NCBI GenBank assembly: GCA_963807165.1
Contig: CAWDZM010000004.1
Span: forward strand, 2,670 to 66,669
Length of the DNA: 64,000 nucleotides
Reading direction: 5' to 3'
Source of the DNA: an uncultured bacterium
Lineage (GTDB): Bacteria; Patescibacteriota; Minisyncoccia; UBA6257; 2-01-FULL-56-20
Below, piece by piece: positions 1 to 64,000 of the stretch (the stretch's first letter is position 1; every line of letters begins with the position of its first letter). Below the pieces are notes generated by a model. That model was not told where the DNA came from, did not search any database, and saw only the letters and a program-made list of their open reading frames with translations. Position numbers and translations under genes: made by a program.

Positions 1-483
1 AAAAAGGATCAATCAGAAGAAGGAATAAGATTGATTCAAACTGGCAACGTTGGCAATGGTTTTTTTAAGGATAGAGCAGAAAAAGCACGTTATATCTCCG
101 AGAAGACGTTTACGGGCAAGCCGAGGAAAAAGAGCAGGCCGGAAATATCATCAATCGGCGTTGTGTAGGGGAGAGTGATCGGGCCGTAATAGCTGAAGGA
201 TTGGATACGATATACGCCAAAAACGGCAAGACCGATTGCCCCGATGCCGCTCAAAAGAGCGCCATAGCGGAAGTGTTTTGAGGTAAAAAGATGATGCCAC
301 ATAATGCCTTTATTTTAGCAGAAAATAAAATGGCGCCACTGTGTGCGCCGGTAATCTATAATACGCTTGGTAACGTGCGCCATAATCAGATGGCTGCGCG
401 TTCGCGCAAGCGTATTATAGCGGTTGCGGATACCAAAAGTCCAGCGGTTGCCGCCGAAGGGTAAAAGTTGTACAATCAAAGCA

Positions 484-1665
484 ATGAATATTAAGGGTCG
501 AGGGGGATCGGCGGCGCTCGTTATTGCATTAATCGCCGTGGTCGCTTTGGCGATCGCAGGAGGCGTCGCTTGGATGCATTATGATTATTTGCCACACACG
601 GCAGATGAACAGTCGGCATCTTCAACGGTGAATACCGCCAATACCACTAACGTTGGAATGACGGCAACTTCTACACCTGTTCTAGGCAAAATATCGCCAT
701 CAAGCGGGCCAGTGGGAACGGTCGTAACGTTAATGGGAACCGGCTTTACTTCTTCGACGATGAAAGTTATTGATAATAAAAATGCTCCTTCTTATAGCGT
801 TCAAGAGCCGGAACTTAATAGCATATCCTTCGGGAATGATTTGGTTGTCCCGTGGGCGGCCACTTCCACCGACGGCAACACATTAACCTTTACCGTTCCG
901 CAAGGATTTTCCGATCTCGCTAGATTTTGCGAACCAGATTATTCCTATTGCGCCACAGGAGCTCTCACGCATGCTACAGCATCGGGGACTTATCAAATTG
1001 CCGTTGAAAATGCGAACGGTACGAGTAATGCGCTCCCATTCACCATTACTTCGCCCTTCCCTGTAAATCCAGCGAGCGCATTATATGCCGTCTCAGACGT
1101 TGACCCGCCTCAATCTCCGGCAGATGGAATTTCAACCACAACGGTTAATGGCTTTTTTGGAAGCGATCCAATTATCAAATTAACTAATACTTCGAATATC
1201 AGCATCACGATCCAACCCGTCTCAACGAGCCCAGCTGCCGTTGTCTTTTCTGTTCCCGCCTCAACTCCTGCGGGTTATTATTATTTAACGGTATACTCAA
1301 AATCAGATCCAAAAAATATTAGCTCACCGGTCAATTTTTCTGTCCTTTCTACATCTCGCCCTTATATCACGGTTATATCACCCGTTTTTACAACATATTA
1401 CATCGGTAGCACCATGACAGTTCAGTGGAAAGGATCTGGCCTTTCTAAAGTTTCAGCAACTCTCGTGCCGCCATTAGGAATGAGCGGGCCCCAATATACT
1501 ATCTTTTCAAATATTAATGCCAGCGTTGGTTCATACACATGGACTATACCGAGTAATATTCCTACAGGGAATTATCAAGTCTCGATTAGTGATGGCGTAA
1601 TTAACAATTCGAGCGAATCCTTCACGATATTATCACAGGGGGAATCGCCGATGCAGGCTCCATAA
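484..1665 (+). CDS. Hypothetical membrane-anchored Ser/Thr-rich beta-rich (Ig/TIG-like repeat) surface protein; alternative upstream start at 424
   Basis: Long ORF with N-terminal hydrophobic helix (ALVIALIAVVALAIAGG) followed by Thr/Ser-rich beta-strand-like repeats; no catalytic motif recognised. Confidence 0.4.
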   Translation: MNIKGRGGSAALVIALIAVVALAIAGGVAWMHYDYLPHTADEQSASSTVNTANTTNVGMTATSTPVLGKISPSSGPVGTVVTLMGTGFTSSTMKVIDNKNAPSYSVQEPELNSISFGNDLVVPWAATSTDGNTLTFTVPQGFSDLARFCEPDYSYCATGALTHATASGTYQIAVENANGTSNALPFTITSPFPVNPASALYAVSDVDPPQSPADGISTTTVNGFFGSDPIIKLTNTSNISITIQPVSTSPAAVVFSVPASTPAGYYYLTVYSKSDPKNISSPVNFSVLSTSRPYITVISPVFTTYYIGSTMTVQWKGSGLSKVSATLVPPLGMSGPQYTIFSNINASVGSYTWTIPSNIPTGNYQVSISDGVINNSSESFTILSQGESPMQAP

Positions 1666-1670
1666 AAAGA

Positions 1671-2318
1671 ATGGATGGATCAGCGATCTCACCTTCAATA
1701 GGTTATATTTTTGCAGGGGTTTATTTGCTTATTGGGGCAGTAATTTTATGGCGAGGATTTTATCAAAAGAATCCTGATTTTGCGATGAGTTTTTGGGATG
1801 TCGCCACACTCATATATGCCGGATTAGCAATTTCGGTATTTGTGCCATATCTCATTATTTTTGTTGCATTTTTTCTTTCGGCTTTTCTTTATGTTGTTCC
1901 GGTACCCTTTTATCTCATGCCGTCATCAACTGGTCTTACGGGACAAGAGGGTTTGAATAACGCTTTCAGTGGTGCGACGACTCTTGCCATAATCGCCACC
2001 GTCTTGGTTGTGTTTTCTTTTATCGCATTAAAAAAAGTTAGAAAAGAAAAATTGTGGTCAGTACCCCTCTTTATTATCGGAGGCTTTGCCGTTATTACGG
2101 CGATTATAAATTATTTTTATCTTTGCGGAGCTGAGGCTGCACAAAACTATCCTTTTCCAAAGGCATGCAGCCCGTGGATCATTTCCTTCAACACTGCTAG
2201 CTTAGTATTTGCTGGAGTATTATTTTTGAGCACCGTGATCATCTATCTTTATTCGCCTAAAAATAGTTCGATTATTACAGAAGAGAAAACACTAGATGCA
2301 CATCGCGTAGATCTTTAA
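1671..2318 (+). CDS. Hypothetical polytopic membrane protein
   Basis: 215-aa ORF with about six hydrophobic helices; follows the previous ORF after a 5-nt gap. Confidence 0.4.
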   Translation: MDGSAISPSIGYIFAGVYLLIGAVILWRGFYQKNPDFAMSFWDVATLIYAGLAISVFVPYLIIFVAFFLSAFLYVVPVPFYLMPSSTGLTGQEGLNNAFSGATTLAIIATVLVVFSFIALKKVRKEKLWSVPLFIIGGFAVITAIINYFYLCGAEAAQNYPFPKACSPWIISFNTASLVFAGVLFLSTVIIYLYSPKNSSIITEEKTLDAHRVDL

Positions 2319-2452
2319 GAATGAGCCAATAATTAAGCATTTTGCAGCGCTACTAGGGTTCCAACTTCGTCCCACAACCGCAACACACAAGTCTATAAGT
2401 ATCGAGCTAAGCCCGACTCCCGTCAGGTGGTTTTTCGTGCTATCGTTGAGCT

Positions 2453-2881
2453 ATGAAAGAAACCGATCAAGATAAAAAGAGCACCGAAATGAGCACGAAA
2501 GCAACGCTTTCGATGCTTTGGATATTCTTACTTTTTAATTATATTTATTGCGATCTTTTCACTGCATTTGATCCTACGATACTGAAATCACTAGTAACGA
2601 CAGGATCTTCGGGTGGGTTTGAATTCACCCAGATTTTTTTATTTGGATTCTCCATAATCATGGAAATTCCAATTGCCATGGTCTTATTATCCCGCATATT
2701 GAAACCTAGAGCGAACCGTTGGGCGAATATCATTGCGGGTATAATAATGGCCGCTGTTCAAGTAGCTTCACTTTTTGGTTCGCCTACGATGTATTATATA
2801 TTTTTCAGTATTATAGAAATCGTCTGTCTTTTCTGGATTATTTGGTCTGCTTGGAAATGGCACGATCCTATCGATAGCTAG
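2453..2881 (+). CDS. Hypothetical small membrane protein
   Basis: 142-aa ORF with four predicted TM helices. Confidence 0.35.
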   Translation: MKETDQDKKSTEMSTKATLSMLWIFLLFNYIYCDLFTAFDPTILKSLVTTGSSGGFEFTQIFLFGFSIIMEIPIAMVLLSRILKPRANRWANIIAGIIMAAVQVASLFGSPTMYYIFFSIIEIVCLFWIIWSAWKWHDPIDS

Positions 2882-2953
2882 CGGCGCAGATATTTGTCTC
2901 CCAGTAGAGAAAAGAGTAGAGAGATTTGTTCGACTGGTTATGGAAAGAATTTT

Positions 2954-3922
2954 TTATCGTAGTCCCCAACTACACAAGGCAAAGAATGCTATTCCAACAA
3001 GCGTACTCCCGATAATAAGATATTCAGCCCGGCGGATTTGGCGGGGAGAAAGTGGAGTGGCGATCGCGCCGACGGGCGGGATGGTCGGCGTGGGGGATGG
3101 TGCGCCATTGAAAGAATTCATGCCGCCGAGGGTGACGCGAAGTGCCCCAGCGAACGCACAGATCCCGATGCCGCCATTCGGACTTTCGCCGGTCTGGCTA
3201 TATTTGAAAACAGTTCGCCATGCCGCCACTACGTCATAACGGAGTATCGCCGCGCCAACAAAGACAAACAGGAACGCGATACGCGCAGGAATATAATTCA
3301 AAACATCATCAAGTCGCGCGGCACACCAACCGAATTTGAGATAGCGTTCGGATTTATAGCCGATCATCGAATCGAGTGTGTTTGCAGTTTTATAAAGAAC
3401 GATACCGGGCATGCCGAAAAGAAATGCATAAAAAAGTGGCGCGATGACAGCATCATTCAAATTTTCGGAAAGCGATTCGATCGTGCCGCGGATGACGTCG
3501 GACTCGTGGAGTGTGTTGGTATCACGGCTCACAATCCATGAGAGATGTTTTCGCGCGGAGGCGATATTATTTTTTACCAAATCTTTTCGCACGCATTCGC
3601 CCGCATCAATGAGCGATCGGAACGCAAGACAAAAATAGATGATGATTGCGGCCCATATCCATCCGAGCATGGGCGCTACGTGAAAGAGCAAGAAAAAAAT
3701 GTCAGTCGTCACGCCCACCGTGATCGCGATCACGCCGATCACCAACACAACGCCGCCAAGCCGCTTTGGCAGGCGAGTATTATAGAGCGCGGCTTCTCCT
3801 TTCTTTATAATCCACCCAACAAAACGGATGGGGTGGTATTTTGTCTCCGGGTCGCCTATAATCACGTCCAGCATGAAAGCAGAAAGAATCAAGAGAATCG
3901 GAGGGAATAGGAAGTGGATCAT
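2954..3922 (-). CDS. cobD: Adenosylcobinamide-phosphate synthase CobD/CbiB family
   Basis: N-terminal LDVIIGDPETKYHPIRFVGW matches the CobD/CbiB signature (GDP....HPV/IR..G); polytopic membrane protein of about 320 aa. Confidence 0.6.
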   Translation of the reverse strand: MIHFLFPPILLILSAFMLDVIIGDPETKYHPIRFVGWIIKKGEAALYNTRLPKRLGGVVLVIGVIAITVGVTTDIFFLLFHVAPMLGWIWAAIIIYFCLAFRSLIDAGECVRKDLVKNNIASARKHLSWIVSRDTNTLHESDVIRGTIESLSENLNDAVIAPLFYAFLFGMPGIVLYKTANTLDSMIGYKSERYLKFGWCAARLDDVLNYIPARIAFLFVFVGAAILRYDVVAAWRTVFKYSQTGESPNGGIGICAFAGALRVTLGGMNSFNGAPSPTPTIPPVGAIATPLSPRQIRRAEYLIIGSTLVGIAFFALCSWGLR

Positions 3923-4585
3923 TTTTCTTCATTATCCGAGCAATGGCTGAAAAACGCCTTAATCATCGGTATTCCTGAAAGCGCATTTCCTTTTCCCCGT
4001 GCGGTTTCCTGGGCGGTGCACGGCGGCGGTTTTACCATTCCTCGCATTATCGTCAATCATAGCATTGACGCCAATGAGTGGGTAGAAGATTGGAGGGCCT
4101 ACGCGGCATCGTTCGTCGAAAAGGAGGGATTGCCGAAGGAGGGCGTTGTTATGCTGACGTCGGTTCCTCAGCGATTTCAAAGCAGCGTCGACCGGCATTC
4201 TATTACCAGCACATTTGCCGTACGAACCTATGCGACGGTTGGATTGGGCAATGCACTTGCCGCGGGGGATCCCGCCAACGGGATACCAAAGAAATTCGGC
4301 ACGATCAATCTGATCATCGTCGTGGCGGGTACACTTTCCGCGGAAGCCTGCCTTGAGTGCATCAGTATTGTAACGCAGGCAAAGACACGATTCCTTCGCG
4401 AGAAGGGTATTGTCAGTGTGGTCTCCGGGGAAATTGCAACAGGAACTGGAACAGATTGCGTCGCCGTTATTTCTCTCGGTGTCGGAGAAAATATCGATTA
4501 CGTTGGCAGCCACACGGAAGTTGGTTCACTTATCGCGCGTTCAGTGATGGATGCGATGAAAAAAAGCTTTAACCTCCGTTTTTAA
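3914..4585 (+). CDS. Hypothetical protein, possibly CbiZ-like (adenosylcobinamide amidohydrolase family); assignment tentative
   Basis: 223-aa ORF divergently overlapping the cobD start; size and context fit cobinamide salvage; Gly-rich GEIATGTGTDCVAV segment; no firm motif. Confidence 0.3.
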   Translation: MDHFSSLSEQWLKNALIIGIPESAFPFPRAVSWAVHGGGFTIPRIIVNHSIDANEWVEDWRAYAASFVEKEGLPKEGVVMLTSVPQRFQSSVDRHSITSTFAVRTYATVGLGNALAAGDPANGIPKKFGTINLIIVVAGTLSAEACLECISIVTQAKTRFLREKGIVSVVSGEIATGTGTDCVAVISLGVGENIDYVGSHTEVGSLIARSVMDAMKKSFNLRF

Positions 4586-4692
4586 GGGTCTATGGGTAAC
4601 ACTCACGGACTCTTTTTATTTTGATTGGTATGTTGCGCACTTGCCACCTGCCTCATAAAGGAATATAAAAGTGATAGGAAGGAGATTTTTTT

Positions 4693-5268
4693 ATGAGGAT
4701 ATATCCCGGCTATTCCATCGAGCAGAATCCTGCGATCAACTGCCCACCGGAATTGTTCGGGCAATTGATTGCGATCCCCGTCCGGTTCGCAGCATTTTGG
4801 AGCGGAGTGAGAACGAGGGTCAGGGGCAAAGGCATCATCGAAGTACATCGCGATCTTGCCGATGACGTGGAGGAGCTCTTTCAGTTCATACTGGACGAGC
4901 AGTTTCCACTCTCATCCGTGATACCCATCGCCCGCTTTGATTGGAACGATGAACGCTCCATGTCGGCAAACAACACATCCGGATTCAACTGTCGAATGAT
5001 CGTCGGCACGAAACGATTGTCCAAGCACGCCTTCGGTCGCGCGATCGACATTAACCCATGGCTCAACCCGTGCATTCAGGACGGAATTGCACAACCTCTC
5101 GGAGCGGTCTACGATCCATCGCGTTCAGGAACGCTCACGGCGGATTCGCGCGTCACAAAATTCCTCAAGGCGCGTGGTTGGACCTGGGGAGGGGATTGGA
5201 CATCGCTCAAGGATTATCAACACTTTGAGAAACCAGAGCTACAACCAAACGAGGGTCTGTCGCAGTAA
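4693..5268 (+). CDS. M15 family zinc peptidase (VanY / D,D-carboxypeptidase-like, LAS superfamily)
   Basis: SKHAFGRAIDINP matches the SxHxxGxAxD zinc-binding motif of M15/LAS peptidases; GGAGG-like RBS upstream. Confidence 0.6.
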   Translation: MRIYPGYSIEQNPAINCPPELFGQLIAIPVRFAAFWSGVRTRVRGKGIIEVHRDLADDVEELFQFILDEQFPLSSVIPIARFDWNDERSMSANNTSGFNCRMIVGTKRLSKHAFGRAIDINPWLNPCIQDGIAQPLGAVYDPSRSGTLTADSRVTKFLKARGWTWGGDWTSLKDYQHFEKPELQPNEGLSQ

Positions 5269-5349
5269 TGCGTAGGACCCCATTTTTTTAAAAATGACCG
5301 TCGCTGTAACTTTCTCTCACCGAAGACGGCATTATGTATATCCATTACT

Positions 5350-5784
5350 ATGAAATTTTTCATTGCCTCGCCGTGGCAAAACACGGATCTGGTGAAAAGC
5401 CTGTCAGTTGCCTTGACCACCCGCGACCACACGGTATATTCATTCCTCGATAACGGTGCCAATGTCGTTGGCGGCGCTCCTGCTATCGAAGAGTCCGAAG
5501 AAGATGTTCCGAACGCCATATCAAACTGGGAAAACAATCCGGCGGTCAAGGAGATTTTTGAATCCGATATGAAGGCATTAAAGGAAAGCGACGTGGTGAT
5601 TCTTTTGGAGCCATCGGGGCGGTCCTCCTTGGCAGAGGCGGGCATTGCATATGGAATGGGCAAAGAGATCGTACTCGTCGGCCGCGTCGCCCATCCTACC
5701 ATCGTCGTCTATAGCATCTGTAAAAATCGTTATGCAACCGTCGATGAATTTTTGGTAAGCCTTGGCAGTGTTGCGGCACAATAA
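5350..5784 (+). CDS. Nucleoside 2-deoxyribosyltransferase-like family protein
   Basis: Rossmann-like 144-aa protein; DVVILLEP...SLAEAGIAYGMGKEIVLV resembles the NDT-family C-terminal signature. Confidence 0.4.
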   Translation: MKFFIASPWQNTDLVKSLSVALTTRDHTVYSFLDNGANVVGGAPAIEESEEDVPNAISNWENNPAVKEIFESDMKALKESDVVILLEPSGRSSLAEAGIAYGMGKEIVLVGRVAHPTIVVYSICKNRYATVDEFLVSLGSVAAQ

Positions 5785-5818
5785 ATCGCTGACTATAATA
5801 ATTTACATAAATAATCAC

Positions 5819-6858
5819 ATGATCAAAAAAATAATCTTCATCCAGATCTGCGCAGCGATGTTTGTGGTTCCTTTAGTATCTTTAGCAGCATCGGTGACGG
5901 CGGTGAGTGGCACTGCGGTTGGGTCGCTGCCGTGCTATCCGTTCAGCCATTCGCTTTCAGTTGGATCAACCGGCAGCGATGTCACGGCACTCCAGAATTT
6001 TCTTGCGGCGCAGGGAGATTTTAATGTTTCACCGACGGGTTACTTTGGGGTAATAACAAGGGCTGCGGTGGGTCGAGTGGCAGACGGCGAATGGCGTCGC
6101 GGCATCGGGCGCCGCCGGAAACGGTATCTTCGGTCCGTTGTCCCGTGCATATTTTGTGCGGTCGTGCGGAAATGGTGGTGGTAGTGGGGGCGGCGGAACG
6201 GGCGGCAGCAGCAGTACGGAAGTTTTTTCAGCCAATCCGCAAACGGGCATTGCGCCGCTCAGCTGTGCAATTCACTTCGACCGCACCGCAAGGAAGCGAT
6301 CTTGGGAGTTTGGTTAGCTTCGGTGACGGCGCGACGGGAACGCTTATGTTTGCTCCGGTATGTTCAAGTTGTAATGCGCTCGCCGTCGTTTCGCACACGT
6401 ATACCGCACCCGGCACCTATACCGCAACGTTGACCGACGGCGTCTGCGCTTGTCCTACGAACGGCATTTGCCATTGCCCCAACATGCAGATCCTTAGCAC
6501 GGCAACAGTTACCGTCAGACGTAACAAGCACTGCGCCGACATCCGACGCATCCAGCAATTGAACGCGCCTGGGAGCGTGACGCTCGCGCAGGGTGGCATC
6601 GCGGAGATCCGCAATGAAAGCACCTACTTTACTTTGCAAAGTGTTTCATCGTTATCGGCGACGATCCAGATCTCGCCGGTCGGATGCTGGAATTCGTTTC
6701 CGTCTGATCCGCTGCCAAGAGTTATTTGCATGATCGCCGTGGTTCGAATTCCGCCGCAGACGTTTACCGTGGGTCAAACGTACACTGGCGGAAATTATAT
6801 GATAACCCTTACACAATTGAGCGGCAGTACGGCAACGTTTTCGATAACGGCAAAATAA
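5819..6858 (+). pseudogene. Peptidoglycan-binding (PG_binding_1) - Gly-linker - PKD-domain secreted protein, split over three reading frames by two +1 frameshifts (near 6075 and 6270)
   Basis: Frame 2 gives signal peptide plus the first half of the PGBD (LQNFLAAQGDFNVSPTGYFGVITRAAVG). Frame 0 (6054-6298) gives the second half (WQTANGVAASGAAGNGIFGPLSRAYF) plus a Gly linker. Frame 1 gives a PKD domain (VQFTSTAPQGSDLGSLVSFGDGATGT...SHTYTAPGTYTATLT) and C-terminal domain. Confidence 0.5.
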
Positions 6859-6961
6859 AATAGATCGCGGCGATCAACTGGAGGGCACTCTCGGAAAATT
6901 GAAAATCCCTGCGATTTGTCATATAGTTATTTTGTTTTTCATACGCGCGATCGCGCGCAGC

Positions 6962-7034
6962 GCCGACGTAGCTCAGTGGTAGAGCAGGGCTTTCATAAGG
7001 CCAAGGTCGCAGGTTCGATCCCTGCCGTCGGCAC
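6962..7034 (+). tRNA. tRNA-Met (anticodon CAU); elongator Met or Ile2 (lysidine) type, not initiator-like (G1:C72 pair, no 3 G:C in anticodon stem)
   Basis: Cloverleaf GCCGACG/CGTCGGC acceptor, GCTC/GAGC D-stem, anticodon loop TTCATAA, T-arm GCAGG-TTCGATC-CCTGC; TTGAAA-N17-TATAGT promoter at 6891-6919. Confidence 0.8.
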
Positions 7035-7105
7035 AACTGTTTCAAGTAGTGAAATAATTTGCATTTTATATCTCTGTTTGCTTAAATTTCAAAAGAGGGA
7101 GACCG

Positions 7106-7423
7106 ATGATTCTTCTTTTGTTGTTGTGTTCAGGTATTGGATATCTTGCGCGATATCTCTATCGGGAAGAGATAGGGATGCGTCGGTATCTATCGGCTCT
7201 TGAGAACCATAACGATATGTATTTTCTTTATCTCCAACTCTTCGATGATCCATTCATCTCTTCGGAGAAGTGGAGGACGTGGCTTCCGATATTTGAATAT
7301 GCTGACCGCTGCCTGATTGCTACCCATGCGGGTGTCAAGCTGGAAGGTCAGGAGATCTTCAACTTGGGTGAGGCCGTCAGAAAGCAGATCGACAATCTTC
7401 CCTGCGGGGACTCACTGGTTTAG
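7106..7423 (+). CDS. Hypothetical protein
   Basis: 105-aa ORF, no recognisable domain. Confidence 0.25.
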   Translation: MILLLLLCSGIGYLARYLYREEIGMRRYLSALENHNDMYFLYLQLFDDPFISSEKWRTWLPIFEYADRCLIATHAGVKLEGQEIFNLGEAVRKQIDNLPCGDSLV

Positions 7424-7491
7424 TGAGTCTTTTTTTATGCGGGTAGCGGATGATTGCTCTGTGTCGCCCTTTTTGATACCATCACTATTAT

Positions 7492-8628
7492 ATGGAATAT
7501 GTGATTTCGACGGAGGAACAGAAGAAGATTTTGGCAACGGTAGATGCCCGCACGGATGCGGAGGCCCAGCGCATCAAGCGCTATCTTGCGATGCCGGATC
7601 TTTCGCGCACACCGGGCAGCCCGATCCATGAGATCGTGGCTCGGATCCTTGCGAGCGATTATTTCAAAGGACTCGATACGATAGAGACCCCGGAGATTGT
7701 TCCGGCAGACATTAGTTTCGACCTTTTTGATTTTCCTGCGGATCATCCTGCCAGGAGCAAGTCCGATACGTATTACGCCGACGACAAAAACATCCTTCGG
7801 ACCCACACCACGGTCATGTGGTATTACTATCTCAATCAGAGTGGCGTCAAGGAACGCATCGCGGAAAATAAACCCATCGGCGCTTTCAGCTTCGGCAAAG
7901 TGTACCGCAAGGATGAGATCGATCGGCGGCACATGAATGTGTTCCATCAGATCGATGGCTGGTATTTGGCGCCGAAGGCCGTGAGGACGATCGGTCAGGC
8001 GGACTTGGAGGAAGCGTTGAAGACCATCGCTCATGCCGTGTTCGGACCCGATGTGAAATATCGTTTGAATAAAGATACGTTCCCATACACAGATCCCAGT
8101 TTGGAAATGGAAGTAGAGGTTGATGGGAAATGGGTTGAGGTGCTCGGCTGCGGCGTGGTCAAGGGAAGTGTTTTGAAAAAGCTTGGCGTTGATCCGGATA
8201 ACTATACCGGTTGGGCGTTCGGGTTCGGCATCGAGCGGCTCGCTATTGTCAGCATGGAACTTCCGGACATCCGATTGCTATGGTCCGACGATCCGCGCGT
8301 GAAGAAGCAGCTCCGTCTCGGCACAAAGTTCGTGGAGGTCAGCAAATATCCGCCTATCATCCGCGACATTTCGTTCATCGTGCCGAAGACATTTGCGCCG
8401 AACGATTACTTTGATCTCGTGCGCGACATTGCGGGCGATCTTGTGGAGCAGGTGGAACTTATCGATGAATATGCGAATGACGCAAAGTTTGGCGCGGAAA
8501 AAAAGAGCTACGCGTATCGCATCACATACCGCTCAAGCGACCGCACTTTGACGAATGAGGAAGTGGACGTGTTGCACAAGAAGATAGAGGAGGGGACGGT
8601 GAAGGAATTCGGCGCGGTAGTGCGGTAG
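7492..8628 (+). CDS. pheS: Phenylalanyl-tRNA synthetase, monomeric mitochondrial-type (class II catalytic core plus C-terminal FDX-ACB anticodon-binding domain)
   Basis: PheS motifs FPADHPARSKSDTYY (motif 2 region) and GWAFGFGIERLAIV (motif 3). C-terminal KYPPIIRDISFIVPK...YFDLVRDIAGDLVEQVELIDEY...YAYRITYRSSDRTLTNEEV closely parallels the FDX-ACB domain of human FARS2. No pheT in window. Confidence 0.8.
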   Translation: MEYVISTEEQKKILATVDARTDAEAQRIKRYLAMPDLSRTPGSPIHEIVARILASDYFKGLDTIETPEIVPADISFDLFDFPADHPARSKSDTYYADDKNILRTHTTVMWYYYLNQSGVKERIAENKPIGAFSFGKVYRKDEIDRRHMNVFHQIDGWYLAPKAVRTIGQADLEEALKTIAHAVFGPDVKYRLNKDTFPYTDPSLEMEVEVDGKWVEVLGCGVVKGSVLKKLGVDPDNYTGWAFGFGIERLAIVSMELPDIRLLWSDDPRVKKQLRLGTKFVEVSKYPPIIRDISFIVPKTFAPNDYFDLVRDIAGDLVEQVELIDEYANDAKFGAEKKSYAYRITYRSSDRTLTNEEVDVLHKKIEEGTVKEFGAVVR

Positions 8629-8703
8629 GGCAGTATTCTGTTGCTGTTCCCACAGCCGCATGCTATAAGAAAAATAGTATCCTGCGAAAGCGAGGTGGTG
8701 GAA

Positions 8704-9564
8704 ATGAAAAGGGAAGCAAAGAGGCCGGTCATTGGTTGGGCGGCCCGTGCAGCCTTCCCGGTGCCATTGCCGCCTTTAACATGGGAGAATCGTGACTATC
8801 ATCTGAAGTCGGTGCTGCGTTGGGGAGCTTGGCCGGTGATGTTCTATCGCACCAATCTTTTCATTCATGAAAAACGGGTGAAGGCTTTGGCCATGAGGAA
8901 GGAATTTCTTTCTCTGGTTATGGAGCTTTATCCGGACTTCGATCCACGAAAAGCGTTTGCGTGCGCCGCTTATCATGATGATCTTGAACTGATCCCGAAG
9001 CTGGGGGATGTTTGTCTTCGCATCAAACTGATGATGAACGCGGAACAACTTTCGGAGCTCCAAAAAAAGGAAGTCCTCGCGGTCGAAGAGATCTGTCAAC
9101 GCTATGCCACGCGCGGTCGGCAACGGATGGTCGATGGATATCCTATTCGTGATCTTCTCATGCATGCCGTTCTCAAAGATTGCATGGAGTCCCAGTATGT
9201 TTCCGTGATCGACAAGATGGTGGACGGTTTCTGTGAGGCGTTGCACGATGCGCTTGCAGGGAACGCCGTGTTCACGGAAGGAGTGTACAACTACCTCACC
9301 CAGACGTGGAGCAAACTTCCGGAGAAATATCCTCTCATCGGGAAGATGTTTTCCGATCCGCGGAATCCGTTTGCGATGCCGACGTGCGATTTCCACTTGC
9401 TGTTCGACGGTGGGCGGCGACCTCCTCGGCCTCATGCTCCTGAAACGGTGGCAATCCCGACAGGAATCTCGATCTACGAACTATGGAAGCAGGTCACGAT
9501 CAATCTTTTTGGTATGGGTCCGTTGATTGATCAGACGGAACACTATCCAGTGGAAGATAAATGA
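8704..9564 (+). CDS. HD-domain phosphohydrolase (YfbR-like 5'-deoxynucleotidase family), tentative
   Basis: LRWGAWPV ... AAYHDDLELIPKLGDV matches the RW...HD..E..GD pattern of YfbR-type HD hydrolases; upstream start at 8641 possible; TGA stop. Confidence 0.4.
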   Translation: MKREAKRPVIGWAARAAFPVPLPPLTWENRDYHLKSVLRWGAWPVMFYRTNLFIHEKRVKALAMRKEFLSLVMELYPDFDPRKAFACAAYHDDLELIPKLGDVCLRIKLMMNAEQLSELQKKEVLAVEEICQRYATRGRQRMVDGYPIRDLLMHAVLKDCMESQYVSVIDKMVDGFCEALHDALAGNAVFTEGVYNYLTQTWSKLPEKYPLIGKMFSDPRNPFAMPTCDFHLLFDGGRRPPRPHAPETVAIPTGISIYELWKQVTINLFGMGPLIDQTEHYPVEDK

Positions 9565-9628
9565 TGTTTGACGGCCGGAGCGATGGGTATCGCTGCGGCC
9601 GTTTTTTTATTTTCCTGAATCGCATACA

Positions 9629-11101
9629 ATGAAATCAATGGCAAAGCCGAAGACGGAGGTTCCCGAAGAGGTGGTGCTGGTATCAAAAACGCTTGCCGAG
9701 GCGGGGTTTGAGGCGTATCTGGTGGGTGGCTGCGTGCGGGATATGTTACTTGATCGCGAGCCGAAGGATTGGGATGTGGCGACGGATGCAAAACCGGCGG
9801 AGGTGCAAACGTTATTCACCGAAAGCGTGTACGAGAACGATTTTGGCACGGTGGGTATCAAGACCGAATCGGAGGATCCTCGCGCAAAGATCATCGAGGT
9901 GACAACCTACCGCATTGAAGGAAAGTACACTGATCAGCGGCATCCGGACGAGGTCAAGTTCGCTTCTAATATAGAGGACGATCTTTCGCGCCGCGATTTT
10001 ACCGTGAACGCGCTTGCGATGAATTTGAAGGGTGACGTAATCGATCCGTTCGGCGGAAAGAGCGATCTTGCCGCGCGCGTGATCCGCACCGTGGGCGAAC
10101 CGGAGGCGCGGTTCAGCGAGGATGCGTTGCGGCTGATGCGCGCGGTGCGCTTTTCGGTGGAGCTCGACTTTGAGATCGAGATGAACACGCGGCGCGCGAT
10201 CGTAAAACTGGCGGGCGGGTTGGAATTGATTGCAAAGGAGCGCGTGCGTGATGAGCTGACAAAGATTGTAATGACGCCGAACGCGGCAAAGGGGATTATC
10301 TTACTCGAAGAGCTTGATCTTCTTCGCTATGTTTTGCCGGAGCTTCGCGAAGGGATTGGCGTTGCGCAGAACAAACATCACATCTATACCGTTTTTGAAC
10401 ATAACGTCCGCGCGCTTGATTACACCGCTCATGAAAATTATTCGCTCGTGGTGCGCACGGCATCGCTCTTGCACGATGTCGGCAAGCCGAAGGTAAAAGG
10501 CGGCACCGGCATCGAGGCGACGTTCTATCAGCACGAATATGTCGGCGCGCGCATGGCGGTAAAGATGCTCGACCGCTTGCGGTTTTCGAAAGATTTCGTG
10601 GAACAGGTGGCGCACCTGGTGCGCATGCACATGTTCAATTACGACGACGGCGTGATCTCGCCTGCTGGCGTGCGCCGCTTGGTGGTGCGCGTCGGGCCGG
10701 AGAACATCGACGATTTATTAAAAGTCCGCGAGGCGGATCGCATCGGCTCCGGCGTCAAAAAAGCGGTACCGTACCGCCTGCGCCATTTGCTCTTTATGAT
10801 AGAGAAGGTCAAGCGCGATCCACTCTCGCCGAAGATGCTCGCACTCCGCGGTGATGCCCTGATGCCACTGCTCGGTCTGCCGCAATCCCGCCGCGTTGGC
10901 TGGATCCTGAACGCGTTAATGGAAGAAGTGATCGATGATCCAAAAAAGAATGATAAAAAATATTTAGAAAAGCGCGCAAAAGAATTGAACAAGATGAGCG
11001 ATGCGGAATTGCAGGAATTGTTCGCGAGCGCCCAGCAAAAAAAGCGCGAGGCAGAAGGGGAGATGGATGAGGATATAAAAAAGAAACATCACGTACAATA
11101 A
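9629..11101 (+). CDS. cca: CCA-adding tRNA nucleotidyltransferase with HD domain
   Basis: N-terminal polbeta-NTase motif (YLVGGCVRDMLL...DWDVAT), RRDFTVNALA, HD motif SLLHDVGKP; 490 aa. Confidence 0.85.
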   Translation: MKSMAKPKTEVPEEVVLVSKTLAEAGFEAYLVGGCVRDMLLDREPKDWDVATDAKPAEVQTLFTESVYENDFGTVGIKTESEDPRAKIIEVTTYRIEGKYTDQRHPDEVKFASNIEDDLSRRDFTVNALAMNLKGDVIDPFGGKSDLAARVIRTVGEPEARFSEDALRLMRAVRFSVELDFEIEMNTRRAIVKLAGGLELIAKERVRDELTKIVMTPNAAKGIILLEELDLLRYVLPELREGIGVAQNKHHIYTVFEHNVRALDYTAHENYSLVVRTASLLHDVGKPKVKGGTGIEATFYQHEYVGARMAVKMLDRLRFSKDFVEQVAHLVRMHMFNYDDGVISPAGVRRLVVRVGPENIDDLLKVREADRIGSGVKKAVPYRLRHLLFMIEKVKRDPLSPKMLALRGDALMPLLGLPQSRRVGWILNALMEEVIDDPKKNDKKYLEKRAKELNKMSDAELQELFASAQQKKREAEGEMDEDIKKKHHVQ

Positions 11102-11136
11102 CCGGCGCATAAAAATAAAGTTCACATACCAAAGCT

Positions 11137-11568
11137 ATGAACATAAAAATAAAACGATTTGATAAAGAACTTCCACTGCCGAAACGCCAGACCGAAAGTG
11201 CCGCAGCCTTCGACCTGACCGCACGCGAAGCCGTGACAATCGCACCGGGCGCCGTCGGGTACGTTCCGCTCAACATCGCCGTTGAAACGCCGGATGATCA
11301 TTTCCTTCTCATCGCCGCGCGGAGCAGCACTCATAAAAAAGGACTCATCATGGCGAATGGTATTGGTATCATCGATCCGGATTTTTCCGGCGATGGCGAC
11401 GAGATCAAGGCCGCATATTTTAATTTCACCGCCGCGCCGGTAATAATAGAGAAGGGCGATCGCATCGCACAGGGGACATTCGTAAAAATCTCACACCCCG
11501 AATGGATTGAGGCGGACGAGATGCCGAACAAAACGCGTGGGGGATTTGGAACTACAGGCGCGAAGTAG
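11137..11568 (+). CDS. dut: dUTP diphosphatase
   Basis: dUTPase motifs AARSSTHKKGL, GIIDPDFSGD, C-terminal RGGFGTTG. Confidence 0.85.
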   Translation: MNIKIKRFDKELPLPKRQTESAAAFDLTAREAVTIAPGAVGYVPLNIAVETPDDHFLLIAARSSTHKKGLIMANGIGIIDPDFSGDGDEIKAAYFNFTAAPVIIEKGDRIAQGTFVKISHPEWIEADEMPNKTRGGFGTTGAK

Positions 11569-11612
11569 GTTGAATTATTTTCCCAAACGCGGTTAAATAC
11601 GTTGGTATTCTA

Positions 11613-11683
11613 CGGGCTGTAGTATACCGGTAGTACGTGCGATTCGGGTTCGTAAAGACCGGGTTCGATTCCCGGCAGCCCGA
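11613..11683 (+). tRNA. tRNA-Pro (anticodon CGG)
   Basis: Acceptor CGGGCTG/CAGCCCG, D-arm GTAT-ACCGGTA-GTAC, anticodon stem TGCGA/TCGTA with loop TTCGGGT (CGG, G37), T-arm CCGGG-TTCGATT-CCCGG. Confidence 0.8.
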
Positions 11684-11695
11684 CAAGAAAAACAA

Positions 11696-11770
11696 AACAC
11701 CCCCTCCTTTTCTGACCTAGTGATAAGAATCAACGGTCAGAAAAGGAGGGGGTGTTTTGTTTTTCTTAGG
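11696..11770. terminator. 31-bp perfect inverted repeat (hairpin) immediately after tRNA-Pro; likely bidirectional terminator or RNase III site
   Basis: gaaaaacaaaacaccccctccttttctgacc / ggtcagaaaaggagggggtgttttgtttttc separated by a 17-nt loop. Confidence 0.6.
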
Positions 11771-11831
11771 TGATAATTAAGGTGATTTTCCCAATATCCA
11801 CAGCTTGTCAGACCTCACGGCATAAGACCTC

Positions 11832-11859
11832 TTGACACCCTCCAAAAGCTGAGTATACT
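11832..11859 (+). promoter_or_regulatory. Near-consensus sigma70-type promoter (TTGACA-N16-TATACT), candidate P for the 23S-5S operon
   Basis: TTGACA at 11832-11837, TATACT at 11854-11859, about 480 nt upstream of the 23S 5' end. Confidence 0.6.
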
Positions 11860-12211
11860 TACTCTCAAGATACGAATGGTAAAGAACACTAATCTTTCAC
11901 AGCAAGACGGCTGACCGCGCGTATTTCACGCGATGGAGCGGCCGCTGAGCGGCTGATTTTTTTTCTTGGCATGGGTATCCTACGGTGCCTCGCGGTATCG
12001 TGCAGCGTTATTTAAAATCATCTGCCGTTTTGGTAGAACTCCGAATTGTAGAGTCGGAGGACATAATATGGAGACTCTGTGTCACTATTAGGTCTGGTCG
12101 CTAACATCCGCATCGCGGGTGGGCCGGATCGCTGCATACGCATATGTAGTCAATTTCTCGTGACAAGTCAGAGTCAAATCATCAGTAAGAATTTTTTCTT
12201 ACTGATGGCAA

Positions 12212-12318
12212 GTGTTGTACACCCCTTTGAAGGGTGTCGCGGAGCCGCGAAGGCGGCGAGCGCCAAGGCGGCCGGTCAGCAGACCGGAACGCCGTCCCTG
12301 CAAAGGGGTGTACAACAC
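12212..12318 (+). ncRNA. Structured repeat element copy A (conserved core plus variable 18-bp closing stem), immediately upstream of the 23S processing stem
   Basis: Outer stem gtgttgtacacccctttg / caaaggggtgtacaacac encloses the core GGUGUCGCGGAGCCGCGAAGGCGGCGAGCGCCAAGGCGGCCGGUCAGCAGACCGGAACGCCGUCC, which is shared with copies B, C and D. Confidence 0.55.
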
Positions 12319-12338
12319 GAGCAAGTCAGCATTGGGAT

Positions 12339-15322
<2,984 letters not shown>

Positions 15323-15498
15323 CAATGCTGACTTGCATTCGATCCATGACAGTACTTTGTAGGGACGCGTTGCGACCTGCTGGTCGCGCGCTTACGCTCG
15401 GCACCTTCGTGCCTCCGCGATACCCTCCAAAGCACTGCCATGGATCTCATTTCCAATCTACAATTGGAAACCAATCAAAAAGACGGCGGGGTGCTGCT

Positions 15499-15638
15499 CA
15501 TATTTTTGTGTTTCTCAGGGTGTCTCGGAAGCGCGAAGGCGCTGCTCCGCCGAAGAGGCGGAAACGAAGACTTGCGCGTGAGCGCGAGGCGGCCAGTCAG
15601 CAGACTGGAACGCCGTCCCTGAGAAACATAAAAATATG
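15499..15638 (+). ncRNA. Structured repeat element copy B (conserved core with two extra internal hairpins; 22-bp closing stem) between 23S and 5S
   Basis: Outer stem catatttttgtgtttctcaggg / ccctgagaaacataaaaatatg; core contains GCGC-GAAG-GCGC hairpin and CCAGUCAGCAGACUGG hairpin (compensatory changes relative to A). Confidence 0.55.
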
Positions 15639-15657
15639 AGCGGTATCACGAACGGCT

Positions 15658-15786
15658 TTTTGATGTCGGTGCTTCATTCGGGCGTGCCCCACCTCTTCCC
15701 ATTCCGAACAGAGAAGTGAAAGCGTCCCAATCCCATGATACTTGCGGGTTCGCCTGCGGGGAAAGTAGGATGTGCCGACATCAAAG
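15658..15786 (+). rRNA. rrf: 5S ribosomal RNA (ends approximate)
   Basis: Conserved 5S segments CCCATTCCGAACAGAGAAGTGAAAGCG and GGGAAAGTAGGATGTGCCGACATC; helix I formed by 15658-15669 with 15775-15785. Confidence 0.75.
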
Positions 15787-15805
15787 TGCCGTTAGAAGAA
15801 AAAAA

Positions 15806-15838
15806 GAGGGGCGGAACGCAATGCGTTCCGCCCCTTGT
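15806..15838 (+). terminator. Hairpin terminator after 5S (12-bp perfect stem)
   Basis: ggggcggaacgc-aat-gcgttccgcccc followed by TTGTTCG. Confidence 0.55.
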
Positions 15839-15847
15839 TCGATTCGG

Positions 15848-16243
15848 TCAATCCATCCACGTCGCATAGGCAGCGATGAGGGGATTCCCTTCTTCGTCGA
15901 CGTCGTCGACTGATCTACTGATCGTCCAGCCCTTAATCGAGGAGGAACTTGGTCTCTGTGGATATCTCGCCGGGCCTTCCTCCTGGCGTGCGTCGGAAAG
16001 TTTCAGGAGCGATTCTGCGAGTTCATCTGGGCTGAGTGGGCGGTAGAATACGGCGCACTCTTCGAATGGTTTTTCTCCCACCACTCGGATAGAGTAGTCC
16101 ATCCCGGAGATTGGTCTCGTATAGTTGAAATACCGCCTCCGATCATTCCCGAGGGTAAAGGCGAGACATTCCTTCAGTGTCGAAATGTCAGCACCTCGAC
16201 CGATAATATTGGCGGGATCCAAAAGATTTTTTAATTCCAACAT
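15848..16243 (-). CDS. Hypothetical protein
   Basis: 131-aa ORF convergent with the rRNA operon; TGA stop. Confidence 0.35.
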   Translation of the reverse strand: MLELKNLLDPANIIGRGADISTLKECLAFTLGNDRRRYFNYTRPISGMDYSIRVVGEKPFEECAVFYRPLSPDELAESLLKLSDARQEEGPARYPQRPSSSSIKGWTISRSVDDVDEEGNPLIAAYATWMD

Positions 16244-16292
16244 GGGACACCTCTGCGAGAGAATATATATCTTATCAGTATTAACGTCAATC

Positions 16293-16321
16293 CTGACAAC
16301 CCGCGTCGCATCATCTATAAT
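16293..16321 (+). promoter_or_regulatory. Sigma70-type promoter CTGACA-N17-TATAAT for downstream ORF 16328
   Basis: ctgaca 16293-16298, 17-nt spacer, tataat 16316-16321. Confidence 0.5.
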
Positions 16322-16327
16322 GAATCA

Positions 16328-17068
16328 ATGTCCACCCGCCGCGCGAAGCAGCTTATCTATGGCACGCTGTATATTATGATTGTGCTGGCGCTCTGCGGCT
16401 GCATGTACTTTTTATTTATTCGCCCGTTTATTATTTCTTCTACCCCAGTGACATGCACACCGAGCACATGCGCGCCGACGAGCACTGCACCGCTCGCGCC
16501 GGGAACGGTAATGACGTTCGTCACGAGTCCGGGCCATTACACGTTCCTCGCTCAAGTGACAAATCAGAGCGCTGACTATGGCGCGCCGGTGTTGGATTAT
16601 GAGATCGATCTTGATGACGCCTCTGGTGCAGTATTACAATCCATTCCGGCGCAATCATTTATCTATCCGTCGCAAAGTAAATATGTCGCGGTGTTGAATC
16701 AATCGGTGACACAGCCGTTCGATCACGCGTCGCTTGTGGTGGATAGCGCGCAGTGGCTCGCGAGTTCCACGATCGGCACGATCCCTGCGATCGCGCCGGG
16801 CGAGTTCGCGCTCCAGAATATCCAGACGAGCGCGGCTTCCACGACGGTTTCGGTCGGTGGTCAGCTCGTCAACTCGAGCGTCGCCACGTACGCGCAGGTA
16901 TTCGTTACAGTCATTTTCAATGATCCGAATGGAAACCCGATCGGTGTTTCACAAACGGAACTGGATAATGTTACCGCTGGCACGACGGAAAACTTTTCGG
17001 TGATCTATCCTGTCGAGCCGAATATCAACCCGGCACTGAATCAAATTTTGGTGTACGCACTTCGCTAG
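16328..17068 (+). CDS. Hypothetical membrane-anchored exported protein
   Basis: N-terminal TM helix (LIYGTLYIMIVLALCGCMYFLFI) followed by Thr/Ser/Val-rich beta-type domain; 3 nt before the SEDS gene. Confidence 0.4.
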   Translation: MSTRRAKQLIYGTLYIMIVLALCGCMYFLFIRPFIISSTPVTCTPSTCAPTSTAPLAPGTVMTFVTSPGHYTFLAQVTNQSADYGAPVLDYEIDLDDASGAVLQSIPAQSFIYPSQSKYVAVLNQSVTQPFDHASLVVDSAQWLASSTIGTIPAIAPGEFALQNIQTSAASTTVSVGGQLVNSSVATYAQVFVTVIFNDPNGNPIGVSQTELDNVTAGTTENFSVIYPVEPNINPALNQILVYALR

Positions 17069-17070
17069 GT

Positions 17071-18117
17071 ATGTTCGCTCTCTTTATTCCCGTCGGTATT
17101 CTTCTTGTGGCCAGCCTCGTCATTCTTTCTGCGATATCCTTCCACTTTTTTGTATTTCAGATCATCTGGATTGTACTCGGCATCGGGCTCGTCATCGCAT
17201 CATCGTTCGTGGACATCCGCGCGATCTTCAATGCGCAGTGGGTCGTGTGGGGAGTGTACGCACTCGCATTCGCGCTGATGGTGTTGGCATTGATCGCATC
17301 ACCGCTTGTGCGTAATACGCATAGCTGGCTGGTGCTCGGTCCGTTCAGCCTACAGCCGGTGGAACTTATGAAGGTCGCCCTCATCCTGCTCTACGCAAAT
17401 TATTTCAGCCGGCGACACATGGCGATCGCGCGCTGGAAAAATATTTTTACTTCGTTCATATTTTTCGTTATCCCTGCAGCGATCTCGGTGAAACTGCCCG
17501 ACCTCGGTTCAGCGGTGATCTTCTTTGGCATCTGGTTCGGATTTTTATTATTGCTCGGATTGCCGTGGCGCAGAGTGGTACTCGCGATCGCGGTGATCGC
17601 GCTTACCGGCGGGCTGATCTGGACGTATGTATTAAAACCATACCATCGCGCGCGCATCGTCGGATTTTTGTATCCCAACCAAAATGTGCTTGGCATCAAT
17701 TACAGTGCGGCACAGTCGAAGATCGCAATCGGCTCTGCAGGATTCTGGGGACAGGGCTACGGGCAGGGAACGCAGGCGCAGCTTGGATTTCTCTCCGAGC
17801 CGTCGGAAGATTTTGTCTTCGCCGCATTCATTGAAGAGTGGGGAATATTCGGCGGCATCATTATCATTGTTGCATTTCTATTACTCATCTTTCAGATATT
17901 GCGGATCGGCGCGCTCGCCGATGAAAACTTCGAGAAATTTATTTGTATCGGTGCGGCAATGATGTTCGGCGTGCAATTCCTTTTGAACACCGGCTCCGTC
18001 ACCGGACTCCTGCCCGTCATCGGCGTGACATTCCCATTTTTGAGCTATGGCGGATCGAGCATGCTCGCGAATTTCTTTATGCTGTCGATGGTCAACTCGA
18101 TTCGCAAGCGTTCATAA
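17071..18117 (+). CDS. SEDS family peptidoglycan glycosyltransferase (FtsW/RodA)
   Basis: AQSKIAIGSAGFWGQGYGQGTQ and EDFVFAAFIEEWG match conserved FtsW/RodA/SpoVE blocks; 10 TM helices. Confidence 0.8.
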   Translation: MFALFIPVGILLVASLVILSAISFHFFVFQIIWIVLGIGLVIASSFVDIRAIFNAQWVVWGVYALAFALMVLALIASPLVRNTHSWLVLGPFSLQPVELMKVALILLYANYFSRRHMAIARWKNIFTSFIFFVIPAAISVKLPDLGSAVIFFGIWFGFLLLLGLPWRRVVLAIAVIALTGGLIWTYVLKPYHRARIVGFLYPNQNVLGINYSAAQSKIAIGSAGFWGQGYGQGTQAQLGFLSEPSEDFVFAAFIEEWGIFGGIIIIVAFLLLIFQILRIGALADENFEKFICIGAAMMFGVQFLLNTGSVTGLLPVIGVTFPFLSYGGSSMLANFFMLSMVNSIRKRS

Positions 18118-18119
18118 AA

Positions 18120-19115
18120 ATGGGAATTCTTAATAAGAAAAATATTACTTTGGGTATCGTTGCGGTGGCAATCATTGTTGTGGCGGGATTATTTTTTTTC
18201 AGCCTTGCACCGGTGAATGCCAATAGCGCTGCGCAAACGGTCTTCACGGTCAATGTCGGCGATGGCTTTCGGGAGGTCTCACAGCATTTATACGCCGCGC
18301 ATCTTATCCGTAGCCCGCTCGGGTTCGAACTTTTCTCGCTGATAGACGGCCGCGCACTCGAGTTCAAGCCGGGGTTATATAAGTTGAGCCCATCGATGGA
18401 TGCGGAACAGATCGTTGCCGCGCTCTCCGGCGGAGGAGCGGGAACGGTGATGGTCACAATTCCAGAAGGATCGAATATTTTTGATATCGATAGGATCGTG
18501 AGCGCAGCGCTCGTGATCCGTCCCGGCGCACTCATCAACTCTACTAACACGCAAAATCTGGAGGGGCGGCTCTTCCCGGACACCTACCAATTTTATACGA
18601 ATGATAGCGTGGGGGGTGTGACGCAGGAAATGGAAGCTGATTTTGATGCCAAGGCCTTGCCCCTGCTTGCTGGCACTTCGACCGCTACCATGACGGCGCA
18701 GGAAAAGCAGACCCTTATCATCGCATCGATCATACAGGTTGAGGTGCCCAGTCAGAACGACGAGGAGCTGGTGGCGGGGATCATCCAAAAACGCCTCGCC
18801 GACGGGATACCGCTTGATATCGACGCGACGGTCTGCTATGCCAAGCTCCTGGCGAACCCCACTTCCACGCCCGGCGCCTGCTCTCTTACCGCGCTTGACT
18901 TTAGAATCGATTCGCCATACAATACCTACTTGTATAAGGGTTTGCCTCCCGCTCCGATTGGCAACCCAGGCACTTCCGCCATTACCGCCGCGCTTCACCC
19001 CCAAAGTTCCCCCTACTTTTACTATTTAAGCGACCCCGCGACGGGGAAAACAATATTCGCCAAGACCCTTGACGAACAGAACCAAAATAGAGTTAAATAC
19101 TTAGAAAGCAATTAA
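18120..19115 (+). CDS. mltG: Endolytic murein transglycosylase MltG (YceG-like)
   Basis: N-terminal TM, then YceG-like domain; SPYNTYLYKGLPPAPIGNPGTSAITAALHP...YFYYL matches the MltG C-terminal signature. Confidence 0.75.
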   Translation: MGILNKKNITLGIVAVAIIVVAGLFFFSLAPVNANSAAQTVFTVNVGDGFREVSQHLYAAHLIRSPLGFELFSLIDGRALEFKPGLYKLSPSMDAEQIVAALSGGGAGTVMVTIPEGSNIFDIDRIVSAALVIRPGALINSTNTQNLEGRLFPDTYQFYTNDSVGGVTQEMEADFDAKALPLLAGTSTATMTAQEKQTLIIASIIQVEVPSQNDEELVAGIIQKRLADGIPLDIDATVCYAKLLANPTSTPGACSLTALDFRIDSPYNTYLYKGLPPAPIGNPGTSAITAALHPQSSPYFYYLSDPATGKTIFAKTLDEQNQNRVKYLESN

Positions 19116-19341
19116 GAAACGGTATCCCTCGAAAAAAGGAAGGGCGGAGCCGTTTTTTGCGCGTTAGGGTTCTGGGGGGGGTAGGAAGGAGGGTAGAGGA
19201 TAAAGGCCGAAACAAAAAAAATGATGACCACATTTTATTTCATCGACGTATATAAAGATCCGCCGCGAAGGTAACCCTTCGCGCGTTCGCGTTTTGATGA
19301 TTGAGATCGGTGATCATAAAAATTTTTTAAAAAAATAAATC

Positions 19342-26079
<6,738 letters not shown>

Positions 26080-26136
26080 CTGACGTAGCGCGGGTCGACT
26101 GGACTTTTCCGGTCGGCTCGGCTACAATACAACCCA

Positions 26137-26598
26137 ATGACCAACGAAGAAAAGGATAAAAAGGAATACGAACTCGCGCTTCTTTTAAAGAGCGAAGAGA
26201 ATCTTGCTGGCGTGCTGGCGCTCGTTGGAGCCCACAACGCCGAAGGCATGACCGAGCCGCGCGCCAAGCGCCTTCAGCTCGCGTATGAGATAAAGAAGCA
26301 TACCGAAGCGGTATTCGTTTACTTCACCTTCAAGATGTTCGGCGATGATATGAAGAATCTTGAGACCGAGTTGAATGTCCACGCAGATGTGCTTCGCTTT
26401 ATGGTGATCGCATCGCCGGCTCCGGCCGAGCGCACCGCGAACTCCGCCATGCCGGTTCGCGAAGAGCGCCACACTCGCTCCGCGCCGCGCTCTACCGCTC
26501 CAGCCACCGCCGCGCCATCCGAGGCGCCGCGCCCTGCTCCTTCCAAGCCACTGAGCAATGAGGCTCTGGAGAAGAAGATCGAAGAGATTCTGCAATAA
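26137..26598 (+). CDS. rpsF: 30S ribosomal protein S6 with Ala/Pro-rich C-terminal extension
   Basis: YELALLL...RLQLAYEIKKH...VLRFMVI matches S6 conserved blocks; followed by hairpin terminator. Confidence 0.8.
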   Translation: MTNEEKDKKEYELALLLKSEENLAGVLALVGAHNAEGMTEPRAKRLQLAYEIKKHTEAVFVYFTFKMFGDDMKNLETELNVHADVLRFMVIASPAPAERTANSAMPVREERHTRSAPRSTAPATAAPSEAPRPAPSKPLSNEALEKKIEEILQ

Positions 26599-26603
26599 GG
26601 AAA

Positions 26604-26638
26604 ATAAAAAGACCCACTCGTGGGTCTTTTTATTTTAT
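26604..26638 (+). terminator. Intrinsic terminator after rpsF
   Basis: aaaaagacccactcgtgggtctttttatttt. Confidence 0.7.
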
Positions 26639-26737
26639 TTCGCGGTGAAAGGCACCGCGCCGTTTCGACAACTGTATAATCCATAATACGCATGTTTTTA
26701 TGGATGTCAATTCGGATCAAAAAGGAGAGAAGGCATA

Positions 26738-26839
26738 GGGGGTATATTGTTTAAAAGGTGTCTCGGAAGCGCGGAGGCGCTGAGAGCCAAGGCGGCCGGT
26801 CAGCAGACCGGAACGCCGTCCTTTTAAACAATATACCCC
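26738..26839 (+). ncRNA. Structured repeat element copy C (conserved core, 20-bp closing stem) between rpsF and ssb
   Basis: Outer stem ggggtatattgtttaaaagg / ccttttaaacaatatacccc; core hairpins GCGC-GGAG-GCGC and CCGGUCAGCAGACCGG. Confidence 0.55.
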
Positions 26840-26932
26840 TTTGCCTGATTTACTTTAGAGAGTTTTAATGTACGATGTGCTAGAATGGGGCTATAAAAGG
26901 TTCGAAAACTATATTAACCAAATAATCAAAAT

Positions 26933-27433
26933 ATGGATTTAAACAAAGTCATTTTGGTGGGGCGGGTCACGGCGGATCCGCAGGTGCGCTCCACGCCGGG
27001 CGGGCAGTCGGTCACGACAATCGGCGTGGCAACCAATCGTACGTGGACGGATAAGGCCGGACAAAAGCAGGAGCAGACGGAATTTCATAACGTCGTCCTG
27101 TGGGGTCGCACTGCGGAGATCGCAGGGCAATATCTGACAAAGGGTGCGATGGTGCTCATCGAGGGTCGTTTGCAGACGCGTAGCTGGACGGACAAGCAGG
27201 GTCAGCAGCGCAAAACGACGGAAGTGATGGCAGAGCGCATGCAGCTCGGGCCTCGCGCCGCAGGCGGCGGAGGTGGTGGGCAGGGCGGCGGCAGGAGCTT
27301 CGGCTCGGGCGCACCAGCATCAGGAGGAGCATCCGAACAGGGTGGCGACAAAGATGCTGCGCCTTCACTCGATGAGATCCCAGTGATCAACCTCGAAGAA
27401 GACGAGATCAAACCGGAGGATATTCCGTTTTAA
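26933..27433 (+). CDS. ssb: Single-stranded DNA-binding protein
   Basis: OB-fold SSB N-terminus (VILVGRVTADPQVR...), Gly-rich linker, acidic C-terminal tail ending DIPF. Confidence 0.9.
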   Translation: MDLNKVILVGRVTADPQVRSTPGGQSVTTIGVATNRTWTDKAGQKQEQTEFHNVVLWGRTAEIAGQYLTKGAMVLIEGRLQTRSWTDKQGQQRKTTEVMAERMQLGPRAAGGGGGGQGGGRSFGSGAPASGGASEQGGDKDAAPSLDEIPVINLEEDEIKPEDIPF

Positions 27434-27477
27434 TCCAGGGCTTGATTAAATAGTTATTCTGGGCTACTATATTCCCT

Positions 27478-27903
27478 ATGGCAAAGAAAGTAAAAACAGT
27501 CTTAAAACTTCAACTTCCCGCGCTCGGGGCGACTCCCGCGCCGCCGGTAGGTACCGCGCTCGGACCTCAGGGCATCAACATCCAGGAGTTCTGCAAGCAG
27601 TTCAATGATGCCACGAAAGAAATGAAGGGCGATGTCGTTCCTGCGGAGATCACGATCTACGAGGATCGCACATTTACCTTCGTTCTTAAGACCCCTCCGG
27701 CATCGGCATTACTTAAGCAGGCAGCTGGCATCGAGAAGGGCGCCGCAAATCCGCTCACGGGCAAAGTTGGCAAGGTAACGAAGGCGCAGGTTCGCGCGAT
27801 CGCAGAGCGCAAGCTTCCTGACTTAAACACCGACAACCTTGAAGCCGCAGAGCGTATCATCATGGGCACTGCGAAGAACATGGGAATCACCGTAGAGGGC
27901 TAA
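27478..27903 (+). CDS. rplK: 50S ribosomal protein L11
   Basis: [34 protein letters not shown] is the L11 N-terminal signature; TTGATT-N17-TACTAT promoter upstream. Confidence 0.9.
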
Positions 27904-27914
27904 GGAGAATAAAA

Positions 27915-27972
27915 AATACCCTGGGTTCTGCTCCGACGTAAGAACGTCCACTCGCAGAACCCAGGGTATTTT
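27915..27972. terminator. Bidirectional hairpin terminator between rplK (+) and the kinase gene (-)
   Basis: aataccctgggttctgc...gcagaacccagggtatt flanked by A-run and T-run. Confidence 0.65.
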
Positions 27973-28527
27973 TTATTTCTGCGACTGTTTTTCGTGGATT
28001 GCGGCAAGTACTTTTTCAAAAACCTCTTGCTCTGTGAGTAAGCTCGTATCGAGTACAAAATCATATTGGGCAGGGTCAAGATGGTTCTCAATGCCATAGA
28101 GCATCTTGTAGCGCTCACGTTCCATTTTTTCGCGTTCGCTGCTTGCGACCGTCACTTCGCCCGGAGTCTTATTGGTATTTTCTTTTTTCTCTCCCACGCG
28201 CTCTGCTCCAACGATGGGGCTTACCGTGAGTAAAATATTGAATACCTTGAACGGGCTGCTCTTTGCAAAGTACCAGGCGACGCGACCCTGCACGATGAGA
28301 TCATCCTTTTCGCGCATCATGGTTGCCTGGCGTTGATCTACTGCCTGCTCGACCGCCGGGTCTTCCTTTAGCTGAGCATAGAATTGCTCGATACTAAGAT
28401 TTTTTTCGGCTGCCATTTCGCGGAAAATTCCGCCAACATAGAGCTGTGCGTAGTGCAATTCGTTTGCAAGGTTATTTGCAAGAGTTGTTTTTCCTGCTCC
28501 GACGTTTCCTCCGATGGTAATAATCAT
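27973..28527 (-). CDS. P-loop nucleoside monophosphate kinase, cytidylate kinase-like (archaeal-type short form)
   Basis: Walker A IITIGGNVGAGKTTLANNLA at N-terminus, about 185 aa; start chosen at MIITIGG (ORF extends to 28584). Confidence 0.5.
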   Translation of the reverse strand: MIITIGGNVGAGKTTLANNLANELHYAQLYVGGIFREMAAEKNLSIEQFYAQLKEDPAVEQAVDQRQATMMREKDDLIVQGRVAWYFAKSSPFKVFNILLTVSPIVGAERVGEKKENTNKTPGEVTVASSEREKMERERYKMLYGIENHLDPAQYDFVLDTSLLTEQEVFEKVLAAIHEKQSQK

Positions 28528-28611
28528 TGTTGGTAGTATATCAAAATTAGATGATGATGGCGAAGCAACAGTTGAAGAATACAAGGTTTTCCATTATTAT
28601 AAGACACATCT

Positions 28612-30030
28612 ATGGGTAAGTATCATCCTACCATCGGCCTTGAGGTGCACGCGGAACTTAAAACGCGGACCAAGATGTTTTGCGATTCCCTGAACGATCC
28701 GGATGAGAAGCATCCGAACGTAAATGTGTGTCCCGTCTGCATGGGTCACCCGGGAACTCTGCCGGTGCCGAACAAGCAGGCGATCGAATATGTCTTGAAG
28801 GTCGGCCTTGCAACCGGCGGAACACCGAATAAAAAATCCCGCTTTGACCGCAAGAATTATTTCTACCCTGACCTTCCGAAGGCATATCAAATTTCGCAGT
28901 CCGGGTCTCCGCTCGTGCTTGGCGGCACGTTGCGCGGCATAAAGATAAACCATATCCATTTAGAGGAAGATGCGGGAAAGTTGGTTCACGATGATGTGAG
29001 CGGGGGAACGCTCGTTGATTACAATCGCGCGAGCGTGCCACTGATGGAACTCGTGACCGAGCCGGATATGCATACTGCAGAAGATGCCGTGGCATTCATG
29101 AAAGAGTTACAGCTCATCCTGCGCTATCTTGGCGTTTCCGACGCCGACCTTGAGCGCGGCCAGATGCGCGCCGATGCGAACATCTCCATTTCGCCGGACG
29201 ACACACTCGGCACGCGCGCGGAGGTAAAGAATCTGAACTCGTTCAACTCGGTATTCCAGGCGATCAACTATGAGATCAAACGGCAAACGGAATTGCTCGA
29301 TAAGGGCGAGGCGGTAAAACAGGAAACGCGCGGGTGGGATGATGCTAAACAAAAGACGGCATCACAGCGCTCAAAGGAGGAGGCGCAGGATTATCGCTAT
29401 TTTCCGGAGCCGGATATTCCGCCATTCGAAACGAGCGTGTTTAATATTGAAGCGTTGCGCGATTCCATCCCGGAGCTTCCTGCACAAAAACGCGTGCGGT
29501 TTATGAGTGAATATGGATTGGATGAGCGCGCCGCCGACGCGCTCGCGGGAGAGCTTGCAACGGCAAATTATTTTGAGGAAGCGGTTTCTGAATTCCGTGA
29601 GGAGATTCCTGATGGTAGTATCGCCACGCTCTATAACTATCTATCGAGCGACTTGCGCGGGATGATGAACGAGGCAAGTGTTTCATTCGCAGATGTCAAA
29701 GTGAGTCCGGAACACTTGGCCACGCTTGCGGTGCTGATCGAGCAGAAAAAGATCACTAGCCGCCAAGCAAAAGATATGCTGGCGAAGATGTTTGCCACGG
29801 GCGCCGATCCGGAGGAGATCATGAAGAGCGAGAATATCGGCATCGGAGACAGCGACGAAGTGGAAGCGGTGGTGCTCGCGATCATCGCAGAGCACCATGC
29901 CGCCGTCGCGGATTATAAAAAAGGAAAGACGGCGAGTCTGCAGTTTTTGATCGGCCAGGCGATGGCGCGGCTGAAAGGCCGCGCCCGGCCGGATATGTTG
30001 AAGGAGATCTTCGAGAAGAATTTGGCGTAG
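28612..30030 (+). CDS. gatB: Asp-tRNA(Asn)/Glu-tRNA(Gln) amidotransferase subunit B
   Basis: YHPTIGLEVHAEL, CPVCMGHPGTLPV, FDRKNYFYPDLPKAYQISQ are GatB hallmarks; C-terminal YqeY-like domain. Confidence 0.9.
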   Translation: MGKYHPTIGLEVHAELKTRTKMFCDSLNDPDEKHPNVNVCPVCMGHPGTLPVPNKQAIEYVLKVGLATGGTPNKKSRFDRKNYFYPDLPKAYQISQSGSPLVLGGTLRGIKINHIHLEEDAGKLVHDDVSGGTLVDYNRASVPLMELVTEPDMHTAEDAVAFMKELQLILRYLGVSDADLERGQMRADANISISPDDTLGTRAEVKNLNSFNSVFQAINYEIKRQTELLDKGEAVKQETRGWDDAKQKTASQRSKEEAQDYRYFPEPDIPPFETSVFNIEALRDSIPELPAQKRVRFMSEYGLDERAADALAGELATANYFEEAVSEFREEIPDGSIATLYNYLSSDLRGMMNEASVSFADVKVSPEHLATLAVLIEQKKITSRQAKDMLAKMFATGADPEEIMKSENIGIGDSDEVEAVVLAIIAEHHAAVADYKKGKTASLQFLIGQAMARLKGRARPDMLKEIFEKNLA

Positions 30031-30117
30031 GGTCAGCGCTCTTGACGAGACGCAAAATGTGCGTAAAATAAATATCAGTAATTTGTTGCCAGTTCTTTTA
30101 TGTGGAGATGACCTTTT

Positions 30118-30495
30118 GTGAAAAGAGGGACGAAGTCATTCGTTTTTCAAGGGGTCTTCTCCACTGTTTGCCGGTGGAGTAATAATCCCCAGGAGGTTTC
30201 CTTGAGCATCAATTGTAAATCCTGTTCTCAACCCACTATCCCGCTTATCGGACGCGGTATCGTTGTCATTGCAGATTGTATCAACACTTCATGTCCAGAA
30301 AATCTTCAAGGCAAATCTATCTTTCCGTGCGTCCGTTGTCCGGAGTGCGGGAGCGCTCAACTTGTTAGACGGAATAGCCTTTCGCCGCGGCACCTCTGGT
30401 GTAAAGACTGCGGAGGGGATATAGATGTCCCCGATTGCTATATGCCATCGTCGCCTGATACCGAGGGGGTCGGGGTGGTAATGACAGGTCGATGA
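30118..30495 (+). CDS. Hypothetical Cys-rich zinc-ribbon protein
   Basis: Four CxxC-type pairs (CKSC, CINTSC, CVRCPEC, CKDC); TGA stop; hairpin terminator 30515-30552. Confidence 0.3.
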   Translation: MKRGTKSFVFQGVFSTVCRWSNNPQEVSLSINCKSCSQPTIPLIGRGIVVIADCINTSCPENLQGKSIFPCVRCPECGSAQLVRRNSLSPRHLWCKDCGGDIDVPDCYMPSSPDTEGVGVVMTGR

Positions 30496-30552
30496 TCAAT
30501 GACGTTTTAGCTACTTGTTCGCGGGACGCCATTTCCTAGTGGCGTCTTTTTT

Positions 30553-31455
30553 TTATAAGAAACTTTTAATGAGCGCTTCGGCGCTTTCCAAAGTATCGAT
30601 CCAGTGCGTCTGTTTATCTTTTTTAAACCACGTCATCTGCCGCTTTGCGTAGCGCCACGTGTTCATTTTGATAGCGGCGACAGTATCATCAAGCGATAGC
30701 GTGCCGTCGAGATGTGCGATGATCTCCCGATAGCCGATCGCATCAAAGGCTATCGCCGTGCGGCCATATTTTTTTATGAGCATTTGCACTTCATTAATGA
30801 ACCCATCGCGCATCATCACATCCACACGGCGATCGATCCGCTCGCGCAATATTTCTGCTGGGGGATTGAGGCCAAGCGTGAGCACGTTGAAGAGCGGCAC
30901 ATGTTTCTTACGCTGAGCGGTGAATGGCTCGCCGGTCGTGATCGCGACCTCGAGCGCGCGCACCACGCGCCGGGGATTCTTTGGATCCACCACGTATGCC
31001 GCTTCGGGATCGAGCGCAACCAATCTATCGAACGCGCGCTCGAGCCCGTCGCGCGCGATCTCGCTTTCGATCTCGGCACGGAGCGTTGGGTTGGCAATCG
31101 CCTTTGGAATATCCAGGTTCTCGACCACGGATTTTATATAGAGCCCGGTGCCGCCCACGAGCAGGGGGAGCTTGCCGCGCGCGATGATGTCATTGATCGC
31201 AGCGATGGCATCGCGTTGATATTCTAAAACGGTATAATCCTCATTGGGGTCTTTGATATCGATAAGATGGTGGGGGATCGCATGGCGTTCCATCGCCGTC
31301 GGCTTTGCGGTGCCGATGTCCATGCCGCGATAGATCTGTCGGGAGTCTGCGGAGACGATCTCGGCGCTAAACGCGCGAGCGAGTGCGATGCCGAGTGCGG
31401 TTTTTCCGCTCGCGGTAGGGCCGACGATGGCGATGATCTTTGGGGTAATTGACAT
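30553..31455 (-). CDS. miaA: tRNA dimethylallyltransferase
   Basis: P-loop IVGPTASGKT, SADSRQIYRGMDIGTAKP, LLVGGTGLY motifs. Confidence 0.9.
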   Translation of the reverse strand: MSITPKIIAIVGPTASGKTALGIALARAFSAEIVSADSRQIYRGMDIGTAKPTAMERHAIPHHLIDIKDPNEDYTVLEYQRDAIAAINDIIARGKLPLLVGGTGLYIKSVVENLDIPKAIANPTLRAEIESEIARDGLERAFDRLVALDPEAAYVVDPKNPRRVVRALEVAITTGEPFTAQRKKHVPLFNVLTLGLNPPAEILRERIDRRVDVMMRDGFINEVQMLIKKYGRTAIAFDAIGYREIIAHLDGTLSLDDTVAAIKMNTWRYAKRQMTWFKKDKQTHWIDTLESAEALIKSFL

Positions 31456-31517
31456 ATATTCCTTCAGTATTCTATTCTATGGAAAGTGGTCTATTTTGAT
31501 CAATGAGGGAGGCGACG

Positions 31518-31664
31518 ATGGTATCACTACTATTGCACTGGATTTTCGTCGGATTAAAGTGGTATGCGATATATTCGGTTGCTCTCGTTTTCCTTCTTGT
31601 GCTGTTTTGTAGTATAGGAAGGGCATGCTGGAGGTTCACCCATCACCCATGCCATAAAAATTAA
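31518..31664 (+). CDS. Small hydrophobic protein (48 aa), not in the supplied ORF track
   Basis: ATG preceded by GAGGGAGG RBS at a 5-nt spacing; single TM helix (HWIFVGLKWYAIYSVALVFLLVLF); followed by a hairpin with T-run (31690-31722). Confidence 0.35.
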   Translation: MVSLLLHWIFVGLKWYAIYSVALVFLLVLFCSIGRACWRFTHHPCHKN

Positions 31665-31734
31665 TACCCGTATCCATTTTTAGGGACACAAGACTCCTCG
31701 CTATTATTGCCGGAGTCTTTTTTAATGTGCCCTT

Positions 31735-33500
31735 TTAAAGAGTCTTCTCTTTTACCTCGCCCTCTATCTTTTTAATAAAATCCGCGAGCGCGATCTCCTT
31801 CTCTTCTCCTTTGCGGTCGCGCACGTTCACGGTGTTGCCGCTGACCTCTTTTTCTCCGACGACGATGACGTAGGGCACCTTCATCATCTCCGCTTCGCGG
31901 ATGCGCTTGCCGAGTGATTCGTTTGCGTCGGCGAGTTCCGCGCGGATGCCGACGGCGAGGAGTGCTTCGTGAACACTCTTTCCGTAATCCGCAAATTTTT
32001 CGCTGACGGGAAGGATCGTTGTTTGCACTGGCGAAAGCCAAACGGGGAACTTGCCAGCGAAGTGTTCGATGATAACGGAAAGGAATCGTTCAATCGAACC
32101 CATGATGGCGGCATGGATCATCACGATCCGTTCATGCTCACCATTCTCATTAATACAAAAGAGATCAAAGCGCTCGGGCTGATTCATGTCGAGCTGGATC
32201 GTTGCCACCTGTACCGAACGTCCGAGCGCATCCTTGCCCATAAAGTCAATCTTCGGACCGTAGAGCGCGGCCTCGCCCGGAGCCTCGACTGCGTTCGCAC
32301 CGTGCTCCTTTATGAGCTGGCGTAAATGTTCTTCTGCGGTGCGCCACACCTCCGGCGTGCCAAGATATTTTTCGGGATGCTCGGGGTCGTGCAACGAGAG
32401 TCGGACGGAAAGTTCAAAACCAAACGCGCCATAAAATTCGGTGATGATATCCCAGACTTTGAATATCTCATCCTTTATCTGCGAGGTGCGACAGAACACA
32501 TGGGCATCATCCTGGGTGATGGAGAGCACGCGGGAAAGCCCGGCGAGTTCGCCGGACTGCTCATCGCGATATACCTTCGTGGTCGTCGCATAGCGTTGAG
32601 GAAGTTCGCGGTAGCTCCACTGCTTGCGGGCATAGATCTGCGTGTGGTGCGGGCAGTTCATCGGCTTCATCGCATAGAGATGTCCTTCGCGCGTTTCTAT
32701 CTTAAACAACTCATCTTTAAACTTATCCCAATGCCCGCTCTTTTCATAAAGATCTTTTTTTGTGATGTGGGGGATATCCACCTGGAGATAGCCGCGCTGT
32801 TTGCGCAAACTCCACACAAAGTCATCCAAAAGATTTCGGAGCGTCGTGCCCTTTGGAGTCCAGAGCGGAAGCCCCGGGCCGACAAGCTCAGAGAACGTGA
32901 AGAGATCGAGCTTAGGCCCGAGGATTTTGTGATCGCGCTTCTTGGCCTCCTCAACCATCTTTTCATAATCTTTTAATGCTTCCTTACTCTCGAATGCCAA
33001 TCCATAGATGCGCTGGAGTTGTTGGTTCTTTTCATCGCCGCGCCAGTAGGCGCCCGCGATCTTGTCGAGCGTAAAGCCGTCGGCGGGAATCTCGGAAGTA
33101 TTCTCCACATGGCCGCCGCGGCAGAGATCCATAAAGACATCGCCAGTTTCGTAGACGGTCAATGTTTTATCCTCGGCTGCGAAGTCGTTTATTAAATCCA
33201 GTTTAAATGGCTGATGGGCAGAAAAGCTTTTTTGCTTCGGCGACGCTGACCTCGCGTCCGGTGAATGGGAGTTTCTTATTCACAAAACTGCGCATCGTCT
33301 TCTCGAGCGTCTTCAGGTCGTCCGGCGTGATCGCGCGGGGGAGCAGGAAGTCATAATAAAATCCATTTTCCACCGTCGGGCCGATGCCGAGCTTGGCGTC
33401 GGGAAACTCTTTGAGTCACCGCCGCCGCAAGGAGGTGGGCGAGCGAGTGCCGGACGTGATCGAGTTTTTTTGCTGAGCCGTCGGATGGGTTATTTGGCAT
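31735..33500 (-). CDS. thrS: Threonyl-tRNA synthetase lacking the N-terminal TGS domain; reading frame interrupted by two apparent single-nt frameshifts (near 33225 and 33435)
   Basis: Main ORF 31735-33162 has class II core and anticodon-binding domain. Upstream segments in the other two frames encode the N2 editing-domain start ([12 protein letters not shown] / [23 protein letters not shown] / ...[32 protein letters not shown]); shifts coincide with A/T homopolymer runs. Confidence 0.75.
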
Positions 33501-33560
33501 AATATAGTCATTCTATGCCAATTACATTGATTTTTAAAGTGGTTGGCTTATGATACCTTT

Positions 33561-34859
33561 ATGCTCGATATCAAGTTTATCCGCGAGAATGCGGATGTGC
33601 TCAAGGATGTTTCCCTCAAGAAGAACCTCGATCCAAAGGTGATCGACGAACTTTTGGATGTGGACACAAAGCGGCGTGAACTGATGACGTCGTCGGAAGC
33701 GCTCCGCGCGGAACAAAAAAAGACGCAGGATCGCGAAGCGGGGGCCACGTTAAAAGAACAATTTAAAGAGCAGGAAGAGAAATTAAAGCCGCTTGAAAAA
33801 CAGTTTAACGAGCTGATGGTGCGCGTGCCGAATATTATTTCGCCGGATGTGCCGACGGGAAAAGATGAGAGCGAGAATAAGGAAGTGTTTCGATGGATTC
33901 CAAGCGACGATGGTTCGCATGAGCCGAAAAAATTCGACTTCACGCCAAAGAATCACATGGAGCTTGGTACGTCGCTCGACATTCTGGATTTTGAAAAGGG
34001 CACGAAGGTGGGCGGCTTCCGCGGGTATTATGTAAAGAACGAAGGCGTCCAGCTCGTGATGGGCATCATGATGTATGCGGTGAATAAGATGGTGGAAAAA
34101 GGATTTAAGCCGATGATCCCGCCGACGCTCGTAAAAGAGTTCGCGTTATTCGGCACGGGCTATTTTAAAGGAACGGAGTACGATCCGGAGGTGGATGAGA
34201 TTTACGAGATCGCAACAGCCGAAAAAGAAGCAGGCGGAGAGAAGAGCGCTGAGAAAAAATTCCTAGTGGGAACATCCGAGCCGTCACTTCTTGCATACTA
34301 TGCGGATGAGGTTTTGAAAGCCGATCAGCTTCCGATAAAAAATGCGGGCTACAGCCAATGCTATCGTAGTGAGATCGGCAGTTACAGTAAAGATGTGAAA
34401 GGTATGTACCGTGTGCACGAGTTTATGAAGGTGGAGCAGGTGGTGCTGGCGGAAGCGGACATTGAAGCGGCGAACAAGTTGCAGGACGAGATGGTGGAGA
34501 TCTCCGGCGAGATGCACAAAGAGCTCGGCTTACCGTACCGGCGACTGGCAATCTGCACCGGCGACCTCGGCGCGGGCAAGTATAAACAGTACGACACAGA
34601 GGCATGGCTGCCGGGCATGAACCGCTGGGCCGAGACCGGCTCTGCGAGCAACTTCCTCGACTGGCAGTCGCGTCGGCTGAACGTAAAATATATCGATCCA
34701 AAGACGGGCGAGAAGAAATTCGTCTATATGTTGAACAATACTGCCCTGCCAAGTCCGCGCGTATTCATCGCCATTTTGGAAAACTATCAGACGGCTGACG
34801 GGAAGGTGATGGTGCCGGAGGTTTTGCAGAAGTACGTAGGCAAGGAGGTGATTGGATAA
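33561..34859 (+). CDS. serS: Seryl-tRNA synthetase
   Basis: MLDIKFIREN start, N-terminal coiled coil, class II motifs (YRVHEFMKVEQ, GLPYRRLAICTGDLG, NNTALPSPR); TTG at 33543 is an alternative start. Confidence 0.9.
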   Translation: MLDIKFIRENADVLKDVSLKKNLDPKVIDELLDVDTKRRELMTSSEALRAEQKKTQDREAGATLKEQFKEQEEKLKPLEKQFNELMVRVPNIISPDVPTGKDESENKEVFRWIPSDDGSHEPKKFDFTPKNHMELGTSLDILDFEKGTKVGGFRGYYVKNEGVQLVMGIMMYAVNKMVEKGFKPMIPPTLVKEFALFGTGYFKGTEYDPEVDEIYEIATAEKEAGGEKSAEKKFLVGTSEPSLLAYYADEVLKADQLPIKNAGYSQCYRSEIGSYSKDVKGMYRVHEFMKVEQVVLAEADIEAANKLQDEMVEISGEMHKELGLPYRRLAICTGDLGAGKYKQYDTEAWLPGMNRWAETGSASNFLDWQSRRLNVKYIDPKTGEKKFVYMLNNTALPSPRVFIAILENYQTADGKVMVPEVLQKYVGKEVIG

Positions 34860-34912
34860 CGCCTGCGCGGCTCGCGCGCGATAACACGCCGCGGGAGTGG
34901 TATTATTGAGTA

Positions 34913-35815
34913 ATGCAGATTACGCCATACATCTCTGACCGCAAAAAAAAGCGCAAGCGCATTCGCGCGTATATTTATACCGCGCTTGGCTTGCTTGTGC
35001 TCTACGGAATATTTTTTATTGCGCAGTGGTTTCTTTTCCGTTCGCCGGTATTCCGCGTTGATAGCGTTGTAGTGCAGGGGAATAGCGCGGTTTCGAGCTC
35101 GAGCATCGTTACGCTCGCTGAGGCGAGCGCACTTCCCGCGCAGAGCTTTTTCCGCGGCGCACTCACTTTTAATAATATGTTGCTCTGGCCGTCCACTATC
35201 CCGCAAAAAGAACTTGCGCTGATTCCCCAGCTTGCGAGCATAAAAATTTCGAAGGATTTTTTCTCGCATACGATCACAATTACCGCAACGGAGCGCCAGC
35301 CGTTCGGCATCTGGTGTTTTTCCGCGCCACCGGGCGCGGTGATTTCCGGCACAACTTCTGCCGCTGGCACGAATACCAACGTGAGTACTTCGTCTTCCAT
35401 TACCAATACAGCTACCACCAATCCCAACGCGCCATGCTACTGGTTTGATAACACCGGCACGATCTTTGAGAAGGCGGGCGAGTCTCAAGGCGATCTTATC
35501 TTTGTGACCTACGATCGCACGCAAAGCCCGCGCGGATTGGATCAAAAAGTATTGCCCGATGAATTTTTACCAAACGTTATTTCCATTATGGATGTTCTAC
35601 GCGAGAGCGGGCTTAGCGTGCGAGCGATCGAGCTGAACGACCTCTCGCTCCAGGAGGTGGATGTGCTTACCGCGAACGGTCCGACGATTTATTTCAGCCT
35701 GCAATTTCCTGCGGACGAATATCTGCCGGTTATCCAGAAGTTGATGGTGCAATCAAATTTTGCCAAGCTACAGTATGTGGACTGCAGGACGGAGAACCGG
35801 CTGTTCTATAAATAG
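34913..35815 (+). CDS. Cell division protein FtsQ/DivIB-like (POTRA domain)
   Basis: N-terminal basic segment plus TM helix, then POTRA-like FRVDSVVVQGN...ATERQPFGIW; Thr/Ser-rich insertion. Confidence 0.5.
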   Translation: MQITPYISDRKKKRKRIRAYIYTALGLLVLYGIFFIAQWFLFRSPVFRVDSVVVQGNSAVSSSSIVTLAEASALPAQSFFRGALTFNNMLLWPSTIPQKELALIPQLASIKISKDFFSHTITITATERQPFGIWCFSAPPGAVISGTTSAAGTNTNVSTSSSITNTATTNPNAPCYWFDNTGTIFEKAGESQGDLIFVTYDRTQSPRGLDQKVLPDEFLPNVISIMDVLRESGLSVRAIELNDLSLQEVDVLTANGPTIYFSLQFPADEYLPVIQKLMVQSNFAKLQYVDCRTENRLFYK

Positions 35816-35816
35816 T

Positions 35817-37817
35817 CTATTGCAGGTGGTACACAAAAATCGAAGTCCCGATGCGATAGTCCGGCGTGGGGACGTTGCCCATATCGCCCCCGAGCCATGT
35901 GCCGGTGGCATCTGCGGGCGGGCGGAGCGCGGTGAGCCACGAGTAGGTGTCCGACGCGTTGCGGGTGTTGCCGGGCGCGAGCGGCTGGATGGCGCCCTCG
36001 AGCGTGTTCACGGAAACGGCGAGCCAGTGAATGCCTTGATCGCTCGGGTTTCCCATTGACGATGACCATGGCACTGCTTTGCCTGGCAGATAATATTCCG
36101 GATCGCCGCCACCGAAGTAGTCCACGGCAATCTTATCCACCTGCGGGTTAGCGTTGACCCATGACTGCAATCGGATCAAGTCTTGCCCCCAATCGTAGTT
36201 CGAATCCGTCACGAAGTGATATCCGCCCTGTACGCCACCACCAAATTCATTGAAGTAAGAAAGGAAGTATGGTGCGGCAAAGAGTGTTTCAAGAAGCAAC
36301 CACGCGAGGAGCAGAATGAGCACGAGATATTTTATGAAGGACGCAGCGAATGAACGTGCTATCGCCATCGCGGAATCCATCACGGAAAATCCTTGTGCGC
36401 TGATCGCGCCAAAGTTTATCTGCATGATCCACTTTTTCCACACGACAGCGGCAAGGATAAAGATGAGCGGGAGCGTGGGGAGGATGTGTCGGATGCCAAT
36501 GTTCAGCGGACTGTGCATGCTATATCCCCAGTAGAGGACGATGAACGACGCGAGTGAAAATTCGCCGAAGTGCTTGGCGAGATAATCGAGCATCCGTCGC
36601 CCGATGCCGGGTCCGCCGCGCGTGGGATTGGTTAATGTTCTTTTAATGATCCACCATGCCGCGAGGAGGAGCGCGAACAGAACGATGATCAATGTCGGAA
36701 TGGGTTCCTTTAACAGGAAGAGCACCGGGAAATACATCCAGCCACCACTCTGTGCGATGTGGCCAAGGAAATAGATTGTGTTTCCGCCATCGGCGCGTTG
36801 CAGAACCATCAGGACGCCGAGCGTGTATTCCGCGACGGGACGCATCACGCGATTGCCTGCCATCCAGATGTCCGCGTCCGCGATACAACGCATACCCTTG
36901 CACATTGATCCCGCCGGCGTCGGGCCGGTGGCGAATGAAGTCAGGATCGCGGTCGTGTCCGAGACTTGCCGTGCAATCGGTTCACCGCTCGTAAAAAGGA
37001 AGTAGATCGGATAGACGATGAACGCATAGCCGATGATAAAGATCAACGCACACTTTCCCGCATAGTGGCACAGCCGGAAGAAAAATGTTTTCAACCGCCG
37101 CGAAGCATCCGTCACGCGCCATTGTGCGGCGAGGTCGCGCGCCCAGAGTACGATGAAGAGAAAGATAAAGAGTGGGACGAGCAATGGCGTTGAGAACTTG
37201 GTAACCTGCGCCACGCCGAACGCGAGTCCGGCCCACCATAAATGTTTTGTGGATGGGTCATCAATATATTTTAAAAAGAAAATTATGGCGAGGACGACAC
37301 CGAATGCGGCACCGACGTCGGTCGTCACGTAGTGCCCGTGAGCGAGCACGGTCGGATCAAGCGCGAATAAAAATGTCGGCAGGAGCGCCCAGAGCTTTCC
37401 TATCAGCCGCCGCGCAAGGAAGTAGACCAGTATGATAGTGAGGATGGTAATCAGGATTGGCATCACGCGCGCCCACTGAATGATCGCGTTCGCATCATTG
37501 CCGGAATTATAGAGGAACGCCGTGCCCATATCCCATTGACCGTTCAACTCTGTGGTCCACGCCGCGTTATTTGTTGGATAGGTGGGTTGGACAAATATCA
37601 ACACCGGCAACATCGCGAGGGCTTTGATAAGCGGGGGATGTTCGGGGTTTAAGCGATAGTCGAGCTGACTTACATATCCATAGCCGGCGGGGATGTGTGC
37701 GAGTTCATCATCGATCGCGGAGTCGGTGCGCGATGCCCAGAGCATCAGTCCGAACGACATTCCACAAATGAGCACAAGGGCGGTTACCGCCCACCACGAG
37801 GTAAGTTTTTTTATCAT
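35817..37817 (-). CDS. GT39/GT83-type (PMT/ArnT-like) membrane glycosyltransferase with large C-terminal extracytoplasmic domain
   Basis: Multiple TM helices; LARRLIGKLWALLPTFLFALDPTVLAHGHYVTTD resembles the PMT_2/ArnT loop motif; start at MIKKLTSWW (ORF extends to 37985). Confidence 0.55.
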   Translation of the reverse strand: MIKKLTSWWAVTALVLICGMSFGLMLWASRTDSAIDDELAHIPAGYGYVSQLDYRLNPEHPPLIKALAMLPVLIFVQPTYPTNNAAWTTELNGQWDMGTAFLYNSGNDANAIIQWARVMPILITILTIILVYFLARRLIGKLWALLPTFLFALDPTVLAHGHYVTTDVGAAFGVVLAIIFFLKYIDDPSTKHLWWAGLAFGVAQVTKFSTPLLVPLFIFLFIVLWARDLAAQWRVTDASRRLKTFFFRLCHYAGKCALIFIIGYAFIVYPIYFLFTSGEPIARQVSDTTAILTSFATGPTPAGSMCKGMRCIADADIWMAGNRVMRPVAEYTLGVLMVLQRADGGNTIYFLGHIAQSGGWMYFPVLFLLKEPIPTLIIVLFALLLAAWWIIKRTLTNPTRGGPGIGRRMLDYLAKHFGEFSLASFIVLYWGYSMHSPLNIGIRHILPTLPLIFILAAVVWKKWIMQINFGAISAQGFSVMDSAMAIARSFAASFIKYLVLILLLAWLLLETLFAAPYFLSYFNEFGGGVQGGYHFVTDSNYDWGQDLIRLQSWVNANPQVDKIAVDYFGGGDPEYYLPGKAVPWSSSMGNPSDQGIHWLAVSVNTLEGAIQPLAPGNTRNASDTYSWLTALRPPADATGTWLGGDMGNVPTPDYRIGTSIFVYHLQ

Positions 37818-37877
37818 ATCTTTATTATACAGAATCACTTCGTGATGTATCGTGCAATGCCGTGGTAAAATATCCCT

Positions 37878-39959
37878 ATGGCAGAGCATGAGAAAAAAAT
37901 GCAGTCCGAGCATGCGGCGGATGATATCCGCGCGGATGAACTGGTGAAGCTCACTCAGCGCGAAGCAAGCATGAATGAGGATCATTTGCGCGACATTCCG
38001 GTAACGAATCGCAACTACTGGCGTTTTCGCGGCGATGAGCGCCGCCCGCTGCCGCGCGGCCTCAAGTGGGGAATCGCGGGATTGTTTGTGCTATTCATCG
38101 GGGGATTCGCGATATCATATTTTGTGGTTCGGCATGAAGTTGCAGTAACGATCGCATCGCGCGTGGGCGTATTGCAGGCTGGCGTGCAAGACCTTCAAGA
38201 TTTCAATCCGCAATCCGCGGCACAGAAATTTTCCACGTTGAACGCGCCAACTTCCGCCTCCGGGATTGTTAGCTCGCTCGTCGCGCTCTTTGCGGGGAGC
38301 AGCGGTGCAGTCCGGTCATTCACCGACCTTTCAAATCAGCTCACGGCGCTTTCGCAGAATATGACGAACGTCGAAAGCGATATGTTTGGATTCGCCACCG
38401 TGAGTACGAGCGCGAATCAAAGTGATACGCTTGCTACCGATCTTGGCAAAACGCGCGATACCCTGGCGACCATCGACGCGGACACAAACGCGCTCTCCGG
38501 TGCGGCGTCATATTTTGGTGCCGCATCACCGATGGGCGGTGAGAGCTATCTTGCGTTGAAGACGCAGGTGGAAGGTGCGGAAAGTTTTTTAAAGGCCTTC
38601 GTGCCATGGCTTTCGGACGCGTCGACGACACATCATATTTTGCTATTGTTCCAAAATCCGTCAGAGATGCGTCCGGGTGGAGGATTTTTGGGAAGCTATG
38701 CCGATGTTTCAATAAAAGGAGGGACGATCACGAATATCGCGGTGCATGACATTGCCGATATTGATAAGACGTTCACGTCCAAGATCGTGCCGCCGGTGCC
38801 GTTGCAGCTTGAGGAGACCGCATGGCGTCCTGCCGACGCAAACTGGTTCCTCGACTTCCCGACGTCCGCGTCGGAAACGATTCAGATGTTCGAGCAATCA
38901 ACGTCCACGACGTTCGATGGCGTGATCGCGGTGACACCGCAGGTGATGAGCGATCTTCTCTCCGTAACGGGGCCGGTGACGGTGCCCGGCGCGACATCAA
39001 AATCCGCATCCACCACATTTACTTCCGCCAATCTCGTTGTGCAGATCCAAAAGATCGTGCAGGCGGGTCAGGCGGCAACTGGCGGTGGCAACGCTACCTA
39101 TCCAAAAGAAATTTTGGCTCAGCTGTACCCCGCGATTTTTCAAGAGCTCGCATCTTCGACGGATGCGGAGAAGCAACAGATCCTTGAGTTGGCGGTTAAC
39201 TGGATTACTAATAAAGATGTGATGATCTACGCCACCAATCCTGCGTTTGAAACATTCGCCAGCACGTATGGCGCGACCGGCGACGTATACCAGCTCCCCG
39301 CCAACTTTAATGGCGACTATCTAGCGATCGCGAACGCGGATATTAATAGTGATAAGTCGGAGCTGTATATGGCACAGGATGTGAACTACGTCGCTTCGAT
39401 CGGGAGTGATGGCACGCTGACCGCGAACCTGATCATCAAGCGCACTCACGACGGCAATCAAAGTCCCTATTGGTGGTATCAAACGACGAACCAAGATTAC
39501 CTGCAAATCTTTGTGCCGAACGGGAGCACGCTCGACAACCAGAGCGGTGGCATCGCAAAGAGCGTTCCCGCGCCGATCAACTATGCGCGCGACGGATACA
39601 CGACCGATCCGAATGTTCTTGCGATCACATCCACCACCCAGCCGAATTTTACCTATCCAAAAATAACGACGCACGAAGAATCTGGAAAAGAAGTGTTTGC
39701 CATGTGGTCACGCACGTATGTGGGTCAGTCATCCACGCTCTCATTCAATTATTCGCATGAATTGTTCACCACGCCCGCTGATGGTGTGCAGTACCAGTTC
39801 GTTTTCGAGCGCCCGAGCGGCGCGACGGGGAATTACAGCATCGAAGTGGACGCGCCGCTCGGCTACGTGTTCGCCGAGAATGGCATCGCGAGCTTTACGT
39901 ACGAATCCACCAGCACGCCGGGGCGATTGATGTTTACGCTGACGTTGCAGAAGATATAA
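37878..39959 (+). CDS. Hypothetical large membrane-anchored extracytoplasmic protein
   Basis: 693 aa; single N-terminal TM helix (WGIAGLFVLFIGGFAISYFVV) then large soluble domain; divergent from the GT39 gene. Confidence 0.45.
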   Translation: MAEHEKKMQSEHAADDIRADELVKLTQREASMNEDHLRDIPVTNRNYWRFRGDERRPLPRGLKWGIAGLFVLFIGGFAISYFVVRHEVAVTIASRVGVLQAGVQDLQDFNPQSAAQKFSTLNAPTSASGIVSSLVALFAGSSGAVRSFTDLSNQLTALSQNMTNVESDMFGFATVSTSANQSDTLATDLGKTRDTLATIDADTNALSGAASYFGAASPMGGESYLALKTQVEGAESFLKAFVPWLSDASTTHHILLLFQNPSEMRPGGGFLGSYADVSIKGGTITNIAVHDIADIDKTFTSKIVPPVPLQLEETAWRPADANWFLDFPTSASETIQMFEQSTSTTFDGVIAVTPQVMSDLLSVTGPVTVPGATSKSASTTFTSANLVVQIQKIVQAGQAATGGGNATYPKEILAQLYPAIFQELASSTDAEKQQILELAVNWITNKDVMIYATNPAFETFASTYGATGDVYQLPANFNGDYLAIANADINSDKSELYMAQDVNYVASIGSDGTLTANLIIKRTHDGNQSPYWWYQTTNQDYLQIFVPNGSTLDNQSGGIAKSVPAPINYARDGYTTDPNVLAITSTTQPNFTYPKITTHEESGKEVFAMWSRTYVGQSSTLSFNYSHELFTTPADGVQYQFVFERPSGATGNYSIEVDAPLGYVFAENGIASFTYESTSTPGRLMFTLTLQKI

Positions 39960-40004
39960 AAAAAAGAGATACCAAGATCTTTGGCATCTCTTTGCAAGCA
40001 GGCC

Positions 40005-40256
40005 TCAATGTAATTTCACTTCTATCCCAGAATTTTTGAGTTCTGCGATCAGGTCAAAGTCCGATTCGCAGGAGCATTGGATATAGCAATATCCTCCCGC
40101 GAGAGCACCAGCTTTTACTTCTTTGACTTTTTGCTCGCGATACAGGTCACCATCGAGGATGCGAAATAGTTTTATGAAGTCCGCATCTGAAAGATCAAAC
40201 GAGTAATCGGTTGTTGGCTTCCTCGGTTTTCTTGAAGCTGCGATTATTGCCATCAC
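40005..40256 (-). CDS. Hypothetical protein
   Basis: 83-aa ORF; TGA stop. Confidence 0.3.
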   Translation of the reverse strand: MMAIIAASRKPRKPTTDYSFDLSDADFIKLFRILDGDLYREQKVKEVKAGALAGGYCYIQCSCESDFDLIAELKNSGIEVKLH

Positions 40257-40367
40257 CCACCTCTTTTTAGGTTCAGGTTTCTAAACATATTTTTACACAA
40301 TATTAATGATTAAATCAAGTCAATCTCGACCATTAAAAAATCATTAAAAAGTTTTTGACTTCGCGTT

Positions 40368-40679
40368 TTGAAAGCGTATGCTTTTTACATGAATAAAAAA
40401 ATAAAAACAACAACAATAGACGATCTTGCGGTGATGATGGAAAAAGAGTCGCGCGTCAACGAAAAGCGATTTGTAAAATTAGAAGAGGGATTTGCTGCGT
40501 TGAACGATAAATTTACTGGATTGAAGGGCGAAATTGTTTCAATAAAAGAAACTATGGTAACAAAACAGGATCTCCATAAGGTTGAAGCGCGGATCCTTAC
40601 CGCCATCGGCAATGTTGCAACCGAAGTGAAAAATCATGATAGGCGCATTTTAGCACTCGAAAAAATTGTTAACCCGTAA
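40368..40679 (+). CDS. Hypothetical coiled-coil protein
   Basis: 103-aa ORF, heptad-like charged pattern. Confidence 0.3.
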   Translation: MKAYAFYMNKKIKTTTIDDLAVMMEKESRVNEKRFVKLEEGFAALNDKFTGLKGEIVSIKETMVTKQDLHKVEARILTAIGNVATEVKNHDRRILALEKIVNP

Positions 40680-40726
40680 AGGTCTCTTCCTTGTGATTAC
40701 GCGTGATTTTCTGTAAAATCACCGCA

Positions 40727-42535
40727 ATGGAACACATCCGCAACTTCGTCATTATTGCTCATATTGATAGTGGAAAATCCACGCTCGCCGACCGTTTGCT
40801 CGAGATGACGGGCACGGTGCCGATGCGTTCGATGCAGGCGCAGTATCTTGACCGGATGCCGCTCGAGCGCGAGCGAGGGATTACGATCAAGATGGCGCCG
40901 GTGCGCATGGAGTACGAATCCGGCGGCGTAAAGTATGTGATGAACCTGATCGACACGCCGGGCCACTCGGATTTTGCGTACGAGGTTTCGCGCGCGCTGA
41001 ACGCTGTCGAGGGCGGCATCCTGCTCGTGGATGGCACGAAAGGAATTCAAGCGCAGACGCTTTCCAATTTGCGCGGCGCGCAGAAAGCGGGTTTGCGGAT
41101 TATCCCCGCCGTGAATAAGATCGATCTGGCACTTCCACAGATCGAAAAAGTGGTGGAAGCGACGGCGGAGTTGCTCGGCGTGACGCCGGAGGAAGTCTTC
41201 CGCGTTTCGGCAAAGACCGGCGCGGGAGTGAGGGAGCTTCTTGAAGCGGTAATAAAATTAGTGCCGCCGCCGAAGGTCGGCCATGGCACATCAAACGATA
41301 CTATTTCGAAGGCGCTCATCTTTGATTCGGCATACGACGATCACAAAGGTATCATTGCGAACGTTCGGGTGTTCGGCGGCGAGTTCGGCACAGAAGACAT
41401 GCATCTCGTGGCGAGTGCCGACGGGTTTAAAGCAAAGGAGGTCGGCTATTTTTCTCCGGATATGCGATCGACGGCGAAATTAAAAACCGGCGAGATCGGC
41501 TATATTGCGACGGGATTGAAAGAGCCGGAGCTTGTACACATCGGCGATACCATTTTGGCGAATCGCGATTCGACGAGCCTTGGCGGCGCGCGTGCGAGCG
41601 AGCTCGCGTTGCCCGGCTATCGTGAGCCAGCGCCCGTCGTGTTTATTTCTTTTTATCCTGACGCGGATACAAAGTTCGACGACCTTAAGCGTGGGTTTGA
41701 GAAACTGCGCTTGAACGATGCGGCGCTCAGCTTTGAACCGGATTCTAACGAAGCGCTCGGTCGCGGATTAAAAGTTGGCTTCCTTGGTCAGCTTCACTTC
41801 GAGATCATCTCCAGTCGTCTTGAACGAGAATATAATTTAACATTCTTAACAAGCTTTCCCTCCATCGCGTATCGCGTGCAGGACAAAGGAAAAATATTTG
41901 TGATCAAACAACCGCAGGATTTTCCTGATCATCCGGAAAAAGTGTGGGAGCCGCTCGTCAATCTGGAAATTTTAACGCCACAGCAATATTTGAGTGCCGT
42001 GCTTAACATGCAGACCATTTTTGATATGGAGATCAATGAAGTAAAAAATATTGGCGAGAATTTATTGATCCAAGCCGTGATGCCGCTCCGCGAACTGATC
42101 CGTGATTTTGATGATCGCATGAAGTCCGTGTCACAGGGATACGCATCCTTTACGTACGAGCTGGCGGGGGAGCGCGAATCGGAAGTGGAGAAGTTGGAGA
42201 TCGTGGTGGTGGATGAGATCGTGCCTGCGCTCACGCGCATCGTGCCGAAAAAAGATCTGGAGCGCGAAGGGCGCCAGACGGTAGAGCGATTAAAAGAGCT
42301 TTTGCCCAAGATGCAGTTCTCGCAAGCGATCCAGGCAAAATCGCTCGGGCGCATCATCGCGCGCGAGACAATCCCGGCGATGAAGAAAGAGCTCGGCAAT
42401 TTCGGCAAGAACGGCGGCGACCGCACGCGCAAGATGAAGCTGTGGAAGAAGCAGGAGAAGGGCAAGGAACGCCTTCAGGCCGGCGCTCGCGTGGATATTT
42501 CGCCGGAGGTCTTCCGTGAAATTCTTAAAAAATAG
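40727..42535 (+). CDS. lepA: Translation elongation factor 4 (LepA)
   Basis: IRNFVIIAHIDSGKSTLADRLLE (G1), DTPGHSDF, NKID motifs; LepA-specific C-terminal domain. Confidence 0.9.
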   Translation: MEHIRNFVIIAHIDSGKSTLADRLLEMTGTVPMRSMQAQYLDRMPLERERGITIKMAPVRMEYESGGVKYVMNLIDTPGHSDFAYEVSRALNAVEGGILLVDGTKGIQAQTLSNLRGAQKAGLRIIPAVNKIDLALPQIEKVVEATAELLGVTPEEVFRVSAKTGAGVRELLEAVIKLVPPPKVGHGTSNDTISKALIFDSAYDDHKGIIANVRVFGGEFGTEDMHLVASADGFKAKEVGYFSPDMRSTAKLKTGEIGYIATGLKEPELVHIGDTILANRDSTSLGGARASELALPGYREPAPVVFISFYPDADTKFDDLKRGFEKLRLNDAALSFEPDSNEALGRGLKVGFLGQLHFEIISSRLEREYNLTFLTSFPSIAYRVQDKGKIFVIKQPQDFPDHPEKVWEPLVNLEILTPQQYLSAVLNMQTIFDMEINEVKNIGENLLIQAVMPLRELIRDFDDRMKSVSQGYASFTYELAGERESEVEKLEIVVVDEIVPALTRIVPKKDLEREGRQTVERLKELLPKMQFSQAIQAKSLGRIIARETIPAMKKELGNFGKNGGDRTRKMKLWKKQEKGKERLQAGARVDISPEVFREILKK

Positions 42536-42660
42536 GTATTGGTGCTACATGGATATTTTTATAATCCAACTGGTCTTGGATAAAGATTCTGCGTAACTAG
42601 TTTTGTTTGAACTTCGTCCCACGCTACCCGCCCGTACTTTACGGTTTTTAGTGGAGGATA

Positions 42661-42800
42661 GGGTTTTAGGGAAAGGAGGCAAGAGCATTATTCTTCTGAG
42701 GGTATCGCGGAGCCGCGAAGGCGGCGAGCGTAAGCGCGCGGTCAGCAGACCGCGACGCGTCCCTCAAAGGAATAATGCTCTTGCCTCCTTTCCCTAACCC
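42661..42800 (+). ncRNA. Structured repeat element copy D (conserved core, about 38-bp closing stem) downstream of lepA
   Basis: Outer stem gggttttagggaaaggaggcaagagcattattcttctgaggg / ccctcaaaggaataatgctcttgcctcctttccctaaccc; core with GCCGC-GAAG-GCGGC and GCGGUCAGCAGACCGC (compensatory change). Confidence 0.55.
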
Positions 42801-42815
42801 TCCTACACTAATCAT

Positions 42816-43103
42816 ATGAAGATCGCCGCTATCGTCGTCCTTTCCCTCTTTCTCATTATTTTGGGTGTCCAGGTGTTTTCGTTCGTGGGGCAGGAATGGC
42901 ATCTTGGCAGTGAGCTGGCGGATGTGCAGGCAAGTCTTACGAAAGCTCAGGCACAGGAGACAAGCTTGCAGGAGGAGAACCAATATCTTTCTAATCCTGC
43001 CAACTTAGAGAAAGAACTTCGCGCACGGTTCAACTACAAAAAGCCGGGCGAGACGATGGTGATCATCGAATCAACGGGAACATCGACTACTTCAACTGAC
43101 TAA
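42816..43103 (+). CDS. Septum formation initiator FtsB/DivIC-like
   Basis: N-terminal TM helix followed by coiled coil (LTKAQAQETSLQEENQYL) and conserved C-terminal FNYKKPGETMVII. Confidence 0.5.
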   Translation: MKIAAIVVLSLFLIILGVQVFSFVGQEWHLGSELADVQASLTKAQAQETSLQEENQYLSNPANLEKELRARFNYKKPGETMVIIESTGTSTTSTD

Positions 43104-43104
43104 T

Positions 43105-43485
43105 ATGGAAAATATACGCGGAGAAGAACTTGGATCTTTTGAAACCGGCTCCCGGCCGAGTATTAATCAGGAAACAGAATCGTATTTTGACGAAACGCTC
43201 GATCAGGCGATCGAGGGATTGAGAAGTAAGGAGTGCTATCGGATTCCCGACGTGATCAATCGGCTTGATAATAATAAGAAGGCGACGAAGGAGAAGTTGG
43301 CGCAAGCGTTGAATATGGGAGGTTTTGATTGGAGGATTTTCGACACGCTCGTGACCGACGCTGCGAGCGAGAAAACCGTGAGCGGCATGATCGTCTCGTG
43401 GGCGGAAGAAGTCGAGCTGGCTGCGGACAACGATGCTATCCGCGTCGCGGATAAAACACTCGCCGATCAGCTAGAGAATTTTTAG
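43105..43485 (+). CDS. Hypothetical acidic protein
   Basis: 126-aa ORF directly after the FtsB-like gene. Confidence 0.35.
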   Translation: MENIRGEELGSFETGSRPSINQETESYFDETLDQAIEGLRSKECYRIPDVINRLDNNKKATKEKLAQALNMGGFDWRIFDTLVTDAASEKTVSGMIVSWAEEVELAADNDAIRVADKTLADQLENF

Positions 43486-43556
43486 AGCGGGTAACGGGAA
43501 TCGAACCCGTGTCTCAACCTTGGGAAGGTCGCGTTCTGCCACTGAACCATACCCGC
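43486..43556 (-). tRNA. tRNA-Gly (anticodon CCC)
   Basis: Reverse complement GCGGGTA-TG-GTTC-AGTGGCA-GAAC-G-CGACC-TTCCCAA-GGTTG-AGACA-CGGGTTCGATTCCCG-TTACCCGC; anticodon loop TTCCCAA. Confidence 0.8.
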
Positions 43557-43636
43557 GCGAGCCAGCTCGCTCGCTGCGAACCTAAAAACGATACACGAGC
43601 CCCGCATGTTTTGCAAAGTGTATTACAATAGAGGTA

Positions 43637-45586
43637 ATGGCATCGACGACCAATCGGACCTTCAAGGGCAAGCTGCGGAATAAGATATTCCTTTTTATGG
43701 CGCTCATCGGCATCGTGCCGCTCGTCGCGGCGGCGGCGCTCACGTACTACGTCGTCACAAGCTCGCACCGCGATGATGTGGCAAAGCTCGAGGCCGCGAT
43801 GCTCACGCAAACACAGGGCGAGATTCAGTCATTTATCAACACGGATATTTTAGAGCACACGAATGTGGAAATCCCATATGGCGGGAATATTTTTGCAACG
43901 TCGTCCGTCCCCGCGCAGCAATATGTGCTTGGCCAGACGCTCAGCGCTTTGCCATTTTTGCAATCCGAAGCGTATGTGAACCTTGCGGGGATCGTGACCG
44001 CCTCCGCCGATCGCAATAATCTTTTTGGGAATGCGACATCTTCATCATCGTCCTTGGATGTGAGTGCGACGCCAGCGTTCCAGGCGGCGAAGGCGGGGAA
44101 TAATTATCTCGGCCCGGTTTCGTATATGCCGAGCGCCGCCGCGGCGGGGCAGAACGTGCCGGTCGTCTCATTCGCATCGCCCGTCAAAGATAACAACGGT
44201 GATACGATCGGTGTCATCACTGGCGTCGCCGCGCTTGATGAATTGCAGACGATCGTTGCTGCGGCATCTATCGGCGATAGCGGTTATCTTTATCTTGTTG
44301 ATCAGAATGGCGCGTTGATCGCGGGCGGCGGCAGCGCCGGAGCGGGTACTAATGCCGCGGGTGGAACTCTTTCCGGCGACATCGGCAGTTCCACCGTGGC
44401 GCAGATCCCGATGGTGCAACGCGTGATCGGCGGCGCGCCCGCGCTCACGGCAGCCACGCAGCTGCGGTACAAAAATGTTTTTGGAAAAAACGTTGTGGCC
44501 GCGGGCGCGCCGATGAACGAGGACGGACAATCGTGGGGGCTCGTCGCCGAGTGGCCGACGTCCGAAGCGGATGCGGTGATCAACGCACTTCTCTTGCGCG
44601 ATGCGATCATGCTGCTCATCGTGTTCGCACTCGTTGTGTTGCTTTCGTTCGCGCTCGCGCTTATCATTGTGCGACCGATCCAGGAGTTGGAAGAAGGTAC
44701 CGCGCGTGTGGCGCAGGGAAAATTCACCGAGGGCGTGAACATCACAACCGGCGATGAGCTGGAGGAACTCGGCGATTCATTCAATGACATGGTGATCGGG
44801 TTGAAAGAGCTTGAGCAGTTGAAGGACGAGTTTGTGTTCATCGCCGCGCACGAACTGCGCACGCCGGTCGCCGCTATGAAAGGATATTTGCAATTGATCC
44901 TGGACGGCACGACGGGCACGATCTCGCCCGAAGCGCGGGTGTTTATGGAAAAGGTGCTCGCGTCGAATCAGCGCCTCATCCAGTTGGTCAATGATCTTCT
45001 TGAAGTGGCGCGCTCGCAGGCGGGGCGGCTCACGATAAAAGTAGCGCCGGTGGACATCGCTCCCGCGATCGCTTCCACCCTCGACGAATTGAAATCGCTC
45101 GCGGACGAGAAGGGCGTGACGATGGCATACGATGCGACGATGGCGGACGATGGCGTTTCGGGCGCACCCGGCACGCCGTTGCCGCAGATCCTCGCCGACA
45201 CTGATCGCATCAAAGAAGTGGTGGTAAATCTTGTTGGAAACGCCATCAAATATATGGGCGGCGCGGGAGCGATCACGATCACGCACGAGCTCGCACCGGC
45301 GGTGCAGTCGCTCACGCGCGACGGGCGCAATCTTCCGGCGATGCTCGTCACGCACATCACCGACACCGGACTTGGCATGTCGCACGAGGCGCAGGAAAAA
45401 CTTTTCCAAAAATTCTACCGCGTGACGACCGACAAGACGAAGGACATCACGGGCACCGGCCTTGGACTTTTTATTGTGAAGGAAATAATAGAGAAGATGG
45501 GCGGCACGATTGGCGTCGTATCGGAGGAAGGGAAGGGGAGCACATTCAGTTTTGCGCTGCAGGTGGCATCGCCCGCGGGAAATTAA
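43637..45586 (+). CDS. Sensor histidine kinase (two TM helices, periplasmic sensor domain, HAMP, HisKA, HATPase_c); no cognate response regulator adjacent
   Basis: HisKA H-box FIAAHELRTPVAAMKGY; N-box NLVGNAIKY; G-boxes DTGLGM and GTGLGLFIVKEIIEKMGGTIGV. Confidence 0.85.
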   Translation: MASTTNRTFKGKLRNKIFLFMALIGIVPLVAAAALTYYVVTSSHRDDVAKLEAAMLTQTQGEIQSFINTDILEHTNVEIPYGGNIFATSSVPAQQYVLGQTLSALPFLQSEAYVNLAGIVTASADRNNLFGNATSSSSSLDVSATPAFQAAKAGNNYLGPVSYMPSAAAAGQNVPVVSFASPVKDNNGDTIGVITGVAALDELQTIVAAASIGDSGYLYLVDQNGALIAGGGSAGAGTNAAGGTLSGDIGSSTVAQIPMVQRVIGGAPALTAATQLRYKNVFGKNVVAAGAPMNEDGQSWGLVAEWPTSEADAVINALLLRDAIMLLIVFALVVLLSFALALIIVRPIQELEEGTARVAQGKFTEGVNITTGDELEELGDSFNDMVIGLKELEQLKDEFVFIAAHELRTPVAAMKGYLQLILDGTTGTISPEARVFMEKVLASNQRLIQLVNDLLEVARSQAGRLTIKVAPVDIAPAIASTLDELKSLADEKGVTMAYDATMADDGVSGAPGTPLPQILADTDRIKEVVVNLVGNAIKYMGGAGAITITHELAPAVQSLTRDGRNLPAMLVTHITDTGLGMSHEAQEKLFQKFYRVTTDKTKDITGTGLGLFIVKEIIEKMGGTIGVVSEEGKGSTFSFALQVASPAGN

Positions 45587-45596
45587 TTTTTGATAA

Positions 45597-45640
45597 AAAA
45601 AGACCCCGTTCGCTGGTTGGCGATTGGGGTCTTGCTGTGC
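45597..45640. terminator. Bidirectional hairpin terminator between convergent genes
   Basis: aaaaaagaccccgttcgctggttggcgattggggtctt. Confidence 0.6.
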
Positions 45641-45658
45641 TGCGGAAAGAGCTGCTAC

Positions 45659-47056
45659 TTAATTGCTAGGCTGTTGTGCTACCTGACTTTGGGTCTGGCT
45701 TTGGTCGCCAGTGGTCGCTGTCGGGTTCGCTGCCTGAGTTTGGCTCTGCGAAGGATTCGCAGTTGCCGTCGGGTTAGCATTCACGACCGGACTGGCCGTC
45801 GTGGTTTGAGTCGGACTTGCGGTCTGGCTTTGATCCCCGCCGGTCGCAGTGGAGCTTCCTCCTGCCGCGCTTGATGATGAACTTCCGCCGGTTGCGGTTG
45901 GATTTGCGGTCTGAGTTTGGTTGGAATTTCCACCGGCTGCACTCGATGAAGAGTTGCCAGAGCCGGTGATATTGCCACCCTGAGCTGATCCACCAGTTGA
46001 GCTTGAGGATGAATTTCCTGAACCAGTGACGTTGCCGCCACTTGCTTGGGAATTTCCGGAACCAACGATACTACCTCCGTTGGAGTTCGATGAAGAATTT
46101 CCACCGTTGGCAGTATTGTGAACGTTTGAATTGCCGGAGCCAATGACGTTGCCGCCAGTGCCTCCTTGGGACGTTGAAAGATTACTGTTGCTGTTCGAAG
46201 AATTCCCCGAACCGGTAACACTTCCACCCGAACCGCCGAGAGCGCTTGCAGAAGAACTCCCGCCACTGCCTCCTTTGCCACCTTGGCCTCCAGCACCACC
46301 TGCGGCACTGTTGGTATTGGTGTTCGTGTTGGAACCGCCTTGAGCAAGATTGCTATTGCTGTTGGTGTTAGTAGCCTTTCCGCCTTGCGATTTGTTGTTG
46401 TTGACGGAACTTACCGCCACATTTCCAGAGCCGTTCATCTGTGCGCCGCCACCAACAACGCTTGTGCTGTTGGTGAGATCGGCACCGGACGAGTTGCCGC
46501 CGGCTGCGCTGATGCTAGTGGTAATCTTTGTAGCGCCGAGATAACTTCCTGCAACGCCGGAGAGATCATCGAGCACGCGGAGGACGACATACGACTTCCT
46601 CTTTGTTTTGGTGAAATTTGCTTCGGCGTTATTGAGGCCTGCCTGTGACTCGGTGAGAGTAGCTTGCGCTGTCATCGCCTTGATGCGGGCGTTAGCATAC
46701 TGACCTGCAAGATCCGCGCGCTCGTCTTTGTCCAGATCCCCGAGGTTCTCGAGGGTATGGGTCTCGTTCAACTTTGCGTTAGCCAAGAGGGTGAGCGCGG
46801 TAGCCAGCGGAGAAATATCCGTTGGCGGAATGTTGACAGTAATGGGCGATACTGCTGGTGTTTGCGGCGCGTCATGCACCACTACCGTTTTCGTCCGATA
46901 GACGATCGTGGGCGGTGGCGTGCATCGCGGGGCACAGCAGTCGATTGTCGGTTGTGGTTGAGTGCACTTATTAGGTGCAGGTTGCTGGCAAAACATCGCC
47001 AGCGGCAACAGCGATCCGATGATCACTGCAGAAATTTTCAATGCGATGTATCTCAT
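45659..47056 (-). CDS. Secreted low-complexity protein with Gly/Ser/Asn-rich degenerate repeats (GGN[IV]TGSGNSS...) and Gln/Thr/Pro-rich N-proximal region
   Basis: Signal-peptide-like N-terminus, Cys-rich short segment (CTQPQPTIDCCAPRC), about 250 aa of GSGNSS-type repeats; overlaps upstream LysM gene by 4 nt. Confidence 0.5.
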   Translation of the reverse strand: MRYIALKISAVIIGSLLPLAMFCQQPAPNKCTQPQPTIDCCAPRCTPPPTIVYRTKTVVVHDAPQTPAVSPITVNIPPTDISPLATALTLLANAKLNETHTLENLGDLDKDERADLAGQYANARIKAMTAQATLTESQAGLNNAEANFTKTKRKSYVVLRVLDDLSGVAGSYLGATKITTSISAAGGNSSGADLTNSTSVVGGGAQMNGSGNVAVSSVNNNKSQGGKATNTNSNSNLAQGGSNTNTNTNSAAGGAGGQGGKGGSGGSSSASALGGSGGSVTGSGNSSNSNSNLSTSQGGTGGNVIGSGNSNVHNTANGGNSSSNSNGGSIVGSGNSQASGGNVTGSGNSSSSSTGGSAQGGNITGSGNSSSSAAGGNSNQTQTANPTATGGSSSSSAAGGSSTATGGDQSQTASPTQTTTASPVVNANPTATANPSQSQTQAANPTATTGDQSQTQSQVAQQPSN

Positions 47057-48117
47057 TGCGACTCCTTTTGGGAAAGAGCGTTGCCTAATGCATTGCTCTC
47101 AAGGCTAGCCCGGTAAAGGGCGAGTTTTGATTTGTCGACAGCCTTTTGAGCAGCCGCCAATTTGCGTTCCTGAATTTTGTCGTGCCACGCAATGCCAAGG
47201 TGGACGAGCCGCGGGACTCCTACTGCGATGCCTGCAGCGATAGGGCCGCCGGCGAGGAATGAAATTCCAGCCGGGGCGCCTGCTTTGATGATCGATGCCA
47301 GGATCTGTGTACCTACGTGCGCCCCTGGAGCTTTCCCGTTATATACCTGTATCTGCGTGCTATCGATAGGGATGGTGATCCCTCCGACAAGCAGTTCGAA
47401 CGGCTGTGCGGGAATTTTCTTGAGGTGAACGAATACGACCGTATTGCCATCTCGTGCGGGAATCGCCAGTGATGGCTTAAGGTCGATCCGTTCGATGGGA
47501 AGTCCAAGTCGCTTTTCTTCCTCTGAATTAAAGAGGACGAGCTGCGTTTGGAGTTTGCCTTGCAGGTTGGGATCATTGCTGACCACGAACTGGTGTCCGC
47601 TGATCTTTGCCGGTCGCGTCTTCTCGATCTTTGCGCTGGTTGGCGCAGAGGTCGGTGCGGGCGATTGGGCAACGTCAGGAGATGCCAAGGAAACCTGTAT
47701 CGGCGCGTGAGCGAACAGAAGCGTGAAGGAGTCATCCTCCACTGTGTTCGCAATCGCCACAGGTGCTGCATCAACGATCGGATCGACAGTTGCGCGCGGT
47801 TGCGCGCGAGGCGTCGCTACGATGGCTGTTGCAACTGACTTGGCTGCGGTCTCCGGAATGTTGATCCGGCGGCCGAAGTAGATCTTGTTTTCGTCGACGA
47901 TGTTCGGATTTGCATCCTTGATCGTCGAGTAAAGGTGCCAGTCGCCGTAAACGGCGAGGGCATCCTTCGAGAGTGTATCGCCTGGGTGAATCTCGCAACT
48001 GAAGCTTGTTCCACCGGCGGGGATACACGCGTGCTCCTTTGCAAATGCCGCGTCGAGACCGAAGCAGCAATTCGCGGAAAGAAGCAGAAGAAGGGCAACG
48101 TTCAAAAATTTTTTCAT
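47053..48117 (-). CDS. Secreted LysM-domain protein
   Basis: Signal peptide MKKFLNVALLLLLSANCCFG. LysM-like block IHPGDTLSKDALAVYGDWHLYSTIKDANPNI...IYFGRRINIP. AAGAGGA RBS; ORF extends to 48207 but ATG 48117 preferred. Confidence 0.5.
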   Translation of the reverse strand: MKKFLNVALLLLLSANCCFGLDAAFAKEHACIPAGGTSFSCEIHPGDTLSKDALAVYGDWHLYSTIKDANPNIVDENKIYFGRRINIPETAAKSVATAIVATPRAQPRATVDPIVDAAPVAIANTVEDDSFTLLFAHAPIQVSLASPDVAQSPAPTSAPTSAKIEKTRPAKISGHQFVVSNDPNLQGKLQTQLVLFNSEEEKRLGLPIERIDLKPSLAIPARDGNTVVFVHLKKIPAQPFELLVGGITIPIDSTQIQVYNGKAPGAHVGTQILASIIKAGAPAGISFLAGGPIAAGIAVGVPRLVHLGIAWHDKIQERKLAAAQKAVDKSKLALYRASLESNALGNALSQKESQ

Positions 48118-48187
48118 TGCGTCCTCTTTTTCTTCTTGAGCACCACGATCTCCGACAGTAGAACATATCACTGAGCTTTTTGCCGCC

Positions 48188-48310
48188 GTTGCGTGATCAT
48201 CCGTCAAAACGTGATGATCCGCCTGAGCAGTTTTCCTCGGTGGATGTCATACTGCATTTTCAGAGAGCAATCTATTTCGTTGCGTGATCATCCGTCAAAA
48301 CGTGATGATC
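48188..48310. promoter_or_regulatory. Two copies of a 33-bp direct repeat, each with internal dyad symmetry (TGATCATC-N10-TGATGATC), in the LysM operon upstream region: candidate operator sites
   Basis: cgttgcgtgatcatccgtcaaaacgtgatgatc at 48188-48219 and 48278-48310. Confidence 0.5.
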
Positions 48311-48369
48311 TGCTTCGAAATATATCTACTCAGTGAAATATTCAGACAGATCTCTGGGTTGGAGGGGAG

Positions 48370-49299
48370 TTAGTTTACGGCGCCGGATTGAAGGAATTTC
48401 TGTGTGCTGAAGTCTGGACCCGTAATAAGTCCCTCGTTGAGGGGCATCGGAATCGACTTCGGCTTCGACGTCGGTTCAGGCGAACTCGGTTTCTTGAGAC
48501 CCAATATCCCTGCCGCATGTTTGGGCAAATCTTCAAGTCTCAAAGTTTTTTCTTCGCCGTTGTAGTAGACTCTGGGGAATTGATTCTCCAGGGGCTTACT
48601 CGTATCGAAGACCGCGATGTATCCGCTCACTTCTCCACCTTCCCCGAAACCCTTTTGAGGGTTCTTGGGTAGGTCGTACGTGAATGGAACGCGGTGATCG
48701 CCGTTCGGATCCTTTTCCAGTAATTCCTGGCAGGTTTTCCTTAGCCCGATCACGCCTAGGTACACTATTCCCTTCGGTGCGCTTTCAACCTTCGCGAGGC
48801 GTTGCTTTAACTCTTCGACGGTCTCGCGATGGTGGCTCGCCTCGATCTCCGCATGTTTGCGGATTTTTTTCAGCAGGTACCATACGCCGAAGCCGGTTGC
48901 GAGTGTCAGAAGTAATACGGTTATCGTGACAATCGCCACAGTCGACCAAAGAGCCGACGTGGTTGCTTTTGTCCCGGCAATCGATTTTTCGAGAGATTTC
49001 TCAGTGCTTCTGGTTGTCTGGATGGCATCGTCCTGCTCGGACTGATGGTCCGCGATGGCGCCAGCGAGTTTGGCTTGGCCATCCTTGATGCTTTTAACGT
49101 CGCTCTTCACGCCGTCGATCTTGCCATTCACAGTTCTGAGCTGGCGCCCCAGCACCTTTTGCTGGGACTTCACCGACTGCAAATCCTGTTGTGTGACAGG
49201 GGCCGATGAGTTGATGTTGCTGTTTTGGGCGCTGACGAGGGTTGAAGAACCCATCGTCAAGAGGAGGAGCGTAAGCAAAGTGCTGACGATGTTTTTCAT
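48370..49299 (-). CDS. Hypothetical bitopic membrane protein with extracytoplasmic coiled coil
   Basis: Signal peptide (MKNIVSTLLTLLLLTMGSSTLVSA), coiled coil, TM helix (WSTVAIVTITVLLLTLATGFGVWYLL), cytoplasmic C-terminal domain. Confidence 0.4.
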   Translation of the reverse strand: MKNIVSTLLTLLLLTMGSSTLVSAQNSNINSSAPVTQQDLQSVKSQQKVLGRQLRTVNGKIDGVKSDVKSIKDGQAKLAGAIADHQSEQDDAIQTTRSTEKSLEKSIAGTKATTSALWSTVAIVTITVLLLTLATGFGVWYLLKKIRKHAEIEASHHRETVEELKQRLAKVESAPKGIVYLGVIGLRKTCQELLEKDPNGDHRVPFTYDLPKNPQKGFGEGGEVSGYIAVFDTSKPLENQFPRVYYNGEEKTLRLEDLPKHAAGILGLKKPSSPEPTSKPKSIPMPLNEGLITGPDFSTQKFLQSGAVN

Positions 49300-49571
49300 G
49301 ACTCTCCTTATTCTGAACTTTGAATTTGACAACGTACTGCTCTTGTATTCGCAGGGGGCTTTCTCGGCCCCCAGCGAGTGAGGTATATATATCATAGTTT
49401 AATTTAAATGTCAACAGTCTGGACGCCCAAACCCTTGCATTTTTTCACTCTTTATGATATAACCAGGGGAGTTAGTTTTGTTCACATAGCACCTTGTCAA
49501 CCACATTTTTTTGGCTCTTTTACATTTTTTTAACTAAAGAGTCGAAAAAATAAATAACAATTAAATATCGA

Positions 49572-52500
49572 ATGAAAAAAATCATTCAGAAGAAATTATC
49601 CGTTGTGGCATTTCTTGGGGCATTTGCCTTGGGTTCCGTCATGATGGGAGGCAGTTTTTCTTCGGCTCCGATTGCGCACGCTGCAGGTCTTTCGTCTTGC
49701 TCCGTCGCCACTGCGATGTCCGATACCGTGAGCGATGCGAACCCAAAGACGGGCGAGACGATCACGTATACCTTGGAAGGTGCACCGGCATTCACCGCGT
49801 CGACAACCATCACGGTCACCGATACGTTGGGCACGGGGCTTACCTTCGTTTCCGAAACCCCTTCAGTGGGAACCTATTCCAGTTCTACTGGAACGTGGAG
49901 CGTGGGAACGTTGAACGGCGCTTCGTTCATCTCGCTTGCCATCACGGCAACGGTGAACGCGAATGCTACGGGAACGATCGTCAATACTCCGAGCATCAAT
50001 TATGTTCAGAGCAATTGCACGCAAAGTTCCGCGGCAGGATCGGCGACGATCACCATTCAGGCAGCGCCGGTAATCGTCACTCCGACGAGTACACCGACGT
50101 CAACCATCCCTTCTACTGCCGACCTCTCGATCAGCAAGACCGCTGATGTGACCTCGACAATCGAAGGTGGCACGGTAAATTATACGGTCACCGTGACCAA
50201 CCTCAGCAGCTCGACGACTTCAACTGACGTTGTTGCTACTGATACATTGCCTCTCGGACTTACGTTTGAAGATGCAACGGCTTCGGCCAGCACTTCATAC
50301 GCAAGCTCAACAGGCACGTGGACGATCGGCGAACTTTCGCCGAACTCTACAGCGACGCTTGATATCGCTGCGTTGGTGAATGCGAGTACCACCGGTACCA
50401 TCACGAATACCGCGACCGTCTCTGCGAGCACCACTGATTCGAACACCGCGAACAACAGTTCCAGCGCTTCGATCGTGGTAACGCCGAACGCGCCGAGCCC
50501 TTGTTCTTTGTCGGCCAGCGAATTTGAGGCTGACATAAACAACGGCACGATCATAGCAGGCAACATTGTGCTCAACAACGCGAGTGGCACTGCGTCGTTC
50601 ACCATCGTGAACGGCACTCAGTGCACCGCACCGATCAGTCTTGCGTCTTACAAAATGTTCGTCGCACCCGGAGGCCCGCAATGGCTTTCAGTGCAACAGC
50701 TTATTGATTCGACCTCGACCTCGGCGCTTTCTGCCAGTTCAACGACGACGTTCGTCGTGAATATCGCACCGTGCATGACCCAGGTAGACGCCTTTTATGG
50801 GCCGGTACCTGCCATGCCGCTCGTTGATAACACCGCACTCTATAACTATCCAAACGTTCCGTACTTACTCGCATGGACATGGACCAATACTCCTCTCTGT
50901 GCAGTAACCCCTTCCGCCGATCTCTCGATCAGCAAGACCGCTGACGTGACCTCGACGACCGAAGGCGGCACGGTCAACTACACCGTCGCCGTAAAGGACC
51001 TTGGTCCTGCGACATCGACCGATGTCATCGCGACCGATACCTTGCCCTCAACGCTTACCTTTGTTTCAGCAACTACGTCGGAAGGCTTCTACGCGAGCTC
51101 GACAGGAATCTGGACAATCGGTGACATGAGCGCAAGTTCAACCGCAACGCTTACCATCGCCGCAAAGGTGAACACGGGAACTGCAAGTTCTACGATCACG
51201 AACACGGCGTCGGTAGCGGAGTCCGCCAGCACCACCGATCCGAACCTCGCGAACAACAGTTCGAGCGTATCGGTGGCGGTGGCACCGAACGTGTGCACGG
51301 TTAATTGTGGAGGCGGCTCTACAAATGCCGACATCGCGATCGCAAAGATCGCTGATGTGACCTCGACCGTTGAAGGTGGCACTGTCCATTACGCGATCAC
51401 CGTGACCGCAAATGGTCCGCTTCCTTCGACCAACGTTGTAGCAACAGACACGTTGCCTTTGGGTTTGACGTTTGAGAATGCAACGGCTTCGGCCAGCACC
51501 TCGTACGCAAGTTCAACGGGCACGTGGACGATCGGCACACTTGGGCCGAACGCAACGGCGACGCTCGACATCGAGGCAACCGTGAATCCGAGCGCAAGCT
51601 CGACGATCACAAACACCGCGACGGTGAGCGAATCCTCGACGTTGACCGATACGAATCTGTCCAATAACAGTTCCTCGGTGACGGTCGTGGTGACGCCGAA
51701 CGTGTGCACGAGCGATTGCATAGGCGGCACGGATGCCGACCTTGCAGTTGCAAAGACGGTAGATAACGCGAACCCTGCGGTCGGCGATACGGTGCATTAC
51801 ACCGTCACCGTCACCGACAACGGTCCTGCGGAATCGACCTTCGTCCATGCGACCGATCAATTGCCAAGCGGATTGGGATTTGTTTCCGCAACCACATCGC
51901 AGGGATCATATAATATGACCACCGGCGATTGGAACATCGGAACGATCTCCCCGAACGCGACGGCAACACTGACCATGGCCGCGTTGGTTGAACCCGGCGA
52001 TGCCGGAGTTGCACTCGTGAACACCGCGAGCGTGGCTTCGCAGCTTAGCTCGTGGATCGACGGCAACCTTGCCAACAACAGTTCTTCGGTAACGGTCAAC
52101 GTTCAGTCGGCCGGCTGCACGAGTAACTGCGGCGGCGGGGGAGGGGGCGGTGGCGGCAGTGTTCAATCGAACATCGCCATCGTGAAGACGGTGGATGACA
52201 GCACTCCGGCAACGGGCGCGATCATTCATTACACCCTGACCGTGACCGATTCTGGTCCGTCCGATTCATTCGGCGTAACCGCATCGGACATATTGCCCGC
52301 AGGCGTCACCTTTGATTCAGCATCCTCTTCGGAAGGCTCCTACGTGAGCTCGACGGGGGTCTGGACGATCGGTGCAATCGCTGACGGACAATCCGCAACG
52401 CTTGTAATCACCGCAACGGTGAACGCAGCGGGCGGAACGACCATCACGAATACCGGTACTGTTTCTGAAAACCCAGGCATCATCAATGCAACGCCGGGGA

Positions 52501-52967
52501 ATGCTTCCTCGAGCGTGAGCATCACTGTTGCCGGTGGCAATGGAGGTGGTGGCGGTAACAACAGTGGTGGTGGAGGAGGCGGTGGCGAAGTGCTCGGCGC
52601 AAGCACGAGTACGGGCCAGGTTCTCGGCGCAAGCTGCGGACTCTACCTTACCTCTTACATCCATCCGTTCCGTCAGAGTCTGAATGACCCGACGCAGGTA
52701 AAGAAACTCCAAACGTTCTTGAATATGAACCTTGGATTGAACTTGCCGGTGACGGGCGTCTATAATGCGGCGACGATCGCCGCAGTGAATCAGTTCCAGG
52801 TGAAGTATCACATCGAAGTACTCGCGCCGTGGCTCCCGTTGGGACTCCCGACGCAGTTCACTCCGACCAGCTACGTTTATCAAACGACGCAGCGCTGGAT
52901 CAATCTCATCATGTGCCCGCCGCTCAACTTGCCGGTTCCGGCGTTGAAGGTGGACAATGGTGAATAA
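49572..52967 (+). CDS. Large cell-surface protein: signal peptide, six DUF11-type 'conserved repeat' domains, poly-Gly linkers, C-terminal peptidoglycan-binding-like domain
   Basis: Repeats begin ADLSISKTADVTST.EGGTVNYTV.V.N.G...T.VVATDTLP.GLTF. GGGGGGGGGG runs. C-terminal ...KLQTFLNMNLGLNLPVTGVYNAATIAAVNQFQ resembles PG_binding_1. Confidence 0.65.
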   Translation: MKKIIQKKLSVVAFLGAFALGSVMMGGSFSSAPIAHAAGLSSCSVATAMSDTVSDANPKTGETITYTLEGAPAFTASTTITVTDTLGTGLTFVSETPSVGTYSSSTGTWSVGTLNGASFISLAITATVNANATGTIVNTPSINYVQSNCTQSSAAGSATITIQAAPVIVTPTSTPTSTIPSTADLSISKTADVTSTIEGGTVNYTVTVTNLSSSTTSTDVVATDTLPLGLTFEDATASASTSYASSTGTWTIGELSPNSTATLDIAALVNASTTGTITNTATVSASTTDSNTANNSSSASIVVTPNAPSPCSLSASEFEADINNGTIIAGNIVLNNASGTASFTIVNGTQCTAPISLASYKMFVAPGGPQWLSVQQLIDSTSTSALSASSTTTFVVNIAPCMTQVDAFYGPVPAMPLVDNTALYNYPNVPYLLAWTWTNTPLCAVTPSADLSISKTADVTSTTEGGTVNYTVAVKDLGPATSTDVIATDTLPSTLTFVSATTSEGFYASSTGIWTIGDMSASSTATLTIAAKVNTGTASSTITNTASVAESASTTDPNLANNSSSVSVAVAPNVCTVNCGGGSTNADIAIAKIADVTSTVEGGTVHYAITVTANGPLPSTNVVATDTLPLGLTFENATASASTSYASSTGTWTIGTLGPNATATLDIEATVNPSASSTITNTATVSESSTLTDTNLSNNSSSVTVVVTPNVCTSDCIGGTDADLAVAKTVDNANPAVGDTVHYTVTVTDNGPAESTFVHATDQLPSGLGFVSATTSQGSYNMTTGDWNIGTISPNATATLTMAALVEPGDAGVALVNTASVASQLSSWIDGNLANNSSSVTVNVQSAGCTSNCGGGGGGGGGSVQSNIAIVKTVDDSTPATGAIIHYTLTVTDSGPSDSFGVTASDILPAGVTFDSASSSEGSYVSSTGVWTIGAIADGQSATLVITATVNAAGGTTITNTGTVSENPGIINATPGNASSSVSITVAGGNGGGGGNNSGGGGGGGEVLGASTSTGQVLGASCGLYLTSYIHPFRQSLNDPTQVKKLQTFLNMNLGLNLPVTGVYNAATIAAVNQFQVKYHIEVLAPWLPLGLPTQFTPTSYVYQTTQRWINLIMCPPLNLPVPALKVDNGE
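50118..52560 (+). repeat. Tandem coding repeats (about 400 nt each, five copies after a more divergent first copy) encoding the DUF11 domains
   Basis: Recurrent nucleotide blocks such as ctctcgatcagcaagaccgctgatgtgacctcgac at 50124 and 50930, and acgtttgaa(g/a)atgcaacggcttcggccagcac at 50262 and 51466. Confidence 0.6.
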
Positions 52968-52975
52968 CCTTTTTC

Positions 52976-53012
52976 ACGCACAATACCCCTGTACAAACAG
53001 GGGTATTGTGTT
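52976..53012 (+). terminator. Perfect hairpin terminator after the DUF11 gene
   Basis: cacaatacccctgt-acaa-acaggggtattgtg followed by T-rich tract; TGATATAAT extended -10 downstream for the CAP gene. Confidence 0.6.
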
Positions 53013-53042
53013 ATAAGGGGGAATATGATATAATATAGCTAT

Positions 53043-54197
53043 ATGAAAAAGGCTCGCAGGGCATTTAAAAAATATTTCATTCCTCAGGAAGAGAACGAGA
53101 ATCGTCCGCACATATTGCGTCCGCAGATGATTGCGTTCGTCGTCATGGTGGTGCTCGTTGCGGAGTCCGCGTTTGTATTCGGCGCAAAGTATATCGCTCC
53201 GCAATCGAAGCTGTTCGGCATCGTTGAAGTGAACGCGCTTATTGATGAGACGAATCAGAATCGCGTGTCGAACGGATTGCCCGATCTTCAGGTGAGTCCA
53301 CTACTCCAGGCGGCGGCGCAGGCGAAGGCGAATGACGAGGCGACGCTTGGATATTTTGCGCACACGAGCCCGCAGGGACTCACGCCGTGGTATTGGTTCC
53401 AGCAGGTTGGATACAATTTTGATTATGCAGGAGAAAACCTTGCGGTAAATTTTTCTGACTCGCAGGATGTGACGACCGCGTGGATGAATTCGCCGGAGCA
53501 TCGCGCAAATATTTTGAGCGACAATTTTACGCAGATCGGCATCGCTACCGCGCAGGGCGTCTATAATGGTGAACCTACCACATTCGTGGTGGAGGAATTT
53601 GGCGCGCCCGCTCCGGCCGCATCGCCGGTGGCGTTTGTAGATACTGCGAATGCCGCGACGGCGCCGGTTGTTGTGCCAACGCCTGCGTCTACACCCGCAC
53701 CCGTCACTCATCCGTCCGCTCCGGTAAAGACCATCACACCTGCACCCGCGCCCGCCAAGAAATCGACTTTCGTCCAACCGGCGCCAGTGGCGCAAGTACC
53801 CGTTATCGTTGCGATGGAAAATGCTACCGACACGAATATGCAGCAGTCGTTCGTAGCAGTGAAAGGTGCTTCGACGCAGACCGTTCCGACGACGCCGGGT
53901 ACGGTGACGAACGTTGCGCTCTCGCCGACGACTGCGACCCCTCCGTTGCCGAGTGCTTCTCTTGCGCCACAGAGCAATGTCATACAGCGCATCCTCTCCG
54001 ATCCAAAAGCACTGGCAAATGATTTTTATCTTTTCTTAATGGTGCTCTTCCTGTTCGCGCTTGTACTGAATACATTTGTTAACATCCGCGTGCAATATCC
54101 GCGGCTTATCGCCGGCGGCCTCGTGGTTATTGTGGTCGCGGGGTTGTGCATTATTTTGAACCAGAACATCGGGTTTTTACACACGGTGATCTTATAA
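53043..54197 (+). CDS. CAP/SCP (PR-1-like, YkwD-type) domain secreted protein with Pro/Thr-rich linker and C-terminal TM anchor
   Basis: NQNRVSNGLPDL...GENLAVNFSDSQDVTTAWMNSPEHRANIL...GVYNGEPTTFVVEEF matches CAP-domain conserved blocks; C-terminal hydrophobic helix. Confidence 0.65.
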   Translation: MKKARRAFKKYFIPQEENENRPHILRPQMIAFVVMVVLVAESAFVFGAKYIAPQSKLFGIVEVNALIDETNQNRVSNGLPDLQVSPLLQAAAQAKANDEATLGYFAHTSPQGLTPWYWFQQVGYNFDYAGENLAVNFSDSQDVTTAWMNSPEHRANILSDNFTQIGIATAQGVYNGEPTTFVVEEFGAPAPAASPVAFVDTANAATAPVVVPTPASTPAPVTHPSAPVKTITPAPAPAKKSTFVQPAPVAQVPVIVAMENATDTNMQQSFVAVKGASTQTVPTTPGTVTNVALSPTTATPPLPSASLAPQSNVIQRILSDPKALANDFYLFLMVLFLFALVLNTFVNIRVQYPRLIAGGLVVIVVAGLCIILNQNIGFLHTVIL

Positions 54198-54588
54198 ATA
54201 AAAAAAAGGGCGCTTTCGATATGTTGAAAGCGTCCGTTGGTCTTTGTGGTCAATCAGCTATGCCGGCTTTTGCGATGTTTTTTGTTCATTCGCTCTGCGG
54301 ATAGATTCAGATACTTCTCTTTGCTGAGCTATGGCTTCGGCCGCGGTAGGAATGCCACTCGCAAGGCATCTTTGATAATCACGTCTACGTTCTTCGCTCC
54401 CAATCAACAGTGCGATTGGGGTAAGGGCGTCAGTGATCATGGTTAACTCCTTTAAGATATGGAATGTTTTGAGCTAGGATTATTGTAGCGAGAATAGAGC
54501 GATTTGTGAATATCCGTGCACTGGTTGCGGCGGTATTTTTTTTGCCGTAAGATTCAGACAACAATCCTCGCGTATATTACACACGGCA

Positions 54589-56411
54589 ATGCCATCGTCC
54601 ACCACGGAACTCATTAAAGGCAAGCTCGACATCGTGGATTTCCTCCGCGGCTATTTGACGCTCACGCCGGCGGGCAAAAACTTCAAGGCGCTCTGCCCGT
54701 TCCACAGCGAGAAGTCGCCGTCGTTCAGCATCTCGCCGGAGCGTCAGCGGTTCCATTGTTTTGGTTGTGGCGCGGACGGCGACATCTTCGGCTTCGTGAT
54801 GAAGTACGAGAACATGGAGTTCGGCGAGGCGCTGCGCATGCTCGCGGAAAAAGCAGGCGTGGAATTGAAGCACGAAAATCCTGCGGAGTATCGCTTTACC
54901 GGATTGCTCTATGACCTGAACGATCGCGCCAAGGATTTTTATAAACGCTCGCTCAGCGCCGCGCCGATCGTCAAGCAATATCTGGCGGAGCGCGGGCTGA
55001 CGCCAACGACTATAGAAGAGTTTGAGCTCGGATGGGCGCCGAACGAACCGGAGGCGCTGTCCATGCATTTGCTGAACAACGGCGCCGCGCCGCAGGATTT
55101 ATTGCAAGCGGGATTGTCTATTAAGACGGAGCGGGGGATGATGCTCGACCGGTTCCGCGGTCGCGTCATGTTCCCGATTCACAATCATCTTGGCAAGGTG
55201 GTCGGCTTTACCGGCCGCATCCTTCCGCAGTTCGATACGTCAAACGATCCGAAGGCCACGTACGTCACAGCAAAATATGTGAACAGTCCGGAGACGCCGA
55301 TCTTCCAAAAATCAAAATTGCTCTACGGATTTTGGAAAAGCAAAGACGCGATCCGCGAAGCGAAGGCCGCGGTGCTCGTGGAGGGCCAGATGGATTTTTT
55401 GATGAGCTACCAGAGCGGCGTGCGCAACGTGATCGCGTCGTCCGGCACGGCGCTCACCGCGGACCACTTGCGTTCAGTGCATCGCTTGGCGGACGAGATC
55501 GTGCTGTGTTTTGATCCGACGTTGCCGGTTCCGACGCCGCCGAGCGCGCGATCGACCTGGCCGAAGCGAACGACTTTGCGGTGAAGGTGGCGACGTACCG
55601 CGGTTTCAAAGACGCCGCCGAGGCGGCAAAGGCGGATCCGGCAAACGTGGCGCAGACGGTTGCCGCTGCAGTCTCCGCGCCCATATTTTATTTTGAGAAA
55701 TATTTACCGCCGGTCGGCGCCGGTGGTGCATCGTCCGATCCCAGTGCATTACAGACGCGGGAGGGTCTCAACAAGCTACGTACGGTGTTACTCAAGCTTC
55801 GCAACATCGCGAGCCCAGTGGAGCGCGATTATTGGATGAAGGAGTTGGCAAAGCGTACCGGTGTGGATGAGGCGACGCTCAAAGCAGAGGGAGAAAAATC
55901 TGCGACGGAGCAGTACGCATCGTCTAATGCCATTACTACAAACGCGACAGGCGGTGGTCAAGACGATCAAACCCCCAAGCGCCAAGTCTCACGACAGGAG
56001 CTCATCGCCGAAGATCTTCTCGCACTCGCACTCGCGCGCAACGATTTCGCGTTCATAGAAGAGTGCGTAACATTCTTTACTCCAACACAAAAAGAACTAT
56101 TCACTCTATTAAAGAGTGGCAAGCGAAAAAGCGATGATGCCGCACTCGACGCCATCGTGAACCTTATTGTACTACGCGACCCGACGGTTATCGGCGGACT
56201 TTCCGGCGAGGACCTTGCGGTATTAAAAGAGGGTCTTGCGAAGGAATATTATAAAGAGCGGCGGCACATCCTTTCGCTCGCAGTGCGCAATGCCGAGGCG
56301 CACGGGAATCAAGCTGAACTTAATGCCGCACTCGCGGAACTCACCAAGTTACCGGAGGAGGGGAGGGATAGGATTCGACCGAAAACGATATATATTTTAA
56401 AAATGTGTTAG
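54589..56411 (+). CDS. dnaG: DNA primase; reading frame interrupted by one apparent -1 frameshift near 55517 (after ...IVLCFD)
   Basis: CHC2 zinc finger (CPFHSEKSPSFSISPERQRFHCFGCGADGD), RNA-pol domain, TOPRIM (AVLVEGQMDFL...IVLCFD | SDVAGSDAAERAIDLAE continues in the next frame as ORF 55581-56411). Confidence 0.8.
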
Positions 56412-56544
56412 AAAGTTACTTTTTATGGACAATCTGAAGGATGAAAAACCCTTTAAGTGACCTTTTAAACACTTTCCCCAATGCATACTCAAAAGTAAGA
56501 GTTGCTGTTTATGGTTTAAAGGCAGTGACCATTCGAATGCAAAA

Positions 56545-57162
56545 ATGGGAACCGCATTTATGATTTCCCCGGGCATTTGAGTAACAGCGGCCCACCTGAT
56601 GCATAATGGCGATTTTACAAAGGCGAGACATACACAATTTTTGGTTATCAGGGCTCCCGAAATCGGAACAACCACCCTAGAAACTTGTACTTTTATAGCA
56701 GAGGATATTACGCGAGATATTGCTTTGCTTAAAATCGTGAACCCACGATCAAATTCTTCAGTGCAATTAGAAATATCAAAAATTCGCGTCGGGACATCTT
56801 GTGGCTCGATGGGTTTTCCACTATCAAATTTAAATGCCACAACCGGCGCTTTTGAATTAACCGAAAGATTTCAAGGAGCTAATATATCTGGATATCTTCC
56901 TTTAATTGCGGGGCAACCAAGATTTTCATACGAAACAGATTCCTTAATGTACCCTGGTTCTAGTGGTTCCCCTGGATTTCTTATTAACGGTAAAGTTTTT
57001 GGCTTACATAATCAGTCTCATCCGCATCAGGCTTTGCCAGGAGCAAATACAGCAACTGATAGAGTGGCAATTTCACGTTGGGTTCCCGCCGAGGACCTTG
57101 CTCTCTTTGCAAAAGATAATGGGATAGTTTTGAATAATACATATGAAACTAAAAGATCTTGA
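56545..57162 (+). pseudogene. Trypsin-like (S1) serine protease with in-frame TGA at 56578-56580 inside the His-box region (MGTAFMISPGI*VTAAHL)
   Basis: TAAH (His box) located between the TGA and the first downstream ATG; DIALLK (Asp box) and PGSSGSPGF (GDSGGP-like Ser box) downstream; AT-rich context. Confidence 0.45.
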
Positions 57163-57664
57163 TGAAGAGCGCGGGCGTATCATAGTACATTTATTGCGTA
57201 GAAACCGCAATAAGTATGATAATCGCGAAGCACTACTTAGGTAATTCTTCAAGCAAGAAGTTGATTTTCTCTTAAACGTACTAGGAAATGATCAATGCAC
57301 CTTTGCTTTTAAGAGAAACGTATTCATTCATATTTTGAGAGTGGATAATCTTAATGAGTCTTATATGGAAGAAATCAATAGATTGAATAATCTAAGGAAT
57401 ACATTTGCCCACCGACAGCACGTTACGTTTGATAATCCCCAAACCCAAGAGTCGGAGATTTATTTCACTAATCCTAAATTTCCCCTAGATAGAAGTAAAA
57501 ATATTTCAGCGGAAGATCTAAAAAAAGAATTTGATTCTCTTTGGCCCGACGTAATAAATTGGCTCTATAATATGGGACTTGCAAAGGGCATCCCTCTTCC
57601 CTCTGTTTCCAAACAAGATGCATTAAATACTCCGACTGGTACCCACGGGGAGGTTCAAGTATAA
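57143..57664 (+). pseudogene. Abi_2 (AbiD/AbiF)-like HEPN-motif protein, tentative; single ORF interrupted by an in-frame TAA at about 57242
   Basis: MKLKDLDEERGRIIVHLLRRNRNKYDNREALLR*FFKQEVDFLLNV... in one frame; contains LRNTFAHRQH (R-x4-H HEPN / Abi_2 RNxxAH motif). Confidence 0.3.
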
Positions 57665-57700
57665 ATCTCGGCAAATAGTTTTTTTTGCTATCATATACCC

Positions 57701-58261
57701 ATGCGAAACATATTTCTTTTTATGATGGTGAGCGTGGACGGCTACTTCGAGGCGCCGAACCACGACCTGTCGTGGCACAACGTGGATGCGGAGTTCGAAG
57801 CGTTTGTGCACGAGCAGAACACGAGCGCGCTCATCGACACAATCCTGATGGGTCATCGGACGTACGACTTGATGGCGAGCGTGTGGCCGAAGCTGGAGGG
57901 GATGGAAATGGATCCGGAAACCGCGCTGTTCATGAACAAGACGCCGAAACTCATTGCGACAAACGCGCCGTTCACGCCGGAGTGGGAGCACACGAGCATC
58001 GTGAGCGGAAACGTGGTGGACGAGATCGCAAAACTCAAGGCCCAACCCGGCAAGGACATCATCATTCTGGGAAGCAACATACTGTGCGTGAGTCTTATGG
58101 AAAAAGATCTCGTGGATGAATTCCGACTGATGGTGAACCCGGTTGCGCTTGGCGATGGCACGCCGCTCTTTGCCGGACTCTCAAGGCGGGTAAAACTTAC
58201 GCGCACCAAGACCCACGAGTTCAAATCGGGGAATGTGCTGAACTATTATCGGAGGGCGTAG
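57701..58261 (+). CDS. Dihydrofolate reductase family protein (RibD C-terminal-like / YwjB-type)
   Basis: MRNIFLFMMVSVDGYFEAPNHDLSWH... and C-terminal NPVALGDGTPLF fit the bacterial bifunctional deaminase-reductase C-terminal domain. Confidence 0.6.
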   Translation: MRNIFLFMMVSVDGYFEAPNHDLSWHNVDAEFEAFVHEQNTSALIDTILMGHRTYDLMASVWPKLEGMEMDPETALFMNKTPKLIATNAPFTPEWEHTSIVSGNVVDEIAKLKAQPGKDIIILGSNILCVSLMEKDLVDEFRLMVNPVALGDGTPLFAGLSRRVKLTRTKTHEFKSGNVLNYYRRA

Positions 58262-58322
58262 GGAGCAAGTGCGTCCCTTGCAAATCGGTAATAAGTAGTC
58301 AGATAATAGCGTATATATTCTT

Positions 58323-59630
58323 ATGCCTTCAAAGAAGGGATCTGCAAAGCGGGCAAAAAAAGTGAATAAAAAAGGCCACATGGCAAAGAAACTAAAGAAA
58401 ACTTTGAAACAAAAGCCTAAGAAGGCAGCGGTAAAGAAGACCACTAAACCGGCGAAAAAGCCGGTAGAGAAGCTTGTTAAAAAAATCGCGGCGGTAAAAG
58501 TTGCGAAAGGAAAGAAAGGAAAAGAAAAGCCACTCTCCAAACTCGACAAGGCTATCAAGGTCAACGCGACCGAGATCAACGAGCTCATCGAGCGCGGTCG
58601 CCCGCGCGGCTTCGTGACCGATAACGAGATCCTTTATTATTTCCCAAAGATCGAGGACAACGTGGACCTGCTCGACGAGATCTATGACCGCCTGGAAAAG
58701 GCGGGTATCAAAGTGATCGAGACGAGCGCGCTCATTGATTTTTCAAAAGACGAAAAGAGCGAGGTCGTTGATGACTCGATGGCGTTTGAAGGCGATGTGC
58801 CGGATGCGGTGCAAATGTATTTGAAAGAGATCGGCAAGACGCCGTTGCTTTCTAAGGATGAAGAGCGCGAGCTCGCGAAGCGTTCGGAGAAGGGTGATGA
58901 AGAAGCGCGTCAGCGTTTGATGAAGGCGAACCTTCGCTTGGTGGTTTCTATTGCAAAGCGTTACGTTAACCGCACGCCGCATCTTTCAATTCTCGATTTG
59001 ATCCAGGAAGGAAATATTGGATTGTCTCGCGCCGTCGAAAAGTTTGACTATCGCCGCGGATTTAAATTCTCGACGTATGCCACGTGGTGGATCCGTCAGG
59101 CGATCACCCGTGCGCTCGCCGACCAGTCTCGCACGGTGCGCATTCCGGTGCATATGGTGGAGACGATCTCGAAGTACACGCAGGTGCGCCGCCAGTTGAT
59201 CCAGGAGCTCGGCCGCGATCCGCTCGCGGAGGAGATCGCCGCAGAGATGGGCATTGATGTGGAGAAGGTGCGGCACATTCAGAAGATCTCACAGGAGGTG
59301 CTGTCTATCGAGACGCCGATCGGCGATGAGGAGGATTCCACGCTCTCCGACTTTATTCCCGATGAGCGCAACGCGACGCCGTCACAGCTGACCGCGCGCG
59401 CGATGCTCCGCGATCTTATCAAAGAGATCATGATCGACCTCACCGAACGCGAACAGCAGATATTAAAGATGCGTTTCGGTTTGGACGATGGCATCAGTCA
59501 TACGCTTGAGGAAGTGGGCAAGGCGTTCGGCGTCACGCGCGAGCGCATTCGCCAGATCGAAGCCAAGGCTTTGGAAAAGATCCGCGAGCATGGCAAAGCG
59601 CCGGCCCTCGAGGGATTTGATAGCTTGTAA
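58323..59630 (+). CDS. rpoD: RNA polymerase sigma-70 factor RpoD with Lys/Ala-rich basic N-terminal extension
   Basis: Regions 1.2-4.2 present: region 2.1-2.4 ([30 protein letters not shown]) and region 4.2 ([38 protein letters not shown]); N-terminal 70 aa are KKxAKK repeats. Confidence 0.9.
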
Positions 59631-59639
59631 AAGTTAAAA

Positions 59640-59680
59640 AAACAAGAAAAACCCTGCAATTGCGGGGTTTTTCTTTTAAT
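59640..59680 (+). terminator. Intrinsic terminator after rpoD
   Basis: aaaaaccctgcaattgcggggtttttctttt. Confidence 0.7.
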
Positions 59681-59702
59681 CATTTTTTAATGCGGGTGTG
59701 CT

Positions 59703-60224
59703 ATGGTGGATGCCATGAATACATTTTTAAATGATTTTAACGGCGTTATAAGCGTCATCGGTTTTACCTCGATGGTCGTTGGATTTATTTACGTCGGTAA
59801 AAAGCTGCAGATATTAGATGAATTAAAAGATACGGTCGATGTTATAAAGCACAATCTGAAAGTTGTGACCGATTTTCTCATAAAGAAATTTCCAGACTTT
59901 AATCACGAAGATTTGCGGAACTATAGTCCTGTTCAGCTGAGTGAGCATGGCAAAGACTTCATCATGTCTATTGGCTTTGACATGATATTTATGGAGAACA
60001 AAAAAGATTTCTTCGAGGTTATCGATGATGATTCGCCAAAAATGAAGTACGATGTGCAAACAAGTGCTATTAAATCCATTTACGCGCTTTCGGACAAAGC
60101 ATATATGGATCGCGTGAAGACATATCTTTATGACCATCCGGATCGGAAAATGGATAGAGTCGCTTCTACCCTCGGCATATATATCCGCGATTACTATCTG
60201 GCAGAACATCCGGAAATCAATTAA
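59703..60224 (+). CDS. Hypothetical protein (AT-rich gene)
   Basis: 173-aa ORF, N-terminal hydrophobic helix; lower GC than neighbours. Confidence 0.35.
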   Translation: MVDAMNTFLNDFNGVISVIGFTSMVVGFIYVGKKLQILDELKDTVDVIKHNLKVVTDFLIKKFPDFNHEDLRNYSPVQLSEHGKDFIMSIGFDMIFMENKKDFFEVIDDDSPKMKYDVQTSAIKSIYALSDKAYMDRVKTYLYDHPDRKMDRVASTLGIYIRDYYLAEHPEIN

Positions 60225-60234
60225 CATAGACTTT

Positions 60235-62157
60235 ATGACCCTATCAGAAGTCCGTTCCCGATATCTGGCATTTTTCAAAGCCCGTGGTCACGTGGTGGTG
60301 CCTTCCGCGTCGCTCGTGCCGGAGAATGATCCGACCACGCTTTTTACAAGTTCGGGCATGCAACCACTCGTACCATATTTGCTTGGCCAACCGCATCCGG
60401 AAGGTAAGCGCATCACGGACTCGCAAAAGAGTTTCCGCGCCGACGACATCGACGAGGTGGGCGACAATCGTCATACCACATTCTTTGAGATGCTCGGCAA
60501 CTGGTCACTCGGCGATTATTTTAAACAAGAACAACTCTCATGGTTTTTTGAGTTTTTAACGGACAAAGAAAAAGGCGTCGGTCTCGATCCGATGAATTTA
60601 TATGTGACGGTGTTTGCGGGAGATTCGGAGATGGAAATTCCCGCGGACGATGAATCGGTCAAAATTTGGAAAGAACTTTTTCTTTCAAAAGAGATTGATG
60701 CAAAGTATGTTCAACTTGGTTCGGAAGCAAACGGCAGTGTGATGGGCATGCAAGGCGGCCGCATTTTTTCGTACGATGTAAAAAAGAATTGGTGGTCGCG
60801 CGCAGGCGTGCCGTCCAAGATGCCAGTGGGTGAGCCGGGTGGCCCGGATTCGGAAGTGTTCTACGACTTTGGCGTTACGGACGAGCACGGCACGCCCCGC
60901 CATAGCGTAGCATTCGGCGCACAGTGCCATCCGAACTGCGACTGCGGCCGTTTCCTCGAGATCGGCAACAGCGTTTTTATGGAATACAAAAAGCGTGAGG
61001 ACGGCGCATTTGAGAAGTTGATTCAGAAGAACGTGGACTTCGGCGGTGGGTTAGAGCGCATCACCGCCGCGACGAACGGGGACTCGGATGTGTTTAAGAT
61101 TGATGTCTTCAAGAAAATGGCGGAAGTTTTTACGCTCGATCCCGCATTCATGGAGACCGAAGAAGGGGTGAGGAAGGTACGTGTGGTTTTAGATCACATG
61201 CGCGCATCGGTATTTTTGATCGGCGACGGCGTCCTGCCATCAAATAAAGGACAGGGATATGTGTTGCGTCGCTTGCTCCGCCGCACAGCACTTTTTTCCA
61301 TGCAGTCTATAAAGCCGGAGTATGGCTGGGTAACAAAAATCGTCGGCGTATTGGCTGGTCTCTATAAAGATAGCTATCAGAACATCGCCGACGATGCGGA
61401 TACTATCATAAAAGTCATCGCGGAAGAATTCGCGAAGTTTATGGCTGCGGTGGATGAAGGATTAAAAGAATTTAAAAAACGCGAGATGACGGGGGCTATC
61501 ACCGGCAAGGACGCGTTCGACCTCTATCAAAGCTATGGATTCCCCTGGGAACTTACGCAGGAGATGGCAACAGAAAAAGGCATCAAGGTGAATAAGGAAG
61601 AATTCGAAGCTGAGTTCACTAAACATCGCGACCTCTCCCGCACTGCCTCTGCAGGCACGTTCAAGGGTGGCCTTGCTGATACTTCGGAAAAAACGGTGCG
61701 CTTGCACACTACGCACCATCTATTATTACGCGCCTTGCAGCAGGTGCTCGGGTCGACGGTCAAACAGCGGGGGAGCAACATCACGAGCGAACGCCTTCGC
61801 CTCGACTATCTGCATGACGCCAAGTTGACAGATGAACAAAAGAAAGAAGTGGAGCGCATTGTGAACGAAAAGATCGCAGAGGACTTGCCGGTGGTCCGTA
61901 GCGAGATGCCGCTCGAGGAAGCGGAGAAGCTTGGCGCCGAGCACGAGTTTGGGCAGAAATATCCGGCGCGGGTGTCGGTGTATTCCATCGGGCCGAAGAG
62001 TGCAACCTTGGAAAACCCCCAGTTTGATAAGGCATTTTCCATAGAGTTCTGCGGCGGCCCGCATGTTGCGCATACCGGCGAGATTGGGCACTTTGCGATC
62101 GCAAAAGAAGAGGCGGTGGCGGCGGGAATCCGCCGCATTCGCGGAGTGATCGAATAA
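60235..62157 (+). CDS. alaS: Alanyl-tRNA synthetase, short form (catalytic, tRNA-recognition and editing domains; no C-Ala domain)
   Basis: MTLSEVRSRYLAFFKARGHVVVPSASLVPENDPTTLFTSSGMQ..., FFEMLGNWSLGDYFK, editing-domain HTTHHLL and C-terminal CGGPHV. Confidence 0.85.
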   Translation: MTLSEVRSRYLAFFKARGHVVVPSASLVPENDPTTLFTSSGMQPLVPYLLGQPHPEGKRITDSQKSFRADDIDEVGDNRHTTFFEMLGNWSLGDYFKQEQLSWFFEFLTDKEKGVGLDPMNLYVTVFAGDSEMEIPADDESVKIWKELFLSKEIDAKYVQLGSEANGSVMGMQGGRIFSYDVKKNWWSRAGVPSKMPVGEPGGPDSEVFYDFGVTDEHGTPRHSVAFGAQCHPNCDCGRFLEIGNSVFMEYKKREDGAFEKLIQKNVDFGGGLERITAATNGDSDVFKIDVFKKMAEVFTLDPAFMETEEGVRKVRVVLDHMRASVFLIGDGVLPSNKGQGYVLRRLLRRTALFSMQSIKPEYGWVTKIVGVLAGLYKDSYQNIADDADTIIKVIAEEFAKFMAAVDEGLKEFKKREMTGAITGKDAFDLYQSYGFPWELTQEMATEKGIKVNKEEFEAEFTKHRDLSRTASAGTFKGGLADTSEKTVRLHTTHHLLLRALQQVLGSTVKQRGSNITSERLRLDYLHDAKLTDEQKKEVERIVNEKIAEDLPVVRSEMPLEEAEKLGAEHEFGQKYPARVSVYSIGPKSATLENPQFDKAFSIEFCGGPHVAHTGEIGHFAIAKEEAVAAGIRRIRGVIE

Positions 62158-62178
62158 TCTTTGTGCTAAACTGAATAG

Positions 62179-63360
62179 ATGAAGAAGCCAATTCTCTTCA
62201 AACCGCGGGAAAAGTTTTTGATACTGGCGATCGGCGCTGCGGGTGTTGATGCGTTATTCCTGAGCGTGGATGAGGATCGGAATATTATTTTTGAAAAACG
62301 TACGAAGAATCTCGATCTCAAGAAATTCCTCGCATCGCCGATCAGGAACATGACCCAGAAGTCATGGGAGGGGAAGTATTTTTTTAAGACGCACCGCAAG
62401 GTGATCGTCGCGGCGGATTCCTCGCTCGCGACGACGATTCCGATTCCGCTCGATCTTGTACGCGAACGTGGTGCGGAAAAAAGCGAGGTGGTTCTGCCCG
62501 AGCTTGAGAATCTCATCGCGCAGGGCATGGGAAAGATCTTCAACCAGTGCCGGAGTGAAGCGGCAAAGCGCCTCGGCATCCACGAGATCGACACGATCAT
62601 GGTCGGTGCTAAAGCGCGTAACTTCAGGGTAGACGGCCACCTGGTGGTAAATCCGGTTGGTTTTACCGGCAAGAAAATATCGCTCTTGCTCGAGCTCACG
62701 TTTACTGGGCGCGCGCTTTTTGAAGATCTCAAGCAGTTCTTCAATGCGCCGGAAGATTTCTTTTTTGCCGAGTCGGCGCAGGCGCGCGTTGCCTCTTTGG
62801 CGCGCGCCCGGAAACTCCCGCTCAACCTTATCGTAGACGAGGGTCCGCGCGGCGCGGCGCTTTTTATCTTTGAGAATACAAAAGATGGGCACCCAGTGTT
62901 GTATCGCGAGAAGTTGATGTGGAGTTTTGATGTGCTCTTTTTGCGCATCGCCGCGGAACTGGGGGTGAGTGCTCTTGCCGCGAAGGAAATGTATCGCGCA
63001 TATGTGAGCGAGGCGATGTCCGAAGGCGCCGCGCGGGCATTCAAAAAAATTATCGATCCAGCGGTGGAACAATTTTTGAAGGAGATAGGAAAAGGAAAGC
63101 TCAAAGGATTCGTATATGTGGATGCCGAGCACGAGATGCCGTTCCCGCTTCCGCACCGGCATGGCACGGCAACATTCGACCGTTTCCCGCTCGCGGAAAT
63201 AGTGGCTCAGCTTGGCTTTGCGGATCGGGAAGGGAAGTATTGTGGTCCGGATGCAGTCGTCTCTCGCCACCTTTTGCCGTTCATCGAGGCATACTTTGAT
63301 AAGAGCAATTCGGAGATCAACCAAAAGTTGCGCCGCCGGTTGCATTGGCTTAGCGATTAG
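62179..63360 (+). CDS. Hypothetical protein (possibly divergent actin-like ATPase; unassigned)
   Basis: 393-aa ORF beginning LILAIGAAGVDALFLSVDED; no firm motif. Confidence 0.35.
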   Translation: MKKPILFKPREKFLILAIGAAGVDALFLSVDEDRNIIFEKRTKNLDLKKFLASPIRNMTQKSWEGKYFFKTHRKVIVAADSSLATTIPIPLDLVRERGAEKSEVVLPELENLIAQGMGKIFNQCRSEAAKRLGIHEIDTIMVGAKARNFRVDGHLVVNPVGFTGKKISLLLELTFTGRALFEDLKQFFNAPEDFFFAESAQARVASLARARKLPLNLIVDEGPRGAALFIFENTKDGHPVLYREKLMWSFDVLFLRIAAELGVSALAAKEMYRAYVSEAMSEGAARAFKKIIDPAVEQFLKEIGKGKLKGFVYVDAEHEMPFPLPHRHGTATFDRFPLAEIVAQLGFADREGKYCGPDAVVSRHLLPFIEAYFDKSNSEINQKLRRRLHWLSD

Positions 63361-63409
63361 CACATTTCATCCGGCAGTGAGGCGGTGAATATGATATAAT
63401 TTTTTCATA

Positions 63410-64000
63410 ATGAAAAAAATCATTGTCGATAAAGGAGAAGGCGTTGCGGAGGTCATCGATCGCATATTGAACGAACCTGATGGAGAGGTGTCGGTGGTGG
63501 TTCCGAAGGGATCCACACTCGGCCGCTCGGTGAGTAATTTTCATCTTTTGAAGCGCGAGGCGGATTCCGCCGGGCGCAGTATTGTCATCGAATCGGTTGA
63601 TGAGACGATCCTCGCATTCGCAAAAGAAAGCGGGATCGAATCGAGCCATCCGTTATGGAAAGGTGTGCGCGGCGCAGGTGGTTTTTCGGATATCGTTGCC
63701 CGCCGCGATGAGGATACCGCCGCGCCGTTACGTGGAGATAGAGAGGAGGACGAAGAAGATGAGGAGGAAGAAAAGCATTCCAAAAAAACGGCACCAACGA
63801 CAAGCAAGCGTGGGAAAAAAGCAGAGCCGATCGTGAATGAACATCCGTCCGATGGGGATGATGAGGATGAGGAAGAATCCGAGGAAGCCGCCACGTCCAT
63901 AAAAAAATCCAGCAGCAGTCATTTCTTTGATGGTTCTCCCGATCTCGATGATGAGGAAGACGATCGTTCGCCTCACCAATTTCCCAAGAAGACCGTCATT
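63410..64000 (+). CDS. Hypothetical protein with highly acidic, disordered C-terminal region; 3'-partial (runs off window end)
   Basis: ATG at 63410; open frame to the window end; Asp/Glu-rich EEDEEDEEEEK tracts; not in the ORF track because no stop is present. Confidence 0.4.
   Translation, partial: MKKIIVDKGEGVAEVIDRILNEPDGEVSVVVPKGSTLGRSVSNFHLLKREADSAGRSIVIESVDETILAFAKESGIESSHPLWKGVRGAGGFSDIVARRDEDTAAPLRGDREEDEEDEEEEKHSKKTAPTTSKRGKKAEPIVNEHPSDGDDEDEEESEEAATSIKKSSSSHFFDGSPDLDDEEDDRSPHQFPKKTVI

What the first reader, a model, noticed from the sequence alone, without database searches (positions are those of the whole stretch)
7492..8628. Monomeric, mitochondrial-type phenylalanyl-tRNA synthetase (PheS core + FDX-ACB domain) with no pheT nearby
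The 378-aa protein carries the PheS class II motifs. It lacks the long N-terminal coiled coil of bacterial PheS. It ends with a domain (KYPPIIRDISFIVPK…YFDLVRDIAGDLVEQVELIDEY…YAYRITYRSSDRTLTNEEV) that aligns closely with the FDX-ACB anticodon-binding domain of human mitochondrial FARS2.

Bacteria normally use an (alpha-beta)2 PheRS with the FDX-ACB domain on PheT, and no pheT follows here. Together with the short AlaRS and the TGS-less ThrRS, this indicates a streamlined aaRS complement.
Basis: partly seen in the sequence, partly recalled or inferred. Interest (0 to 1): 0.6.

Follow-up and report, generated by a model that had tools for sequence, protein, structure and literature searches.

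The report
Bacterial single-chain (mitochondrial-type) phenylalanyl-tRNA synthetase
This gene from an ultrasmall Patescibacteria (CPR) bacterium encodes a one-chain phenylalanine-tRNA-charging enzyme built like the human mitochondrial enzyme rather than the usual four-subunit bacterial one, it belongs to a large, very conserved bacterial clade that annotation pipelines leave unnamed, and I could not check whether it is the cell's only such enzyme.

Summary
The ORF at 7492..8628 (+) encodes 378 aa: a PheS class II core (Pfam tRNA-synt_2d, 1.8e-55) fused to a C-terminal FDX-ACB anticodon-binding domain (5.5e-24). Its best solved relative is human mitochondrial PheRS (E 3e-62). The AlphaFold model (pLDDT 94.8) matches that enzyme's closed state at TM 0.78-0.80.

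It is not a mitochondrial sequence. It belongs to a separate bacterial clade (NJ bootstrap 100%) found in Parcubacteria/Paceibacterota (at least 298 hits among GTDB species genomes) and, more distantly, in Gracilibacteria.

The Phe-pocket and ATP motifs are near-invariant in 200 members. The related "SrmL mystery ligase" has a remodelled pocket. Between the same genome pairs this gene is more conserved (71-73% identity) than ThrRS or SerRS (48-50%).

No pheT or second pheS lies in the window or in 85 related loci, but that test has low power, and genome-wide absence could not be checked.

About 29% of the related loci carry a 140-aa PheT-B2-like gene just upstream, or fused. The window does not.

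Best reading (0.75): the housekeeping, editing-less, single-chain PheRS. Novelty: new variant of a known kind. I found no paper describing it.

The parts
7492..8628 (+). Gene for the 378-aa single-chain PheRS (PheS core fused to FDX-ACB), stop codon included
   Evidence: ORF; Pfam; full-length homologs of 378-400 aa at 73-95% identity and 100% coverage confirm the start codon.
7492..7665 (+). Short N-terminal helical region (aa 1-58), in place of the ~100-aa coiled-coil arm of bacterial PheS
   Evidence: The AF2 model has helices at 8-19, 23-33 and 44-53 with pLDDT above 90. E. coli PheS aligns only from its residue 108. This region is shared with the Paceibacteria representative P0121, Oligoflexia P0124 and Gracilibacteria P0127 and not with mitochondrial-type sequences.
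7666..8316 (+). Class IIc catalytic core (aa 59-275, tRNA-synt_2d)
   Evidence: Pfam PF01409, 1.8e-55. Mean identity to the query across 200 family members is 82%. It is contiguous, without the insertion that splits the core in many eukaryotic FARS2 sequences.
7798..7812 (+). RTHTT motif (aa 103-107), equivalent to RTHTS/RTQTS of PheS (amino-acid and adenylate site)
   Evidence: R103 and T107 are invariant and H105 is kept in 191 of 200 members; aligned with E. coli, mitochondrial and SrmL sequences in A1. The functional role comes from my knowledge of published PheRS structures.
7894..7959 (+). Class II motif 2 (aa 135-156, GKVYRKDEIDRRHMNVFHQIDG)
   Evidence: G135, K136, V137, R139, D141, D144, H147, N149, F151, H152 and Q153 are invariant in 200 members. 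R139, D141, D144, H147 and Q153 are invariant across the 54 diverse sequences of alignment A2, and also across the 13-sequence alignment A1, which includes E. coli PheS.
8080..8100 (+). Phe-pocket signature FPYTDPS (aa 197-203), equivalent to FPFTEPS of bacterial PheS
   Evidence: F197, P198, T200, P202 and S203 are invariant and Y199 is kept in 199 of 200 members. SrmL has HPYTxNG/HPYTxEG at this position.
8209..8244 (+). Class II motif 3 (aa 240-251, GWAFGFGIERLA), including the specificity alanine (A242, aligned with the alanine of E. coli GFAFG)
   Evidence: W241, A242, F243, G244, G246, E248, R249 and A251 are invariant in 200 members. SrmL has GLA[S/M/L]G at this position.
8341..8625 (+). 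C-terminal FDX-ACB anticodon-binding domain (aa 284-378), homologous to the B8 domain of PheT
   Evidence: Pfam PF03147, 5.5e-24, full profile. It matches pheT_bact positions 697-798. RDIS(F) at 291-295, S339, Y346, R347, T352 and L353 are invariant or nearly so. In the model it is docked on the core as in the closed state of 3cmq.
7406..7432 (+). Terminator-like hairpin (12 pairs followed by a T run) at the end of the upstream 105-aa ORF; it suggests the PheRS gene is its own transcription unit
   Evidence: sequence. This is a consensus match only.
6962..7034 (+). tRNA-Met (CAU) upstream; a tRNA-Met upstream of this gene recurs in related loci
   Evidence: In several related loci a tRNA-Met lies directly upstream of the gene (for example L021, L060, L064, L068, L073, L076).
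9629..11101 (+). CCA-adding enzyme gene, a loosely conserved neighbour (context only, not part of the enzyme)
   Evidence: Pfam PolyA_pol, PolyA_pol_RNAbd and HD. An ortholog lies within 10 kb of the PheRS gene in 20 of 85 related loci and in L001/L002.

Best explanation
The gene encodes the housekeeping phenylalanyl-tRNA synthetase of a Patescibacteria bacterium of the Parcubacteria/Paceibacterota group. A single polypeptide does the job of the canonical bacterial (alpha-beta)2 enzyme. The PheS-type class II core activates phenylalanine with ATP and transfers it to tRNA-Phe. The fused C-terminal FDX-ACB domain, which is the homolog of the PheT B8 domain, reads the GAA anticodon. By analogy with human mitochondrial PheRS, the enzyme would rest in a closed state with the anticodon-binding domain docked on the core, and swing open on a hinge (about residues 276-283) to bind tRNA. 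It has no B3/B4 editing domain, so accuracy would depend on the synthetic site alone. What is shown: the architecture, the fold, conservation of the catalytic and Phe-pocket residues, strong purifying selection, housekeeping context, and wide distribution in this bacterial group. What is inferred: aminoacylation of tRNA-Phe, monomeric state, the closed-to-open mechanism, and that it is the only PheRS in the cell.
For: Architecture: tRNA-synt_2d plus a complete FDX-ACB.

Closest solved relative: human mitochondrial PheRS, E 3e-62, against about 1e-39 for bacterial PheS alpha and 2e-8 for PheT B8.

Fold: AF2 model with pLDDT 94.8 and pTM 0.90. Foldseek gives TM 0.78-0.80 and rmsd about 3 A to the closed-state structures 3cmq/5mgu, and TM 0.58 to the tRNA-bound open state 3tup.

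Active site: RTHTT, motif 2, FPYTDPS and GWAFGFGxERLA are invariant or nearly so in 200 non-identical family members. They match E. coli PheS and eukaryotic FARS2, whereas the paralogous SrmL family changes the pocket to HPYTxNG and GLA[S/M/L]G.

Selection: between the same genome pairs this protein is 71-73% identical, against 50% for ThrRS, 48% for SerRS, 48% for GatB and 71% for the CCA-adding enzyme.

Context: the neighbours are housekeeping and variable (tRNA-Met, CCA-adding enzyme, dUTPase, 23S/5S rRNA, fused rpoBC, GatB, ThrRS, SerRS), and there is no dedicated accessory cluster.

Distribution: more than 7,000 clusters at 90% identity. 298 hits among GTDB species genomes, found with just six 8-residue peptide patterns (matched exactly) taken from this protein; named records among the 80 kept loci include Nomura-, Zambryski-, Doudna-, Brenner-, Giovannoni- and Yanofskybacteria. 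A distant branch occurs in Gracilibacteria.

No canonical partner seen: no PheT B3-B7 region and no second PheS in the window or in 85 related loci totalling 1.37 Mb.

PheT remnants: in 23 related loci a 140-aa PheT-B2-like gene lies directly upstream, and in 2 it is fused. This looks like the leftover of a dismantled beta subunit.
Against: Genome-wide absence of pheS/pheT was not tested, because no tool scans a whole genome.

The local absence is weak evidence. The 86 neighbourhoods collapse to about 44 arrangements, each covering about 2% of a genome. A pheT placed at random would still be missed with a probability of about 0.4.

The protein scores equally well against the 'PheS-related mystery ligase SrmL' model (254.4 bits) and the mitochondrial PheRS model (255.3 bits), and lies below both cutoffs. 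In the NJ tree it groups with SrmL and an Oligoflexia paralog at 69%, so its nearest bacterial relatives may not be PheRS enzymes.

Two active-site positions differ from canonical PheS: FPY instead of FPF, and HQxDG instead of HQxEG.

No biochemical data exist for any member, and no tRNA-Phe gene was seen in the window or the loci.
Confidence: 0.75

Rival explanations
1. It is an extra PheS-like paralog that coexists with a canonical pheS-pheT pair elsewhere in the genome. It would act as a second PheRS, for example stress- or antibiotic-resistant, or have a side function.
For: Fused PheS/FDX-ACB proteins do occur in larger-genome bacteria. One example is Oligoflexia P0124 in a non-housekeeping neighbourhood. 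A related core-only protein, P0126, sits among GH92 and LytTR-type genes. Whether those genomes also have canonical pheST was not checked. The absence of pheT near the gene has low power. Some CPR lineages are reported to have a PheRS beta subunit (PMC5370408).
Against: Patescibacterial genomes are small (the one complete chromosome seen here is 829 kb), so keeping three genes for two PheRS systems seems unlikely; this is inference. The gene is more conserved than ThrRS and SerRS in the same genome pairs. It is found in at least 298 GTDB species genomes. No second PheS-like hit appears in 1.43 Mb of sampled sequence. Many related loci keep only a B2 fragment of PheT beside it.
Confidence: 0.12
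2. It is the catalytic chain of a reduced two-component PheRS, not a true monomer. It would work with a small trans-acting tRNA-binding partner (the PheT-B2-like 140-aa protein) encoded elsewhere in this genome.
For: 23 of 85 related loci have a B2-like ORF 17-230 bp upstream (671 bp in one locus), and 2 loci have it fused in frame (506-aa P0048). The ORF scores best against pheT_bact positions 38-152 (105-112 bits), above YtpR (84-89 bits). It forms a family of at least 667 proteins of about 140 aa, which JGI labels 'PheRS beta chain'.
Against: The window has no B2-like ORF: an HMM built from the 23 ORFs gives no hit in a six-frame translation, and tblastn gives only noise. About 70% of the related loci lack it next to the gene. 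The B2 domain is reported to be dispensable for aminoacylation in E. coli PheRS (title of Roy and Ibba 2006, as cited in PMC5370408). Human mitochondrial PheRS needs no partner (published knowledge; PMC3275996 abstract).
Confidence: 0.1
3. It is a member of, or works like, the SrmL 'PheS-related mystery ligase' family and ligates something other than phenylalanine to tRNA-Phe.
For: NF051887 scores 254.4 bits, about the same as the mitochondrial model. It groups with true SrmL sequences in the NJ tree at 69%.
Against: It is below the SrmL cutoff of 300 bits, while true SrmL sequences score 375-442. The SrmL pocket residues (HPYTxNG, GLA[S/M/L]G, P or E in place of the adenine-stacking F) are not present here. 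The one SrmL locus examined lies beside a radical-SAM / NUDIX-like / Asn-synthase-like operon, and nothing similar lies near this gene.
Confidence: 0.03

Closest known systems
Mitochondrial/organellar monomeric PheRS (human FARS2, yeast MSF1; NCBIfam TIGR00469 pheS_mito; 'PheRS-M' in AARS Online; PDB 3CMQ, 3TUP)
   Same: The two-module architecture is the same: a PheS-type class IIc core with a C-terminal FDX-ACB domain and no B1-B7 domains, so no editing domain. It is the best sequence match among solved structures (E 3e-62). The predicted fold is the same, in the closed state (TM 0.78-0.80). The motif 2, motif 3 and Phe-pocket signatures are the same.
   Different: This protein is bacterial and chromosomal, sitting among rRNA, RNA polymerase and tRNA genes. 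It forms a separate clade outside the clade that holds the identified eukaryotic sequences. It scores just under the family cutoff, and 0 of 117 close relatives reach it. It is more compact at 378 aa: it lacks the insertion that splits the core in human and many other eukaryotic enzymes, and it has no targeting peptide. It has its own 58-aa N-terminal helical region, shared only with bacterial relatives. Some relatives add a B2-type tRNA-binding protein or domain.
Canonical bacterial (alpha-beta)2 PheRS (PheS TIGR00468 plus PheT TIGR00472)
   Same: The catalytic core is homologous to PheS (165 bits; 35% identity to E. coli PheS residues 108-327). The C-terminal domain is homologous to PheT B8 (73 bits to pheT_bact positions 697-798).
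   Different: It is one chain instead of two. It has no coiled-coil arm and none of the B1, B3/B4 editing, B5 or B6/B7 domains. It is below the PheS cutoff (165 against 237 bits). There is no adjacent pheT.
SrmL, 'PheS-related mystery ligase' (NCBIfam NF051887)
   Same: It has the same core plus FDX-ACB-like architecture, is bacterial, and is the nearest bacterial sister group in the NJ tree.
   Different: SrmL has a remodelled substrate pocket and a different motif 3. In the one locus examined it is next to a radical-SAM operon. The window protein is 46 bits below the SrmL cutoff.
Virus-encoded single-chain PheRS (huge phages, giant viruses)
   Same: Same architecture. A 348-aa protein (P0273) lies on a 340-kb phage-like scaffold. 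There is a full-length hit on the 634,780-bp uncultured phage record LR745206.1. Yasminevirus P0222 is another example.
   Different: Of these, the one included in the tree (P0139, representative of the P0273 cluster) falls in the mitochondrial-like clade and is 35% identical to the window protein. P0222 and LR745206.1 were not placed in a tree; LR745206.1 is 27.7% identical. The window gene itself lies in a cellular chromosomal context.

Membership tests
Monomeric mitochondrial-type PheRS (TIGR00469 / PheRS-M) | PheS-type class IIc catalytic core fused to a C-terminal FDX-ACB domain on one chain | tested here: met
   Pfam PF01409 (1.8e-55) plus PF03147 (5.5e-24, full-length profile).
Monomeric mitochondrial-type PheRS (TIGR00469 / PheRS-M) | Whole-protein score at or above the curated equivalog cutoff (258.35 bits) | tested here: not met
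   255.3 bits. 0 of 117 close relatives reach the E-value equivalent to the cutoff. A 68%-identical representative, P0121, just passes at 264.3 bits.
Monomeric mitochondrial-type PheRS (TIGR00469 / PheRS-M) | Three-dimensional fold and domain arrangement of the solved enzyme | tested here: met
   AF2 model with pLDDT 94.8. Foldseek TM 0.78-0.80 to 3cmq/5mgu/5mgw over about 388 columns.
Monomeric mitochondrial-type PheRS (TIGR00469 / PheRS-M) | Conserved class II motifs and Phe-binding pocket residues | tested here: met
   Alignment with FARS2 sequences and E. coli PheS; invariance in 200 family members.
Monomeric mitochondrial-type PheRS (TIGR00469 / PheRS-M) | Phylogenetic placement within the eukaryotic organellar clade | tested here: not met
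   The NJ tree puts it in a separate bacterial clade (100%). That clade groups with SrmL, Oligoflexia and Gracilibacteria sequences at 69%, and the mitochondrial-like clade has 67%. The method is simple: NJ with a single outgroup.
Monomeric mitochondrial-type PheRS (TIGR00469 / PheRS-M) | Active as a monomer, without a beta subunit; charges tRNA-Phe | not testable with these tools
   This needs biochemistry and a whole-genome search. The only evidence here is local absence of pheT, which has low power.
SrmL PheS-related mystery ligase (NF051887) | Score at or above the cutoff of 300 bits | tested here: not met
   254.4 bits; true members score 375-442.
SrmL PheS-related mystery ligase (NF051887) | SrmL-type pocket (HPYTxNG/HPYTxEG; GLA[S/M/L]G in motif 3) | tested here: not met
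   The window protein has FPYTDPS and GWAFG. The signature was derived here from four SrmL sequences, not from a published definition.
SrmL PheS-related mystery ligase (NF051887) | Neighbourhood with radical-SAM / NUDIX-like / Asn-synthase-like genes | tested here: not met
   Seen in the single SrmL locus examined, L013. Absent around the window gene and its relatives. One SrmL locus is a thin basis.
Canonical bacterial PheS alpha subunit (TIGR00468) | Score at or above the cutoff of 237.45 bits, with the N-terminal coiled-coil arm | tested here: not met
   165 bits. Only 58 residues precede the core, and E. coli PheS aligns from its residue 108.
Canonical bacterial PheS alpha subunit (TIGR00468) | Partner pheT gene, usually adjacent | tested here: not met
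   No PheT match other than the ORF's own FDX-ACB domain in the window. No B3-B7 match in 85 related loci. Presence elsewhere in the genome was not testable.

The most novel reading that the evidence does not exclude
The fusion of the PheS core with the PheT B8 domain did not arise in eukaryotes. It would be an old bacterial invention that serves as the sole cytoplasmic PheRS of whole Patescibacteria classes (Paceibacteria and Gracilibacteria), which would then run translation without any PheRS editing domain. Mitochondrial FARS2, and the huge-phage and giant-virus copies, would descend from such a bacterial single-chain lineage rather than from an alphaproteobacterial pheST pair. The B2-only mini-beta genes would be intermediates left from the breakdown of PheT.
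Probability: 0.3. Interest if true: 0.8.

Novelty: new variant of a known kind. Interest (0 to 1): 0.55.

Why it matters
Reviews present single-chain PheRS as an organellar peculiarity and (alpha-beta)2 as the universal bacterial form (PMC3275996 abstract; the AARS Online paper lists PheRS-M only with FARS2/3CMQ).

If this clade is the sole PheRS of Parcubacteria and Gracilibacteria, four things follow.

1. A large share of bacterial diversity charges tRNA-Phe with a 378-aa enzyme that has no B3/B4 editing domain. That makes the cost of unedited Tyr and m-Tyr misacylation testable in free-living or epibiotic cells.

2. The origin of mitochondrial PheRS can be re-examined with a bacterial outgroup that already carries the fusion.

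3. Annotation and completeness pipelines that rely on PheS/PheT markers will report these genes as missing. NCBI's models name none of the 117 close relatives tested, and the NCBI records that carry a name say 'hypothetical protein'. JGI calls the protein an alpha chain and calls the 140-aa B2 protein a beta chain.

4. It is one of the smallest natural PheRS scaffolds, which could be useful for engineering.

Tried and rejected
**Contamination.** I considered a eukaryotic or mitochondrial contaminant and rejected it. The gene lies on a contig with bacterial 23S/5S rRNA, a fused rpoBC, GatB and tRNAs, and its closest relatives are all from Patescibacteria MAGs.

**Phage origin of the window gene.** Rejected for the same reason. 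Phage and giant-virus copies do exist; the phage-like copy included in the tree falls in the mitochondrial-like clade, not with the window protein.

**Whole-genome test for pheT.** Not possible.
- The one genome-contig scan returns only 10 kb on each side of a match.
- The window protein is not in the gene-position index.
- Walking along a contig would need far more look-ups than allowed.
- I could not obtain a Patescibacteria PheT seed.
- The core-only hits I followed turned out to be a eukaryote (L012) and a non-CPR paralog (L010).

**Local scan as a substitute.** E. coli PheT and PheS against 1.37 Mb of related loci found no canonical genes. I estimate the power as low.

**Literature.** Ten full-text searches and seven papers read found no description of a bacterial or CPR single-chain PheRS and nothing on 'SrmL'. 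This covers the open-access library only and is not proof of absence.

**Other dead ends.**
- The afdb50 fold library was unavailable.
- Rfam found no leader or T-box upstream of the gene.
- The promoter scan gave nothing useful on the + strand.
- The phylogeny was limited to NJ with Kimura distances and a single outgroup, because no ML program is installed. Deep branching is not settled.
Full report
**1. The observation**

Pfam finds the PheS-type class II core (tRNA-synt_2d, residues 59-273, E 1.8e-55). It also finds a complete ferredoxin-fold anticodon-binding domain (FDX-ACB, residues 284-378, profile 1-94 of 94, E 5.5e-24).

Against all PDB sequences the best hits are the human mitochondrial PheRS entries (3cmq, 8p8x, 5mg*; E about 3e-62). 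Bacterial PheS alpha chains follow at about 1e-39 and match only the core. PheT beta chains match at 2e-8 and only over residues 282-378.

Only 58 residues precede the core, and E. coli PheS aligns from its residue 108. The roughly 100-residue coiled-coil arm of bacterial PheS is therefore missing. In the whole 64-kb window, E. coli PheT matches nothing but this ORF's own C-terminal domain, and E. coli PheS matches nothing but this ORF.

**2. The organism and the surroundings**

The window is a bacterial chromosome segment:
- 23S rRNA (12338-15321) and 5S rRNA (15665-15780), with no 16S in the window
- three tRNAs
- a fused rpoB-rpoC ORF of 2245 aa, ribosomal proteins S6 and L11, SSB, GatB, MiaA, LepA, primase and sigma-70
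- three more aaRS genes: SerRS; a 475-aa ThrRS without a TGS domain; and a 675-aa AlaRS with no domain hit after its tRNA_SAD

The immediate neighbours of the gene are:
- tRNA-Met (6962-7034)
- a 105-aa ORF that ends in a terminator-like hairpin (7406-7432)
- a 307-aa ORF with no Pfam match
- the CCA-adding enzyme (9629-11101)
- dUTPase
- tRNA-Pro

Every named close homolog comes from Patescibacteria, Minisyncoccia, Paceibacterota or Parcubacteria MAGs.

**3. Size and shape of the family**

A word-indexed search found more than 7,000 clusters at 90% identity with E below 1e-10. The best 120 are 73-95% identical, and all but a few are 365-403 aa long and span 95-100% of the query.

A scan of one genome per GTDB species used only six 8-residue peptide patterns (matched exactly) from this protein and found 298 relatives. 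The best is 85% identical. Named records among the 80 kept loci include Nomura-, Zambryski-, Doudna-, Brenner-, Giovannoni- and Yanofskybacteria, and one locus lies on a closed 829-kb chromosome (OY970354.1). Many records carry a generic 'uncultured Candidatus Saccharibacteria' label, which I would not trust.

The exhaustive HMMER search at 50% clustering collapses this clade to essentially one full-length representative (P0121, 68% identity). It shows the wider family of core plus FDX-ACB proteins.

From domain mapping, family scans, source names and a neighbour-joining tree, the wider family contains:
- the Paceibacteria clade (bootstrap 100%)
- a Gracilibacteria/BD1-5 branch (P0127). Its gene has 13 in-frame TGA codons, several of which align with conserved glycines, which points to genetic code 25
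- an Oligoflexia protein (P0124)
- the true SrmL 'mystery ligases' (NF051887 scores of 375-442 bits; bootstrap 100%)
- a large 'mitochondrial-like' clade. It holds the eukaryotic FARS2 sequences I could identify (Branchiostoma, Salpingoeca, Vitrella) and the phage-like P0139/P0273.

Two further viral copies were not placed in the tree: the giant virus Yasminevirus P0222 and a full-length hit on the 634,780-bp phage record LR745206.1.

The first four groups cluster together at 69% bootstrap, and the mitochondrial-like clade has 67%. The window protein is thus mitochondrial-like in design, but it is not a member of the eukaryotic clade. It also falls just under the curated cutoff of the mitochondrial model (255.3 against 258.35 bits) and well under the SrmL cutoff (254.4 against 300).

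**4. Is it a PheRS or a 'mystery ligase'?**

In an alignment with E. coli PheS, two FARS2 sequences and four SrmL sequences, the window protein and its clade keep the PheRS signatures:
- RTHTT (PheS: RTQTS; FARS2: RPHTS/RAHTS)
- motif 2, GKVYRKDEIDxxHMNVFHQIDG
- the pocket motif FPYTDPS (PheS: FPFTEPS)
- motif 3, GWAFGFGxERLA, with the specificity alanine

SrmL replaces the pocket with HPYTxNG/HPYTxEG, changes motif 3 to GLA[S/M/L]G, and often loses the adenine-stacking phenylalanine. The functional roles of these motifs come from my knowledge of published PheRS structures.

Across 200 non-identical members of the Paceibacteria clade these positions are invariant or nearly so. The same holds for the FDX-ACB motifs RDISF and YR..(D/E)RTL.

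The single SrmL locus I examined sits back to back with a radical-SAM, NUDIX-like and Asn-synthase-like operon. Nothing similar accompanies the window gene or its relatives. These results argue that the clade has kept phenylalanine activation, while SrmL has moved to another substrate.

**5. Structure**

With a 54-sequence alignment, AlphaFold2 gives a confident model (mean pLDDT 94.8, pTM 0.90, no segment below 70). Foldseek against the PDB ranks human mitochondrial PheRS first: TM 0.78-0.80 and rmsd about 3 A over about 388 columns for the closed-state structures. The tRNA-bound open state 3tup superposes at only TM 0.58. Bacterial PheS chains match the core only.

The model therefore has the anticodon-binding domain docked on the catalytic domain, as in the closed mitochondrial enzyme. 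That the domain swings open to bind tRNA is an inference by analogy with 3cmq and 3tup.

**6. Is it essential, and is it the only PheRS?**

Points in favour:
- Between the window genome and the same related genomes, this protein is 71-73% identical. ThrRS is 50%, SerRS 48%, GatB 48%, L11 65% and the CCA-adding enzyme 71%.
- It is present across many candidate phyla of the Parcubacteria.
- No second PheS and no PheT B3-B7 region appears in the window or in 85 related loci (1.37 Mb).
- Genomes this small are unlikely to keep two PheRS systems (inference).

Limits:
- The 86 neighbourhoods reduce to about 44 arrangements. Even a universally present pheT would be missed by this sampling with a probability of about 0.4.
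- No tool allowed me to scan a whole genome.
- The window protein is not in the gene-position index.
- Other CPR groups are reported to have a PheRS beta subunit (PMC5370408).

'Sole PheRS' therefore remains an inference, which I rate at about 0.75-0.8.

**7. An unexpected companion gene**

In 23 of the 85 related loci, a roughly 140-aa ORF lies 17-230 bp upstream of the gene (671 bp in one locus). In two loci, from independent assemblies, it is fused in frame to give a 506-aa protein with tRNA_bind, core and FDX-ACB domains.

This ORF scores best against positions 38-152 of the bacterial PheT model, which is the B2 OB-fold domain (105-112 bits). That is higher than its score against YtpR (84-89 bits).

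It defines a family of at least 667 small proteins that carry only PF01588, and JGI labels them 'PheRS beta chain'. It looks like a remnant of PheT.

The window has no such ORF. Its gene follows a tRNA-Met instead. A tRNA-Met upstream of the gene recurs in the related loci, and among the loci checked, those with a B2 ORF show no tRNA gene directly upstream.

**8. Annotation and literature**

None of 117 close relatives reaches the E-value equivalent to the TIGR00469 cutoff, and none reaches the SrmL cutoff. This fits the 'hypothetical protein' names on the NCBI records that carry a name. JGI calls the protein 'PheRS alpha chain'.

Ten full-text searches found no paper describing a bacterial or CPR single-chain PheRS. 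The review abstract and papers retrieved present the monomeric form as mitochondrial, and the AARS Online paper lists PheRS-M only with FARS2/3CMQ. This is absence from one open-access library, not proof of novelty. The sequences themselves are abundant in public databases.

**9. Verdict**

The finding is real. The best explanation is a housekeeping, editing-less, single-chain PheRS that defines a bacterial sister lineage to the mitochondrial enzyme (confidence 0.75).

The main rival is a paralog alongside an unseen pheST pair (0.12). A two-component variant with a B2 mini-subunit encoded elsewhere (0.10) and an SrmL-like function (0.03) are less likely.

I class it as a new variant of a known kind. 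The design is known from organelles. The new elements are the bacterial clade, its compactness, its B2 companion gene and its probable role as the only PheRS of a large bacterial radiation.

Interest is moderate to high for specialists in aaRS and CPR biology. It is tempered by the untested genome-wide absence of pheT and by the fact that the sequences are already in databases.

Noticed in passing
L052:9462-9878, L023:9412-9846, L024:8460-8888 and 20 other related loci; fused form at L005:8001-9521 and L006:6673-8193: A roughly 140-aa ORF homologous to the B2 (tRNA_bind) domain of PheT lies directly upstream of the single-chain PheRS gene in 23 of 85 related loci, and is fused to it in 2. It forms a family of at least 667 small proteins that JGI labels 'PheRS beta chain'. 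The window itself has none.
   Followed up: yes
L008:10001-11047 (340,874-bp ENA scaffold); phage record LR745206.1 613821-614888; protein P0222 (Yasminevirus): Single-chain PheS plus FDX-ACB proteins are also encoded by a phage-like 340-kb scaffold (neighbours include PhageMetallopep, PcfJ and an SNF2 helicase), by a 634,780-bp uncultured phage record, and by a giant virus. The phage-like copy that was placed in the tree falls in the mitochondrial-like clade.
   Followed up: partly
L014:9463-10833 and L015:154-1524 (protein P0127): A 456-aa relative has 13 in-frame TGA codons, several of which align with conserved glycines (for example GFG in motif 3). This points to genetic code 25. Its relatives are named Gracilibacteria or 'uncultured bacterium (gcode 4)', so the single-chain enzyme also occurs in that CPR class. 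The database stores it translated with TGA read as Trp.
   Followed up: partly
L013:6282-11149: A true SrmL 'PheS-related mystery ligase' (P0240) is transcribed divergently from an operon of a radical-SAM protein, a NUDIX-like protein, an unknown protein and an Asn-synthase/QueC-like PP-loop protein. Its amino-acid pocket motifs differ from PheRS (HPYTxNG). Its substrate is unknown.
   Followed up: partly
window 7492-8628 and alignment A3: None of 117 close family members reaches the NCBIfam cutoff of either the mitochondrial PheRS model or the SrmL model. The NCBI records that carry a name call them 'hypothetical protein', so PheRS would look 'missing' in these genomes.
   Followed up: yes
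window 31735-33162 (-): The ThrRS ORF is at most 475 aa. It starts inside the tRNA_SAD domain, has no TGS domain and lacks most of the N-terminal editing domain. Only 380 nt separate it from the divergent SerRS gene, so the missing part is not encoded upstream. Together with this PheRS, it suggests several editing-less aaRS in one genome.
   Followed up: partly
window 60130-62157 (+): The AlaRS is 675 aa with tRNA-synt_2c and tRNA_SAD domains, and no hit to a C-terminal DHHA1/C-Ala domain.
   Followed up: no
window 19342-26079 (+): A single 2245-aa ORF carries all the RpoB domains followed by all the RpoC domains, that is, a fused beta-beta' RNA polymerase subunit.
   Followed up: no
window 12338-15321 and 15665-15780 (+): The 23S and 5S rRNA genes are present, with no 16S rRNA gene anywhere in the 64 kb.
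   Followed up: no
window 6962-7034 and 11613-11684; L021, L060, L064, L068, L073, L076 and others: There is a recurrent gene order around the PheRS gene: tRNA-Met (CAU) upstream and tRNA-Pro (CGG) a few kb downstream. Among the loci scanned for tRNAs, none with a B2-like ORF has a tRNA gene directly upstream of the PheRS gene.
   Followed up: partly
L010:10001-11197 (protein P0126) and L007:10001-11245 (protein P0124): PheS-like proteins occur outside CPR. One is a 398-aa protein with a CPR-like N-terminus and core but no FDX-ACB, in a GH92/LytTR-type neighbourhood. The other is a 414-aa core plus FDX-ACB protein in an Oligoflexia MAG. Their functions are unknown, and I did not check whether those genomes also have pheST.
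   Followed up: no
window 49572-52967 (+): A 1131-aa protein with six DUF11 repeats (E 5e-159), probably a surface protein.
   Followed up: no
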